A stretch of 64,000 bases of DNA, taken from an uncultured Acidobacteriota bacterium. GTDB lineage: Bacteria > Acidobacteriota > Blastocatellia > RBC074. Shown here piece after piece: positions 1 through 64,000 of the stretch (position 1 is its first letter; the number at the start of each line of letters is the position of its first letter). Both the position numbers and the translations under genes were made by a program. The notes under the pieces are model-generated. The model saw nothing but the letters and a program-made list of their open reading frames with translations, was not told where the DNA came from and ran no database searches. Where the stretch lies: NCBI GenBank assembly GCA_963796275.1, contig CAWCKY010000001.1:1120001-1184000 (forward strand), read 5' to 3'.

Positions 1-33
1 ACCGCATCGGCCAGACGGCATCTCGTATATTTA

Positions 34-324
34 ATGGAAATGAATCTGCAGGAACTGAAAAAGTACGCAATTGAACATCGAATCGAGATCAAGTTCGGAA
101 ATCCTCATACTGGCCACGAATGCCTGATCAACAGCAGGGGGCTGGTAAATATTCCGGGCGAAGATAAAGATTTTCGCGTCGAGGATGTGCTGGATGCGGC
201 GGAAAAGTTCGAGATCGTCAGTGGCGCGAGCGCTCAACATCACAATCGAGATGCGATGAGCAAGATTATTGCTGATGCCTCTGCAGGGAAGGCATCAGGA
301 GCGCACGAGGAAGAGGATGACTGA
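34..324 (+). CDS. Hypothetical protein with acidic C-terminus
   Basis: 96-aa ORF, protein-like composition, co-oriented with the downstream radical SAM gene. Confidence 0.7.
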   Translation: MEMNLQELKKYAIEHRIEIKFGNPHTGHECLINSRGLVNIPGEDKDFRVEDVLDAAEKFEIVSGASAQHHNRDAMSKIIADASAGKASGAHEEEDD

Positions 325-325
325 G

Positions 326-414
326 CATTTTACATTGTTCATTTAACATTGTTCATTTGTCATTTAGTAGCTGTTATTGGGTCAAGATAAATGAACAATA
401 AACAATGACAATGC
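326..414. repeat. Inverted heptamer tandem array (CATTGTT-like / AACAATG-like)
   Basis: cattgttcatttaacattgttcatttgtcattt ... aaatgaacaataaacaatgacaatg can form a long stem-loop. Confidence 0.75.
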
Positions 415-444
415 TGCCCTCCCCCGATCAACAAACAACCAACA

Positions 445-1435
445 ATGAAGAAGCTTTCTTTTATAGTCCGCGAAGCAGCATTTATTACCCGCGGACTATT
501 ATCGACCAAGCACCCGATCCTTGCGCACCTCGTCCCGATGCGGCGATGTAACCTGTCGTGCGGGTATTGTAACGAATACGATAAGACATCCGACCCGGTG
601 CCGCTTGAGGTAGTAAAAGGCCGGATCGATAAGCTGGCTGAACTCGGCACCTCGATTGTTACTCTCAGCGGCGGCGAACCGATGCTGCATCCGCAGGTTT
701 TTGAGATATTCGCGCATATTCGATCGCATGGCATGATCGCGGGGCTGATCAGCAACGGGTACTATATGACCAAAGAGCGGATCGAGAAGTTAAACGCCGC
801 CGGTCTCGAATACCTGCAAATCAGCATCGACAACGTCACTCCCGACGAAATATCGCAGAAAAGCCTCAAGGTACTCGAACGTTACCTGGGTTATTTGTCC
901 CAATACGCTAAATTTCACGTAAGTATCAATTCGGTTATTGGCGGCGGCATCAAAAATCCGGAAGACGCGCTGACAGTGGCGCGCCGCGCCGTTGAATTGG
1001 GATTCAGCAGTTCACTAGGCATAATTCACGATCGCACCGGACAGCTCAAGCCGTTGAGTGAAAAAGAGGCGAAGATTTACGAAGAGTTGAAGAGTTTCGG
1101 GAAAAAGAGCTGGACGCGGTTCAATCGTTTTCAGGATGATCTGGCTTATGGCAGGCCGCACGATTGGCGATGCCGTGCCGGAGCCAGGTATCTTTATATC
1201 TGCGAGAATGGGTTGGTTCACTATTGCTCGCAGCAGCGGGGATTTCCCCGGAATACCGCTTGAGAGTTATTCTTTGGAAGATATCAAGCGCGAGTTTTAT
1301 AGCGAAAAGCCTTGCGCGAAGATGTGTACCATCGCATGCGTTCAACAGGTTGCGATGATCGATAACTGGCGCTCGCCTCAGCAACAAGATAACCCTCCTA
1401 GTCAGCTTGATACTGAATCGGCTTATGGGTCGTGA
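445..1435 (+). CDS. Radical SAM protein with C-terminal Cys-containing (SPASM/twitch-like) region, split by a +1 frameshift near 1245
   Basis: CNLSCGYC and SGGEP in 445..1263; the C-terminus (FPGIPL...[10 protein letters not shown]) continues in frame 1136..1435; one extra C in tttccccgga. Confidence 0.85.
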
Positions 1436-1558
1436 GTCTCTTTTCCTGGTATAACCATATCATTTAATTGCCGACTTCGGCTGTCTTGGCGGGTTGATAA
1501 GTATCAGCCTTGAGTTTCATTTTTTCGACTCCCGCCTCAATCCAGATCAAGTTGTGCT

Positions 1559-4500
1559 CTAGTAGTCTTCAGGACTTGTCAGTTCTATTTGCAGAGTGCC
1601 AATACTAGATTCCACTGAGAAAGTCGCTGCATATTCCAGCCCGGAAGACAATATCGCCTGAATATCTGACTGGTCTCGACTTGCAATTTTACCCACTAGT
1701 TCATTATTCACCCAAATGCCGAAGGAAGATAACTCAATATCTTCAATAGGGCGTAGAGAGGCTGCATCCTGCGATAACTTTGTTAATTCTGTTTCTGCTT
1801 CGATAAAAGTTTTTCCACTAGTGAGTAGCTCCACTGCTGGCCCGCCTTTTTGATCACGGCAAAATTCCAGCAACAGTCTAAGCTCGGCAAAAGATGCTGA
1901 AAAGAGTTGTTGCCACTGGGTTAGGCTAAGCTGACGCAACCACGTAAAAACGTCCTGCTGTGCATTTGCTGTAAACCAGCATTTAGCTATTCGCATTGCC
2001 AGGGTTCTCGAAGTCATTCCTTTTAACATAAGTTCTGTCGCTGTAGTGTTATCCACACCCCAACGCACATACGCAGGTAAGATTCCTGGAATAACGCAGA
2101 TAACACCTTCAGCCTCCAAGAATTGATTAGTCCATGCGACTATCGTGCCGAAAACCCAGGGAAAAAATCCCTCAAAATATTGGGATATCAAATCGCCGAG
2201 CTGCTCGAAGCGGTAATCAATATCCTTGATGAGTTGTAGGTGTTTATCGGCAAGTTCTACAATCTCAGCTCCTTGTATCCAATCAATTAGTACATCTTCG
2301 ATAGAGATGGCAATTGCTGTTCGATGCTTGCCCCCTCTTTTCGCATATACCGACCGTTGCGGGGCTTCTGGCAGCATAAGTATTTGGTCCAGACGTCCAT
2401 CTGCTAGGATATATCTTATCAACCTAATGGTATCTTTAGGAAGATCGTCAACTGTGATCGAGTTAGCAAGAGATCGAGAAATGTGCTCAATTTTGCTAGC
2501 CGAGCTTACCGATGTACCGGCGGCTGACCAGCGTCGACGTAGGTTTTCATCTGTTTTCCTATATCGATCAAGGGTTAGTTCTGCGAGTTCAAGCCATTTA
2601 TTTTTATGATCGTCGGTTAGCTGAACCCATGCAAGAGTGTGGCTCAGTACATTGCTAATCCGCTCGATAGTTAAGTGTTCATGGTCAATCTTTTCCAATT
2701 CAGATGCAATGAACCACACAAATGACAGGAAATTTGAGACAGTATTACTCGCGATTTGGAAGAGTGCGTCCTCAGTTGTGCGTTGGATATCTTCGAAATG
2801 GGAAAGCTCGTTTAATGCATGCTCTGTTGCTAGCATGGAGAGTACCTGTGTGTCATCATTTTTCGGATCTAATCGCTCGAAATCTGTTGTATTAGGTCTG
2901 GACTGTAGAGCCAAAACGACAATACCCTCAGTTTCTTTAGTAGCACGTCCAGCTCGCCCAATAATGTTTATCAATTTGGATCCTTTAATATATTCATTGT
3001 ATCCGCTCGCGCTGTATGATCCCTGTGAGGCTATTACAACCGATCTGACAGGAAGATTCACACCTTCTCCCATGGTAGTTGTTGCTACCAAAAATTTTAT
3101 ATGACCATTTACCACTGCTTCTTCTATAGCAACCCTTATTTCGCTTGGGAGAGAACTATGATGATAAGCAACTCCATTCTGGAGAACCTCCCACAGTGGG
3201 TGTTTGGCGCCTAATCTCGCTTCAACTAAATCAAGTATGCCTTTGAGTTGATAGTGGCTTGAAAGTGGCTGAGTCTTTGCTATTGCACGTGCCATTCTGG
3301 CTGCTTGCGGGCGCGTACCCTCGATGATCAGCACAGAACCTGCCTTAGCTAGGTGAATAATGATTGGTAAGAGCGATTTGTAAAATGGAGTGCTGTGATC
3401 ATCTTCCTTTTTTCTATTGCCACTGGTATCAACTATGAGGGCTAGCTGGCCTATTGGTTTAGTTGTTCTAATTGAACTTGTTTCTCCTGTTGCTGATAAT
3501 CTTACGTCTAGCTGTCCAAAGAGGGGATGTATTACTCGAAGCGGATGGGTAGGCGAGCGTCTCTTTATCTCTGTTCTGGTATCCCAATTCACGTTGGTGG
3601 AGTAAATCGTGTGAATCCGCCTAGGTCCCCGCCAATCTGAGGCTCGATGTATAGCGGTATTGCCGCCTTCCTCCAGCCATTTTACAAAGTGAGCCTGGTT
3701 ACCAACTGCAGCCGATATTAAGATTATACGTTGGCTGTTGCCGTTCGTCGCGTAATGAAGGTAGGCGAGATCTTGCTCTAATATCCAGCCACGCTCCGGG
3801 TCATTAATGTTATGAACTTCATCAAAAATGAACAACCCTACCTCGTTTAAAACTCTTGTGCTGTCAGTGCGAAGTAGGTAGGACAGCCGCTCTGGGGTCA
3901 TAACTTCGACTTTCGGGGCAGAGGTCGGGAACTCCCTCAACCAACCTCCTTCTGGCAACCCATCTACTATCTCTTTTCCGAAGAAGCGAAGGCGTGACTC
4001 GAGAGACACTCTTACCTCTCGACATAAACTTCTTGTTGGTGCCACATAGTAAACTGACGTTCGATTTTTAACTAAATGCGACGCGATAATTAGTTGTGCC
4101 AATAGTGTCTTGCCGCTGCTGGTGGGCGTTGATAGGAAAAGCCGCTTCACTTCCGAGGAAAGTGGAGATGGATCATTGGGTCCACTAGGCTTAAGCAACT
4201 CAATCTGTGGCGGCCAGAATGTCAAGACTTTTGGGCGGCCCATTACAAAGGCCTTTGTCAAATTGATTGGAGTATCAGGTGGAAGCAGCGTCCAGATAGA
4301 GCTTTTGTCCAGGTCGCTCGATAAATCAAGTAAATGAGCTGCTATCCAACGTGAGATTTGATCATCTGTCGATGGCTCTGCGATAATGGCCTTCTGCAAT
4401 GTATGTCGCGCCTTTTCGAGAGCCCCTCGATTACCATATACCAAAAATGTCATCAGGTCTTTTGTTCCTAGTGCGACACCTGCTGCCGCGCCGTATGGCG

Positions 4501-5050
4501 TAGAGAAGATATCGTCAATATCCCAATCGATTATCGCCTGCCTTATTTCTGCTTGTATGTTTTTGACCGTTTTATAAATATAGCTGACATCAAAACCTAA
4601 AAATGCCACCCCGAAGTAGAGAGAAATGTTTGTGAATTCCGAAAACAGAGAAACTGGAGTTAGATTTGAGCCGACCTCCTGATTGTATACGGCTATTGCA
4701 TTGGGATTAAGCTCACTGCGTAAATAAGCTATTTGTGAACCAAAGCAAAACTTAAGCTTATCTGTTTGATTTAGCTCTGGAATTTTTGTCGCAAGATCAA
4801 ATATGTGGCCCGCAATTCTGAATGCCGCCCGTTGTCTATTGAGCCCATATATGCGTAGGGCATATTTAGATGATGCGATAGCATGCAGATACCACGCCGT
4901 TTCGATGAGAGTAGCATCAACTTGCGGCTTGCTGAGAAGCATCGAAAGCTCGGCTTGGGCAATCAAGCCTGTTACCTCTTCAGCAGATGGAAGAACGTCG
5001 TGCTTACCGAGGGCGAGTCGGAGAATATCAGGATTCAAAGCCCTTTCCAT
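1559..5050 (-). CDS. Ski2-like SF2 DEAD/DEAH helicase, Hachiman HamB-like
   Basis: Walker A TPTSSGKT, APTRSL, TPER, DEVH, YHHSSL, ATTTMGEGVNLP, GRAGR; long helical N-terminus; AT-richer than the flanks. Confidence 0.85.
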   Translation of the reverse strand: MERALNPDILRLALGKHDVLPSAEEVTGLIAQAELSMLLSKPQVDATLIETAWYLHAIASSKYALRIYGLNRQRAAFRIAGHIFDLATKIPELNQTDKLKFCFGSQIAYLRSELNPNAIAVYNQEVGSNLTPVSLFSEFTNISLYFGVAFLGFDVSYIYKTVKNIQAEIRQAIIDWDIDDIFSTPYGAAAGVALGTKDLMTFLVYGNRGALEKARHTLQKAIIAEPSTDDQISRWIAAHLLDLSSDLDKSSIWTLLPPDTPINLTKAFVMGRPKVLTFWPPQIELLKPSGPNDPSPLSSEVKRLFLSTPTSSGKTLLAQLIIASHLVKNRTSVYYVAPTRSLCREVRVSLESRLRFFGKEIVDGLPEGGWLREFPTSAPKVEVMTPERLSYLLRTDSTRVLNEVGLFIFDEVHNINDPERGWILEQDLAYLHYATNGNSQRIILISAAVGNQAHFVKWLEEGGNTAIHRASDWRGPRRIHTIYSTNVNWDTRTEIKRRSPTHPLRVIHPLFGQLDVRLSATGETSSIRTTKPIGQLALIVDTSGNRKKEDDHSTPFYKSLLPIIIHLAKAGSVLIIEGTRPQAARMARAIAKTQPLSSHYQLKGILDLVEARLGAKHPLWEVLQNGVAYHHSSLPSEIRVAIEEAVVNGHIKFLVATTTMGEGVNLPVRSVVIASQGSYSASGYNEYIKGSKLINIIGRAGRATKETEGIVVLALQSRPNTTDFERLDPKNDDTQVLSMLATEHALNELSHFEDIQRTTEDALFQIASNTVSNFLSFVWFIASELEKIDHEHLTIERISNVLSHTLAWVQLTDDHKNKWLELAELTLDRYRKTDENLRRRWSAAGTSVSSASKIEHISRSLANSITVDDLPKDTIRLIRYILADGRLDQILMLPEAPQRSVYAKRGGKHRTAIAISIEDVLIDWIQGAEIVELADKHLQLIKDIDYRFEQLGDLISQYFEGFFPWVFGTIVAWTNQFLEAEGVICVIPGILPAYVRWGVDNTTATELMLKGMTSRTLAMRIAKCWFTANAQQDVFTWLRQLSLTQWQQLFSASFAELRLLLEFCRDQKGGPAVELLTSGKTFIEAETELTKLSQDAASLRPIEDIELSSFGIWVNNELVGKIASRDQSDIQAILSSGLEYAATFSVESSIGTLQIELTSPEDY

Positions 5051-5853
5051 ATTGCTTGTTGCACCTTTTCAGAAAACAACGGAAAATCGTCAATGGCAGT
5101 CAACATCCCTCTAAGTCTATTAGGTGTCGTGAAGCGCGGGAATTGAGTTCCAAATGTTGTGAAACAATTTGATGGAATGTTTGTTGAGTTAGTTGCGACA
5201 GCGACCCCAACCGAAGCTTCGGGACTTGCATCGATCCATAAATCAATTAGTTTGCCATAAAACTCTGCTAGTTCTGTATCTTGTAATTCTTGACCAATAG
5301 CTGTATACCTTGCTAAATATTCGGTTGCCCTTGTTTTTAATTGCTTATAGGCAGTGTTGACAGTATTGCTCACAGGTGATTGCCCCGTGGATTTCTTGAT
5401 TTCCCATAATCGAAACATCAAATCGCCATCTGGTACCTGATGAATCGCCATTCCGTCACCGCCATGATCCGTGGCCGCGAATCCGGATCGCTCAATTCTC
5501 CTTATTGGTTCAACTGATGACTCCAGGACAAGAAAGTACCAAAGATATTGAGATACTGCACCTTGGAGATGATCTGAACTAAGGGCTTGAGTCGGGAGAC
5601 CGAAGATTGGCTTTATAAATCCTTTGCTGAGTGCTTCGTAGGAGGTAGGCGGCAATTGTGTCCCACTTAAGAAGCGGTGTTTCCATGCCTCATAATGATG
5701 CGGACACTGAATGCAACGATCCTTCATTATCTTGTCTGCCAGACACACTGCCAAAGAATAAATTGGAGTCAGAATAGGATCATGACGTATGAGTGTCCAG
5801 GCGTGTGTTTGCTCGGCAGTCTCAATTTGCCGAAAAAAGTTACTCAGCTTCAT
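5035..5853 (-). CDS. Putative PD-(D/E)XK nuclease, Hachiman HamA (DUF1837)-like
   Basis: DHGGDG...WEIKK motif; 272 aa; its 3' end overlaps the helicase start. Confidence 0.65.
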   Translation of the reverse strand: MKLSNFFRQIETAEQTHAWTLIRHDPILTPIYSLAVCLADKIMKDRCIQCPHHYEAWKHRFLSGTQLPPTSYEALSKGFIKPIFGLPTQALSSDHLQGAVSQYLWYFLVLESSVEPIRRIERSGFAATDHGGDGMAIHQVPDGDLMFRLWEIKKSTGQSPVSNTVNTAYKQLKTRATEYLARYTAIGQELQDTELAEFYGKLIDLWIDASPEASVGVAVATNSTNIPSNCFTTFGTQFPRFTTPNRLRGMLTAIDDFPLFSEKVQQAIWKGL

Positions 5854-6409
5854 CGGTTCTTTTCAGTGTAGGGTTTGTGCTTTTGCTTGTGTCAATGGCG
5901 ACGTAAAGCTGAATCGCTCGCGCTCTTTGTTAAACAGAAATTCAATCCCTATCCATACCAAGCCCAGTTTCCGTTTTGTACGCATTATCGAGTGTGTGGG
6001 ATGGCAAATCCCCCTTGAGTTACGACGAGATATTCCTATCAAGGGTAGCCGTAGTATAAAACTACTCTTATCGTTTCGCAACAGGACTCGCAGGTGTGAA
6101 TGGAATCTGCCAGCAGAAGTTTGCGCGTATTTTTGCCAACCATGAGTTGCGACGATTTAGATAGGGAAGTAGGACAAATAGAATTGCGGGAGAGTACATC
6201 TTAAGCAGATTGCCGGGTTCATTCATGAGACTGCGACGAAATAGCCAGGCGAAGTTCAAGCATAGCTGTCAGCCCAGTTTAAGGTGGAGAGCCATCCGAA
6301 CCGACTGGCGAAATTAAGCTTGAGTCTCTCGTTAGAGATGCCCCCGGGCGGCAGGCCAAAGCAGCCGCCCAGAGAAAAGAAAGAGACGCTGTTGATATTA
6401 CCGGAGCGT

Positions 6410-6600
6410 TGGGAAGGCGTTAGCCTATTGTCGACGCAGACGCAAAACAGGCTAAAATCTATCCGTACATCAAGCCGATAGACAACAGCTTCGTTTCTGA
6501 GGAGAAGAATGAACCGAGATTTCCTTTACCTCGACCCTGCCCAAATAAATAGCAGTTCGATAATGTCCTCGCGCACGAACTTCATCATATCGGTAAAAGA
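6410..6600 (+). pseudogene. Decayed fragment of an HExxH Zn-protease gene (DUF5700-like)
   Basis: AKIYPYIKPIDNSFV (from 6451), FLYLDP (from 6521, other frame), stop, then QFDNVLAHELHHIG (from 6553). Confidence 0.5.
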
Positions 6601-6605
6601 GATAA

Positions 6606-7635
6606 TCAGGGCCGCAATTCTTTGATCACCTTATCCACGAATTCTCGATCTTCGGTAATCTTTTTGTATGCCGGTCGCGTCAAAAATGCCTCCCATGCCT
6701 TCTGGAAATCGGGAGCCAGTTGCTTGGCTCTCCGGAAAGACTCCAGCGCTTTCTCGCGCTCTCCGGCCAGGTAGGCGATGAATCCCACGTTCAAGTGATC
6801 ATCCGGATTGTTCGGCGCGTAATAGGCGGCTTTCTCCGCTGCCGCTAGCGCTTCCTTATCTTTATTGTCACTGAGTAACTGCCCAACCCGCCCGGCGTGG
6901 TTAATTCTGAGCTGGATGTTGAGCAGTCGCCGCAACTCCGCCATCGGCTCGGGGTGATCATCCACGTTGATGAACGCCACGCGATCATTGTTGAGATTAC
7001 GGCCGCCTCCCTTCCCCACCACGAGAATGGAAGCCGATTGCCGGCCGCGACGATCGCCGCCCGCGTCGTCACCCGCCTTTAAGGCCGCATAGAGTCGCTC
7101 GGAAAGTTCGCCGCGCGTGTTCTCGAACGCGCGGGCCATCGCCTCCACTAACATGCTCACCGACCAGGATATTACCCTGGACCGAGTAGGTGGCGCCTTT
7201 CTTGTGGCCTTTCCAGTCCTGGGCCGCCGTCCCCGTGAAGACTGCGACATTGCCCTTCGCATCGACGATAGCAATCTGGCGGCCGTCTTTGCCCCGGAAA
7301 GAATCTTCAGCCATGAGACGATCCAGCACTTGCTGGGCGGTCAGTCCTTGCTTCAGTAGTTCAAGCGCGCGCAATCCGTAGCCCACATTGACATTGGCTT
7401 GCGTCGCCACGGCGCCCACGTCGGCTTCAGCCCAAGGCACCACCGCGCCTACGGCGAAGTAGCGCGATGCCACTGCAATGCCCAGCTCTCCGGTAGCCGG
7501 ATCGATGCCAACAATGGAAAAGGTCGCATAGGCAGAAGTCGAGAGCAGCAATGGCCAAATCAGCAGAATGACGAATGAGAGCCAATAATGACGGCTATTC
7601 TTATGATTCAGGTCTATCTTCTTTGTCTTTTTCAT
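6606..7635 (-). CDS. Secreted DUF1028 (Ntn-hydrolase-like) protein with C-terminal TPR, split by a +1 frameshift near 7150
   Basis: Signal peptide then TFSIVG..., GAVATQA, QGNIL; the other frame gives GGDRRGRQSA and TPR-like helices. Confidence 0.85.
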
Positions 7636-7666
7636 GTTCTTACTTGTCTCCCGAATGTCGCCCAAG

Positions 7667-10468
7667 TTAGAAGTTGATCTTCAAGCCAAACCGCACCAGG
7701 CGCGGGTTCAATATCCTGCTCGGACGCTGGTAGGCGGGGCCGAAGGCAGTCACCATACTCGTGACCGCGTTGCCGTTCCCGAGGTTGAAGATATCTACCA
7801 GCGGCTCGATGCGCAGCGACTCGCCATATTTGAATATCTTGCCGAAGCGCAGGTCGACTATGTCAACGCTATCGAATCGCAAATCGCCGCGTGGCAACAG
7901 CGCCACGGTCACCGTGTTCTGGTTGAGCGGCGTCGTCGGGCTGTTGCCAAAGACGTTGGTCGGCTGCACTGGCTGCCCGGTGAAGTGGCGGTAGTTGAGG
8001 CTGGTCGTGATCCCATACGGAAACTCGTAGGTGCCGGCCAGTTTTGTCACGTAGGTTGCGTCCAGGTCCAGATAATTATCGGCGCGGTTGATGTCCAGGT
8101 TCGGATTGTTGAAATCGTCGCCCAGACCGCGATCAAAAAGCCCCTTGTTGCGCTGGATGGTCAGCCCGGCCAAAAGCTGCCAGCGGGCACTCATCCGCTT
8201 GACGGCCGTGAACTCCACGCCGTGATAGGCATTGTCGTCCAACTCCTCAATATTCGTATAGAGGAAATCGGCGCGCCCCACGGTCCCCGCGCTCTGGTTG
8301 AAGATCGTCAATGGCTGATTGGTCAACGGATTGGTCGTTTGCACCGGCGCATACTGATCCCGCGGGACAGCCATATTGCGGCGGCTGATCAGTTGCTTAT
8401 GTGTCCTGTAGAAGTAATGCACTCCGATCCGCAGATCGCGATAAATCTGCTGCTCGTAACTGATACCGACTTGATCGGAGTAGGGGCGCTGCAAATCGGG
8501 ATCGATGCGCGAGACAATACCACCGAAGCGTCCCGTCACCGCGCCGAATTCCCCCGGCTGTGGGATCCGATCTCCGTTGGGATCGGTCCAGACGCGGCTC
8601 TCACCACCGAGGTTATTTGGGTTGACTGCTTCCGCCAGACGCGACCCTTCCACCAGGTAGAAGCGGCTGAAACTCCCTCGCAGCACACCCCGGCCTTTGC
8701 CGAAGAGATCGATGGCCGCCCCGAGGCGCGGTGAGACGTCGTTCCACGCGATCAGATCCGCCGTCCGTTGAAATGAGCGTTCCGGGAAATAGATTCCCGC
8801 CGGACTCTGCTGTTCCGGATTGAAGCTGACGAAGCGGTCGTAGCGCAGGCCGGCGTTGATCGTGACCCGGCCGAGCGTCCAGGCATCCTGGAGGAAGACG
8901 GCGCTTTGATGCGCGATACTGTTGGCGCGCACTGGCGCGTTGAGCAGGTCGACGCGGAGCGGAACGTTGTTGTTGAAGAAGACGTTAATCGCACCATTGG
9001 CATCGAACCAGTTGCCGTTTCGGAAGGTCCCCCACTCGAAACCGGCGCGGAAATTGTGCGTCCCGGATTTAGAGGCGCCGGCGAAGTAGGAAGCGGTCGA
9101 AGCAACTTGCCAATGCTGCGCCGGATTCAAGAAACTGTTTTGCGCCGCCCCGGTCAATGTCGAGAGCGTCACATCCGCGATCGAGAGATCGCCAGGCTTG
9201 ACGGTCGGCTGGTAGCTGAGTGGGAAGAGCAGATGCATATAGCCGATACGCGAATCGACCGAGAGCTTCGACGTAGGGAACGTCACCCACTGTCCGGTCA
9301 GGATGTAGGCTGGCTCGATCTGCAGCGCGGCGGCCTGATCATCTACAAACTCGAAGGCAGCGCTGCGCCGGAAGAAGCGGTTCTGACCGTTGTAGAGCCA
9401 ATTGAAGTTCAGCTTGTTCTTGGGTGTGAGCGCATAATCCAGCCGCAGGGTGGTATCGGTCTGATGGTTTATGTCGGCGACGTTGCCGCCCGTGCGCCGG
9501 CGCACGCTGAGCACGCTTTCGTTTATGTCATAGCGCCGGTAAGAGCCGAACCACCAGAAGCGATCCTTAATGAACGGGCCGCCCGCGTTAATAGTCGTGT
9601 CGCGCAGCATGTTGATCGGCAAACCGACGAGGATGCCCTGGCCGCGCAGATCACCGGGAATGTTATCGCTATTGAGCGCGCGCGTGGTGTAATAGCCGGC
9701 TGCGCTGCCGTGAATCCGGTTGCCACCAGAGCGTATGACATTGTTCATGTAGGTTCCGCCAACCCCGACCTCGGCCGGAGCATGATCGGAGACGACTTGA
9801 AACTCCCCTAGTGAATCGTGATCGAAATAGAAGGCCGTGAAGCCACCGCTGCCACCGGGCCAGTTCATATTCAGGCCGTTGACCGCATAGACGTGCTGTC
9901 CGGACCGACTGCCGTGAATAGACATACTGGCCTGTTGATAGCTCTCTGATCCGCCTACGTCGTAGGTTGTCAGTGTCGCTCCCGGCGCCTGGGCGACGGT
10001 CGACCAGGTGTCGCGACCGCTCGGGATATCCTGCAACATCGAAAGATCGAAGCTGGTGGCGTTCGAAACCCCTTTCACATCTACCACTGGGGGAGCGCCC
10101 GAGACGGTGACCGTGGTTTCCAGCGCGCCTACTTCCAGCGTGATGTTGACCGTCGCTGTGAAGCCCGCATTGACCACTATCCCTTTGTGCAAAGCGGTCT
10201 TGAAGCCATTCATACTGACTGTCAAGTCGTAGGCGCCCGGGGGGAGGGCCTCGAACAGGTAGGCACCGTTTTCAAGCGTCCCGGCCTCGCGCTTACCCAT
10301 GAGCGTGGCACCCTCGACCATCACCGTCGCACCGGGGATTGCCGCTCCGCCGGCGTCAGTAATCGCACCGGTGATCTTTCCGTGGACAGCGACCTGCGCG
10401 CAAATAGTGGTGGCGCCGTACAGCAGGCCCGCGCAGACTAATAGAATCTGACAGGGACGTGATTTCAT
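7667..10468 (-). CDS. TonB-dependent receptor (Oar-like, N-terminal carboxypeptidase regulatory-like domain)
   Basis: Signal peptide, GAAIPGATV, QDAW, GLRYD, SPRLG, C-terminal FGLKINF. Confidence 0.92.
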   Translation of the reverse strand: MKSRPCQILLVCAGLLYGATTICAQVAVHGKITGAITDAGGAAIPGATVMVEGATLMGKREAGTLENGAYLFEALPPGAYDLTVSMNGFKTALHKGIVVNAGFTATVNITLEVGALETTVTVSGAPPVVDVKGVSNATSFDLSMLQDIPSGRDTWSTVAQAPGATLTTYDVGGSESYQQASMSIHGSRSGQHVYAVNGLNMNWPGGSGGFTAFYFDHDSLGEFQVVSDHAPAEVGVGGTYMNNVIRSGGNRIHGSAAGYYTTRALNSDNIPGDLRGQGILVGLPINMLRDTTINAGGPFIKDRFWWFGSYRRYDINESVLSVRRRTGGNVADINHQTDTTLRLDYALTPKNKLNFNWLYNGQNRFFRRSAAFEFVDDQAAALQIEPAYILTGQWVTFPTSKLSVDSRIGYMHLLFPLSYQPTVKPGDLSIADVTLSTLTGAAQNSFLNPAQHWQVASTASYFAGASKSGTHNFRAGFEWGTFRNGNWFDANGAINVFFNNNVPLRVDLLNAPVRANSIAHQSAVFLQDAWTLGRVTINAGLRYDRFVSFNPEQQSPAGIYFPERSFQRTADLIAWNDVSPRLGAAIDLFGKGRGVLRGSFSRFYLVEGSRLAEAVNPNNLGGESRVWTDPNGDRIPQPGEFGAVTGRFGGIVSRIDPDLQRPYSDQVGISYEQQIYRDLRIGVHYFYRTHKQLISRRNMAVPRDQYAPVQTTNPLTNQPLTIFNQSAGTVGRADFLYTNIEELDDNAYHGVEFTAVKRMSARWQLLAGLTIQRNKGLFDRGLGDDFNNPNLDINRADNYLDLDATYVTKLAGTYEFPYGITTSLNYRHFTGQPVQPTNVFGNSPTTPLNQNTVTVALLPRGDLRFDSVDIVDLRFGKIFKYGESLRIEPLVDIFNLGNGNAVTSMVTAFGPAYQRPSRILNPRLVRFGLKINF

Positions 10469-10680
10469 GATCCCCTCCTCGAAATGAATTTTGGAAATTA
10501 CTCGCGCGCTAACGGATTTCGTGATTGCGAAAGATATTAAAACAAAGGGTGCTTAGCAGTTATGATCTTATAAATGCGTATGTGCGGTCTAATGGTCGGT
10601 ATATATACCATCATGGCTGGATGAATGGAAGGGTGATCTCAACGCAGTGCTGTAGGGGGAGCGTGGTTGATCCAAAAACT

Positions 10681-10784
10681 CTGTCGCCCATTTCATGGGC
10701 TTGATCAATTTATCATGACTCACCCAGGGTTCCGGCTTTCGCCTCCACCCTGGGCTTTATCCTATCGTCCGCTTCGCGGGCTAC
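10681..10784. repeat. REP-like palindromic element
   Basis: gcccatttcatgggc, cccagggt...accctggg and ccgcttcgcgg palindromes. Confidence 0.65.
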
Positions 10785-10818
10785 AGCACTATCAACAACT
10801 TAGTTTACAGAGCACTGA

Positions 10819-12017
10819 GTACTTTGGCAACTAAGTCTTCAGATATCTTGAATTATCGGGCAAAACGTTCTGATAATGACGATTCAATTTGTTTCTCGCA
10901 GACTCGATCGAAAATTGCCAGTTGATTTTGATCTTCTTTTCGTTACGTTCTTTGATAATCGCCGAGACATCTCTCTCCAGTTGCTTAATAGTCGGGATGC
11001 GCCGGTTTAAACACTGACGCGCCACCGCCGAGAATTCACACTCGATCATGTTGAGCCAACTGGCAGACTTGGGCGTATAGTGAAACTCGAAACGTTGCGC
11101 CAGCGCAAAGGCCTCCGCCGCCGGCAAGTTTTGATAGAAGGAACCGGCGTGGTGGGTGTTTAAATTGTCCAGCACGAGTCGAATCTTTTTGGCCTCCGGA
11201 TATGCTGCTGCCAGTCTCTGAGCGAACTGCGTGAACTCTTTCTTAGTACGTTGCCAAGAGACCTGCGCGAGTCTTTGCCCGGTCAGTGGTTCGATGGCAG
11301 CTAGCACTGCACACGATCCGTTCTTCTGATAAGCGTAATGCTCTTTGCGGACTTGGCCGCTTTGCATCGCCAGCGGTTCAACCTCCTCCCCGATCAAGAA
11401 GCACGGGCGCTCGTCGAAGCAGACCACCGGGTAGTTTGGATCATAGGCCAGCGCATACAACCGGAGAATCTCCTCCATTTGCGCGAGAAACTTCGCGTCG
11501 ATCTTACCAAGACACCAAGTCTTGTTGAGGTGCGGTTTCAGTTCGTTTTTTTCAGGATGTTGCCAATATGGGTCTTGGATATCTCTTCGCAATAACCCAT
11601 CTCGACCACCTTATCGGCCAACAACCGCAAAGTCCAACGCACATGCCCTTCGGGCGCTTCGCTGCAGGCCAAGGCTGTGATCTTCGCTCGCAACTTGCCG
11701 TCGATCTCCGGCGGACGTCCCGACCGCGGGGCATCTTCCAGGCACTTGAGGCCTTGCTCTTTGTACTTATCACGCCAGGCCATGACCGTCACTCGGCTGA
11801 CGCCGAGGGTTTCGGCTACCGCTTCGAGTGTCTTGCCGCGATCAAGTTCGAGCAAGCCCGTGGCTCGCTTGAAAGTTTTGGCCGGTAATTTCCCCTTGGA
11901 GATCAGGGACTCCAGATAGTCCCGGTCTTTTGCTTTTAATTTGACGTGCCGTTTTTTCATTTTCCCATGCTCTGGGAATGGTGATCCGCGTGTCAAATCA
12001 CATAGTTGCCAAAGTAC
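10819..12017 (-). mobile_element. IS630-family insertion sequence, apparently intact
   Basis: Perfect 15-bp inverted repeats gtactttggcaacta (10819-10833) / tagttgccaaagtac (12003-12017); split HTH and DDE ORFs. Confidence 0.93.
10831..11960 (-). CDS. IS630 transposase (orfA HTH + orfB DDE), joined by a -1 frameshift
   Basis: orfA PRSGRP, WTLRLL; orfB CFDE, LDNLNTH, SWLNMIE; slippery AAAAAAAC on the minus strand at 11552-11545. Confidence 0.9.
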
Positions 12018-12320
12018 TGAGCAACTATGATCCTATTTAGTTTTCGAAATAAGTCCCCTGAATGGAGACTGCCAATACATACTTATAAGATTTAGTAATG
12101 TCTGGAAATGTAGCGAAACTGTAGATCACTATCTTCATTTTTCTACTCATAGACACCCCTGATCTGCTTCGGAAGAGCCGGATGTTTGTAGGATTCGATC
12201 CAATCTCTAATCGGCTCCAAGGGCCGGATGTATAATCTACCGCGCCAACCGTTATCGCCTTCACTCCTATGACGCTTTTTACACTGTCACAATCCTATTT
12301 CCGAGCCGCTCGCGAGCGAG

Positions 12321-12350
12321 TTGATTTGATCGCATCGATTCTGTTAGAAA
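12321..12350 (+). promoter_or_regulatory. Candidate sigma70 promoter for the T-box/aspS transcript
   Basis: TTGATT-N18-TAGAAA with TG before the -10; places the start site just 5' of Stem I. Confidence 0.4.
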
Positions 12351-12358
12351 TAAGTTAA

Positions 12359-12588
12359 CTCATTGACGAGGACAGACCCCTCCGAGAGGCTTTCTCGAAA
12401 CGGAAGCTGATATGAACGCATCAGCAGGCCCTAGTAGAGAAAGACGTCACGCTACGAGACAGCGCAAACGAGAGCCGCATCGGTCGGAAGCTGGATGGCA
12501 CCGCCGCAATAAGATTCGAAGGATTTGTGGTTCCAGCGGAAATTCTCCGGATAAACCGGATAACCTGGTAAAAGGATTTTCCGCTATG
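12359..12588 (+). ncRNA. Translational T-box riboswitch, Asp (GAC) specifier, ultra-small Stem I
   Basis: K-turn Stem I with GAC loop; Stem II with GAA/AGUA; IIA/B pseudoknot; T-box AAGCTGGATGGCACCGCC; antisequestrator; SD-sequestering hairpin. Confidence 0.85.
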
Positions 12589-13899
12589 GAACAAACATTC
12601 AAGCAGCGCGCGCTCATTACTACCCTCGATCAATTCATCGATCAGGAAGTTCTTCTTCGAGGCTGGGTCTACCGGCTTCGCCTCCTGGCCAAAACTACCT
12701 TCATCGTCATCAGAGATTGTTCGGGAGACGCGCAGTGCGTGGCCGAATCCGAATTAATCAAAGACCATCATCTCAAGCTCGATGATTGCATTGAGATACA
12801 GGGGTGCGTCAGGGCCGATCAGCGCTCAAAAGCAGGCTATGAAGTTCTGATTAACCAGGTCAGAGTGTTGAATCGCTCGGCCACCGGTTTACCATTCAAC
12901 TCGTCCTCGAAGATTGAAGCGGTCGGGCAGGAGACCTTGATGGAATACCGTCCTCTGGCGGTTCGCAATGAGGCGATCGGAGATGTGTTTCGGGTTCAGG
13001 CCGCGGCGCTGAATTATTTCAGGGAATATCTGGCGAGCCGGCGCTTCACGGAGATCATCACCTCGAAAATAGTAGCATCCGGGACTGAAGGTGGAACGAA
13101 TCTCTTCGAGCTGAAATATTTCGACCGCGTGGCCTATCTGGCGCAGAGCCCTCAGTTCTACAAGGAGCATGGAGTCGCGGGTTTCGAGCGAGTCTATGAG
13201 ACGGGGCACGTTTACCGTGCGGAGCCTCACGCGAGCAGTCGCCACCTGACCGAGTATTACTCGCTCGATTTCGAGGTCGGGTTCATCGATGGGCCGGAGG
13301 ATGTCATTCAGATCGAGCGAGAGCTACTGTCCTACATCTTCGAGCGACTCAACCAAGAGTACGGACATATTCTTGAGCGGTATAGAGAAAATCCACTCCC
13401 GTCGATGCTCGAAGTTCCGATCTGGGAGTTCGGCCGATGCCTCGAACTTCTGAAAGAAAACTTCGGCCGGACGGATCTGACAGATGACCTCGATCCGGAA
13501 GGGGAGCGGCAGTTATGCGCTCTTGTGGAGAAGGAGGCGGGAGTCGCCGCAGTCTTTGTGATCGGTTATTCGCTCGCTAGCCGGCCTTTTTACACGGCGC
13601 CGCGCGAAACGGGAGGAACGCCAGGGGCGGCGCAAAGCTTCGACCTTTTGTTTCAAGGAGTCGAGATAACGACCGGCGGACAGAGATTACATCGCAGGGA
13701 AGATCTCGAGGCGGCGCTGCGCGGACGCGGGATTGATCCGGTCGGTTTTGAGAGCCATCTCAAAATGTTCGAGCTGGGTATGCCGCCGCATGGCGGGCTC
13801 GCCATCGGGCTCGAACGTCTGACGAGTCAAATCCTCGGACTGCGCAATATACGTGAAGCAACGCTCTATCCGCGTGACCGCTATCGGATAACGCCTTGA
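12586..13899 (+). CDS. aspS: Aspartyl-tRNA synthetase, archaeal-type (short form)
   Basis: OB-fold GWV, EGGTNLF, YLAQSPQFYK, YRAE, GMPPHGGLAIGLERL, YPRD; SD aagga before ATG 12586. Confidence 0.92.
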   Translation: MEQTFKQRALITTLDQFIDQEVLLRGWVYRLRLLAKTTFIVIRDCSGDAQCVAESELIKDHHLKLDDCIEIQGCVRADQRSKAGYEVLINQVRVLNRSATGLPFNSSSKIEAVGQETLMEYRPLAVRNEAIGDVFRVQAAALNYFREYLASRRFTEIITSKIVASGTEGGTNLFELKYFDRVAYLAQSPQFYKEHGVAGFERVYETGHVYRAEPHASSRHLTEYYSLDFEVGFIDGPEDVIQIERELLSYIFERLNQEYGHILERYRENPLPSMLEVPIWEFGRCLELLKENFGRTDLTDDLDPEGERQLCALVEKEAGVAAVFVIGYSLASRPFYTAPRETGGTPGAAQSFDLLFQGVEITTGGQRLHRREDLEAALRGRGIDPVGFESHLKMFELGMPPHGGLAIGLERLTSQILGLRNIREATLYPRDRYRITP

Positions 13900-14057
13900 T
13901 TCAGATAGCGCAAAATAGCTTTATTACGGAGCTAAATCGAAACACGCGAAATTAATTCAGAAGGCAACCACGGATTTTCAAGGATGCGACGGATCAAACA
14001 CGAATTACTGTGATGCAATACCGGGAGCGTAAGCCATTAGTATACCAACAAGTCTTT

Positions 14058-14252
14058 GCGCCGAAGGCGCAGTGGAATGTAGCCGGTGGCGGAGCGAAGC
14101 GGAACCACCGGAAGCGCGCCGAATATGTGACGCGCCCTGGTAGGGGCGCAGGATCCGGCGCCCCTCCGGGACGCAAATTCTCTTTTGATCTATCCCGGTG
14201 GTTACGCTTCGCTCCACCACCGGCTAATTTCGAGCGTCCCTTCGGGACGCAA
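14058..14252. repeat. Large REP/BIME-like palindrome
   Basis: tagccggtggcggagcgaagcggaaccaccgg pairs with ccggtggttacgcttcgctccaccaccggcta; smaller hairpins flank it. Confidence 0.8.
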
Positions 14253-14476
14253 GGCACCTTTCGTGGTATACGGTTGGTTGGAAGATGTCGGTTATGATTG
14301 AAAAGCATTTGGGCGGCAGAAATTGATTGAGTCCTTTTGCGACCATCGACTGTTGCTTCCGCTTTATAACAAGCCGCTGAGCAGCATAATCGCCAGGCGC
14401 GTGAGCCTCTGAATAGCGTTATGGTCGGAATCGCTTATCAAAGCATCCAGCAAAAGCATCCAGCAATAATGCGGAT

Positions 14477-16984
14477 TCAGTCATACTTCAACGCAATCTT
14501 CGGATCCACTTTTGTAGCTCTCCGCGCAGGGATGTAGCATGCCAGCAATGCCACGGTCGTCAGCAGCAATCCGACCCCTCCGAATGTGATCGGATCGCTC
14601 GCCTTTACTCCATAGAGTAACCCGGACATCAACCTCATCAATGCAAATGAAGCGGCCAGGCCGATGAACACGCCGAGCATTGCCAGCCTCATTCCTTTCT
14701 TTATCACTAATCCGAGAATGTCTCTCGGTCGCGCCCCCAGCGCGACGCGGACTCCGATCTCCACCATATGCTGTGTGACGAAATAAGAGAGCACACCGTA
14801 GGTACCCAAGGTTGCCAGCACCAATGCCAGCCCGGCAAAGACCGTTAGCAATGTCATTCCCATCCGTCGCAGCGCAGTCTCCTCGTCGATAATTTCACCC
14901 ATAGTTGAGATATCGGATACCGGCTGATCCGGATCGACGGCCTGTACCTCTCGGCGGACCGACGGCACTATCTTCGTGGGGTCGATGGAAGTACGAATAA
15001 CCAGATCGCGCGGCCTGAACCATTCGTGGGTTTTGATCTGCCTGTAGGGGATATACATCTCGGCGCTGACCGGAGCATCGAGACCCATTTGCTTGACATC
15101 GGCGACGATACCGACAATCGTCATCCACTCGCTCTCCAAATATGGGTCGTTAACTTTAATCCGTTTCCCCAGCGCGTCTCCATTCACCCGTGTCTCATAT
15201 GTCCCCTCGTTTGTCCCGTTTGTCCCGTTTGCCCCGATTGCCCCGTTTGGCCAATATTGACGTGCCATAGTTTCGTTGATGATCGCGATGGGCATCGATT
15301 GCGCGATGTCACTTTCATTGAAATAACGCCCTCCGCGTAAAGTAATACCCATCGTCTGCAGGTAATCGACGCTGACCTGGCGGTGGTTGGCATCGGATGA
15401 CAACCCTTCGACCTTCATCTCCTTCTCTGAACGGCCCTCGATTGCGATTGCGCTAGTGCCTCCTTTCCACGCCAGAGGTACAGTGGTTGTGTAACCTGCC
15501 GAGACCACGCCCGGAAGCCCCTTCACTCGCTCCAGCACCTGGTCAAAGAAAAATGTACTCATCGCGTGGTCGGCATTTTTTTGTTTTGGCAAAGATGTTT
15601 GCAGCCTGACCAGATTTTCCGGGCGGATGCCTGAATACTGATTACGCAGCTTGTAGAAGGTCTGAATGAGCAAACCTGCTCCCACCAGCAATACCAGCGC
15701 GAGGGCGATTTCCGCGACGACCATTGCGCTTCGCAATAAGTTGCCGCCGATGCCCAATCCGCCGGACCAGCCGGCCTGTTTCAATGTTCGATTTAAATCG
15801 GGTTTCGACGCCTGCAACGCGGGAGCCAGACCGAAGATCATTCCAGTGATCAATGAGATCAATAATGAGTAACCGAGCACTTTCGCGTCGATGCTCAGTT
15901 TGGTCGTGAGCGCCATACCTTCAGGGATCATCTTCTCCAGGAAGGAGAAACTCGCGACGGCGAAGAGCAGCCCGATCATCGCCCCGACAAGGGAGAGCAG
16001 AATGCTTTCTGTCAGTAGTTGCCTCAATATACGCCAGCGGCTTGCGCCGAGCGACGTTCGAATGGCGATCTCCTTCTGGCGGCTGGCCGCGCGCGCGAGC
16101 AGTAGATTGGCGACATTCGCGCATGCTATCAAGAGCACGAATCCGACGGCCGCCAGCAGGATGACCAATGGACGGTTGACATCTCCCGCCAGTTCTTCGC
16201 GAAGCGGAAGAACGTAGGCAGAGATCTTTCCGGCCTCATTGGGATAATCGCGTGCTATCCGCTGCTGGATCGTCTTAATGTCTGAGTCGGCTCGCTCAAT
16301 CGACACCCCCGGCCTTGTACGCCCAACGACGAGCAGATAATTGCTATTGCGATCAACCAATTCCTGCTGCGACATTCCCATTGGAACCCAGAGGTCGATG
16401 AAGTCTTTGATAAATTGAAATCCAGCAGGCATCACCCCGATAACTTTGTGTCCCACGCCGTCGAGCAATATCTCTTTTCCGATTATCCCTCGATCGCCAC
16501 CGAATCGATTCTGCCAAAATTTATAACTTATAACCACGACCCTGTTTGCACCCGGGGCGTCTTCATCGAGTTGAAAGGTGCGCCCCAACATCGGGTTGAC
16601 CCCGAGGACCGGAAAGAAATCCGCGGTCACTCCGTATGCGATGACTCTTTCGGGCCGGACGATGCCGGTCAGATTGAATTCGCGCCAATCGAGCGCCGCC
16701 ATTCTCTCAAAGGTCTGATTCTGCGCTCGCCAGTCGTTGAAGTTTGCAGGCGCCGGCTGGTTTCGCGGGAAACCCGCTGATGTTGCATCTTCCCATACCA
16801 TCCCCAGCTGCTCGGGATTGGGGTAAGCGAGCGGCTTGAGCAAGACCGCATTAACCAGGCTGAAGATCGCCGTATTGGCGCCGATCCCCAGCGCCAGGGA
16901 GAGCACAGCCACTGATGTAAATCCCCGGCTCTTCCACAGCCCACGCCATCCATAACGCATGTCTTGAATCAGCGTACTCATCAT
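14477..16984 (-). CDS. ADOP-family (MacB/FtsX duplicated) ABC permease
   Basis: [52 protein letters not shown]. Confidence 0.95.
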
Positions 16985-17127
16985 CTCCTCCTCTGCTTTG
17001 AGCAATTCACCGCATAATTTGCAAAAATGATCAAAAAATCATGACAATGGCAAAGCCACAATAGGCTGTCCGGTGGGCTATTGATGGCCGATTAAAAATT
17101 TTATGGTGAATCAATCTATTCGATTGT

Positions 17128-20100
17128 TCAGCGTTGTGATTCAACGGCGATCGAAACTCGCCCTGATGTCTCAACTTCGGGTTCGTATACGCCAGCAACT
17201 ACACTCGCTTTTCTCTCGAGCTTCCTCCATCCGACCATCGGCCCGTTTAATGCCGCCAGCACCGATTTGATCATCACGTAATAGATCACCTGCCGGTGAC
17301 AGAAACGCTGCAGACACATCCAACAGAGGAGGCTCCATTGCTCGCGCTTCTCCATCGCAAAGGCGAGGATTGACGTCAATAAATCAACTCCCAAAAACAG
17401 TGCGTAATAAAAGACCACATGCTTCAGGTTCCCGATCGGATAGCCATCCGTGCATCCGAGCCGCTCGAGGACGGCTGCAACAATTGCCCAGATGAGCATC
17501 AAATCGATCACCGGGGAGATCGAAGCAAATATGATTTGAAAGATCCATACATTCGGCATGGCGATAAATCCGAGGGCGCCATATTTCGGCCGAAACAGCG
17601 CATCGCGATGCTTCCACATGCACTGCAGTGTCCCGAACGACCAGCGGAACCGTTGCTTCACCAGGTCTCTCACAGTCTCCGGCGCCTCGGTCCATGCGAT
17701 TGCGTCCTCCTCATAGACGATCCGATAACCGAGCCGGCGAATGTTGAGCGTCAATTCCTGGTCTTCGGCCAGAGTATCCGGGATCCACCCTCCGCATCGA
17801 TCGAGCAGTTCGCGGCGACACGCTCCGACTGCTCCGGGAATGATGGTGATGCAATTAAGCGCGGCGAAGGCGCGCCGGTCGAAGTTCTGCGAGGTGATGT
17901 ATTCGAGCGCCTGCCAGCGCGTGATCAGATTGTTGCGATTGCCGACCTTGACGTTGCCCGCCACCGCGCCGACGGTCGGGTCGGCGAAACGCCGCGCCAA
18001 CATGCCGATCGTCTCTCTCTCGAAGAACGTATCGGCATCGAGCCCGACTATCACCTCGCCTTTGGCGTAACGCAGGCCGTAATTCAACGCTTCGGCCTTT
18101 CCGCAGTTCGGGATATTGAATATTTTGACGCGCCCCTCGCTATTGAATTTTTCGCTGACTACCTCAGTGGTACGATCCGTAGAGCCGTCGTCGATGACGA
18201 TGATCTCAAGATTCTGGTAGGTCGATAGGAGCAGGGAATCGATCGTCTGCACGATCACCTTTTCTTCGTTGTATGCCGGCACGATCACCGAGACGAAGGG
18301 CTGATAGTCTGGGCTCGTTTGAATTTGCCCCCGACTCCTCAACCATTGGGCGAACGCCAGCAAACCTATAAAGATCGCTCTGAGTATGCCCAACGCGATG
18401 CCTATCATAAATATCCACCGCATCCCCCATCCGGTATAGGAAAGCGCATAAAATGTCGATGCAACCGCGGTCGTATAGATTTCTTGAATAGTCTGTTCGC
18501 CTTGCACCGGCGGCATAACATCATTGCGCGTCAAACCCGCCAGATCCGAAATCGTCGCGAAGCGATAGCCGCGGGATCGCAGATCGCGGATCAGACTCGG
18601 TAAGGCCTCGACCGTTTGTGAACGATCGCCGCCGCCGTCATGCAGAAGCACGACCTGACCCCGCTTTTTCGATTCGGGATTTGTGATACCAGCTATCGTT
18701 TTATCGACAATCGCCTGGGCTCCGGGTAACGACCAGTCTTTAGAATCGACTCCCGCCGCGACAGTGATGTAGCCGAGTTCGTTGGCGATCCACGTCGGCT
18801 CGACCTTCTCCGGTGTGCTCGGTTCACTGCCGAAGTATGGAGGGCGAAAGAGCTTCGTCGTTCGCCCCGTCAACGATTCGATCAGCATCCGCGTGGCGTT
18901 GAGTTCCAATCTGATCAGGCCCGCGTTTATTTCATCGAGCGTCGGATGCGTGAAGGTGTGATTTCCAATTTCGTGCCCCTCGTCAACGATGCGCTGCACC
19001 AGAGCTGGATCGGCTTGCCCGTTCTGCCCGATGATGAAAAACGTGGCCTTGATCTGTTCCCGCTTGAGGGTATCAAGAATGCGCGGCGTCCAGTCGGCAT
19101 GAGGCCCGTCATCGAAAGTTAACGCGACGAGGCCCGGCCTGTGTCCCGATCGCTGGATCACATATGATGATGGTAACACCTGATACTGATCGGCTGTGAT
19201 GATCCTACTTTCAGGATCGATGTCGATGCTGCGCGTGCCATCTTTCGGCCCGGTCAATATCTGTAATATTTCCCCATTCCCTAAAATATCGATACCGTAA
19301 CCATGGCGGAGCTGTTGCAGGCCAGTAGGCGATGCGCTCATCTTGTTTCTGCCGAATACCGACCACAAAGAAGGGTCTTCCGAGCCGAGACGCCAGAGCG
19401 CAAAGCCGGACACGCCGTAACTGCGCGCTTCGATCATCTGGTTGTAGGCGGTCACGGCATCGAGAAACCAGACCTCATGCTGTGAACCGTCTTTTTCGTA
19501 TTTGAAATATGGGTTGAGCTCAACCGGATCGAAGCTGATCTTCGCCTTTGATTTGTCCGCGGCCAGCATGGCCTCGCGGAACGTCATGACCGTCGGTTTC
19601 CCTTCCACTTGCCAGTCGTATCCATACCCGCCGATACAGAGAATGGTCTTCTCAGGCGCGAGTTCGCTCATTCGCTTTTCGAGCTTATTTTGGAACCACG
19701 GTTGGCTGCAGACGCTGCCGGGGGTGCTCCCTGCCCAATGCTCGTCGTAAGCCATCAACATCAGATAATCGGTGGCTTCCGCGTAAGCTCGGTAATTCCA
19801 ATTGCCGTCATCGAAGGGAACCGCCTCGATCACCAACCATCCGCGCTGATTGAATAAAGCGTGAAGCTCCTGCATAAACAACAGGAGGTTCGGCTGAGCG
19901 TCCGCCGGCACTTGTTCGAAGTCAACGCAGATGCCCTGCCACTTGTTTTCATCGATAACGCGAGTCAGTGAAGAGATCAGCTTCCGCCTGCTGTCTTCGC
20001 TCTCGAGGGCGTGAACGAGCGCCGCGACATCCCAACTCCCACCGTTAGAATTGTGAATCATAGGGATGACAGGCGTGTTCGGCGCTTGACTGCGAATCAG

Positions 20101-20529
20101 ATCGAACGCTTTCTGATCTATCTCGCGCACGACCGGCTCATCGCCGTCCTGTAATCGCATCCACTGCGGTACCACCACGTCAAGCTCCGTCAAATTGCGT
20201 TGGAGCGAAAGATAACTCGAATTATCCCAGTTGACATAAAACCCGATCGCGAGCGGCTTTGACGACCTGGTCCGCGATGCCGGCTTTTGCCCCTCGCTGT
20301 CAGTCGATACTTGCTGAAGTTGCGATTTGACGCCGGCGTCGGAAAGCGAGTTTTCGGCCGGTTTAAGGTTTAATTGCGGCATTGCCGGAAGTGAAACAAC
20401 TCTACCGATGAAAATTGTGGCGAGAGTCGTAATCGTCAAGCCGATGATGATCCAGGTAAGGCGTACACCTTTTTTTCTTCGGCCTTTAGGATCGTAAAAC
20501 ACCTGATGCCGATTTTTATTTAATGCCAT
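17128..20529 (-). CDS. Fused GH18-like + polysaccharide deacetylase (CE4) + GT2 synthase
   Basis: CVDFE, LMAYDEH, WRLGSED; TFDDGP, NHTFTH, FRPPY, LLHD; DDGSTD, DAD, AED, QRFRW; TM helices. Confidence 0.92.
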   Translation of the reverse strand: MALNKNRHQVFYDPKGRRKKGVRLTWIIIGLTITTLATIFIGRVVSLPAMPQLNLKPAENSLSDAGVKSQLQQVSTDSEGQKPASRTRSSKPLAIGFYVNWDNSSYLSLQRNLTELDVVVPQWMRLQDGDEPVVREIDQKAFDLIRSQAPNTPVIPMIHNSNGGSWDVAALVHALESEDSRRKLISSLTRVIDENKWQGICVDFEQVPADAQPNLLLFMQELHALFNQRGWLVIEAVPFDDGNWNYRAYAEATDYLMLMAYDEHWAGSTPGSVCSQPWFQNKLEKRMSELAPEKTILCIGGYGYDWQVEGKPTVMTFREAMLAADKSKAKISFDPVELNPYFKYEKDGSQHEVWFLDAVTAYNQMIEARSYGVSGFALWRLGSEDPSLWSVFGRNKMSASPTGLQQLRHGYGIDILGNGEILQILTGPKDGTRSIDIDPESRIITADQYQVLPSSYVIQRSGHRPGLVALTFDDGPHADWTPRILDTLKREQIKATFFIIGQNGQADPALVQRIVDEGHEIGNHTFTHPTLDEINAGLIRLELNATRMLIESLTGRTTKLFRPPYFGSEPSTPEKVEPTWIANELGYITVAAGVDSKDWSLPGAQAIVDKTIAGITNPESKKRGQVVLLHDGGGDRSQTVEALPSLIRDLRSRGYRFATISDLAGLTRNDVMPPVQGEQTIQEIYTTAVASTFYALSYTGWGMRWIFMIGIALGILRAIFIGLLAFAQWLRSRGQIQTSPDYQPFVSVIVPAYNEEKVIVQTIDSLLLSTYQNLEIIVIDDGSTDRTTEVVSEKFNSEGRVKIFNIPNCGKAEALNYGLRYAKGEVIVGLDADTFFERETIGMLARRFADPTVGAVAGNVKVGNRNNLITRWQALEYITSQNFDRRAFAALNCITIIPGAVGACRRELLDRCGGWIPDTLAEDQELTLNIRRLGYRIVYEEDAIAWTEAPETVRDLVKQRFRWSFGTLQCMWKHRDALFRPKYGALGFIAMPNVWIFQIIFASISPVIDLMLIWAIVAAVLERLGCTDGYPIGNLKHVVFYYALFLGVDLLTSILAFAMEKREQWSLLCWMCLQRFCHRQVIYYVMIKSVLAALNGPMVGWRKLERKASVVAGVYEPEVETSGRVSIAVESQR

Positions 20530-20626
20530 GACCTCTTTCTTATGATTAAGTTGGTGCTACTAACTCGATCAATAAAGGGCGTTATTTATTGATGTGGGCT
20601 TGTGGGAGAACGGTACTTAAGATGAT

Positions 20627-21991
20627 TCAGCTTCTGGTTTCATGGCCTGTTGGCGGCCACCAGTTGCCGGAGATGAGTAACATACTGAGTAGGTTGATAG
20701 TATCGCCGTAATAGCCCTCTCGCCAGTTTATGATAGTATCCCAACCGGAATTGAGGTATGACTGATGAGAGCCATCAACGATGCATGCTGCTATGAACGG
20801 GGCGGTAAACGCTAAACTACGATCGCTCACCAATTCCGTTCCGTCCAGCTTGTAACCTGCTTTAATCCCCACCGGGTTGGAGGCAGTTTTTTTCTTCAAC
20901 CAATTAACCATTTTGTCGGCGGCACCCTTCGTCTCGGGCGCACCATAATGTGCGTAAGCCGTCGCCATCCGCCACGGAAAGCGGCAGGCGTTCCAGGAGT
21001 AATCGCCGTCAGTGGTGGCTTCCAGGAACCTGGGTTGCGCCGGGCGAGCAGGTGATCCAACTACGAAATCGGGCACCAGCCCAGTTTCGGGCGAATATTC
21101 GGTGGTGATCTGTCGGATTAAGTCATAGACGGCGTTCGTGGCGTCGTTCCAGAAATCGTCTTGCGCGACTTCTCGATAAGCCATGAAATGGTCTACCATC
21201 CAATCGGAACTCCGTGTGGCCTGCTGGTTGGTAGACCAGCCGCCGAGAAGCACCCTCTTGGAAGAAAGGCTCATATCACTTTCTTTAATGCCATTGTTGA
21301 TCAAGCGTTTGGCCTCGTTGAGATACTTGATTCTATCGCTCGATCCCCACTGATGGTGAGCCAACAGGAGTGAGTAGGCGATATCCATATCTCCATCTGA
21401 TGCATTGTCCTGATCCTTGGAGGTCAACTCGCTCTTATCGATTACCCATGACATATTATCCGAATCGCCGGTGGCCCGGTGTTTGTCGAACATGTTGAAC
21501 ATGCCATCAAAATACTGTCTCGCCTGGCTGTCGTAACCTGCCATTAAAGCGAAGATGATCATACCGTAACCATGCGCTTCAGATGTCGTTATCTCATTTC
21601 CCGAACCGCCTGTCCCTCGGGTGAAGACATAATACCCGCCGCCAGGAGTAACTCCGTTGGATTGTTTGACGTAGGTATTTTTCCAATATTCGTAATAACT
21701 TATTATTGAGTTATTAATATCTGCCTGGGTGACGTGGTTTGGCTTAATACATCCCTGATAGTTGAGATTCTGCGGAAACGGCCGCGCAGATGCGGCCTTC
21801 ATAGAGGTTGACGATTTCGATGATTGCCCTTCCGACCCTGTCATCAAATACCATGCGCCTTGTATCGCTCCAGCCAGTTTAGCTCCATTACCGTTTATCT
21901 GTATGAACCAGAGTCCACCAATTAATCCGAGTATCAAAAAAAAGACAATCGATATCCGCTTCCTAGATAATCTATGCATTGAATAATTCAC
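20627..21991 (-). CDS. Glycoside hydrolase family 8 (chitosanase/glucanase-like), N-terminally anchored
   Basis: TTSEAHGYGM, ASDGDMDIAYSLL, TRSSDW, YSWNACRFPWR. Confidence 0.9.
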   Translation of the reverse strand: MNYSMHRLSRKRISIVFFLILGLIGGLWFIQINGNGAKLAGAIQGAWYLMTGSEGQSSKSSTSMKAASARPFPQNLNYQGCIKPNHVTQADINNSIISYYEYWKNTYVKQSNGVTPGGGYYVFTRGTGGSGNEITTSEAHGYGMIIFALMAGYDSQARQYFDGMFNMFDKHRATGDSDNMSWVIDKSELTSKDQDNASDGDMDIAYSLLLAHHQWGSSDRIKYLNEAKRLINNGIKESDMSLSSKRVLLGGWSTNQQATRSSDWMVDHFMAYREVAQDDFWNDATNAVYDLIRQITTEYSPETGLVPDFVVGSPARPAQPRFLEATTDGDYSWNACRFPWRMATAYAHYGAPETKGAADKMVNWLKKKTASNPVGIKAGYKLDGTELVSDRSLAFTAPFIAACIVDGSHQSYLNSGWDTIINWREGYYGDTINLLSMLLISGNWWPPTGHETRS

Positions 21992-22379
21992 TTTATAGCT
22001 AGCCTACAATAGCTCTTTATGTCAATAAAATGCCTCACCCGGCACGCACTCTCAGCCACGGTGAGGTTTCGCACTTTACATTATGTTATTTATTATGACC
22101 GCTCGGCTTCAACACTCAGCCCGGGCAAGGCAATTGTGTGCAGCCGACTTTGCTTTCACTTTCATCTTCAGCAACCAATGTGCCATCGTATAAACACCAA
22201 TTACTCAGTGCCGAACCTATTGCGAGTGTACGATAATGGTAATATTGTATGCTCCCAACACGTACAGAAAGAAGATAATTAGTAAACTGTGCATTAAACA
22301 ACTATGATAATGATCAGATCTTCCGAGTTTCCAATTTGTGGATTTATTGAGCCTCAGGCAATCAGTATTACAAAGATTG

Positions 22380-22535
22380 CCTCGCTTCGCTTCCGCCGCG
22401 TCGCGACGCTCTGGATGTATCCCGGCGTTCAACGCGTTTCAACGCCTTGTTATGATCAAACTTTCACACGAAATGTACACCTTCTTCGTCGCGTAGCGAC
22501 GGTGTGAAATTAGCCGAGCGTTTTAACGCCTTGTC
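22380..22535. repeat. Degenerate REP-like tandem element
   Basis: Two units, each with cgtcgc(gtag)cgacg followed by gcgttt(c/t)aacgccttgt. Confidence 0.55.
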
Positions 22536-22612
22536 ATTACCCAAACTTTGCGCTAATGGATCTCAGCCCCAACGTTGGGGCGGAGATCGTACAAATTCAT
22601 AGTTGGAGGAAA

Positions 22613-22825
22613 ATGGATAGGCAAGATGTTACTTCAACCAACATCAGGTCGATTGGTTACGACAACGACAGTGGAATGTTGGAAGTGGAATTCCATAACG
22701 GTGGAATCTATCAGTATCTGAATGTCCCCGAACTAGTATACGCGGCTATGATGAGTGCTTCGTCGAAGGGGAGCTATCTGAATAGCCAAATCAAGAAGCA
22801 GTATGAGTATAAGAAGATTCGCTGA
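22613..22825 (+). CDS. KTSC domain protein
   Basis: VTSTNIRSIGYD..LEVEFHNGGIYQY..ASSKGSYLN; SD ggagg. Confidence 0.9.
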   Translation: MDRQDVTSTNIRSIGYDNDSGMLEVEFHNGGIYQYLNVPELVYAAMMSASSKGSYLNSQIKKQYEYKKIR

Positions 22826-23529
22826 GGGAACATCACATCGCCCAAAATAGTAGCATGTGTTTAACGAACGTGCTAGCTTGACTATAATCTGTGGCCTTCC
22901 AGCCAAGGGCCCACGCCCCTGGCTGGAATTTGTGACCACATTGAGGCTGAAGACACCATCTAAACTCTTTATAGAACCCTTCTACCTACTGCAATATGTG
23001 TCATCACATTTTTGATTCCACCTGGTAAGTCGGAAACAAGTTCTAATGTTATATGTTATTGCTACTTTTTAAGATTTAATCTCGCGTCATATTCTTTGAA
23101 ATTAGGTGAAGCCAATTATGCAGCAGGATTAGGTTTCAGGATATAACTAAGCAAGGTATATGCCACAGGCAAAATCATCCTTACAAGCTTCAGGGCATAA
23201 TAAAATGTATGGGTCCCATATGATGATATGCCAGACACTAATACAGGGCTGCCTGTGTTTGGTTCTATATTGGTTTGGGATTTTGAGAGAGAGTAAGTAT
23301 AATTCAAGATAACTGGCAGCAATGATATCCTAATATATACCCATAAGGGTGGCTGAGGATGCTGTCGATCTGGGGGCACCGAAAGGGGCTCCCATTCTAA
23401 TAATATTTCAATTTCGGGACGCTCATCTCTCTTGACAAGAAGAACATGCTTGCATAGTTTTCGTCTGGAAAACGATTACTTGGAAGCACACCCAATCAAA
23501 CCCCTGATTGAGCTCTGGTTTAGTATGCA

Positions 23530-25107
23530 ATGAATCCCACTTTTGTGCTTGAAATGAAGGGAATCGGCAAGCGGTTCCCAGGTGTGGTTGCGCTGGATGG
23601 CGTAAATCTCGAAGTTCGTTCTGGCGAAGTAGTGGCCGTCATCGGTGAGAACGGAGCGGGAAAATCGACGCTCATGAAAATTCTCGGCGGCGTCACGGCG
23701 CCGGATGCGGGAACGCTTTCCGTCGCGGGGCAGGGAGTCGAAATTCGTTCGCCGCGCGATGCCACCCAACTCGGCATAGAGTTCATCCATCAGGAACTGA
23801 GCGTGCTTGATAACCTCGATGTCGCGGGCAACATTTTCCTGCGGCGCGAACCGATCCTCGACGGCCCGCTCAAGATTTTTAAGCTGATCGATCGAAAACG
23901 TATATACGCTGAAGCCGATCGGTATTTGCAAAAGATCGGGCTCGATATACCGAGCCGCACGCCTTTGAGCCGGCTTTCCATTGCGCAACAGCAGCTTGTC
24001 GAGATTGCCCGTGCGCTTTCGGCAGGCGCGCGCATCCTCATAATGGATGAACCGACATCCAGCCTGACTCTGAGCGAAACCCGGCGGCTGCTCGATATAA
24101 TCAAGGATTTTAAAGCCCATAATGTGAGCGTCATCTACATCTCGCATCGCCTCGATGAAGTTCAGGAGATAGCCGACCGCGTTGTCGTGCTACGTGATGG
24201 GCGCAATGCCGGCCACCTCGAGCGGGACGAGATCAACCACGATCGCATGGTGCGATTGATGGTGGGCCGCGATCTCAAGGACTTCTATCTGCGCACCTCC
24301 AATGGTGCGGAAAGCCACGATCCGAATTGGTTCAGCGTGAGCCGACTGCGGACATTGAGATATCCGCAACATTCCGTTTCGTTCACCGTTGGCTGGGGCG
24401 AAGTGCTGGGATTTGCAGGTCTTGTCGGCGCGGGGCGCTCGGAACTGGCGCGCGCAATTTTCGGCGTCGAGCAGATGATCGGCACTGAGATAAAGCTCGC
24501 CGGTAAACCGCTCAAAATCAGGTCCTCGCAGGATGCCATATCCGAAGGCATATATTTGATTCCGGAAGACCGCCGCCTTTCAGGACTGGTCGTCGACTTC
24601 AGCATCCGCGAAAATATTTCGCTGCCGGGACTGGATCGATATTCGATCGCGGGACTGGTGCAATCGGGGAAAGAGATGAAGATCGCCAGGGAGATGTGCC
24701 GCCGGATCAGCATCAAGACGCCATCGCCTGAGATCAGAGCCGCGAACCTGAGCGGTGGCAATCAACAGAAGGTCGTTCTCGCTAAATGGCTGGCCCTCAC
24801 GCCTAAGGTCTTGATATTCGATGAGCCGACGCGCGGGATCGATGTGGGCGCAAAAGCTGAAATTTACGGTCTTATCCGCGATCTCGCGCGCGAGGGTGTC
24901 GCCGTCATTGCCATCAGCAGCGATATGGAAGAGGTGCTCGGTATCAGCGACCGCATCGCCGTCATGCACGAAGGGCGCATCACGGGTATTCTCAATCGCG
25001 GACAATTCAGCGAGGAAGCGGTAATGCACTTGGCAACGGGGCAAACGGGGCAAACGGGGCAAACGGGGCAAGCAAAGCAATCAAAGCAAACGGGAGGAGA
25101 AAGATAG
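23530..25107 (+). CDS. Sugar ABC transporter ATP-binding protein (RbsA/MglA type)
   Basis: GENGAGKST, DEPT, LSGGNQQKV, DEPTRGIDVGAK. Confidence 0.95.
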   Translation: MNPTFVLEMKGIGKRFPGVVALDGVNLEVRSGEVVAVIGENGAGKSTLMKILGGVTAPDAGTLSVAGQGVEIRSPRDATQLGIEFIHQELSVLDNLDVAGNIFLRREPILDGPLKIFKLIDRKRIYAEADRYLQKIGLDIPSRTPLSRLSIAQQQLVEIARALSAGARILIMDEPTSSLTLSETRRLLDIIKDFKAHNVSVIYISHRLDEVQEIADRVVVLRDGRNAGHLERDEINHDRMVRLMVGRDLKDFYLRTSNGAESHDPNWFSVSRLRTLRYPQHSVSFTVGWGEVLGFAGLVGAGRSELARAIFGVEQMIGTEIKLAGKPLKIRSSQDAISEGIYLIPEDRRLSGLVVDFSIRENISLPGLDRYSIAGLVQSGKEMKIAREMCRRISIKTPSPEIRAANLSGGNQQKVVLAKWLALTPKVLIFDEPTRGIDVGAKAEIYGLIRDLAREGVAVIAISSDMEEVLGISDRIAVMHEGRITGILNRGQFSEEAVMHLATGQTGQTGQTGQAKQSKQTGGER

Positions 25108-25113
25108 TTTGAT

Positions 25114-26118
25114 ATGAAAAAGGAACTTGGTATTTTCGTGCTCCTCGTAATTTTGTGTGCGATTGTATCGATAAAAACCCCGAGTTTTCTGAATGCAACC
25201 AATCTGCAGAATACCGGCCGTTTAATCGGTGCATTTGGCATCTTCAGCCTCGGCCTCGGGCTCGTCATCATCACAGGCGGCATCGAGCTGTCGGTTGGCT
25301 CGATGATGGCGCTGCTCGGCGTATTGCTCTCGATCATGCTCACCGAATGGCATCTGGGAGTCTTGCCCGCGATACTCTTATGTCTCCTCGTGGTGATGGG
25401 GCTAGGGTTGCTGCACGGATGGCTGGTGACCCGTGTAAAGATACAGCCGTTCATTGTCACGCTCTGCGGGCTGCTTCTATATCGCGGACTTGCCCGTTTC
25501 ATAGCTGAAGATGAGACCAAGGGGTTCGGCAGCTCCCAGGGTTTCGAGGGTTTGCGCTTCCTGGCGAGCGGGAATCTTTTCGGCATCCCGATGCCGTTCG
25601 TGTTACTGATAGTCATCAGCGCCATTATGTGGGTCTTCCTGCATCGCTCCGTCTTCGGCCGCTATCTGTTAGCGGCTGGCCGCAACGAAGAGGCGGCGCG
25701 CTATTCGGGCATCAACACCAACCTGATCATCGCGTCCGCTTATGTCATCGCAGGGGGGTTGACGGCCATATCGGGAATTATCTTCGCCTTTTATACCAAC
25801 TCCATTTCACCGGCATCGCACGGAAATTTCTATGAACTATATGGAATCGCTGCGGCGGTTTTAGGCGGCTGCAGCCTGCGAGGAGGAGAGGGATCGGTCA
25901 TCGGCATCCTGATCGGAACGGCGCTGCTGCAGGTGTTGCAGAACCTCGTCAATCTTTTGGATATCCCCAGTTCGCTGAACTTCGCTGTCATGGGCGCGGT
26001 GATTTTGCTTGGTGTGCTGGCCGATCAATTCTTCACCACGCGCCGGAGCCGGAAACAGCTCGCTTTGTTGAGAGAGTCAGCGAAAGCAGATATGAGCAGA
26101 GCCGAGGGGGCTGTTTAG
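25114..26118 (+). CDS. Sugar ABC transporter permease (RbsC type)
   Basis: GGIELSVG, PFIVTL, GRNEEAARYSG, AAVLGG. Confidence 0.95.
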   Translation: MKKELGIFVLLVILCAIVSIKTPSFLNATNLQNTGRLIGAFGIFSLGLGLVIITGGIELSVGSMMALLGVLLSIMLTEWHLGVLPAILLCLLVVMGLGLLHGWLVTRVKIQPFIVTLCGLLLYRGLARFIAEDETKGFGSSQGFEGLRFLASGNLFGIPMPFVLLIVISAIMWVFLHRSVFGRYLLAAGRNEEAARYSGINTNLIIASAYVIAGGLTAISGIIFAFYTNSISPASHGNFYELYGIAAAVLGGCSLRGGEGSVIGILIGTALLQVLQNLVNLLDIPSSLNFAVMGAVILLGVLADQFFTTRRSRKQLALLRESAKADMSRAEGAV

Positions 26119-26188
26119 AAAAAAGTTTGACCACGAAATCTCACAGGGATCGAATGGCATAAAGTGGTGAACTTCCCCTTTAATTAGT

Positions 26189-27238
26189 ATGCAAAACAAC
26201 GAACCGATCTGCGGGACATGGGAAGAGCGATGGCATCCGCTGCGCGAGGAGTGGGTGATCATAGCTGCGCACCGACAGAACAGACCGTGGAGCGGTGAGA
26301 CGGTCAGCAGCAATGAGGCGCCCGTCCCTCGTTATGTTGAAGATTGTTACCTTTGTCCGGGCAACCGGCGGGTGAGCGGCAAAGATAACCCTGACTATGA
26401 TGGCGTTTTCGTTTTCGACAACGATCATCCTTGCGTCGGGGCGGATGCGCCGCTAGCTTTGAAACAGGCGCCTGGCATAAATCGCAATCGTCCAGCGCAG
26501 GGCATTGCGCGCGTCGTCTGCTACACGCCGCGTCACGACCTCTCCCTGGCTGAACTCGAATCCGTCGAGATCGAGAATCTGATCTCAGCATGGCAGCAGC
26601 AGTATGTCGACCTCGGCAATCGTCCCGAGATCAACCACGTGTTGATCTTTGAAAATAAAGGCGAGGTCGTCGGGGTGTCGAACCCGCATCCGCACTGCCA
26701 GATATACGCGACGAATTTTGTCTTCAAAACTATCGAGACTGAGGCTATGGCGAGCCGACGTTATCTGAAAGAAACAGGGCGTACGTTATTTCAGGACATC
26801 ATCGCATCTGAGCAGCAGGATGGCAGGCGCGTCATCAGCGAAAATGAGACGGCGATCGCCTTCCTGCCATATTTTGCCCGCTATGCGTATGAAGTGTTTG
26901 TCGCGCCGAAGCAGACGCATGCAAACCTCGCTTCATTGAGCGATGCAGAGGCGCGCGATCTCGCCGGGGTTTTGCGAGATGTGCTGATCCGCTTCGATAA
27001 CCTGTGGCAGGTCTCTTTCCCCTACGTCATGCCGCTTCACCAGGCGCCGACCGATGGCGATGATCATCGCGGGTTTCATTTTCACATCGAATTTCATCCG
27101 CCGCTGAGGAAACCGAATTTACTGAAATATCTCGCCGGACCGGAGATCGGTGGGGGCAACTTTCTGAGCGATACATCACCTGAAGAGAAAGCGGCCGAGC
27201 TGCGCGCCCAACCAGTTGTTCATTACAAAAGGGGATAA
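26189..27238 (+). CDS. galT: Hexose-1-phosphate uridylyltransferase
   Basis: [20 protein letters not shown] catalytic HPH. Confidence 0.9.
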
Positions 27239-27240
27239 GG

Positions 27241-27340
27241 GGTAATGGATAATTGATAATGGATAATTGATAATTCGCATGAGTTGTTGCCACAGGCTGT
27301 CAGAATTATCCATTATCAATTATCCATTATCAATTAATTA
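27241..27340. repeat. Inverted heptamer tandem array (GATAAT(T/G) / (A/C)ATTATC)
   Basis: ggataattgataatggataattgataatt ... aattatccattatcaattatccattatc. Confidence 0.8.
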
Positions 27341-27343
27341 TTT

Positions 27344-28792
27344 ATGTTGTTTCGAATCGAGCACGGTTCAATCCAGCGTCTTTCCGACACGGCAGCCTTC
27401 ATCGAATTGCTCAACAACTTTCCCCTGTCGTCTCTCTTTCATCCCGAGCGGGAATTAATCGTGACGCGTGCGCCGGGCCGCCTGGATTTAATGGGTGGGA
27501 TTGCGGACTATTCGGGCTCGCTGGTTCTGCAGCTTCCTATCGACAACGCATCGCACGTCGCGCTGCAATGCCGGGATGACGAGAAGATTCGTATCATTAG
27601 TCTGATGGATGATCCGAAGGAGCCCCCTCGTAGGATTGAAATGCAGCTCTCGGAATTTCGAACGAATGGGGAACTGATTGATTACGATGTAGCCCGAGAT
27701 CGTTTCAGCAGGGATCCGGCGGATCACTGGGCCGCTTATGCCGCCGGCGCATATCTCGCGTTAATGCGCGAGAAGCGGGCCAATTTCAAGTGCGGCGCTA
27801 CCATTCTGATCAGCTCGCAGGTGCCCGAGGGCAAAGGCGTCAGCTCCTCCGCGGCGCTCGAAGTATCGGTAATGCAGGCCATCGCCAGCGCCTATGAAAT
27901 AGATATCCCGCCCTATGAGCTGGCGTTTCTCTGCCAGAAGGTTGAGAACCTCATTGCGGGCGCGCCGTGCGGTCTGATGGATCAGATGACCGCGGCTTGC
28001 GGTGAGGCGGATCGTTTGCTCGCATTGCTCTGCCAGCCCGGTGAATTGATGGGAACGGTGAAACTGCCCGATGAGCTGCGGGTCTGGGGGATCGATTCCG
28101 GCATTCGCCACGCCGTCGCCGGAGCGGATTACGGGACAGTCCGCACCGCCGCTTTTATGGGCTATCGGATGATTGCCGAAATTGCCGGTCTGAAAGCCAG
28201 CCAAACGGGAAAGACAGGGTTGGTTAAGATCGACGATCCGAAATGGAACGGCTATCTCGCCAATGTGACGCCGGCAGAGTTCGAACAATATTTCGCCGGC
28301 CATCTGCCGGACAGGTTAGCGGGCGAAGAGTTCTTGAAGCGATTCGGGGGGATCACCGATCCGGTGACATCTGTGAAGCCGGAGGTCGTTTATCCTGTAT
28401 TTCAAGCGACGCGACATCCGATCTACGAGCACGCGCGCGTCCGGACTTTTGCGGAGATCTTGAAAAGTTGGAGTGGCATTGATCAGGGTGCCCAGCTCGG
28501 AGAACTGATGTACCAATCACACGACAGCTACTCCGCCTGCGGTCTTGGCTCATCGGGAACGGACGAGATCGTCAGGCTAGTCCGTGAAGATGGGATCGAC
28601 AATGGGCTCTATGGCGCGAAGATAACGGGAGGCGGGAGCGGCGGCACGGTCGCCGTGCTCGGGAACCGCGATACTGAGAAGACGGTAAACGAATTGACCG
28701 AAAAATATGTATCACATACCGGACATAGGCCGATCGTTATCTCCGGATCATCTCCGGGAGCAGGCGTCTTTGGTCATCTGAAATTATGTTAG
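27344..28792 (+). CDS. GHMP sugar-1-kinase, plant L-arabinokinase-like
   Basis: [43 protein letters not shown]. Confidence 0.85.
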
Positions 28793-28794
28793 TA

Positions 28795-28860
28795 GTGTGC
28801 AGTGTTCAGTTTTCACTAGTGATTTCCAACTGAAAACTGAAAACTGAAAACTGAACACTT
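28795..28860. repeat. Inverted heptamer array (CTGAAAA)n
   Basis: agtgttcagttttca ... tgaaaactgaaaactgaaaactgaacact. Confidence 0.75.
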
Positions 28861-28893
28861 GTTTGATGAATCCACTTGGGAGTTCGAACATAA

Positions 28894-29880
28894 ATGGCGA
28901 TTCTCGTAACTGGCGGGGCAGGCTACATCGGCAGCGTAATGGTTGAGCTGCTCTCCGACCGAGGTGAAAAGGTTGTAGTGCTGGACAATCTCATGCGGGG
29001 CCACCGCGCCGCTGTTGACCCAAATATACCATTCTATCAGGGCTGCGTCGGCGACCGTGAGTTGGTCGCCTCGATCTGCCGTGAGCACGACATCGAAGCC
29101 TGCATCCATTTCGCGGCGCTGGCATATGTCGGTGAGTCGGTAGGCTCGCCGAAGCTCTATTTCGAAAACAACGTCGAGAAAGGGATTGCGCTGCTCGATG
29201 CCGTGATTGGTGCGGGCGTCAGGAATTTCGTCTTCTCTTCGACATGCGCCACCTACGGCGAACCGGTGCGCATACCGATCGACGAGCAGCATCCTCAACA
29301 ACCGACCAATCCATATGGCTGGTCCAAGTTTTTTCTCGAGAAGGTTCTCGCGGCTTATGATCATGCTTACGGCCTCCGCTACGTCTCGCTCCGCTATTTC
29401 AATGCTGCCGGCGCGACCGGTGTGCGCGGTGAGCATCACCATCCCGAGACCCACCTGATCCCCAGCGTATTGTTCACCGCCATGGGCAAAATCCCGCAGG
29501 TGACGGTCTTTGGGGACGACTATCCGACCCCCGACGGGACTGCGATCCGCGATTACGTTCACGTCGTCGATCTCTGTTCCGCTCATATTCTCGCGCTCGA
29601 TTATCTGCGGAATGGTGGAAGTTCCGAGTCGGTTAATCTGGGCACGGGGCAAGGATATTCCGTGATGGAACTGATTGAGACGGCGCGTAGTGTGACGAAC
29701 CGCCCGATTAAGGTGGAGATTGCACCCAGGCGACCGGGCGATCCTTCGCGCCTGATCGCCGATTCTGAAAAAGCCAGATCGGTTCTGGGCTGGCAGCAAC
29801 TCCTGTATCCAAATCTGAGATCAATCATTGCAACTGCGTGGGAATGGCACAAAGCGCATCCCGATGGCTACGGAATTTAA
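28894..29880 (+). CDS. galE: UDP-glucose 4-epimerase
   Basis: [32 protein letters not shown]. Confidence 0.93.
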
Positions 29881-29905
29881 CGATAGATTCAAAATGGAGA
29901 ATAGT

Positions 29906-31045
29906 ATGGGCAAGATACTCACATCGATGGTTTTGATCGCTGCAGTAATGTTCACCGGCGGTTTCGGTGAGAAAGGCAAGGCGAGTTTGAAGAAAGAAAG
30001 TTTCGGTAAAACGACGGATGGGCAGGAAGTGGAGCTTTACACGCTGAGCAACGCTAACGGAATCGAGACCGAGATCGCCACTTACGGCGGCATCGTAGTT
30101 TCAATCAAAGTGCCGGACCGCAACGGCAAGATCGATGATGTGGCGTTGGGGTTCGATACGCTGGATGGTTACCTGAAAGGTCATCCTTTCTTCGGGGCAC
30201 TCGTCGGCCGTTACAGCAACCGCATCGGCAAAGCAAAGTTCACGCTCAACGGCAAGGAGTACAAGCTCGCGGTAAACAACGGCGAAAACACGCTGCACGG
30301 CGGCACCAAGGGGTTCGACAAAGTTGTCTGGAAAGCCAAGCCGGTAACGGCGAAAGACGGAGTCGCCCTCGAGCTCTCCTACCTGAGTAAAGATGGTGAA
30401 GAGGGGTATCCGGGCAACCTTTCGGTGAAGGTCATTTACACGTTGACCAATAACAACGAGCTGAAGGTCGATTACTCCGCGACCACGGACCAGGACACGG
30501 TTGTGAATTTAACCAATCACTCTTACTTCAATCTGGCGGGCCAGGGAAACGGCGATATTCTCGGTCATCAGATCCAGATCAACGCAGATCGCTTCACTCC
30601 TGTCGATTCGGGATTGATACCGACCGGAGAGCTCCGCAGCGTCAAGTCGACGCCGTTCGACTTCACACAATTGACGGCCATCGGGGCGCGGGTGAATCAG
30701 GATGATGAGCAATTGAAGTTGGGCAAAGGTTATGACCACAACTTTGTGATCAATGGGAAAGCGGGAACGTTGAGGCTCGCCGCCAAAGTTGTCGAGCCTA
30801 CGACAGGCCGTGTGATGGAGGTCTCGACGACGGAGCCGGGCGTCCAGCTTTATATCGGCAATTTCCTCGACGGAAGCCTTAAAGGTAAGGAGGGCAAAGT
30901 CTATAACGCGCGCTACGGATTCTGCCTCGAGACGCAGCATTTTCCGGATTCGCCCAACAAGCCCGATTTCCCGACAACGGTTTTGAAGAAAGGCGGCCGC
31001 TACCAGACGACTACCGTATATAAGTTTTCGACGGATAAGAAGTAG
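29906..31045 (+). CDS. galM: Aldose 1-epimerase with predicted signal peptide
   Basis: GRYSNRI, LHGG, TNHSYFNL, GYDHNF, CLETQHFPD; hydrophobic N-terminus. Confidence 0.93.
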   Translation: MGKILTSMVLIAAVMFTGGFGEKGKASLKKESFGKTTDGQEVELYTLSNANGIETEIATYGGIVVSIKVPDRNGKIDDVALGFDTLDGYLKGHPFFGALVGRYSNRIGKAKFTLNGKEYKLAVNNGENTLHGGTKGFDKVVWKAKPVTAKDGVALELSYLSKDGEEGYPGNLSVKVIYTLTNNNELKVDYSATTDQDTVVNLTNHSYFNLAGQGNGDILGHQIQINADRFTPVDSGLIPTGELRSVKSTPFDFTQLTAIGARVNQDDEQLKLGKGYDHNFVINGKAGTLRLAAKVVEPTTGRVMEVSTTEPGVQLYIGNFLDGSLKGKEGKVYNARYGFCLETQHFPDSPNKPDFPTTVLKKGGRYQTTTVYKFSTDKK

Positions 31046-31055
31046 GGACCGCGGC

Positions 31056-31167
31056 ATTGTTAATTGTTCATTGTTAACTGTTAATTTGTCATTGAATGAG
31101 CCGCGTAATCTTCAATGACAAATCAACAATGAACAATGAACAATTAACAATGAACAATGAACAATGC
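31056..31167. repeat. Inverted heptamer array between convergent galM and uvrB (possible bidirectional terminator)
   Basis: cattgttaattgttcattgtt ... aacaatgaacaatgaacaattaacaatg; same family as 326-414. Confidence 0.75.
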
Positions 31168-31171
31168 CTCC

Positions 31172-33169
31172 CTAGCTTCCCAATTCCAGCTCTCGTTCCT
31201 TCAGATATTTGATCTTATCCCGCAGTTCGGCCGCCCGTTCGAAATCGAACTTCTTGGCTGCTTCGCGCATCTCGTGTTCGAAACGGGCAATCGTCTCGGC
31301 CAGTCGCTCCGGCGTATATTCTTCGAACTCATCGATGTTCAATGGCATTTTAAAATAATCGGCCTCATATGCAGTGACAAGCGTCGCTTCAATCGGCTTG
31401 ATGATCGATTGCGGCGTGATGCCGTTCTCTTCATTGAAAGCCAGTTGTCTGCCGCGGCGCCGGTTGGTTTCGTCGATCGCCTTGCGCATCGACTCGGTTA
31501 CGACGTCGGCGTAGAGGATCGCTTTGCCGCGAGCGTTGCGTGCTGCGCGGCCGATGGTTTGGATCAATGAGGACTCGCTGCGTAAAAATCCTTCTTTATC
31601 GGCGTCCAAAATCGCCACCAGGGAGACTTCAGGTAGATCGAGTCCTTCGCGCAGCAGGTTGATTCCGACCAGGACGTCGAATTCTCCCCGGCGCAGGTCG
31701 CGCAGAATCTTGATTCGTTCGAGAGTCTCTATCTCCGAATGCAGATACCTCACGCGAATGCTCAGGTCGCTGTAGTAATCGGTCAAATCTTCCGACATCT
31801 TCTTAGTCAGCGTCGTAACCAGCACGCGCTCTTTGCGCGCCACGCGATCGCGGACCTCGTGCAACAGATCGTCGATCTGCCCGCGGACTGGCCGGACATC
31901 CACCTCGGGATCGAGCAGCCCGGTCGGGCGGATGATCTGCTCGACAACTACGCCGCCAGATTTCGTCAGCTCATACGGGCCGGGAGTTGCAGAGACGTAG
32001 ATCACCTGGCCGATGCGGCGTTCCCACTCTTCAAACTTCAATGGGCGGTTGTCCAGCGCCGAAGGCAGGCGGAATCCGTATTCGACGAGCGTTTGTTTGC
32101 GCGATCGATCGCCGTTATACATTCCGCGAATTTGCGGGACGGACTGATGGCTCTCATCGACTACGATGAGCATGTCTTCGGGGAAATAATCGTAGAGAGT
32201 CGGCGGAGGTTCGCCGGGCATTCTGCCGGTCAAATGTCGCGAGTAATTTTCGACGCCTCGGCAGAAGCCGAGCTCGTTGAACATCTCGAGATCGTACATC
32301 GTGCGCTGGTGTAATCGCTGCGCTTCGATCAGCTTGCCCTGTTCGATCAATTGCGGCTCCCACCATTCCAGCTCCTCCTTGATCGATTTGACCGCTCGCT
32401 TGATCGTCCCCCGCGTCGTGACATAGTGGGTTTTGGGGTAGATCGGCACCCGCGTGGCATGCTTGATCAGGACTTCGCCGAGCAGCGGATCTATCGTCGA
32501 AATCGAGTCGATCTCATCGCCAAATAACTCGATGCGGATCGCCTGATCCTGGTAGCTCGGGTAGATTTCGATGACATCGCCCCGGACGCGGAATGTTCCG
32601 CGCGTGAAGTTGATGTCATTGCGCTCGTAGAGAAGCTCGACCAGTTTCTTGATTATGTCATCGCGCCGGATGCGCTGGCCCGGTTCGAGGAACATGAGCA
32701 TCCCATAATACGCATCCGGATCGCCGATGCCGTAAATAGCAGAGACCGAAGCCACTATGATGACATCGCGCCTTTCGAAGAGGGAGCGAGTCGCCGAAAG
32801 GCGCAGCCGATCGATCTCATCGTTGATCGTGGCCTCTTTTTCGATAAAGGTATCGGTGGCGGCGACATATGCCTCGGGCTGGTAATAATCGTAGTAGCTG
32901 ACGAAATATTCTACCGCGTTCTGTGGGAAGAAGGATTTGAATTCCTGATAGAGCTGCGCAGCCAGCGTTTTGTTGTGCGCCATGACGAGCACGGGCCGAT
33001 TGACGCGCGCGATGACCGAGGCAATCGAAAAGGTTTTTCCCGACCCCGTAATGCCCAGCAATACCTGGTGCTTCTCAGCATCTTTGAGGCCGCGCACAAG
33101 CGCTTCAATGGCTTCCGGTTGATCGCCTTGCGGCTGATATTCCGAAACGAGTTTGAATTCCTGACTCAT
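31172..33169 (-). CDS. uvrB: Excinuclease ABC subunit B
   Basis: [27 protein letters not shown]-terminal FERAAELRD. Confidence 0.98.
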
Positions 33170-33456
33170 TATTCTCCATCACAATTTTATATGATCTTTG
33201 AAAAAAATATTCTGATATTCTACTTCTCCTGAACATTGCAGCCGAGTCATTCCGAGAGCAACGGAGCAACAGGGCAACATTGGCAAGCCTGCGTTCTACA
33301 TCCCGGTGGAAAATCAATGATATTGAAATGAGATATTTTGACGACCGAATGCGTCTTGACTCTTGAGGACGGGTTTATTGAGTCCCTGCAAATTTAAACG
33401 CAATGTAATCAACTATTTCATTTTGTTCGTAGGTTCGATTTACGTAAGCCGTCTCC

Positions 33457-33555
33457 TACAGAGGCGCAGAGAGCGCTGAGGTATCGCAGAAAAGTTAAAA
33501 AACGCTCTCGGTTAACCCTCTGCGCTACCTCAGCACTCTCTGAGCCTCTGCAGGG
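33457..33555. repeat. Long imperfect palindrome (REP-like, ~9-bp periodicity)
   Basis: cagaggcgcagagagcgctgaggtatcgcaga pairs with tctgcgctacctcagcactctctgagcctctg. Confidence 0.7.
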
Positions 33556-33918
33556 ACCTGGCTTTGTAATCACTGAATTTTTCGAGATTTTGTAATCATT
33601 TAAACCTTTTCCGGTTTTTATTCGCTAAGTGCATTAATTATTGATACCCCCGTATCCCGATCCCCCGCTTTAGAGGTTTTACTGAAACTGTGTAAGTAAA
33701 AGTTGATTGTTCGCAAAAGCTTCTGACCGGCTTCGGAACAATTACATCTTTGATGACAGAGTTCTTCTCACTCTCGGAAGGAGCGTCATCCGAATCGCTG
33801 GACCGCTCCTCCGACTTACGAGATTTGGATGATCGAAGGGCTAGAAATATTCCGTCCCTTTGGCACTCAGGGGAGAATCCATTGATTCCAGCTTTTATTT
33901 GCACTTCAGGTAATTTCA

Positions 33919-34605
33919 ATGAAATACGTGATAGGCAATAAAACCTACCTCGAAAAAAATGCAGAGGTGTCAGCCGCTTTGGATAATGCACACACTATTG
34001 TGTGGCCCGACCAAATAGAAGAAGGGCAAACTGTCTTCATCTTCGGCAATGAGAGCGACCTGCGTGCCTGGGCCCGCTCTGCCCCGTCCCCCCTTGATGA
34101 CCAGATCGAAACAACGAATGAACTGACCAGGAAAGCTCAAGAACTCGAAAACACCTATAACGAACGGTCAGTCTTCTGGCAAAATCTTCTCATCAAGCGA
34201 GTCATGTCCGATATGCAAAGCCTAGCCGAAGAGTTCGGACTGGACCCTTTATCAGAGCATCTCCTCAAAATCGCGTTTGAAGGGGATTCCGTGCTTGAGC
34301 CATCCGTGCTGCGGTCTGCCATCCTTTTTGACCGTGCCGTACACGCCGAATCTAAAAAACACGAATCTGAAACCCAGTGCGAGGGCGCCTGGCGGCCCAT
34401 TCCCGCGGGAGTCGCTTTCCCGAATCTGTCGTGGATTCGTTTTAACGAACGCGCGAATGCGGTGCGCGTCTATGGCGCGCTCACGCTGACGAAAAACCGC
34501 TGGTTCAGAGGGACCAACGTATTCCTGTCAGGTTGGTCTCTACCCTGCAAAACTCTGGCTGATGTGAACTTCGGGAATGCCGCGGCATCTGCGCTCTGTT
34601 TGTAA
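33919..34605 (+). CDS. Hypothetical protein with a possible C-terminal beta/gamma-crystallin-like domain
   Basis: 228-aa ORF; ILFD...EG...PNLSWIRFNERANAVRV resembles a Greek-key motif. Confidence 0.6.
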   Translation: MKYVIGNKTYLEKNAEVSAALDNAHTIVWPDQIEEGQTVFIFGNESDLRAWARSAPSPLDDQIETTNELTRKAQELENTYNERSVFWQNLLIKRVMSDMQSLAEEFGLDPLSEHLLKIAFEGDSVLEPSVLRSAILFDRAVHAESKKHESETQCEGAWRPIPAGVAFPNLSWIRFNERANAVRVYGALTLTKNRWFRGTNVFLSGWSLPCKTLADVNFGNAAASALCL

Positions 34606-34607
34606 TA

Positions 34608-35603
34608 TCACTTGTTGCTGATAGTGATGGAATAAGCTGCGACCGGGACTTTCTTATCTTTTCGCATACCGAATAACTTGATGTTATATGATCCGCCGGA
34701 GAAAAATTGGCGCGGGAGAGTCAGATTCAATTTGTTGGGCTGGCTTCTGCTCGCACTATTTCCTCGCCACACAAGGCTACCCTGTTGGTCGAAAATTTCC
34801 ACCGCGAAGATGGAATATTGCTGCCGGTCGTTGTAGTTAAGAATCAGCGTGAGAAGATTGGCAGTCCTCGGTATTTCGATCGGCATGGCTGTTTCTATTG
34901 TTCCTCCGCGAATCATATCGAGGTCGACAATAGGAATCTCGAGCTGAGGGTTTTCCAGAACGTCAATTATCTTGCGAAGCCGAGTTATCTCTTCTTCGTA
35001 TTGTTTCGAGTTGGTAGCTGCTAATGCCTGATCGCGGCGACGGATTGCATCTTCGAGTTGCTGCCGGGAATCATCGAGCGCCTTGTTTGCCGAATTCAGG
35101 GCCAGGTCACGTTCGGCCAGTTCTTTATTCAAGCTTGTGATCCTGCCGTTGTCCTCCAGCCGATCCGATATCAGCAAGCCGCCGAGAGCGAATACGAGCA
35201 GCAACAACAAGCGGAACGCCAGTGCGCTGGGCATACGTCCAGGCCGCCATATATCGGCGACCCGTCGCCAGAACGCGGGCGGATGGGCAATTCCTTTCTG
35301 CACGCTATGCAACGCGGACCTTCTGGCGGCTGAATCAGGAGGCGAAACTTGCTCGGCGGAGGCAGAAAAAGCCTGCCCGGTTTCCACCGCCCACGGTTTC
35401 AGCGCTCGCACGACCTGAAATTCCCATGTGCAATCGGAACACGACGAAAGATGATCGGCCACTCGCCCGCGTTCCTCCTCGCACAGCTCTTCCATCGCCG
35501 TACGCAACATCGTCTCTGGCGATAGACAATCTTTGCGCCCTTCGACCGACCTTGCAGTTCCTTCCTGGTAGAGCGATTTCAGGTCTTCGCTAGTCACCTT
35601 CAT
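34608..35603 (-). CDS. Anti-sigma factor (zf-HC2), single TM, coiled coil
   Basis: HLSSCSDC motif; TM segment; overlaps the ECF stop. Confidence 0.85.
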   Translation of the reverse strand: MKVTSEDLKSLYQEGTARSVEGRKDCLSPETMLRTAMEELCEEERGRVADHLSSCSDCTWEFQVVRALKPWAVETGQAFSASAEQVSPPDSAARRSALHSVQKGIAHPPAFWRRVADIWRPGRMPSALAFRLLLLLVFALGGLLISDRLEDNGRITSLNKELAERDLALNSANKALDDSRQQLEDAIRRRDQALAATNSKQYEEEITRLRKIIDVLENPQLEIPIVDLDMIRGGTIETAMPIEIPRTANLLTLILNYNDRQQYSIFAVEIFDQQGSLVWRGNSASRSQPNKLNLTLPRQFFSGGSYNIKLFGMRKDKKVPVAAYSITISNK

Positions 35604-36213
35604 ATACCACCCCTTCGGCCCGAAGCTGCTCCCGCAAATCCTGCAGTCCGCGATAGACCAGATTGCGCGCCTTCGACTCGGTCCATCCGAGTAGTTCGCC
35701 GATCTCCTGTTTCGTCAAACCCTCCAGATGCAACCTTACGGCGCGGCGCCTATTCTCGGGTAAGCGGGCGAGCGCAGCTTCGACCTTGCGCAATATTAGC
35801 CGGCGCTCGGTCAGCAGGTCGGGGTAATGTTCGGGGCCAGCCACCAGCCGGTGAGATTCGCCCGGGTCCAATTCATCTTCTTCGGCTAAGAGTAACTGGT
35901 CTTCGCGCTTGGATTTGACTCGCCGGATGGCATCGAGCGTCGTCGTCACTGCGATTCTATAGAGATAAGACGTCAGATTCTGAATCTCCCTCTCACTTCG
36001 CAGTGCGCGCCAGAGTCTTAACCGTGCCTCCTGCTCGATGTCGCTGAATTGGAGGCCCAGGTTTTTCGGACAAAATTGGATGATGGCCTGGCGCAGGAAT
36101 CGCCCGTATTCCTCGATAACAGCATTAAATCGGGCTTCCACTTCCGTGATAGAAGAGCTATCCGACATATCTTTTTTATGTTGTTGTGAGAAATCGCTGT
36201 CTTTCTGCGCCAT
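35590..36213 (-). CDS. ECF sigma-70 factor
   Basis: DIEQE, YLYRIA, EIGELLG, ARNLVYRG. Confidence 0.9.
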   Translation of the reverse strand: MAQKDSDFSQQHKKDMSDSSSITEVEARFNAVIEEYGRFLRQAIIQFCPKNLGLQFSDIEQEARLRLWRALRSEREIQNLTSYLYRIAVTTTLDAIRRVKSKREDQLLLAEEDELDPGESHRLVAGPEHYPDLLTERRLILRKVEAALARLPENRRRAVRLHLEGLTKQEIGELLGWTESKARNLVYRGLQDLREQLRAEGVVYEGD

Positions 36214-36581
36214 GACTATTGAGATCGGAGTGTAAAACGGCAACGGGATGAAGTAAACCTCTAACTACACGGTAAAAAACTTATCTGACATTAACTAGAA
36301 TTACTGAATTTTTCATCAACGGCCCTTACTCAATCTCCGTTCGTCACCTGGTCTTCGTTTAGCCGAACAGACAAAATCACCCGAGCTCCTTTCCCAGAAT
36401 CTCGCTTCCTTGTCTTGAACATATCCCTGCCATAGAATGAAGCACTATGTGAGCCTTCTGAATCAATATCAACAATTCACCTCAGCACGGAAGATACAAC
36501 GGAAGATTCATTCGATGAAGCTTGGATGTCCATCTTCCGATCAGGAAAGTTGGGAATTCAGAAAGAGTATGGAGCCAGCCT

Positions 36582-36797
36582 ATGTACACTTCAGCCAGAT
36601 ACTTATTCGAGTTCGGTCCTTACCGTATCGACACAAGTGTGCGGCGGCTCTACCGCAATTGCCAGATCGTACCTCTGACGGCCAAGGTCTTCGATATACT
36701 TGAAGTATTTGTACAAACAGCGGTAGCACACGCTCACAAAGAAGAACTGATTGAACAGGTTTGGCCAGAACAGTTTGTCGAGGAGGATATGAAATGA
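36582..36797 (+). pseudogene. Truncated OmpR/CadC-type winged-helix fragment
   Basis: FEFGPYRID..VPLTAKVFDIL..KEELIEQVWPEQFVEE, then a stop before the recognition helix. Confidence 0.7.
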
Positions 36798-37792
36798 CAG
36801 AAAAGATGGGAATATCGCTCGCTGCAGATCGGGATGATGTATCAACAGTCGAAAACCGGACAGAGGCCCAGACTTTGCCGTCGCACCTCCCACCGATGCT
36901 GAACGCATTGGAATCCATACGCTTAACTCCGATGGCCAAAAGATTCGATATCGGAGAATTGCTATTCGCGCAGTTTTCCTGTCCGGCATTGGAGCCTGTC
37001 GGAATCTGGACGCAAACGGATTACCTGATTCACGTGCTCAGCGGGGTAATGACCTGGAAAGATTCCACCGGAACGTGGTCGGCCGAACGCGGGCAGACCG
37101 TGTACTACAAGAAAGGTGTAAAAATTACTCCCGGTCATTCCGGAGACGACATCTGCCTGCAAGTGTTTTTCATTCCGGATGCGTTCGTTCGGAAGACGGT
37201 CCTGGAGTTGGCCGCAGATTTACCCCCGCTATCTGCGTTGCCCTCGCTGCCCTCGGGCTCAGAGCCGGGCGGCACGCGCAAGATGTCGATACGCGTTAAT
37301 AACGACACGGCCTTGTCAGCATTTTTCCACGCGATGACCATCTATTTTGCGGGGGACGAAAAACCGCCGGAAGCTCTGTTGAAGTTGAAACTCAAAGAGT
37401 TGCTCACCAGCATTCTGGTGGGTGAGAGCAACCAGCCGTTATCCGCCTACTTCCGATCGCTGGCCGCCAGCGATGCGCCCTCGATCGCGGAGATAATGGA
37501 GATGAATTTCTGCCACAACCTGTCGATCGATGCCTTCGCGCAGATGTGCCACCGCAGCCTCTCTTCATTCAAGCGGGACTTTCGCCGGCACTACGGCACT
37601 ACCCCCGGAAAGTGGCTGCTCGAACGTCGCCTGGAGCATTCCGCCTCCCTGTTGCGGACCACTTGTATAAGCATCACTGAGATCATGTTCGAATGCGGAT
37701 TTGAAGATCCGTCGCATTTCAGCCGTACGTTTAAGGAGAGGTTCGGCCAATCTCCTAGTGCGGTTCGCGAGGCAGCAGGTTTATCCCTCTGA
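36794..37792 (+). CDS. AraC-family transcriptional regulator
   Basis: SLSSFKRDF, CGFEDPSHFSRTFK..FGQSP. Confidence 0.92.
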   Translation: MTEKMGISLAADRDDVSTVENRTEAQTLPSHLPPMLNALESIRLTPMAKRFDIGELLFAQFSCPALEPVGIWTQTDYLIHVLSGVMTWKDSTGTWSAERGQTVYYKKGVKITPGHSGDDICLQVFFIPDAFVRKTVLELAADLPPLSALPSLPSGSEPGGTRKMSIRVNNDTALSAFFHAMTIYFAGDEKPPEALLKLKLKELLTSILVGESNQPLSAYFRSLAASDAPSIAEIMEMNFCHNLSIDAFAQMCHRSLSSFKRDFRRHYGTTPGKWLLERRLEHSASLLRTTCISITEIMFECGFEDPSHFSRTFKERFGQSPSAVREAAGLSL

Positions 37793-38052
37793 TGCAAATC
37801 CAATAAGACGCAAGAGCCGGGCTATTGTCAGAATGGAGTCCCGGACGTTTCAGCCAAATCTTTGAACCTCTCAGCCAAGCGCCCGCGCGAACCTTTTGGT
37901 ATTCATGTCAGGGTGAAGACAAATGCGATCGTCATAACTTTCCCCGATTGCGCCCTAGTATCGATTTGCTCGAGAACGCGCATCGAGCCTGTCTGTATCC
38001 GCATGCCTGACCGTGCAGCCCTGAGAACGTATAAGAACGAGGGAGGGAGCGC

Positions 38053-39201
38053 ATGAACCAGATCGTGACCGTAGCAGAAAGCCTGATCCCGCTGATCAGA
38101 GAGCTGCGCCATAAGACCGAAAATGATCGGCGTATCGCAGACCCGATAGTTCAAGCTCTCCGTAAGACCGGTCTTTGCCGGATACTCCTCGATACTGGCG
38201 CAACCCCGAAATACAAACCGGTAGAGTGGTTGCGGGTCCTCGAGATATTAGCGGGCGCCGAAGCGTCGGTGGCCTGGTTCATATGGAATAACACATTGTC
38301 CTGTTTTTGGGTCCGCTTTCTTGATGATGCGGGGCGGGCTCGGTTGTTCGGCGATCCCCATCGTTTGTTCGCGGGTTCCACACGACCGACGGGAAAGGCC
38401 GTGTTGACGCCCGGCGGGTTCCGACTGACTGGCCGCTGGTCTCTCGTTTCTGGCTGCGAACTTGCCGATTATCTCAGTCTCATGAGCCTGGTGCACGAAG
38501 ATGGCGTGCCAGTTATGCTCGCACCAGGTCATCCCGACATACGTGTCCTTTTCGTGCCCAAGGGGCGCTACACGATCCTCGATACCTGGCATGTCGGAGG
38601 CTTACGAGGTTCCGGTAGCCATGACATCGTCGTAGACGACCTTTTCGTGCCCATTGAAGACTCGTTCACTCCCTCTCCTCCATTGGCGAGCAACTCCCCG
38701 CTGGCCCAGCTGCCCATAATATCAATGATGATTGCTGGCCTCGGCGCCCAGTTCCTGGGTATGGCGCGCGCGGCAATCGCAGCCGCGATCGAGGTGCTAC
38801 GTATCAAGGTAACGGTCGATCCTGGTTCATCGATTCGCGAGAGACCGAGTGTGCTCGCCGAAATCGCGTCGTATAGCGCTGCGGTCGCCGCCGCAAAGAA
38901 CCATTTGCATGCGAGCACGGAAGCCATCTGGGACAAGGTCAAACATCAGTTGCCGGATGCCGGCGACCGTGCGTCACTGTACAGCGCCGCATTACACGCG
39001 GCCAGCGTCGCGCGGGCAGCTGTCGTGGCTATGCACGCGGCCGCTGGGACGACTGCGCTATACATTGACTGCCCGCTGGAACGGTGCATGCGCGATCTGC
39101 AAACGATGGAGAGACATATTGCGGCGCAACCGGTCTGGTTAGAGGACTCGGGGAGAGTGCTTTTGGGCGATGAGCCAATCAATCCATTATTTATGATTTG
39201 A
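38053..39201 (+). CDS. Flavin-dependent monooxygenase, acyl-CoA dehydrogenase fold (HsaA-like)
   Basis: GRWSLVSGC, DTWHVGGLRGSGSHD, LERCMRD. Confidence 0.85.
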   Translation: MNQIVTVAESLIPLIRELRHKTENDRRIADPIVQALRKTGLCRILLDTGATPKYKPVEWLRVLEILAGAEASVAWFIWNNTLSCFWVRFLDDAGRARLFGDPHRLFAGSTRPTGKAVLTPGGFRLTGRWSLVSGCELADYLSLMSLVHEDGVPVMLAPGHPDIRVLFVPKGRYTILDTWHVGGLRGSGSHDIVVDDLFVPIEDSFTPSPPLASNSPLAQLPIISMMIAGLGAQFLGMARAAIAAAIEVLRIKVTVDPGSSIRERPSVLAEIASYSAAVAAAKNHLHASTEAIWDKVKHQLPDAGDRASLYSAALHAASVARAAVVAMHAAAGTTALYIDCPLERCMRDLQTMERHIAAQPVWLEDSGRVLLGDEPINPLFMI

Positions 39202-39312
39202 GAATAATAGAATTGTCATAGATGGCTTTGCCGGTTCGCCATGGAAGAAGGAAGCCAGCCAGGAATAGTGCGTGGGCAAGTCTACGGACGCCGCGGTCTC
39301 GTCCGTAAGCCT

Positions 39313-41322
39313 TCAGGGACGTTTAGAAGCGGCCTCAGCTTTAGGCAGCGCAAACGCTACCAGATGATCGCCGCGCTTGGTGGGTAAACGTCCGTGACCG
39401 CCAGCGGCGATAACGACATATTGCCTGCCCCCCGCTTCGTAGGTCATGGGAGTGGCCTGACCTCCTGCAGGCAACTCTCCCTTCCATAACTCTTCGCCGT
39501 TTTCCACATTGAAGGCGCGCAAGAAACTGTCGCGCGCTGCTCCGATGAAAATCAGACCGCCCGCCGTCACGATAGAGCCGCCGAGATTGATCGATCCCCA
39601 TTTTGTGGATTCCGGTATGTGGGCGAGCTCCGGCATCGTGCCGAGCGGTACTTCCCAGCGCACCTGTCCACTCACCATGTCGACTGCGACGAGGGTGCCC
39701 CAGGGCGGCTGTGTGCATGGCACGAGAAGCGGAAAGGTTTTTAAAATCACCTCGCGTTTCATGAGGTATGGCGTGCCCGTTTGCGGAGCCAGTTCGCCCA
39801 GCGGGCCGGTGCGTAATTTGGCGATTTGTTCAGAGGTTAGATCTTTTCGCGGTATTAGCGTCACAGCTCTCGGCACCCGATTGGTATTGGTGATAAGCAA
39901 TCCCCGCTTCTGGTCGAAAGAGACTCCGGACCAGTTCATCCCGCCTACATCGCCCGGATAGACGAGGGTGCCCTGTAGACTGGGGGGCGTGAAAAGGCCG
40001 TCATTTCTCAAAGCGGCAATCTGATCGCGGCAATATTTTTTGTCTTCAGGCGTCAGGCCGAATGCCTCGTCAGGTCGGAGTGACTGGGGAGAGAGCGCGC
40101 GCGGCAAAACCGGAATGGGTTGAGTCGGTGAAAGCTGCTCGCCATCGACTCCTCCTTGTGGTACAGGCCGCTCTTGCACGGGGAAAATCGGTTTGCCCGT
40201 CTCCCGGTGGAGAAGGAACAGATGACCGACCTTTGTCGCGACGGCAACGGCGGGGATCTCACGGCCATTGCGGCGAACCGTGATCAAGGCAGGCTGCGCG
40301 GGTACGTCGTAGTCCCAGACATCGTGATGGACTGTCTGGAAATGCCAGACGACCTGGCCAGTCGTTCCGCGCAGCGCGACTATGGAACTGGCGTAAAAAT
40401 CGCTGCCGCGGCGTTCGCCACCGTAATAATCGGGGCTGGTATTGCCGGTCGGCAGGAAAACCAGGTCGCGCGTTTCGTCGACTGAGATGATCGACCAGAC
40501 ATTGGGCGTACCGAGCTGATAACCGTTTTCACTCTTATCTTTCTTTTGAAAACCGGGAGGAATCGGATCCCAGCTCCACCGCAGTTCGCCGGAGCGAACG
40601 TCATAGGCTCGGACGACTCCGCTGGGGGCGGAGACCCGATTGTTGTCGCCGATCGCCGCGCCAACTATGACGAGATCTTTGATGATCGCGGGCGGCGAAG
40701 TCACTTGATACTCGCCTGAATCGCGTTCGTTTATACCAACACCGGGTTTCAGGTCGACCTCCCCGCCCCGGCCGAACTCCGCACATGGTTTTCCATCGAG
40801 CGCATCCAGCGCTATCAGACGTGAATCGTTCGTTCCCATCAGGATGCGGCGGCGGCGGCAGGAATGCCCCGCTTGCCCCGGCTTCAATCGCGGATCGAGC
40901 CACGTCGAAAGACCCCGTGAGTTAAGTTGATTGTGATAGCCGCGTTTGAGATCGATCTTCGGATCGTAAGACCAGCGCTCTTTACCGGTCACCGGATCGA
41001 GCGCAATCACACGGTTGAACGGGGAAACGGCGTATAGCGTTCCATCCACGAAGATCGGCGTGCATTGGAAAGCGCTCGATGAACGGGCGTTTTTGCCATC
41101 GGAAAGATCTCCGGTGCGGTAGGTCCATGCGACCTCGAGCCGCTTTACGTTCGCGCGGTTGATTTGCGAGAGCGGTGAATATCGCGAGCCTCCGGAATCG
41201 CGGCCATACGAACTCCATTCACCTCGCTGGGTAGACGATCCATCCGCTGCCAGAACGAGAGCAATGAAAACTCCGATAATGGCTGAGCGAGCGTAAACTC
41301 GGATTTTCATTTTCTCTTTCAA
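39313..41322 (-). CDS. PQQ-dependent dehydrogenase (glucose/quinate/shikimate family), secreted
   Basis: RYSPLSQIN, WHFQTVHHDVWDYD, PPWG, QATPMTY. Confidence 0.92.
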   Translation of the reverse strand: MKEKMKIRVYARSAIIGVFIALVLAADGSSTQRGEWSSYGRDSGGSRYSPLSQINRANVKRLEVAWTYRTGDLSDGKNARSSSAFQCTPIFVDGTLYAVSPFNRVIALDPVTGKERWSYDPKIDLKRGYHNQLNSRGLSTWLDPRLKPGQAGHSCRRRRILMGTNDSRLIALDALDGKPCAEFGRGGEVDLKPGVGINERDSGEYQVTSPPAIIKDLVIVGAAIGDNNRVSAPSGVVRAYDVRSGELRWSWDPIPPGFQKKDKSENGYQLGTPNVWSIISVDETRDLVFLPTGNTSPDYYGGERRGSDFYASSIVALRGTTGQVVWHFQTVHHDVWDYDVPAQPALITVRRNGREIPAVAVATKVGHLFLLHRETGKPIFPVQERPVPQGGVDGEQLSPTQPIPVLPRALSPQSLRPDEAFGLTPEDKKYCRDQIAALRNDGLFTPPSLQGTLVYPGDVGGMNWSGVSFDQKRGLLITNTNRVPRAVTLIPRKDLTSEQIAKLRTGPLGELAPQTGTPYLMKREVILKTFPLLVPCTQPPWGTLVAVDMVSGQVRWEVPLGTMPELAHIPESTKWGSINLGGSIVTAGGLIFIGAARDSFLRAFNVENGEELWKGELPAGGQATPMTYEAGGRQYVVIAAGGHGRLPTKRGDHLVAFALPKAEAASKRP

Positions 41323-41446
41323 TATCTCATCTCCGGATTATTCAGCACAAAATGAGATCGAAAAACACAAAAGAAGTAAGGCTGTTGAAACAGACGCCTT
41401 TCTCCTTTTGGCTTCGGAAATCGAGACAAGTTCCACCGATATTCAG

Positions 41447-41653
41447 AGGATGGCGGAGCCTTTGGAGTGCGGTAGCTTGGCTTGGTACCGCTTTGGTAGT
41501 CAATTCCGCGACTCAGGCTGTCGCTTAAACTCATCCAGTGGCCTACCAAACTAACCGATGATTGAGGATTGCTCAGTTGTCCATGAGACAGCCAATAAGC
41601 AATGGACTACTAAAGCGGTACCGAGTACCGCACTCCAAACGCTCCGCCATCCC
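41447..41653. repeat. REP-like long inverted repeat
   Basis: ggatggcggagcctttggagtgcggta..ggtaccgcttt pairs with aaagcggtacc..taccgcactccaaacgctccgccatcc. Confidence 0.8.
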
Positions 41654-41762
41654 AGCGCGGTACACAGATCAAATAAGCGAATTTCCAAGGAAATTTCGAG
41701 AATTTTGTGACACAGTAGCAATATTCCTAACCAACTATCCCGTTTATCTTCAATTATTATTA

Positions 41763-43415
41763 TTACTGACGGATCGATGTTTTGGCTCGACGCCAGGATC
41801 TGAGTGCGAGGTCCTCGGCCTTCGGCATTTCGGAGACCGCGCGCTGCAACTGCGGATCGAGCGGTGCCATACCCTGTTCTGCTCTGTCGGCTCCGTAGGC
41901 GGCCAATAATACCTCCCGGCGGATCTGGTTACTCGCCCAGGTCAGGTTGAGCTTATCGTCGACCATGGCCGTTGTCACTCCATATTCGGGGTGCTCTTTA
42001 TAAAACACGTCGGCGAAATCGCGATAAAGCTTAACCACATCATCGTTGACGATGTACTCATTCCCCTGTAGATCGTAGTCGTATGTGATGCCGTTCAGCT
42101 TGAACTGCGTGTGGCCCGCTACTTGACCCGAGACGAGATCGCGTACGAAGAGGCATAGAGCGTGATATAAGCGATCCTGAGCGGGTGTGAACCCGGGCGC
42201 ATTATCAACCTTGACGTCGGGCTCGATGCCCCCGCCCCCGTAAACGATGCGGCCGAGGTCGGTCTTCCTCTCGTCGGTGCGCCGCTTCGCCGCCTCTGCG
42301 CCGTTGGCGCTGCGACGGAAGTAATACTCGAAGAGCGAGCCGTTCGAGTAATCGCGCTGTATGAGACGCCCGCTCGGAGTGTAGTAATGAGCTATCGTGA
42401 GAATGAGCGCGCCGCTGTTCGGCATCGGGAATATCCCTTGAACGAGCCCTTTGCCGAAACTCGATTCGCCTACGATTAACCCGCGGTCGTGATCTTGGAT
42501 GGCTCCGGCGACGATCTCCGAAGCGGACGCCGAGAACCGGTCGATCATAACGACGAGTGGGAAGTTTTCATCGGTCCCGTTCTCCGCTACGGCGTTTTGA
42601 TTGCTGTTGCGCCCGCCGCGCCCACGGAGCGAGACGATGGACTGGCCCCGCTTCAGGAACTGATCGCAGACGCGGATCGCCTGATCGTAATAGCCGCCGT
42701 TATTATTGCGCAGGTCGAGGATGAAGCGATCCGCGCCCTTCTCACGCAAAAACTCCATCGCTTTCTCCAGCTCTTCGCTCGTCGTCGACTGGAAGCTGCG
42801 CGTCAAACCGATGTAGCCGATGTTCGGTTTGATCAGGTAGTAGTTGGGAATCGATGGGCGATAGATGCCGTCACGGGTGATTTTCGCCGTCAGGGGCTCT
42901 GCAACTCCAAGACGCTTGACCGTCACCGTAACCTGCGTGCCGCGCGGTCCGAGCAATAACTCGCTCACACGTGGCGAATTCCAGATCGTCGTATCCTTGC
43001 CGTTAACGGCGACGATCTGGTCGCCGTAGCGGAATCCCGCCCTCGATGCGGGGCTTCCTTTGAACGGCTCGACGATATATGTCCCTTGATTTATTGTCCG
43101 TACGTAAGAGCCGATACCGTAATACTCGCTGTTCTGCTTCTCTAAAAATTCGCGGAAAGTTTTACGATCCATGTAGTCCGAATGCGGATCGAGAGATTTA
43201 AGCATTCCCTGTATCGCCGATTTTGTCAGCGTGTCCTGATCGAGCTCGGCCGTATATTTTTCACGGATGATCTCGAGCGCTTTCTGATACTGATCGATCA
43301 GCTTTTGCCGGGACGCCCCGTCCTGTGCGTTGACAATCGCCGGCAACGTGATAACCGCGCAAATCAGCACGGCAATAAAGATCGCGATCGTAGGCTTCTG
43401 TCCGCTTTTATTCAT
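41763..43415 (-). CDS. S41 C-terminal processing protease (CtpA-like)
   Basis: LDPHS, PDZ, LDLRNN, SASASEI, SFGKG. Confidence 0.93.
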
Positions 43416-43711
43416 TTGGTAGCTCCTCGTTATAAACATTTATCGGGTTGTTCCGGCGTTCGGGATACTAACATTGAATCAGGGGTTGCCGTGGCGAGGA
43501 GGAAACGAGAAGACGCAATAGAGGGCAAAAAGCGCAAAAATACCTGGCCTTTTATCCTTGTCACCAAATTTCGTCGTTTTCGTTCCCGTGTGCATATCTG
43601 TGAAAGATGATAACTAAAAATATAGAGTTCAAACATTATCAGCTTGTCACAGCTTTTCATCAAGTGGCAGGGGCAATTAAGCGGGATGAAGCGGCCAAAT
43701 ATGAGCTTCAA

Positions 43712-45133
43712 CTATGGTTTGGAGTCCGGCGAATTGCGGCTGCGCCCCTTTTTCGCAGGTTCGATCGTGATATTCGTGAATGAAATGGTACCGGCGTTCT
43801 GCAACACCTCGCTCGACTCCACTCCGCGGAACACACAATCGCTGAAACGTATATCGTCGATGACAGCGCCGGGAAAACCGGCGATCCACAGGACGCGAGG
43901 ACTCGATGCGCTTTTGACCTGTTCGATCGAGACGTTGCGGACGACCGGACGATGAGGCCCGTTGGCTCCGGTCTCGTAGAGAAAATCGATCGTCAGGATC
44001 GCTTCCGCAACCCGGCCGATCTCCACATTGCGCATGAAGATATTTTCAATCACTCCGCCGCGCAGGGCGTTCGACTTGAAACGAAGCGCGCGGTCCAGGT
44101 TCGGGCTGTCCATTTTGCAGTTATCGACGAATACGTTGCGCACTCCGCCCGAGATCTCGCTGCCCATAACGACGCCGCCGTGGCCATCTTTCATCGTGCA
44201 ATTGCGGACGACGATGTTTTCAGAAGGCGTGGCGAGACGCCGCCCGTCATTATTTCTGCCCGACTTGATGGCGATGCAATCATCGCCCGTATCGAAGAGG
44301 CAATCTTCAATCAGAACGTCACGGCTCGATTCCGGATTGCAGCCGTCGTTGTTCGGCCCGTGGCTGATGACAGTGATGCCGCGCACGGTCACGTTCGAGC
44401 AGAGCACCGGATGAATCTCCCACATAGGTGAGTTATTGATTGTCACGCCCTCGATCAAAATATTGCGGCTGCGATATGGTTGAATGAAGTTGGGGCGTAA
44501 TTGATATTCGGCGCCGAAGACTCGTTGCTCGACCGGAACCCCGCGGTCATTGAAATCGAGCAGACGGCGGATACTGGCCGCTCCTTTCTCGCTCCGCTTC
44601 CAAGCCCACCAATTTTCTAGCGAGGCCGAGCCATCGAGCACACCTTTCCCCGTGATAGCGAGATTCTCCTGCTCGAAGGCATAGATGAGCGGCGAATAGT
44701 TCATACACTCCGTCCCTTCGAAGCGTGTGAAGACGGCCGGCAGGTATTTCGCGGGATCAGGAATGAACTTGAGCGTCGCGCCTTCAGAAATATGCAGGTT
44801 GACGTTGCTCTTGAGGTGAACAGCTCCCGTCAGGAATACTCCGGCGGGGACTACGACGCGCCCACCGCCCGCAGCGTTACAGGCTGCAATAGCTTGTCGA
44901 ATGGCGTCGGTGCAATCTGCCTGGGCGCCGGAAACCGCACCGTAGTCTTTTATATTGAAATCGCGATTGGGAAAGGTAGGCGGTTTGATACGGCTCAAAA
45001 TTCCCGGGAGCTGCGCCCACCCGGGATTCGACTGATCCTTTTGAAACGCGTGGCTTCGGAAGCCGACATATCCGCTTAGAATTAGTGAGGCAATAAACAA
45101 CGCGATGCTTGATTGGTGTAATAGTTTGATCAT
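43712..45133 (-). CDS. GH28 polygalacturonase
   Basis: NNDG, GDDCIAIKSG, GHGG, RFKS. Confidence 0.93.
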   Translation of the reverse strand: MIKLLHQSSIALFIASLILSGYVGFRSHAFQKDQSNPGWAQLPGILSRIKPPTFPNRDFNIKDYGAVSGAQADCTDAIRQAIAACNAAGGGRVVVPAGVFLTGAVHLKSNVNLHISEGATLKFIPDPAKYLPAVFTRFEGTECMNYSPLIYAFEQENLAITGKGVLDGSASLENWWAWKRSEKGAASIRRLLDFNDRGVPVEQRVFGAEYQLRPNFIQPYRSRNILIEGVTINNSPMWEIHPVLCSNVTVRGITVISHGPNNDGCNPESSRDVLIEDCLFDTGDDCIAIKSGRNNDGRRLATPSENIVVRNCTMKDGHGGVVMGSEISGGVRNVFVDNCKMDSPNLDRALRFKSNALRGGVIENIFMRNVEIGRVAEAILTIDFLYETGANGPHRPVVRNVSIEQVKSASSPRVLWIAGFPGAVIDDIRFSDCVFRGVESSEVLQNAGTISFTNITIEPAKKGRSRNSPDSKP

Positions 45134-45242
45134 TTCCTTCTCGTAATTGGCGCCGCGGGCGGATGCCCTGCGAGAGTCTCAATCAGCAGACGTTTATGCC
45201 GTCTGTTTATGAATCCTCGCTCGCTATCCTCGCGGTACTGAT

Positions 45243-48200
45243 TTAGAACGTCAACCGAATGCCGTACTGGAGCTCGCGGCCCGTATATTCCGTGCGCTTC
45301 CTGGTGACTTTGCCGAAAGTCGCCGGTGCCGTGAAATCGACGCCCGGATTATCCCAGTTGATATGGTTGAACGCGTTGTAAGCTTCAAAGCGCGCCTCCA
45401 GCTTGAAGCGCTCGGTGATCTTGAACGACTTGCTCATAGTCATGTCGGTCTGCCAAATTCCCGGCCCGACGACGCCGGGGAACGTCCATGGATTGGTCCG
45501 CGGAGTCTCCGGACTCGACGTCGGTGGGGTTGGCACCTGGTGGAACATCGAGATATCGAACCATTGACCATCTGTCCCTTTGGTCGGGTTGTCGAGCCTC
45601 GGGTTACCATCAACAATCAGGCTCTGATTGAACTGAAGCGTCCTGCCCGAATAGTAGCGGGTAGCCGTGGTGAACTGCCAGCCGCCCACCGCCATATCTA
45701 CTACCTTGGGTACGTTCTTGAGCAGTAAGCCGCTCTTGCCCACCGGAATCTCCCACGTCAAAGCGTTGGTAATACGATGCCGCGGGCTAGCCGAATTGCG
45801 CCAATCAAACTGGCGCAAGAAAGTGGCTCGGTCATCGAAAAACTCCGTCGTTTGTTCCCGGTTATAGGCGTAGGCCACGAAGAAACTTAATCCTTTATAA
45901 AATGGTCGTTGCGCCTCGATATCAAAGGTGTGAAGGCGCAACTTTCTGCCAGCCGTATTCGTCTGGTTGATTGCCCCGTATTGGGGATACGGCCTCAACA
46001 GTGTCCCGAAGGCGACTGTATTCTGATTTCGAAGTGCGCCGGGGAACTTATCCTGCGTCAGATAGTTGTGGAATGGGTTCATCACATTGTCGTTCAAAGT
46101 GGCGCGGGGTTGCTCATACCTGAAGGCAGGATCTGCCATATTCAGGTCGATCGTATAGGGGAGGTTGGTGCCGTAGTTAAAGAAATATGTGAAGTCGAGC
46201 ACGATTCGATTCCACACCTCTCTTTGATAGGAGAGGTTGAACCTGTCGTTGATTGGCGGCCTCTGTCGGAACTCGTCAAAACTGACCGGATTACCCAGGT
46301 TGGTGTAGCGCCCCAGCGTTTGATTGGTGGGCTGCTGCACCGGATTGCTGGAGGGATAGGGGTTGGACAGAAACACCTGGGGTTTGCCGGTTTGCAGGGG
46401 AGGGGCAAAGGTCGTCGTCGCGTACCCAGTATAGGCATCGACAAAATCGCCGAGCGGGTCGCGGATTCTGCTCGACGGTTGCATATAGCGAGCGTAACCG
46501 AACCTGATCGCCGACTTGTCGTTGAGACGATAAGCTCCGCCCAGCCTCGGCAGCAGGTTCAGCACCTTCCTGTCCCAGGCGTGGCGATTATTCTCGTCCA
46601 CGAATATCCACGCGCCATTGTAAATAGATTGGTAACCCCTGGCCGCCAGCAGCGTCTGCGCCCGGGTCAAATCAGCACTCGCGGGCGGAGTAGATTGAAA
46701 TTCCGGGATCGGGCTGTTCAGGTCGATCCTCTGTGAGAGGCGGTTTTGCGCGTCGATGGGGCCGGGCTCGTACTCCCAACGAAGGCCGAGGTTGAGTGTG
46801 AGCCGGTTGTTGACCTTGAAATCGTCCATGAAATATGTGGCATACCCGAAAGTGATCACCTCCTGCACGGGGACGCGCCTCGCGAAGTTATTGCTGGTTG
46901 TGCTGACTGCGTTTGGCTCGAGTGCGCCGAGGAGAAACGACGCCCACTCGCTTCCGGTCTCGTTCAGATTTGGGTTGGCCGCCTGGTCGGCGGTGAGATT
47001 GGCCCTGAAAAGGAAATTGATCGGTTCGAAACGCGCGCCCCGACCCCTGTCGACGCGCATTTCGCCTCCGAACTTGATCGAGTGATCGCCGACGTACTTG
47101 TTCAAGCGCGCCGACCATCCCCATCCCTGGGGATGTTGCCAGAATTCTCTTCCGGTTCGCCCAAGGCGATTGTTACTGCCGACGTCTATAGCCGGGTAGT
47201 AGATCTGGTCGATCGTGTAGAGCGACGAGTACCAGGGGTTGCCGGGCCACAGCTGTTCCAATCCCTCCTGACCGATCAAGACGGGGGGGACCGATGCCTC
47301 GTCTGTCAGCTGGTGGAAGTTGCCGCGCACGTTCAGGACCGTCGTCGGCGAGATCGTATAGACCGTGTCTGCCGCGATGTTGAAGCCGTAGCGATTGCTT
47401 CCGGTGATCGGGAAGAGTTTCTTGTCGGTGGGATTTGCCTCGAGCAGGGTCGCCTTGTATTGCCCGTACCGTACAAAGGTCTTCCAATTCTCCGAGATGC
47501 TCCAGTCCATGCGCGTCGAGATGTTCCAGTAATCTACGTTCTCTGTCTTCAAACCCTGCCAGTTCTGGTTGTTGCCGGATAGGTTGGGCAGGGGAATCTC
47601 TTTCAATAATTTCAGGGCTGTGGGGTCCATCCTGTCGAGCGGGATAACATTAGGCACTTGAAGAAATGCACTGCGCGCGCCGTTGGTGCCGGTGGAGGTA
47701 TCCGGATCGTATATCGTGATGGGCCGGCCGTTGCGTAAGGTTTGTGTGAAATCTCCCTGCCGCTCCCGCTCCGTCGGCAATGTCAGTACTACGGTGATGG
47801 GACGGGCATCGCTCCATTTCTCGAATGAGGTGAAAAAAAAGAGCTTGTTCTTGACGATGGGGCCGCCCATCGATGCGCCATAGATCTTCAAGTTTGTACC
47901 CCGAAACGGGGTCTCATCAGCTCCGATTTTCCGCGCGATCGTCGGATCGGCGAAGGCATTGAATTTGGGACTGCGTCCGTGGGCATAAGCTGAGCCGTGG
48001 AACTCGTTCGATCCCGATCTCGTGTTCACGATGACAATTCCGCCCGAGCTATATCCATATTCCGAGTCGACGGCGTTCTTTTGAAAGGTGACTTCCTTGA
48101 CGGCATCGATCGAGGGCGTGTAGGAACTTTTATAGCTCGAGGTTAACGGGACGCCGTCGAGCTGAATATCGTTGGCCCGCGTCGTTCCTCCGCCCGCGTC

Positions 48201-48761
48201 GAATTCGTTACCGAAAGAGTGATGATATGGCCGGTTCTCCGCGTTTTCTCCGCCATTGATCGTCGGATCCAGGGTGGAGAGGTTATATGGGTTTCGTCCG
48301 CGGATGGGCAGTTGGTCAACGAGTTTGGTCTCGATCGTCATAGCCGTGTTGCTCGAGTTGAACTGCACGGCGGCCGGCGAGTCTTGAACAGTGATCACTT
48401 CGGTGAGACCGCCAACCTCGAGATGAGCATCTACGGTCACATCTGCCCGATTCTGCACGGTGATGTTGCGTTGCTCGAACCTCTTGAAACCCTGCGCCTC
48501 GACGATGATCGTATAGACGCCCGATTCGACGAAGTCGAAGATATAGCGCCCTTCGGCATTCGTCTGGCGTGACACTTCCACGCCCGTGCCGTCGTTCCTG
48601 AGGACGACTCTGGCGTTCGCGAGAGCGCCGGCGCCTTTGTCTATGACTACGCCTTGTACTTTACCGCGGTAATCCTGGGCAGAAACGAATATTGACAACG
48701 TGAGAAGTGCCGAAATTGAGCTGAGAATGCAGTGTTTCCAATGAGATTGCTGAGATGCCAT
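45243..48761 (-). CDS. TonB-dependent receptor (Oar-like)
   Basis: Signal peptide, LPIRGRN, GLRWE, PRLG, C-terminal YGIRLTF. Confidence 0.92.
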   Translation of the reverse strand: MASQQSHWKHCILSSISALLTLSIFVSAQDYRGKVQGVVIDKGAGALANARVVLRNDGTGVEVSRQTNAEGRYIFDFVESGVYTIIVEAQGFKRFEQRNITVQNRADVTVDAHLEVGGLTEVITVQDSPAAVQFNSSNTAMTIETKLVDQLPIRGRNPYNLSTLDPTINGGENAENRPYHHSFGNEFDAGGGTTRANDIQLDGVPLTSSYKSSYTPSIDAVKEVTFQKNAVDSEYGYSSGGIVIVNTRSGSNEFHGSAYAHGRSPKFNAFADPTIARKIGADETPFRGTNLKIYGASMGGPIVKNKLFFFTSFEKWSDARPITVVLTLPTERERQGDFTQTLRNGRPITIYDPDTSTGTNGARSAFLQVPNVIPLDRMDPTALKLLKEIPLPNLSGNNQNWQGLKTENVDYWNISTRMDWSISENWKTFVRYGQYKATLLEANPTDKKLFPITGSNRYGFNIAADTVYTISPTTVLNVRGNFHQLTDEASVPPVLIGQEGLEQLWPGNPWYSSLYTIDQIYYPAIDVGSNNRLGRTGREFWQHPQGWGWSARLNKYVGDHSIKFGGEMRVDRGRGARFEPINFLFRANLTADQAANPNLNETGSEWASFLLGALEPNAVSTTSNNFARRVPVQEVITFGYATYFMDDFKVNNRLTLNLGLRWEYEPGPIDAQNRLSQRIDLNSPIPEFQSTPPASADLTRAQTLLAARGYQSIYNGAWIFVDENNRHAWDRKVLNLLPRLGGAYRLNDKSAIRFGYARYMQPSSRIRDPLGDFVDAYTGYATTTFAPPLQTGKPQVFLSNPYPSSNPVQQPTNQTLGRYTNLGNPVSFDEFRQRPPINDRFNLSYQREVWNRIVLDFTYFFNYGTNLPYTIDLNMADPAFRYEQPRATLNDNVMNPFHNYLTQDKFPGALRNQNTVAFGTLLRPYPQYGAINQTNTAGRKLRLHTFDIEAQRPFYKGLSFFVAYAYNREQTTEFFDDRATFLRQFDWRNSASPRHRITNALTWEIPVGKSGLLLKNVPKVVDMAVGGWQFTTATRYYSGRTLQFNQSLIVDGNPRLDNPTKGTDGQWFDISMFHQVPTPPTSSPETPRTNPWTFPGVVGPGIWQTDMTMSKSFKITERFKLEARFEAYNAFNHINWDNPGVDFTAPATFGKVTRKRTEYTGRELQYGIRLTF

Positions 48762-48862
48762 GGTGTACCTCCAGTACTGGTGCGGATGAAACTTGAAAGG
48801 ATGCGCCGATACTTTACAGGAGCATGGCGCGCCCTGTAAAATTCATTGTTCCGAATACTTTG

Positions 48863-48877
48863 ATCGATTTTTTCGAT
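48863..48877. promoter_or_regulatory. LysR-type T-N11-A palindromic operator
   Basis: ATCGA-TTTTT-TCGAT between the divergent TBDR and lysR genes. Confidence 0.65.
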
Positions 48878-48894
48878 AGAAGAGAGGCGCTTCA

Positions 48895-49797
48895 CTGGAC
48901 CTCCACAAGCTCAAGATTTTCCACCTGGTGGTGAATGCGGGCGGGTTCACCAACGCCAGCCGCGAACTCTACCTCTCCCAATCGACCGTTAGTCATCACA
49001 TAAAACAGCTCGAAGAAGAGTTGGGATGCCAGCTTTTCCTGCGCGTCGGCAAGCGGGTCATCGCGACCGACGCCGGGGAACTTCTGAGGGAGCATTGTGA
49101 AAAGATTTTTCAGGATGTGAAGAACGCCGAGATGTCCATCAGGGAACTGGCCGGGATGCAGAGAGGGAAGGTGCGCTTCGGGACCGGCTCTACCACGCTG
49201 ATCTATCAGTTGCCGCCCGTGCTCGAGATGTATCAGGCGCGCTATCCCAATATCGAACTGATCGTCGTCTCGGATATCACCGACGTCATTCTGCGCGATG
49301 TTCAGTCTCAGAAGCTGGACCTCGGCCTTGTGATGCTGCCGGTGGAAGAGAAAGGTTTGCAGGTAGAGCCGCTGTGCGATGAAGAACTGAAAGTCGCGAT
49401 CCCCGCCCGCTATCCGCTAGCCCGCAAACGCACGCTAAGTGTCAGGGACGTCACTCAGCTCCGGTTCATCCTCTACGAGAGGAAGACAGTTATGCGCCGG
49501 CTGATCGACAATTTCTTCGCGGAGCTGGGCGTCAACCCGCAGATCGCCATGGTGATGGAAAACATCGAGGCCATTAAAAGTTTGATCGGCGCGGGACTCG
49601 GCGCGTCCGTTCTTCCCATTCATGCAGTCGGCAATGAGGCGGCGGACAGGAAAGTACGTCTCATGCGGGTTCAGCAGCACCCGCTTCATCGGCAGCTCGG
49701 ACTCGTCACGCTTAAATCGGGGTATGTCCCGAATGCCGTTCGCGAATTGAGCAGGATGATTGTTGCTGAGCTGGGCGGCCATAAAAAACAGCAATAA
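48895..49797 (+). CDS. LysR-family regulator, probable CTG start
   Basis: (M)DLHKLKIF..FTNASRELYLSQSTVSHHIKQLEEELG; SD agagagg before CTG. Confidence 0.9.
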   Translation: MDLHKLKIFHLVVNAGGFTNASRELYLSQSTVSHHIKQLEEELGCQLFLRVGKRVIATDAGELLREHCEKIFQDVKNAEMSIRELAGMQRGKVRFGTGSTTLIYQLPPVLEMYQARYPNIELIVVSDITDVILRDVQSQKLDLGLVMLPVEEKGLQVEPLCDEELKVAIPARYPLARKRTLSVRDVTQLRFILYERKTVMRRLIDNFFAELGVNPQIAMVMENIEAIKSLIGAGLGASVLPIHAVGNEAADRKVRLMRVQQHPLHRQLGLVTLKSGYVPNAVRELSRMIVAELGGHKKQQ

Positions 49798-49808
49798 GTG
49801 GGGATAGT

Positions 49809-52229
49809 ATGAGCGCTAATAACTGGCTGCGGCGTTTGCAAAAATGGCGTGGGGAAGAATCTATTGAAGATGACCTGACCCCTTACCTGGTGCTCTTGCA
49901 GGATATAAACCGCGTAGGAGAACACCTCGCAAGTGAAACCGACGGGCGACTTCAGGAGATGGCGGCCTCATTGAGAGAAAGGGCGCGAACTGGAGCCGCT
50001 TCCGATCGACTGCTGGTCGAAGTTTTTGCATTGGTGAGAGAAGCGGCTCAGAGGATTCTATCGATGCGTCCTTTCGATGTGCAGGTGATGGCGGGAGTGG
50101 CGCTGCATCGGGGGAAACTGGTTGAGATGGAGACCGGAGAGGGGAAGACCCTGGCGGCCGTCTTGCCGGCCTGTCTCAACGCTCTGGCGGGCAAGGGAGT
50201 GCACGTTCTGACCTTCAATGATTATCTCGCTCGTCGCGATGCCGCGTGGATGGGGCCTGTTTATAGGTTCCTCGGCTTGAGTGTTGCCGCCGTTCAGGAG
50301 GGGTTGGGAATCGATGAGCGCCGGGAAGCCTACCGGGCTGATATCACCTACGCTACGGCCAAAGAAGCGGGGTTTGATTTCTTGCGTATGCATCTCTGCA
50401 TCGATCCCGGCGAACTCATCCACAGATCTTTCAATTATGCGATTATCGATGAGGCCGATTCGATTCTGATCGATGAGGCGCGCGTGCCACTGGTGATCGC
50501 CGGAGATCGGCCGACCTCGGAGACCAGCCCATATCAGATCGCTGAGGTCATCAGCCGGCTCAATGAAGGACCGGATTGGGAGACCGATGAAAAGAAGCGA
50601 AATGTGTTTCTCACCGAGATCGGTGTCGACCGGATTGAGAAGGGGTTGAAATGCGGCGATCTGCACGCGGTAGAGAACTACTTGCTTCTGACTGAGGTCA
50701 ACCAGGCGCTCCACGCGAAGGCGCTGCTGCGTCGGGATGTCGATTATATCGTGCGCGGTCAGCGGATCGAGTTAGTGGACGAGTTTACCGGCCGGGTGGT
50801 AGACGACAGGCGCTGGCCCGACGGGTTGCAGGCTGCCCTCGAAGCGAGGGAAGGACTTCCGATTCAGCCTGGCGGACGGATTATAGGATCGATCGCCCTC
50901 CAACATTTCCTCAAGCAATACCCTAAACTGAGCGGCATGACCGCGACGGCACAGTCTGCGGCCGAAGAGGTGGAGGATTTTTATGGTCTCAAGGTGGTTC
51001 CGATTCCGCCCAACAGGCTATGCGTTCGGCGAGATATGCCTGATGTGATCTTCACTCATAAGGCGGCGAAGTATAAAGCGCTGATCGATGAGATCGAACG
51101 AGAGCATAGAACTGGGCGGCCCATCCTGGTGGGCACCTGCAGCGTTGAGGAATCGGAGTTGGTGACGGAGAAACTGCGGGAGTCCGGAATAGGCTGTTCT
51201 GTGCTCAATGCGAAGAACGATGAGGCGGAAGCCGAGATCATAGCCCGTGCAGGAGTTTTGGGAGCGGTCACTATCTCGACAAACATGGCCGGCCGGGGCA
51301 CTGATATCAAGTTGGGGGTGACGACGGAGGAAGAGCGGGAGCAGTTAGTGAGATTGGGCGGGCTTTACGTCATCGGTACCAACCGGCACGAAAGCCGGCG
51401 TATTGATGATCAGCTCAGAGGGCGTGCCGGTCGGCAAGGCGACCCGGGGACATCGCGCTTCTTTGTCAGTTTGGAGGACGATCTGATGGTGCGTTTCGGC
51501 ATCGATAGCCTGATCCCGGGCAAGTTCCGCCCGGTGCCGCAGGATGAGCCTGTCGATCACCTGGTGATACGCAGTGAGGTAGCGCGATTACAGCGGATTG
51601 TCGAAGGGCAGAACTATGAAATTCGCAAGACATTGCGGCGTTATACCTCGCTGGTGGAAGAGCAGCGTAAAAGGGTGGAGGACTGGCGGATGGCAGTCCT
51701 CTTGGGAGAGGATGAACTGGATATCTGCGCTGCGCGCGCCCCGGAACGCTATGGCGTAATCTGTGATCGTTTTGGAAAGGAGATAGCCCAACAGGCCGAA
51801 CGCTCAATCACGCTCTTTCATATCGACCAGTGTTGGGCGGAGCATCTTGCATTCATCGCTCAGGTGCGAGAGGGAATTCATCTTGTGCGTTTTGCAGGAC
51901 TAGATCCTCTGCGGGAGTTCCACAAGCAGATCATCGAGGCTTTTTGGAAATTGCAACAGACCATCGAAGACCGCATTGTAGAGACTTTTACTTCGGTAGA
52001 GATCACGGATGCAGGAATCGATCTTGATAAAGCTGGATTGAACAGACCATCATCGACCTGGACCTATTTGATCAATGACCGAGCGATGAGCGATTTACAT
52101 CAGATGCTCTTCGGTCAAGGTTACGCTTTTGCCGCCGGGTCGGTGATGGCGTTGGCGTTCATAATCGCCTGGGGTATTTGGCGGAGATGGACGGCAAAAA
52201 GCAAAGATGGACAAAAAGCACAAAAATAG
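49809..52229 (+). CDS. Accessory SecA (SecA2-like) with C-terminal hydrophobic segment
   Basis: EMETGEGKT, IDEAD, TNMAGRG, QLRGRAGRQGD; no Zn-finger tail. Confidence 0.88.
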   Translation: MSANNWLRRLQKWRGEESIEDDLTPYLVLLQDINRVGEHLASETDGRLQEMAASLRERARTGAASDRLLVEVFALVREAAQRILSMRPFDVQVMAGVALHRGKLVEMETGEGKTLAAVLPACLNALAGKGVHVLTFNDYLARRDAAWMGPVYRFLGLSVAAVQEGLGIDERREAYRADITYATAKEAGFDFLRMHLCIDPGELIHRSFNYAIIDEADSILIDEARVPLVIAGDRPTSETSPYQIAEVISRLNEGPDWETDEKKRNVFLTEIGVDRIEKGLKCGDLHAVENYLLLTEVNQALHAKALLRRDVDYIVRGQRIELVDEFTGRVVDDRRWPDGLQAALEAREGLPIQPGGRIIGSIALQHFLKQYPKLSGMTATAQSAAEEVEDFYGLKVVPIPPNRLCVRRDMPDVIFTHKAAKYKALIDEIEREHRTGRPILVGTCSVEESELVTEKLRESGIGCSVLNAKNDEAEAEIIARAGVLGAVTISTNMAGRGTDIKLGVTTEEEREQLVRLGGLYVIGTNRHESRRIDDQLRGRAGRQGDPGTSRFFVSLEDDLMVRFGIDSLIPGKFRPVPQDEPVDHLVIRSEVARLQRIVEGQNYEIRKTLRRYTSLVEEQRKRVEDWRMAVLLGEDELDICAARAPERYGVICDRFGKEIAQQAERSITLFHIDQCWAEHLAFIAQVREGIHLVRFAGLDPLREFHKQIIEAFWKLQQTIEDRIVETFTSVEITDAGIDLDKAGLNRPSSTWTYLINDRAMSDLHQMLFGQGYAFAAGSVMALAFIIAWGIWRRWTAKSKDGQKAQK

Positions 52230-52234
52230 TTTGT

Positions 52235-52350
52235 GCCTTTATGGCTCGCCGCGCCGGTATCCAACAGGCCAGGAGCGCCACGCCAATCAGCATGACGCGA
52301 TGCCAAGTCGCCGATCTACTCGGATCGGTACGACATTTAAATATAAAAAT
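52235..52350 (-). pseudogene. 3' remnant of an ADOP permease gene
   Basis: LIGVALLACWIPARRAIK matches the C-terminus of the intact paralogue at 14477 ([15 protein letters not shown]). Confidence 0.7.
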
Positions 52351-52499
52351 ATTTTGAGAATTTATGCTAAGAAACACTGGCCTTCTTGCCCCGGGGAATG
52401 GCTGCAACAATGGCGTCTGGAATCATTGAATACGAAACGTGGGTGGCGAATATAATCCCAAAATTGCTCTTCTCAGGAACAGCTGATATATTGGCGGTG

Positions 52500-52913
52500 A
52501 TGGACGTCGTCAGATATCTGATCATTCGGCTGGTATTATCGATTTTGAGCATCGGGCTCTTGTCTTCACAGATATGTAATGTAGTTTGTTTTCATTCGGA
52601 TCGCCCTGAGTCGACAAGGATAAAAAGCCCGAAGCAAAGTCAAAATACCGGTCATTGCCATGGTGATCATCAACAACCGAAAAAAGAGCAGCAGAATAGT
52701 TCACATGATTGTCCAAAACATTATGATCTCGTTTCTATTCAGCCTGATTCACAGATAACGTCCGATCTCTTACAACAGAATTTCATTCAGGGTTGGGAGA
52801 GCGCTCTAACCGCTTTTAGCGATTCACTGGCTTATCCAGCAACCAGAGCAAGGGATAGCGGTCTCTTCAGGCCACCTCCACATCGGCGCCTGCACTCGAT
52901 ACTACGTATTTAA
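52500..52913 (+). CDS. Small Cys/His-containing membrane-targeted protein ahead of the copper operon (DUF2946/CzcI-like)
   Basis: N-terminal hydrophobic helix, CNVVC, HCH, HDCPKH, C-terminal RPPP. Confidence 0.6.
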   Translation: MDVVRYLIIRLVLSILSIGLLSSQICNVVCFHSDRPESTRIKSPKQSQNTGHCHGDHQQPKKEQQNSSHDCPKHYDLVSIQPDSQITSDLLQQNFIQGWESALTAFSDSLAYPATRARDSGLFRPPPHRRLHSILRI

Positions 52914-53040
52914 TTTCCCCACCTTTGCAGCAAGGGAAAAAGGTCACAGAGAGTCCCAAATAGGCTGGACATCGTTTTCCAGGCGGATGGGACGTCTATG
53001 CTGCGGGTATTTTCTATTACAAAAGCAAGGGAATTATTTT

Positions 53041-54390
53041 ATGGACAAATACGGATCGTACGCATCGTGGCGTGCGGTGGCATATTTCATTTTCATATTA
53101 CTGCTCGCATTTTTTCTCGATCTGCCCGCAGCGAAATCAGCGATAGCTGCGACTCAGGCGCAAGCAGAGACTTTGATTCGGTTGGAGGACCTCGAGCAGA
53201 TGGCGTTGCAGGGAAATCCCACCCTCGCGCAGGCCGAGGCCGCCGTTCGGGCTGCTGAGGGACGGCGCGTTCAGGCAGGGCTCTTTCCCAATCCGATCAT
53301 GGGCTACTCGGGTGAGGAGCTTGCTCTACGCGCGATCGGCCAGAAAAGCGAACATCTCCTTTTCTTCGAGCAGTCTATTCCGCTTGGCGGTAAGCTTAAG
53401 AAGAGCCGCAATATTATCGTGCAGGAGAAGGCCCAGGCTGAGCATGATATGGCGGCACAGAGACAGCGAATCTTGAATGCCGTCCGGGTTCTTTATTATG
53501 AAGCGCTGGGAGCGCAACAGCTCGTTGAAGTTCGCGAACTGCTCGCACGACTCGCGGGGGAAGCCGTCGGCGTTACCGGCGAGCTGTTCAATGTCGGCCA
53601 GGCAGATCGCCCCGATCTGTTCCAGATCGAGATCGAGGCCCAAAGAGCGCAACTCGATCTTATTGTGGCTGAAAACGACCGCGATCAGGTTTGGCAGCAA
53701 CTGGCCGCCGTTGTCGGCAATCCCTTTCTCAAACGGTCTCGTTTGATGGGCGATCTCGAACGCGATTTGCCGGTGATAGACCAGGAAGCGATATTGGCCA
53801 AGCTTCTCAAGGACAGCCCGGAGATATTGCGAGCGCGCGCCGGCGCCGAACGCGCGAAGGCCGCGGTTACGCGCGCGAAAGCCGAGCCAGCTCCGGATTT
53901 GTTTGTGCGAATGGCTTTGGGCTACAACCTGGAACAGCTGGATAGCACAATCGTCTTGAATGGCCGGAGGACAGGACCTGAGGGGCAATTGGAGGTCGGC
54001 ATGCGGGTACCGATCTTCAATCGTAATCAGGGAGCGATAGCTGCGGCCGGCGCGGAGGTCGATGCGGCTGAGCGCGAAGTACTCCGTGTGGAGCTGATGC
54101 TGCGTGCCCGTTTTGCATCTGCGCTGCGGTCATATCAGAACGCTCTGCGCGTGACCGCCCAATATGAAAAGCAGATCATCCCGCGTGCGCAGCAGGCTTA
54201 TGATATGTATCTCGGCAGTTTCAAACAGATGGCTGCTGCCTACCCGCAGGTATTGATCGCGCAACGTACGCTCTTTCAAGTGCGCGCCGATTACATTAAG
54301 GCATTGGTCGACGCCTGGCAGAATGCAACCCAGATGCAGGGTTATCTTTTGATGGGAGGTCTCGCTGCGCCTGGCGATGCGGGGGAATGA
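53041..54390 (+). CDS. TolC/CzcC-family outer membrane efflux protein
   Basis: ALQGNP, AGLFPNP, PLGGK, PIFNRNQG. Confidence 0.9.
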   Translation: MDKYGSYASWRAVAYFIFILLLAFFLDLPAAKSAIAATQAQAETLIRLEDLEQMALQGNPTLAQAEAAVRAAEGRRVQAGLFPNPIMGYSGEELALRAIGQKSEHLLFFEQSIPLGGKLKKSRNIIVQEKAQAEHDMAAQRQRILNAVRVLYYEALGAQQLVEVRELLARLAGEAVGVTGELFNVGQADRPDLFQIEIEAQRAQLDLIVAENDRDQVWQQLAAVVGNPFLKRSRLMGDLERDLPVIDQEAILAKLLKDSPEILRARAGAERAKAAVTRAKAEPAPDLFVRMALGYNLEQLDSTIVLNGRRTGPEGQLEVGMRVPIFNRNQGAIAAAGAEVDAAEREVLRVELMLRARFASALRSYQNALRVTAQYEKQIIPRAQQAYDMYLGSFKQMAAAYPQVLIAQRTLFQVRADYIKALVDAWQNATQMQGYLLMGGLAAPGDAGE

Positions 54391-54395
54391 TGAAA

Positions 54396-54460
54396 GTTTT
54401 CAGTTTTGTAGCCTGATGGGGCCACCGAAAACTAAAGCTGAAAGCTGAAAACTGAAAACT
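54396..54460. repeat. Inverted heptamer array (CTGAAAA family)
   Basis: agttttcagtttt ... aaagctgaaagctgaaaactgaaaact. Confidence 0.65.
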
Positions 54461-54480
54461 ATTTTTCGGAGGAGAACGAA

Positions 54481-56004
54481 ATGAATTGGATGAGAAGGAA
54501 ATTTTTGCAAGGCTCTTCGGTGTTCGGCGCGGGGTGGTTGTTCGACCGCGCGGCCCTCGCCAAGCATCAGGGCGACCATCGCCACCACGGCCAGCCATCC
54601 AAACGGTCAAACGCAGCGAACGAGCTCGTTCCGGTGCAGACTCCTGATGTTCCTAAATTGCCCTATACGATGGAGAAAGGCGTCAAAGTCTTTCATCTGT
54701 CCGCGGAGGTCGTCGAATGCGAGTTCCTGCCGACGTCGCAGATAGGGCCGGCGCGCAAGGTTTTCGCGTGGGGCTACAGTGGAAGTGTTCCCGGGCCGGC
54801 GATTGAAGTAGTAGAGGGCGATCGCGTGCGAATCATCCTGCACAACAAACTCCCGGAATCGACAACGATCCACTGGCACGGGCTCGAAGTTCCGGTAGAG
54901 ATGGATGGAACCCCATACATCAGCCAGCCGATGATTGAACCGGGCGGCTCGTTCACCTATGAGTTCAACGTCAATCAACACGGGACCTTCTTTTATCACT
55001 CGCACGGCGCGATGCAGGAGATGATGGGTATGATCGGGCTCTTCATCATCCATCCCAAAAAGCCGCAGTCGCCCCGCGTTGATAAAGACTTCGGACTGAT
55101 ACTGCAGGAGTGGGCGATCCTGCCGAACAACCCGATCCCGAATACCATGGCGATGGAGTTCAACTGGCTGACGATCAACGGAAAAGCCGCACCCGCAACC
55201 ACGCCGCTGATCGTCAAGCTGGGTGAGCGCGTTCGACTTCGCCTGGTCAATCTCGGGATGGACCATCATCCGATGCACCTCCACGGCCATCAGTTCTATG
55301 TCACAGGGACTGAAGGCGGTCGTATACCCGAATCGGCTTGGTATCCCGGCAATACCGTCCTCGTCGGCGTGGCTCAGGCTCGCGATATCGAGTTCGAAGC
55401 GAAATATGTCGGCGACTGGATGGTACATTGCCATTTGCCTCACCATATGATGAACCAGATGGCTTCGATGGTCGGACCGATGGGGCACGCCGGTCATGGA
55501 ACGCAGACCGGTCTTGGTATGGAAGAGGGAATGGGGATATTGAGACAGGGCAATGCGTTGAGCGATGACTTCGGTCCCGGGTTCGGGCGTGGGATGGGGA
55601 TGGCATCGCAGGAGACAGCTACCTCAAATCTGGTAAACCAACAGAGTTCCGAGGGAACCGCGGGAGCTCAGGGGCAGCGGGTTTACTCCTGCCCAATGCA
55701 CCCCGAAGTGCGTTCCGAAAAGCCCGCCAGATGTCCGAAATGTGGAATGTCGCTGGTCATAAGACGGCTCGGCAGTGAAGAGAAGAAGCGCGTTCCGGGC
55801 TATCCTCAGGATATGATGATGATTATGGATGAGGCGGTAGCCAAGCCTGAGACCTGGGGGCTCGCGCCGGGTTGGACGGCTTCATTGATGGGAATGATGA
55901 CGCTCGTGCGAGTGCTGCCGGAAGACAAGTACAACGAAATAATGAAACGTATCAAAGAGGGAATAGTGGAAAAACCGCAGGCGAAACCTGCACATAAACA
56001 TTGA
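54481..56004 (+). CDS. Tat-exported two-domain multicopper oxidase with heavy-metal-binding domain
   Basis: RRKFL, HWHG, HSH, HPMHLH, HCHLPHHM; YSCPMHP..CPKCGM. Confidence 0.88.
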   Translation: MNWMRRKFLQGSSVFGAGWLFDRAALAKHQGDHRHHGQPSKRSNAANELVPVQTPDVPKLPYTMEKGVKVFHLSAEVVECEFLPTSQIGPARKVFAWGYSGSVPGPAIEVVEGDRVRIILHNKLPESTTIHWHGLEVPVEMDGTPYISQPMIEPGGSFTYEFNVNQHGTFFYHSHGAMQEMMGMIGLFIIHPKKPQSPRVDKDFGLILQEWAILPNNPIPNTMAMEFNWLTINGKAAPATTPLIVKLGERVRLRLVNLGMDHHPMHLHGHQFYVTGTEGGRIPESAWYPGNTVLVGVAQARDIEFEAKYVGDWMVHCHLPHHMMNQMASMVGPMGHAGHGTQTGLGMEEGMGILRQGNALSDDFGPGFGRGMGMASQETATSNLVNQQSSEGTAGAQGQRVYSCPMHPEVRSEKPARCPKCGMSLVIRRLGSEEKKRVPGYPQDMMMIMDEAVAKPETWGLAPGWTASLMGMMTLVRVLPEDKYNEIMKRIKEGIVEKPQAKPAHKH

Positions 56005-56028
56005 GAGTAGTTCGGAGAGATAGAGATA

Positions 56029-58395
56029 ATGAAGACTCACATTGATCCCATTTGCGGGATGACAGTAGATCCGGCAACTGCCGCCGGTAAATTCGATTTC
56101 GAGGGCAGGGAATATTACTTCTGCTGCACGAACTGCTTGCGCAAATTCAGCGCAGACCCGCGCTCTTATCTCAACAGACCGCAGGCCGGCGTGCAGATGT
56201 CCCCGCATCACTCAATGCAAACGCCTGTTCTGATCAGTCCTCGATCGCTCGCAATGCCCCATTCACCCGAGTCGCAACCGGGCCGGAAATATACCTGTCC
56301 GATGCATCCAGAGATAATGCGCGATGGGCCGGGAAGTTGCCCCATTTGTGGAATGGCGCTGGAACCGCTCACCGCCAGTCTCGATGACGAAGAAAATCCG
56401 GAGCAGATAGAAATGACGAGGCGCTTCTGGATCAGCCTTGTTCTGACGCTGCCCGTATTTTTCTTGGCGATGTCGGAAATGATTCCGGGGCAGCCGTTGC
56501 AGCATGCTCTCTCGCCGGAAGCGGTCAACTGGATCCAGTTCATACTCGCCACTCCGGTAGTGTTATGGGGCGGGTGGCCATTCTTCGAGCGGGGCTGGGC
56601 ATCGATCGTTAACGGCAGCCCCAATATGTTTACGCTTATTGCAATCGGAACGGGCGCCGCCTATTTCTACAGCGTCGTTGCAATCATTATCCCGGACCTG
56701 TTCCCGCAAGGGTTCCGCGGGCACGATGGCGAAATCTCCGTTTATTTCGAAGCCGCGGCAGTTATCACTACCCTGGTATTGCTCGGTCAGGTCTTGGAGT
56801 TGCGTGCCCGCAGCCAGACGAGCAGCGCATTGAAAAAACTGCTCGGGCTGGCTCCCAAGACTGCGCGTATCATACGACTAACGGGAGCCGAGGAGGATAT
56901 TCCGCTCGATCAGGTTCATCCCGACGACCAACTGCGCGTCCGGCCAGGCGAGAAGATTCCGGCCGACGGCGAGGTCGTCGACGGAGTCAGCAGCATCGAT
57001 GAATCGATGGTCACCGGCGAACCGATTCCGGTCGAGAAACGCTCCGGAAGCAAAGTTACCGGCGGCACGGTCAACGGAACGGGGAGTTTTGTTATGCGCG
57101 CGGAGCGCGTCGGAAGCGATACCTTGCTCGCACAGATCGTGCGTATGGTCGCAGAAGCTCAGCGCAGCCGCGCCTCCATTCAACGCCTGGCCGACGTCGT
57201 GTCGGGATATTTTGTCCCGGGCGTCGTGGCCGTTGCGGCGATTACCTTCGTCGTGTGGGCATTGGTGGGGCCGGAACCGCGATTGGCTTACGCGCTGGTC
57301 AACTCAGTCGCTGTTCTGATAATCGCCTGCCCCTGCGCGCTCGGGCTCGCCACACCGATGAGCATCATGGTCGGTACGGGACGTGGCGCGACCGCGGGGG
57401 TGCTCATCAAGAATGCGGAGGCTTTGGAGACGCTGGAAAAGGCCGATGTACTGGTGGTGGACAAGACCGGAACGCTCACTGAAGGGAGACCGCGGCTCGC
57501 TTCAATCGACGCCCAATCGGGATGGAGCGAAGAAGAGCTTCTAAATCTCGCCGCCAACCTCGAATGGGGCAGCGAACATCCGCTGGCAGGCGCGATAGTC
57601 GCTGCGGCGCAGGAAAGAGGATTTGTGCGGTCAGAGGCGAAAGGTTTTCAATCGTTCACCGGGAAAGGAGTTACGGGAAAGGTGAATGGCAAGGTCGTTT
57701 CAATCGGTAACAGGCGGTTGATGGATGACCTCTCGGTCCGTATAGATTCTGATGTATTGGTGGATAAACTGCGGCGGGATGGGCAGACGGTTATCTTCTT
57801 CTCCGTCGATGGCAGATTCGCAGGTCTGGTCGGTATAGCCGATCCGATCAAGGAGACAGCCAGGGAGGCGATCGCGGCTCTTCACGAAGAAGGGCTGCGG
57901 ATAGTGATGTTGACGGGCGACAACCGCACGACCGCAGATACAGTGGCTAGGCAACTCGGTATCGACGAAATAATCGCCGAAGTTTTACCGCAGCAAAAAA
58001 GCGATGTCATCAAGCGATTGCAAAGCGAAGGGAAAATTGTGGCGATGGCCGGCGACGGTATCAACGATGCTCCAGCGTTGGCGCAAGCCCACGTCGGGAT
58101 CGCGATGGGCACAGGTACTGATGTGGCGATGGAGAGCGCGGGTTTGACCCTCGTCAAGGGCGATCTGCGGGGCATTGCGCGTGCGCGGCGTCTCAGTCGC
58201 GGCACAATGCGAAATATAAGACAGAACCTGTTCCTGGCATTTATCTACAATATTATCGGGATACCGGTTGCCGCAGGTTTGCTATATCCGGTGACAGGAT
58301 TGCTACTCAGTCCGATGATCGCCAGCGCTGCGATGACCTTCAGCTCGGTATCTGTCATCGCCAATGCGCTGAGACTGAAGAATCTGGAACTATGA
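56029..58395 (+). CDS. copA: Cu(I)/Ag(I) P1B-type ATPase with YHS and CPMHP domains
   Basis: [43 protein letters not shown]. Confidence 0.95.
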
Positions 58396-58480
58396 AGATG
58401 GGAGTACAGGGAATAGGAGATTTAAAAATATATGATGTATGCAGGTGGCTCCGTTCTCCTCGTTCCAGTCGCTCTCTCTA

Positions 58481-61088
58481 CTAAGGTGATGTGGCGGATA
58501 GCGCACAGCGGAAACCGTAGTAAAGGTTTGGCTCGGCGATCAGGTTAGATTCGTACGCCAGGCGGTAAGTCGCCGTGGCATATTCGGGCCGATTGACAAA
58601 GGACCCTCCGCGAAGCACCTTGCATCGGGTACATCCGGCAATCCGATAGGTGCTGCCCGGATACGGGGTGAAATCACTAGCGGTCCACTCCCAGGCATTA
58701 CCTGCCAGATCGAAGACGCCGAACGGACTTACGCCTTTCGGATAATTTTCAGCTTTGGTGAACTGCGCTGTTTCTCGCGCGATATTGGCCTTGTCTGGGC
58801 TGAACTTGTTGCCCCAGGGGTAAATCCGCTTATCAAATCCCCGAGCGGCAAATTCCCATTCTGCTTCCGTCGGTAAGCGTTTCCCCGCCCATTTCGCATA
58901 TTTCTGAGCGTCTTCCCACGAGACGCCAGTTACGGGCCATTCACCGGTTCCATTGGGGAACGTTCCATTCTTCCATACGCTGGGTGCACGATATCCGGTT
59001 GCTTTTACGAATTTTTGGTATTCTTCTCGTGTAACTTCATGTTTATCCATGAAAAATGGTGCGATATTTACTTGGTGGGCGGGGCTGTATGCATTTTCTT
59101 GACTAGCCTTACCGCGGCCCATCGTAAAAGCTCCGCCGGGAATGAAGACCATGTTTTCAGGGATGATTATCCCCGGGATCAACGGTTGAAGCGGTTGATC
59201 TAGCGGGATCGTTATCGTCTGTGTGATATCGCTATAGCCGGGTTTTGATACTTTTATCGTGTGCGCGCCGCTCTCCAATCCCTGGATGGTAATCTTCCCT
59301 TGATCATCGGTAATGTATTCGGACGTGTTGTCGAGTAATACCTTGCAATTCGGCAAGAGAGTTACGATCTCAATAGATTCTTTCTGCGATCGATTGTTAA
59401 ACAACAGCCAGGTCAGGAATGCATATGCCGCAAGGATAAACAACCCAACACCGACTAACAACACGAGCTTATGAGCGCGTTGTCTGAGAGGAATTGGGTT
59501 GGGGTCCTGGAGCGGCGGTAATTTTACGATTGAAGGAGACTTTACCGTACCGGGAAATTGCTCCGGCAGATTTTCGTCGAGAATGGGATGTGAGTCGATT
59601 TGAACTCTTCTCGGGCCATCGATTTTCCCATTGACAGCATCTATCTTGATCTCATTCACCGCCGCAACGTTTAGGTTGACCGGCGCATCTGCTCTCGAAC
59701 TCAGAACATGTATTTCCGCTTTTTGGTGCTCGCCCTTCAGCTCATCCTCGGGAAGAGACGCAACCGGATGGAGCGATACGAACTCTATGACTTCGTTCTG
59801 GAAATCGTGTACGGTCTCGACATCCTGCTTGTCGGAAAGTGCGGGTGGAAACATATCCACATCAGTCGCGATGGTTTCAGTGGAAGGCGATTCAAAGGCG
59901 GACGTATTTCCGACTTCTAGACCGTCGATTTCAACCTTGTCGCCCGTCAACTCCTGGGATACTGGCAGGGCGGGCGCATGCTCACGCTCCAGCTCCACCA
60001 CCAGAGCCAGCTTTTCGTGGGAATCCAGGGTTACTGATCTGTGCCAGTTGATATAGTTAGGGGCTTCAACTTCTATCAGGTATTTCCGAGGTATCAGATT
60101 ATCTTGACGCCAGGATCCGTCATGCGCCTGTCCTGCCAGTCTTCCGTTGAGATAAATCATAGTCGAAGAGATATCCTCTCCGCTGTCAAGGTCTATACAC
60201 CTCAATTCGAGGGCGCCGGGGGCGAAATTAACCGCCTTCTGGAATGCGCGCGCGAGAAGAATCGCGGATTGATAGCGGTCCTGCGGATTTTTAGCCATCG
60301 CTCTCAACACGACATCTTCGACCGCCTGGGGGATTTCGGGTCGATGCTCGCGCAATGGTCGGGGCGCATGAGAGCGATGCATATCGATCACCTGCGCCTC
60401 GGTCTCGCCTTCGAAGGGAACTCTCCCCGTCAGCATCTCGTAGAGCGTTACTCCCAGGCTGTAAATGTCGGTGCTCCTGTCGATTCGCCCGTTAGCCATT
60501 GTTTGCTCGGGCGATACGTAGTAGGAGCTTCCGAAAATACGCGTGTTGGTTCGCGATGAGGCGCTGAGAATTTTTGCGATGCCGAAGTCGAGGATGCGGA
60601 GCGACTCTTCGCCATTCTCCTCAGTCACGAGCATGATGTTGCCCGGTTTCAGGTCGCGGTGGACGACATTCTTATTGTGAGCGTAGGCGACCGCGTCGCA
60701 AATCAGCTCCAGCAGCGCATTCACTCGTTCGAGCGGGACCATGCCCATCTCTTTCAGCTCGGTCTCGAGCGTGCGGCCGTAGAGCAAATCCATGACCCAT
60801 GAAGGCCAGGCCGTCTTCGGTGATGTCGGCATCATTTACTTTGATGATCGAAGGATGATTGAGTGCGACCGTCTTTGTCGCTTCAGCAAAGAAATAACTC
60901 AAACTCTCCTGATCACCCATCCATAAATCGGGCCTCAGGACCTTAACGGCCACGACGGCTTTCGTGATCTCATGCTGCGCGCGATAGACTGCGCCCATCC
61001 CGCCGATGCCGACCAGTCCCTGAATTTGATATCTTTTGAGATTCGTCCCGACCAGTTTGTAAGGATCGCGTATCGACTGATTTTCCAT
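58481..61088 (-). CDS. Ser/Thr kinase - PEGA-like - TM - FGE-sulfatase domain protein, split by a +1 frameshift near 60797
   Basis: GIGGMGAVY, AVK (first frame); HRDLKPGN, DFG, RLPTEAEWE, GNAWEW, GFRCA (second frame); one extra G in atgggtc. Confidence 0.88.
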
Positions 61089-61360
61089 TGTCTACTGCCG
61101 TGATCTCATGAGTTGGTGCTGTGGGCGATTAGAGTTCAAATGATCTGGGATTTCTCTCGGAGCGCCCCTATTATGGAAAAGCTCAGGGTGAATTCGCAAG
61201 TCTGATACTACAACAAGACACTTCTTGCTTATCTTTTTGTAATAGAATCGAAAAAATGCTGAATGGTCGATTTAAAGATGTATAATATTAAAGCAGGGTG
61301 CCAATGGGCCATATGCATATTAACAATGCATTCATTATAGGCCGGGGAGAGGTGATCTAT

Positions 61361-61855
61361 TCAGAATCCGAGTGGCGCACCTATGGGAGATGGGGTGAAA
61401 TCTTCATTTTGTTCTACTTGTTCGTCCTGCCGTCCGATTGGCTCCCGGGATTGCCACCTGATGTATTGGGATGAGACCTCTCTCAACCGCTGATCGACCT
61501 CCAGTGATAGATGAACTTTGATGGTTCCGTCTGAACTGACTTTCAATTCGGCGGGATCATCTTCATCGCTTCTCATAGATTTGTTCCTGGCGACGGCATA
61601 TTTCACGTCGGGGGCATATCGTTCAAGCCACCGACTGACTTCGGGATGGGGAAGATCGAGGCCGTATTGTTGCCACAAAAGAGCCATCAATACAGTATTG
61701 GTCGGCACAGTCTTGCCCTCAGACCCGCCAGGCATTTCGAGCATGACCGGAAGTTCGCCTGCAATTGTGGGAACATCGCACCGGTCCCCGAACAGAGTGT
61801 GGTTGAACGTCTTGGCGGTGATTTTCCAATTGTTACCAGCAAGCAGCATTCTCAT
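61361..61855 (-). CDS. Hypothetical protein
   Basis: 164-aa ORF, GC higher than the flanking intergenic DNA; no recognised motif. Confidence 0.6.
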   Translation of the reverse strand: MRMLLAGNNWKITAKTFNHTLFGDRCDVPTIAGELPVMLEMPGGSEGKTVPTNTVLMALLWQQYGLDLPHPEVSRWLERYAPDVKYAVARNKSMRSDEDDPAELKVSSDGTIKVHLSLEVDQRLREVSSQYIRWQSREPIGRQDEQVEQNEDFTPSPIGAPLGF

Positions 61856-62623
61856 AACTCAACCTTGTTATTAGACTAACTAGTTGTTAACAGGTAATTG
61901 TTTGAAAACTAACGTTCAGGCTGGGGGATAGTATTACTATGACCGCAGAAATGTAGCTACAGCTAGAGGTACCCGAGAGTATGGGTATATTGTTATTACT
62001 ATTAGCACCAAAAGCCCAGGTGCTGACATAAATCACCTACCCTGGGCTTTACCCAGACATATGACACGGGATTGAGACTACAAGATATCGTTTATGCTAG
62101 GACACCAATGTTACTGTGCTTTACTAACATCTTGCCAGTTGACACACCTTCTACCGCCCACATGATATCGGGTGTGACAACTTGGCAAGATGAGTGGTCT
62201 TGACGACTCAGCGCAATTGCGGTTGCGCCAAGCAATCAAGAATTTCTGGGGGTCAGGGTGAACTAACCGAAATTTAAACGCTTTGAGCGCTTATTCACTC
62301 CCTCGCACTCCTTAAATACAAATTCTGTGATGTATGTAATAACACTGGACTAAATCTATCTATCGATGAGATAGAATAGCCAATATCGAAAGTGATTAAT
62401 CACTGCGGGGGCACTTCGGGGCACGCTAAAATTACATAGCCATTTCTTAATCAAATCCGTCTTTCACTGTAAGGTGCGGGGGATGAGAGAATGTGTCGCG
62501 AGATTTTTTTGGATATAGAATCGTGATGCCTATCGAGTCAGAATTATGAGTTGCTGGCTGGGATACTGAAATACCAGTATCTGAGGTTCGTAGAAGCGTA
62601 AAGATTCGTCCGGTCATTATTTC

Positions 62624-62659
62624 GCAAGGAGGAGGGGAGTTTATCCTCCCCCGCCTTGC
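62624..62659. terminator. GC-rich hairpin downstream of the small secreted-protein gene
   Basis: gcaagg-a-gg-agggga...tcctccc-cc-g-ccttgc; no clear U-tract. Confidence 0.35.
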
Positions 62660-62759
62660 AGTATAGGTCAAGCACCGCTACGTTGGTTTCAAATGCGATC
62701 GAATAGATCGGGATATATGATTTTCGTGAAAAGATCGAAAGAGATGCTCTGCTTAACCG

Positions 62760-63038
62760 TTAATTTGGACAGTTGGAGGAAGCGGTTATAAGACCAATAA
62801 CTTGTGTTGTCCCGCAGAACACCCCAGTTTTCAGTCCAGCGAGAACGGCCGGAAGTAAGATATTAGGGGTGCAGGCATTGCCACTCGCATCGACTCTCCC
62901 GGAAATATTGGCATACACAATCCCCAATACCTTGGCCCTGATCGAGCAAGGAGAGCCTGGCGTGGCTGCAATGGCATTGATCGCTAAAAGTGACATTACT
63001 AACGCTACTTTGATAAAAAGTTTCTTCTTTCTGTTCAT
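62760..63038 (-). CDS. Small secreted hydrophobic protein with 4 Cys
   Basis: Basic N-terminus, hydrophobic core and AIA cleavage site; SD-like aaagg. Confidence 0.7.
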   Translation of the reverse strand: MNRKKKLFIKVALVMSLLAINAIAATPGSPCSIRAKVLGIVYANISGRVDASGNACTPNILLPAVLAGLKTGVFCGTTQVIGLITASSNCPN

Positions 63039-63356
63039 TTCTAGCCTTTCTCTGTACCTGGTTTCGGTTTTGATGATCTTCCTAAACTGGATTGATCAAG
63101 AAATAAGAACGCAAATATGCAGAAACAGAAGAAGTAATAAATTTCGCCTCTTTTTGCAGATTTTACGATTTATTTCTATATGTCAATAAAGGTTAGGGCA
63201 CGTAGAGTGTGATCATCCGATTTGCGGCTTATATTTACCATATGTACCTTGCGATTACAATGATAAAGTAATTAAACAGAAATAGTTTTGCACCCATAGA
63301 GCCGCTCGGCCATTAACCCTCTAGCCAAACACTCGGCCACAAGTCTAGCTAGCCAT

Positions 63357-64000
63357 TTACTCATTCCTCTGATAAAGCTTTTTCAACTCGGCCAAAATCA
63401 CATGCCCTATCTGAGACGCCGGTTCCCGGTGGATCAGCATGTCATTGTGTCGGCACGGGATTGGATTTACCGTAATTTCTCCCGAGATATATGGCCTCCA
63501 GGCTTCTGGCTTCATTCTAGAATCGGATGCTGTAAAGAGTAAGAGATTGCCGTCGTAATGTTGTGGTGTGAAAGTTTCCAAAACAGAATCGGTGTTTTGA
63601 ATCTCTTCGATTATGGCATCAAGTGGGTAGTATTCGCCAATCTCATTATAGAGTTCGATGAGATTCGAAGTGTCCAAAGATTCATCTTCCATGTCATACC
63701 CTAGAAATTGAAATATAGAGGAAAGGATTTGATCGCGAGTTTCACGCACGGCAGGTTGCTGAGTAACTGGTGGATAGGCATCGAGGACGGCAAGCAGCGC
63801 AACCGGTTCGCCTTGTTGCCGAAGGAGGCTAGCAATTGTATGGGCTACATGTCCGCCAAAGGACCAACCGATTAAATTATAGGGTCCGGCGGGTTGAATC
63901 TTGCGGATCTGGTCGATGTAATCAGTAGCTATCTCCACGACTGTTAGGGGTAAGTATCCCGGCTCTGACAAGCGACGTGCTTGCAGCGCATAGATCGGAT
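63357..64000 (-). CDS. C-terminal thioesterase domain of an NRPS (partial, runs off the window)
   Basis: YIDQIRKIQPAGPYNLIGWSFGG, LAVLD, CRHNDM. Confidence 0.85.
   Translation of the reverse strand, partial: PIYALQARRLSEPGYLPLTVVEIATDYIDQIRKIQPAGPYNLIGWSFGGHVAHTIASLLRQQGEPVALLAVLDAYPPVTQQPAVRETRDQILSSIFQFLGYDMEDESLDTSNLIELYNEIGEYYPLDAIIEEIQNTDSVLETFTPQHYDGNLLLFTASDSRMKPEAWRPYISGEITVNPIPCRHNDMLIHREPASQIGHVILAELKKLYQRNE

Follow-up and report, generated by a model that had tools for sequence, protein, structure and literature searches.

A leader upstream of an accessory, archaeal-type aspartyl-tRNA synthetase (AspRS) gene is very probably a translational T-box specific for tRNA-Asp that controls this gene. 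The window, meaning the whole stretch of 64,000 nucleotides analysed, corresponds to C1:1120001-1184000 of a 9.46-Mb genome in seven contigs. Judged by its relatives, the host is an acidobacterium, because the nearest AspRS sequences were found in Blastocatellia MAGs (81-89% protein identity), in agreement with the "probable acidobacterium" of a preliminary description of this DNA. Comparative sequence evidence supports a real, divergent T-box; tRNA binding, charge sensing and the effect on translation are what we infer from sequence and folding.

Structure of the leader

Positions 12357-12598 folded as a T-box, with all six elements listed in the preliminary description in their positions (Table 1). 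Stem I, for which a K-turn and a GAC codon in the terminal loop had been proposed, was in place at 12359-12388 and its helices covaried in relatives. Stem II with its S-turn was likewise borne out, all 13 counted pairs showing double changes (seven in the lower helix, two in the middle, four distal), as was the antisequestrator at 12490-12537 with its bulge at 12496-12502, the helices of which were 100% and 97.7% paired across the family. The pseudoknot stood in part: the cgct/agcg pairing (IIB) was retained (88.6% paired, double changes at 4/4 pairs), and the proposed gtc/gac partner was rejected at 62.2% paired, no better than shuffles; the family-wide helix IIA is CGU/ACG at 12445-47/12454-56 (94.9% paired). 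Similarly, the Stem III register gccg-cat-cggt could form in the window and was rejected for the family, being 66.1% paired against 96.4% for 12475-78/12484-87, where 4/4 pairs were double-changed. Support for the predicted structure is comparative, as the single-sequence fold of the window leader is not unusually stable (z -0.79).

Table 1. Features of the leader and the regulated gene, in window coordinates
Feature	Position	Strand	Details
Putative promoter	12321-12350	+	-35 TTGATT 12321-26, 18-nt spacer, -10 TAGAAA 12345-50; read from the sequence
Stem I	12359-12388	+	C-helix 12359-61/12386-88; helix 12368-71/12379-82; loop ACAGACC 12372-78
Stem I K-turn		+	3-nt bulge 12362-64; GA 12365-66 against GA 12384-85
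Specifier GAC	12375-12377	+	in the 7-nt terminal loop 12372-78
Stem II	12390-12443	+	lower helix 12390-96/12437-43; pairs 12402-03/12429-30; distal helix 12406-11/12420-25
Stem II S-turn	12397-99, 12433-36	+	GAA opposite AGUA
Stem IIA/B pseudoknot	12445-12464	+	IIA 12445-47/12454-56 (CGU/ACG); IIB 12450-53/12461-64 (cgct/agcg)
Linker and Stem III	12470-12487	+	linker GAG (conserved RAG) 12470-72; Stem III 12475-78/12484-87
Antisequestrator	12490-12537	+	A1 12490-95/12532-37; bulge UGGCACC 12496-12502; A2 12503-07/12527-31
Predicted sequestrator	12526-12597	+	12526-12548 with 12574-12597; shares 12526-12537 with the antisequestrator
Regulated gene	12586-13899	+	437-aa class II archaeal-type aspartyl-tRNA synthetase, second AspRS of the genome

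The putative promoter would place the transcript start at about 12357, the foot of Stem I. A strict consensus promoter scan of the leader region found none. Across the family, a TANNNT (-10-like) box ended 2-13 nt before Stem I in 35/72 leaders versus 6/72 in a control window, an enrichment suggesting that the transcript begins at Stem I.

Conservation and covariation

Relatives were collected by searching one genome per species, and the best 80 of 113 loci encoding a related AspRS were kept. A GGAUGG[C/U]ACC core lay 50-115 nt upstream of the orthologous gene at 73 of these 80 loci. A covariance model built from the family's leaders (R1) added L027, with the bulge UGGCAUC, so that a leader was found at 74 of the 79 loci having upstream sequence among the best 80 of 113 (L076 has none). 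With the same model no leader was found at L077, L078, L080, L081 and L082; these five genes clustered as one group (SH-aLRT 99) in a quick maximum-likelihood protein tree with midpoint root.

The window leader and those of 69 loci were aligned (70 leaders). Five loci were set aside: L003 because of its tandem duplication, L051 and L060 because they carry large insertions, L040 because its 5' half is missing, and L027 because it came to light afterwards. Both GA dinucleotides of the K-turn, the loop AGACC and the AG of the RAG linker were invariant in 70/70, as was most of GGAUGG.ACC. The preliminary description had proposed covariation across homologous aspS leaders as a check, and it was found: of the 2898 pair cells in a 42-pair structure, 96.8% were standard, compared with 85.8% after column shuffling (0/500 shuffles reached 96.8%) and 37-45% with slid partners, and double changes occurred at 30 of the 42 pairs. 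Folding the alignment with RNAalifold, with no structure imposed, gave 41 pairs, 31 with compensatory changes, and recovered the same Stem I, Stem II, IIB, Stem III and antisequestrator. In Stem I, CUC/GAG was replaced by CCU/AGG in 3/70 leaders and GAGG/CCUC by AAGG/CCUU in 4/70. Both IIA/B helices were supported in 66/70.

Several members depart from the common plan. The entire IIA/B region (columns 124-150) is missing from L021, L053, L061 and L065 (Terriglobia or Solibacteraceae), which keep the other modules. In L003, the closest relative, Stem III and the antisequestrator are tandemly duplicated (1238-1513), with the bulges UGGCGCC in the first copy and UGGCACC in the second. L040 (1200-1500) retains only Stem III and the antisequestrator, with unrelated sequence in place of Stem I to IIA/B; a deletion or an assembly join could account for the loss. 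L034 has ACG where its relatives have ATG (about 1501-1535), and no in-frame start codon was found after this leader.

Relation to the Rfam T-box model

Rfam 15 at the gathering threshold gave no match over the whole 64-kb window, and the T-box model RF00230 did not match the window leader even at E 10. Of 15 relatives tested, 12 gave no match with RF00230 and three did (L008, 55.7 bits; L039, 53.2 bits; L055, 51.3 bits; E 2e-9 to 3e-8), all below the gathering cut-off of 93 bits. The Infernal check with this model that had been suggested earlier had a divided outcome, with full-length sub-threshold matches in 3/15 relatives and none for the window leader itself. These alignments spanned model positions 1-219, with 74 distal Stem I positions reduced to 5 nt, and were in register at the K-turn, lower Stem I, the GAA/AGUA of Stem II, IIA, the AG before Stem III and the UGGNACC bulge. 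They placed GAC at the canonical specifier position, with a single base between it and the 3' strand of the lower helix. No other Rfam family covered the tested leaders. From the full-length matches it follows that the family is a divergent T-box lying below the 93-bit cut-off; together with the covariation they uphold the identity first proposed. Standard annotation overlooks the leader because its score falls under that cut-off.

Feature by feature, the leader has the K-turn, matching specifier, Stem II S-turn, IIA/B, Stem III and UGGN bulge of a T-box, and its K-turn Stem I with the specifier in the apical loop, followed by Stem II and IIA/B, has the form of a translational T-box with short Stem I. 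A mutually exclusive sequestrator using the 3' strand of the antiterminator was seen by folding only. In 70/70 leaders a C (12378 in the window) stands where a purine normally follows the specifier, in keeping with the caveat voiced in the preliminary description, and the distal Stem I platform for elbow docking is missing, Stem I ending in a 7-nt loop. This platform is described as absent from most known translational T-boxes too (PMC7583486). Because the purine after the specifier has become C in all members and the platform is missing, affinity for tRNA may be low.

The regulated gene and its surroundings

The product of the ORF at 12586-13899 scored 467.5 bits on NCBIfam NF003483 (aspartate--tRNA(Asn) ligase, archaeal-type AspRS) and comprises the Pfam domains tRNA-synt_2 and an OB anticodon domain; the closest solved structure is 1N9W, Thermus thermophilus AspRS2 (E 2.3e-91). 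A bacterial-type AspRS (756.9 bits), an AsnRS (496.7 bits) and GatB are all present in the same genome, and the AspRS downstream of the leader is therefore an extra copy. The regulated gene had accordingly been rightly read as an aspS (NF003483), and what has to be amended is that it is an accessory archaeal-type copy and not the housekeeping one. The family name (NF003483) and the nearest structure (1N9W) suggest that the enzyme may be of the non-discriminating type.

The accessory aspS is monocistronic and adjoins an IS630-like transposase. Directly upstream of the leader, on the opposite strand, overlapping ORFs with HTH_32/HTH_29 (11538-11996) and DDE_3 (10831-11592) occupy 10831-11996 (-) and together suggest an IS630-type transposase translated via a frameshift. 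At 26 loci a divergent ORF of about 430 aa lies upstream of the leader, for example L046 3-1292 (-); it had no NCBIfam match and a weak cytochrome c match only, without a clear family.

Distribution

According to record labels among the best 80 of 113 loci, carriers belong mostly to Acidobacteriota and further to Pseudomonadota, Bdellovibrionota, Cyanobacteriota with Melainabacteria, and Ignavibacteriota; Gammaproteobacteria and Ignavibacteria are also among these labels. Single carrier MAGs were seen in three further phyla, and MAG labels can be wrong. An occurrence outside Actinobacteria, as first suggested, thus holds for Acidobacteriota and, by record labels, for several Gram-negative phyla. 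In all five other carriers tested, of different phylum labels, a bacterial-type AspRS over the cut-off was also present. Using R1, one full leader per genome was found in the own genome and in the five other carrier genomes; RF00230 revealed no other T-box at E 0.01 in those five and none over the cut-off in the own genome. Two RF00230 matches elsewhere in the own genome (L001 and L002; 16.9 and 13.2 bits) were taken as noise, R1 matching neither. A descriptor of the bulge and two helices hit 13 places in the own genome, one being the leader and the other 12 being judged from printed sequence only.

In 150 other genomes of the phylum, R1 found no match (strict filters, 17 candidates scored per genome), and for that sample the leader is therefore a sporadic accessory trait. 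Leader and gene, as far as sequence comparison goes, behave as one accessory unit across several phyla. When metagenomes were scanned for a 15-mer taken from the T-box core, two members (L155 and L175) were recognised among 80 listed of 119 stretches; on other specifiers the scan was uninformative.

Two records deserve mention. In the genome of L075 (Bdellovibrionales MAG), the bacterial-type AspRS is in two adjoining pieces of 204 and 431 aa (G155:C1:399554-401295), which suggests a frameshift or sequencing error. L035 and L068 encode near-identical AspRSs (end branches 0.015 and 0.018) in MAGs labelled Verrucomicrobiia and Acidiferrales, respectively; either the labels conflict or the gene was transferred very recently.

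Codon specificity and predicted switching

With Aragorn, 47 tRNAs were found in the genome, among them a single tRNA-Asp(GUC) with anticodon loop CUGUCAC and 3' end G73-CCA. GAC is complementary to its GUC anticodon, and UGGC of the bulge to its GCCA. The variable base of the bulge was C in 60 and U in 10 of the 70 leaders, never A or G, which is just what predicted pairing with G73 allows. The Asp specificity put forward at the outset is supported by these comparisons, GAC being present in 70/70 leaders, an AspRS gene following downstream and UGG[C/U] matching G73 of tRNA-Asp(GUC).

On the + strand between 12200 and 12700, no stem followed by a T-run was found, as the preliminary description had claimed for the absence of a terminator. 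A start codon could be assigned in 70/72 leaders and lay 19-48 nt after helix A1 in most. The competing hairpin that had been proposed was present and longer than first stated: in the window, 12526-12548 paired with 12574-12597 (-27.0 kcal/mol), covering the Shine-Dalgarno (SD) GGA at 12574-76, within AAGGA 12572-76, and the UG of AUG 12586-88. When the region from the A2 3' strand to codon 4 was folded, nearly all leaders formed a long hairpin in which GUGGUUCCA paired with AUGG.AACCAC and the spacer with the SD region. In 67/70 leaders the MFE fold paired four or more nucleotides of the antisequestrator 3' strand with start positions -4 to +13, the exceptions with almost no such pairing being L039, L065 and L075; the mean was 8.67 versus 3.30 in shuffled sequences, with a dG of -18.8 versus -11.3 kcal/mol. 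With the A1 5' strand included, A1 was absent from the MFE structure in 63/70 leaders and present in 7/70, and a forced antisequestrator cost 4.8 kcal/mol on average relative to the sequestrator state. In a swap control for covariation of the sequestrator outer helix, own partners (-8.27 kcal/mol) differed weakly from crossed ones (-7.34 kcal/mol), own being better in 44/70. The evidence for the outer helix is accordingly its conservation and folding energy, and part of that conservation could stem from conserved N-terminal codons. Folding models thus support control at translation initiation, as originally claimed: a terminator is absent, most start codons lie 19-48 nt beyond A1, and the competing helix covers both SD and AUG.

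Discussion

As we picture the switch, the decoding half (K-turn Stem I with the GAC heptaloop, Stem II S-turn and IIA/B) would bind the GUC anticodon of tRNA-Asp, while the discriminator half (RAG linker, Stem III and UGGC bulge) would pair with a free G73-C-C-A end, which only uncharged tRNA offers. Pairing of the discriminator with uncharged tRNA-Asp would stabilise the antisequestrator at 12490-12537. Without uncharged tRNA, 12526-12537 would join the more stable sequestrator with 12574-12597, burying SD and AUG and blocking initiation. Because uncharged tRNA-Asp would favour the antisequestrator over the structure that buries SD and AUG, extra AspRS would be produced when charging of tRNA-Asp drops.

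Other readings of the leader were weighed against a translational switch for tRNA-Asp. The loop ACAGACC contains overlapping triplets, so that AGA (Arg), ACC (Thr) or the near-cognate tRNA-Asn might be considered; tRNA-Asn likewise has G73, the NCBIfam name (aspartate--tRNA(Asn) ligase) denotes a non-discriminating type, and a T-box controlling an additional clostridial aspS has been cited as responding to Asn (PMC4206432). Against these, the RF00230 alignment puts GAC at the canonical specifier position, and the overlapping triplets CAG and ACA vary among relatives. Moreover, tRNA-Thr(GGU) has U73, mismatched to UGGC, no tRNA-Arg(UCU) is among the 47 tRNAs found, and the GUU anticodon of tRNA-Asn would not match the first base of GAC, AAC occurring in 0/70 leaders. 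We consider it improbable that any of these tRNAs is the one read.

Nor does an effect on transcription, by intrinsic or Rho-dependent termination, recommend itself in place of translation initiation. Most known T-boxes attenuate transcription, according to the Zhang 2020 review, the competing hairpin has a favourable energy (-27.0 kcal/mol), and Rho could gain access to an mRNA whose translation is blocked; the chance of this is nevertheless slight, given that no stem followed by a T-run occurs on the + strand within 12200-12700, that the competing helix includes SD and AUG and ends inside the coding sequence, and that in most leaders 19-48 nt separate A1 from the start codon. Still less probable is a protein-binding operator, such as AspRS feedback on a tRNA-like mimic, or a structure that acts independently of tRNA. 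Such control does occur at some synthetase genes, E. coli thrS with its synthetase feedback on a tRNA-like mimic being an example. The loop here bears the codon GAC and not the anticodon GUC, and the leader therefore complements tRNA-Asp and does not mimic it; in addition, the leader has the full set of T-box modules, and relatives are matched by RF00230 at E of about 1e-9. The translational T-box for tRNA-Asp thus remains the preferred reading.

A wider and more doubtful proposal is that the family forms an undescribed T-box class with the widest phylum range among translational T-boxes. The minimal Asp switch and the archaeal-type AspRS might then travel as a self-contained mobile cassette, the only T-box in each carrier genome examined, which would supply a rescue synthetase upon a collapse of tRNA-Asp charging. 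Natural aspartyl-adenylate mimics of the microcin C type, which could inhibit the housekeeping AspRS, are a plausible candidate trigger.

T-boxes are treated as a Gram-positive device in the Zhang 2020 review, the translational ones having been identified mostly in Actinobacteria, and the TBDB description has its translational model applied only to Actinobacteria reference genomes and to class I hits with truncated Stem I. In the table of a 2008 survey (PMC2494555), Cyanobacteria and Bacteroidetes/Chlorobi are without T-boxes, and 125 Proteobacteria account for two. A 2014 paper (PMC4206432) calls a second AspRS rare in bacteria and refers to a T-box controlling an additional aspS in a clostridium. 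Searches of the full-text literature, with the main comparative surveys and supplementary tables outside their scope, yielded no earlier description of this leader, which those surveys and tables may list. While the mechanism is known, probably new here are the Asp codon, the accessory archaeal-type AspRS, the Gram-negative phyla, the heptaloop specifier lacking the purine and the sequestrator reaching into the coding sequence. The family represents a conserved, covarying T-box in phyla where T-boxes are hardly known. With it there are two independent families of miniature tRNA-decoding modules, the one described here having a different codon followed by a pyrimidine. This makes it possible to ask which traits of the ileS structures hold more widely, and it suggests that soil bacteria commonly possess an inducible second AspRS as an accessory trait.

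Comparison with known systems

Asp-specific canonical transcriptional T-boxes exist in Firmicutes. Bacillus subtilis thrZ, also in a Firmicute, is a T-box-controlled second synthetase gene, induced on falling cognate charging and regulated at transcription; the accessory aspS resembles it in being a second synthetase gene under predicted T-box control. The aspS T-box of Clostridium acetobutylicum, a Firmicute, is reportedly transcriptional, with a long Stem I and with Asn and Glu codons. Likeness to this extra aspS, which is found with gatCAB, lies in a T-box on an additional AspRS in a genome having other routes to Asp-tRNA and Asn-tRNA, as the C. acetobutylicum case of Saad 2012 and 2013 is presented in PMC4206432 and PMC2494555; unlike there, the gene stands alone here and the leader carries an Asp codon.

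TBDB includes Asp in its table of specificities. Canonical transcriptional T-boxes (RF00230) share the module order and align end to end with three relatives, whereas the present leaders lack 74 distal Stem I positions, score 51-56 bits against a cut-off of 93 and have no terminator; their helix A1 is CUGGA, where the consensus given in PMC11297988 is AGGG. Close in form are the actinobacterial translational ileS T-boxes (Mycobacterium; TBDB class II), which, as described in PMC10651847, PMC11297988 and PMC7583486, likewise have a short K-turn Stem I with the specifier in the apical loop and no elbow platform, together with a Stem II S-turn, IIA/B, the RAG and UGGN discriminator and sequestration of the ribosome-binding site. 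Compared by description, the ileS leaders carry AUC where GAC is found here. Here the leader precedes an accessory archaeal-type aspS, and its hosts are Acidobacteriota together with, going by record labels, other Gram-negative phyla; the present leaders also differ from the ileS T-boxes in their heptaloop with C after the codon and in a predicted sequestrator that pairs with AUG and the first codons as well.
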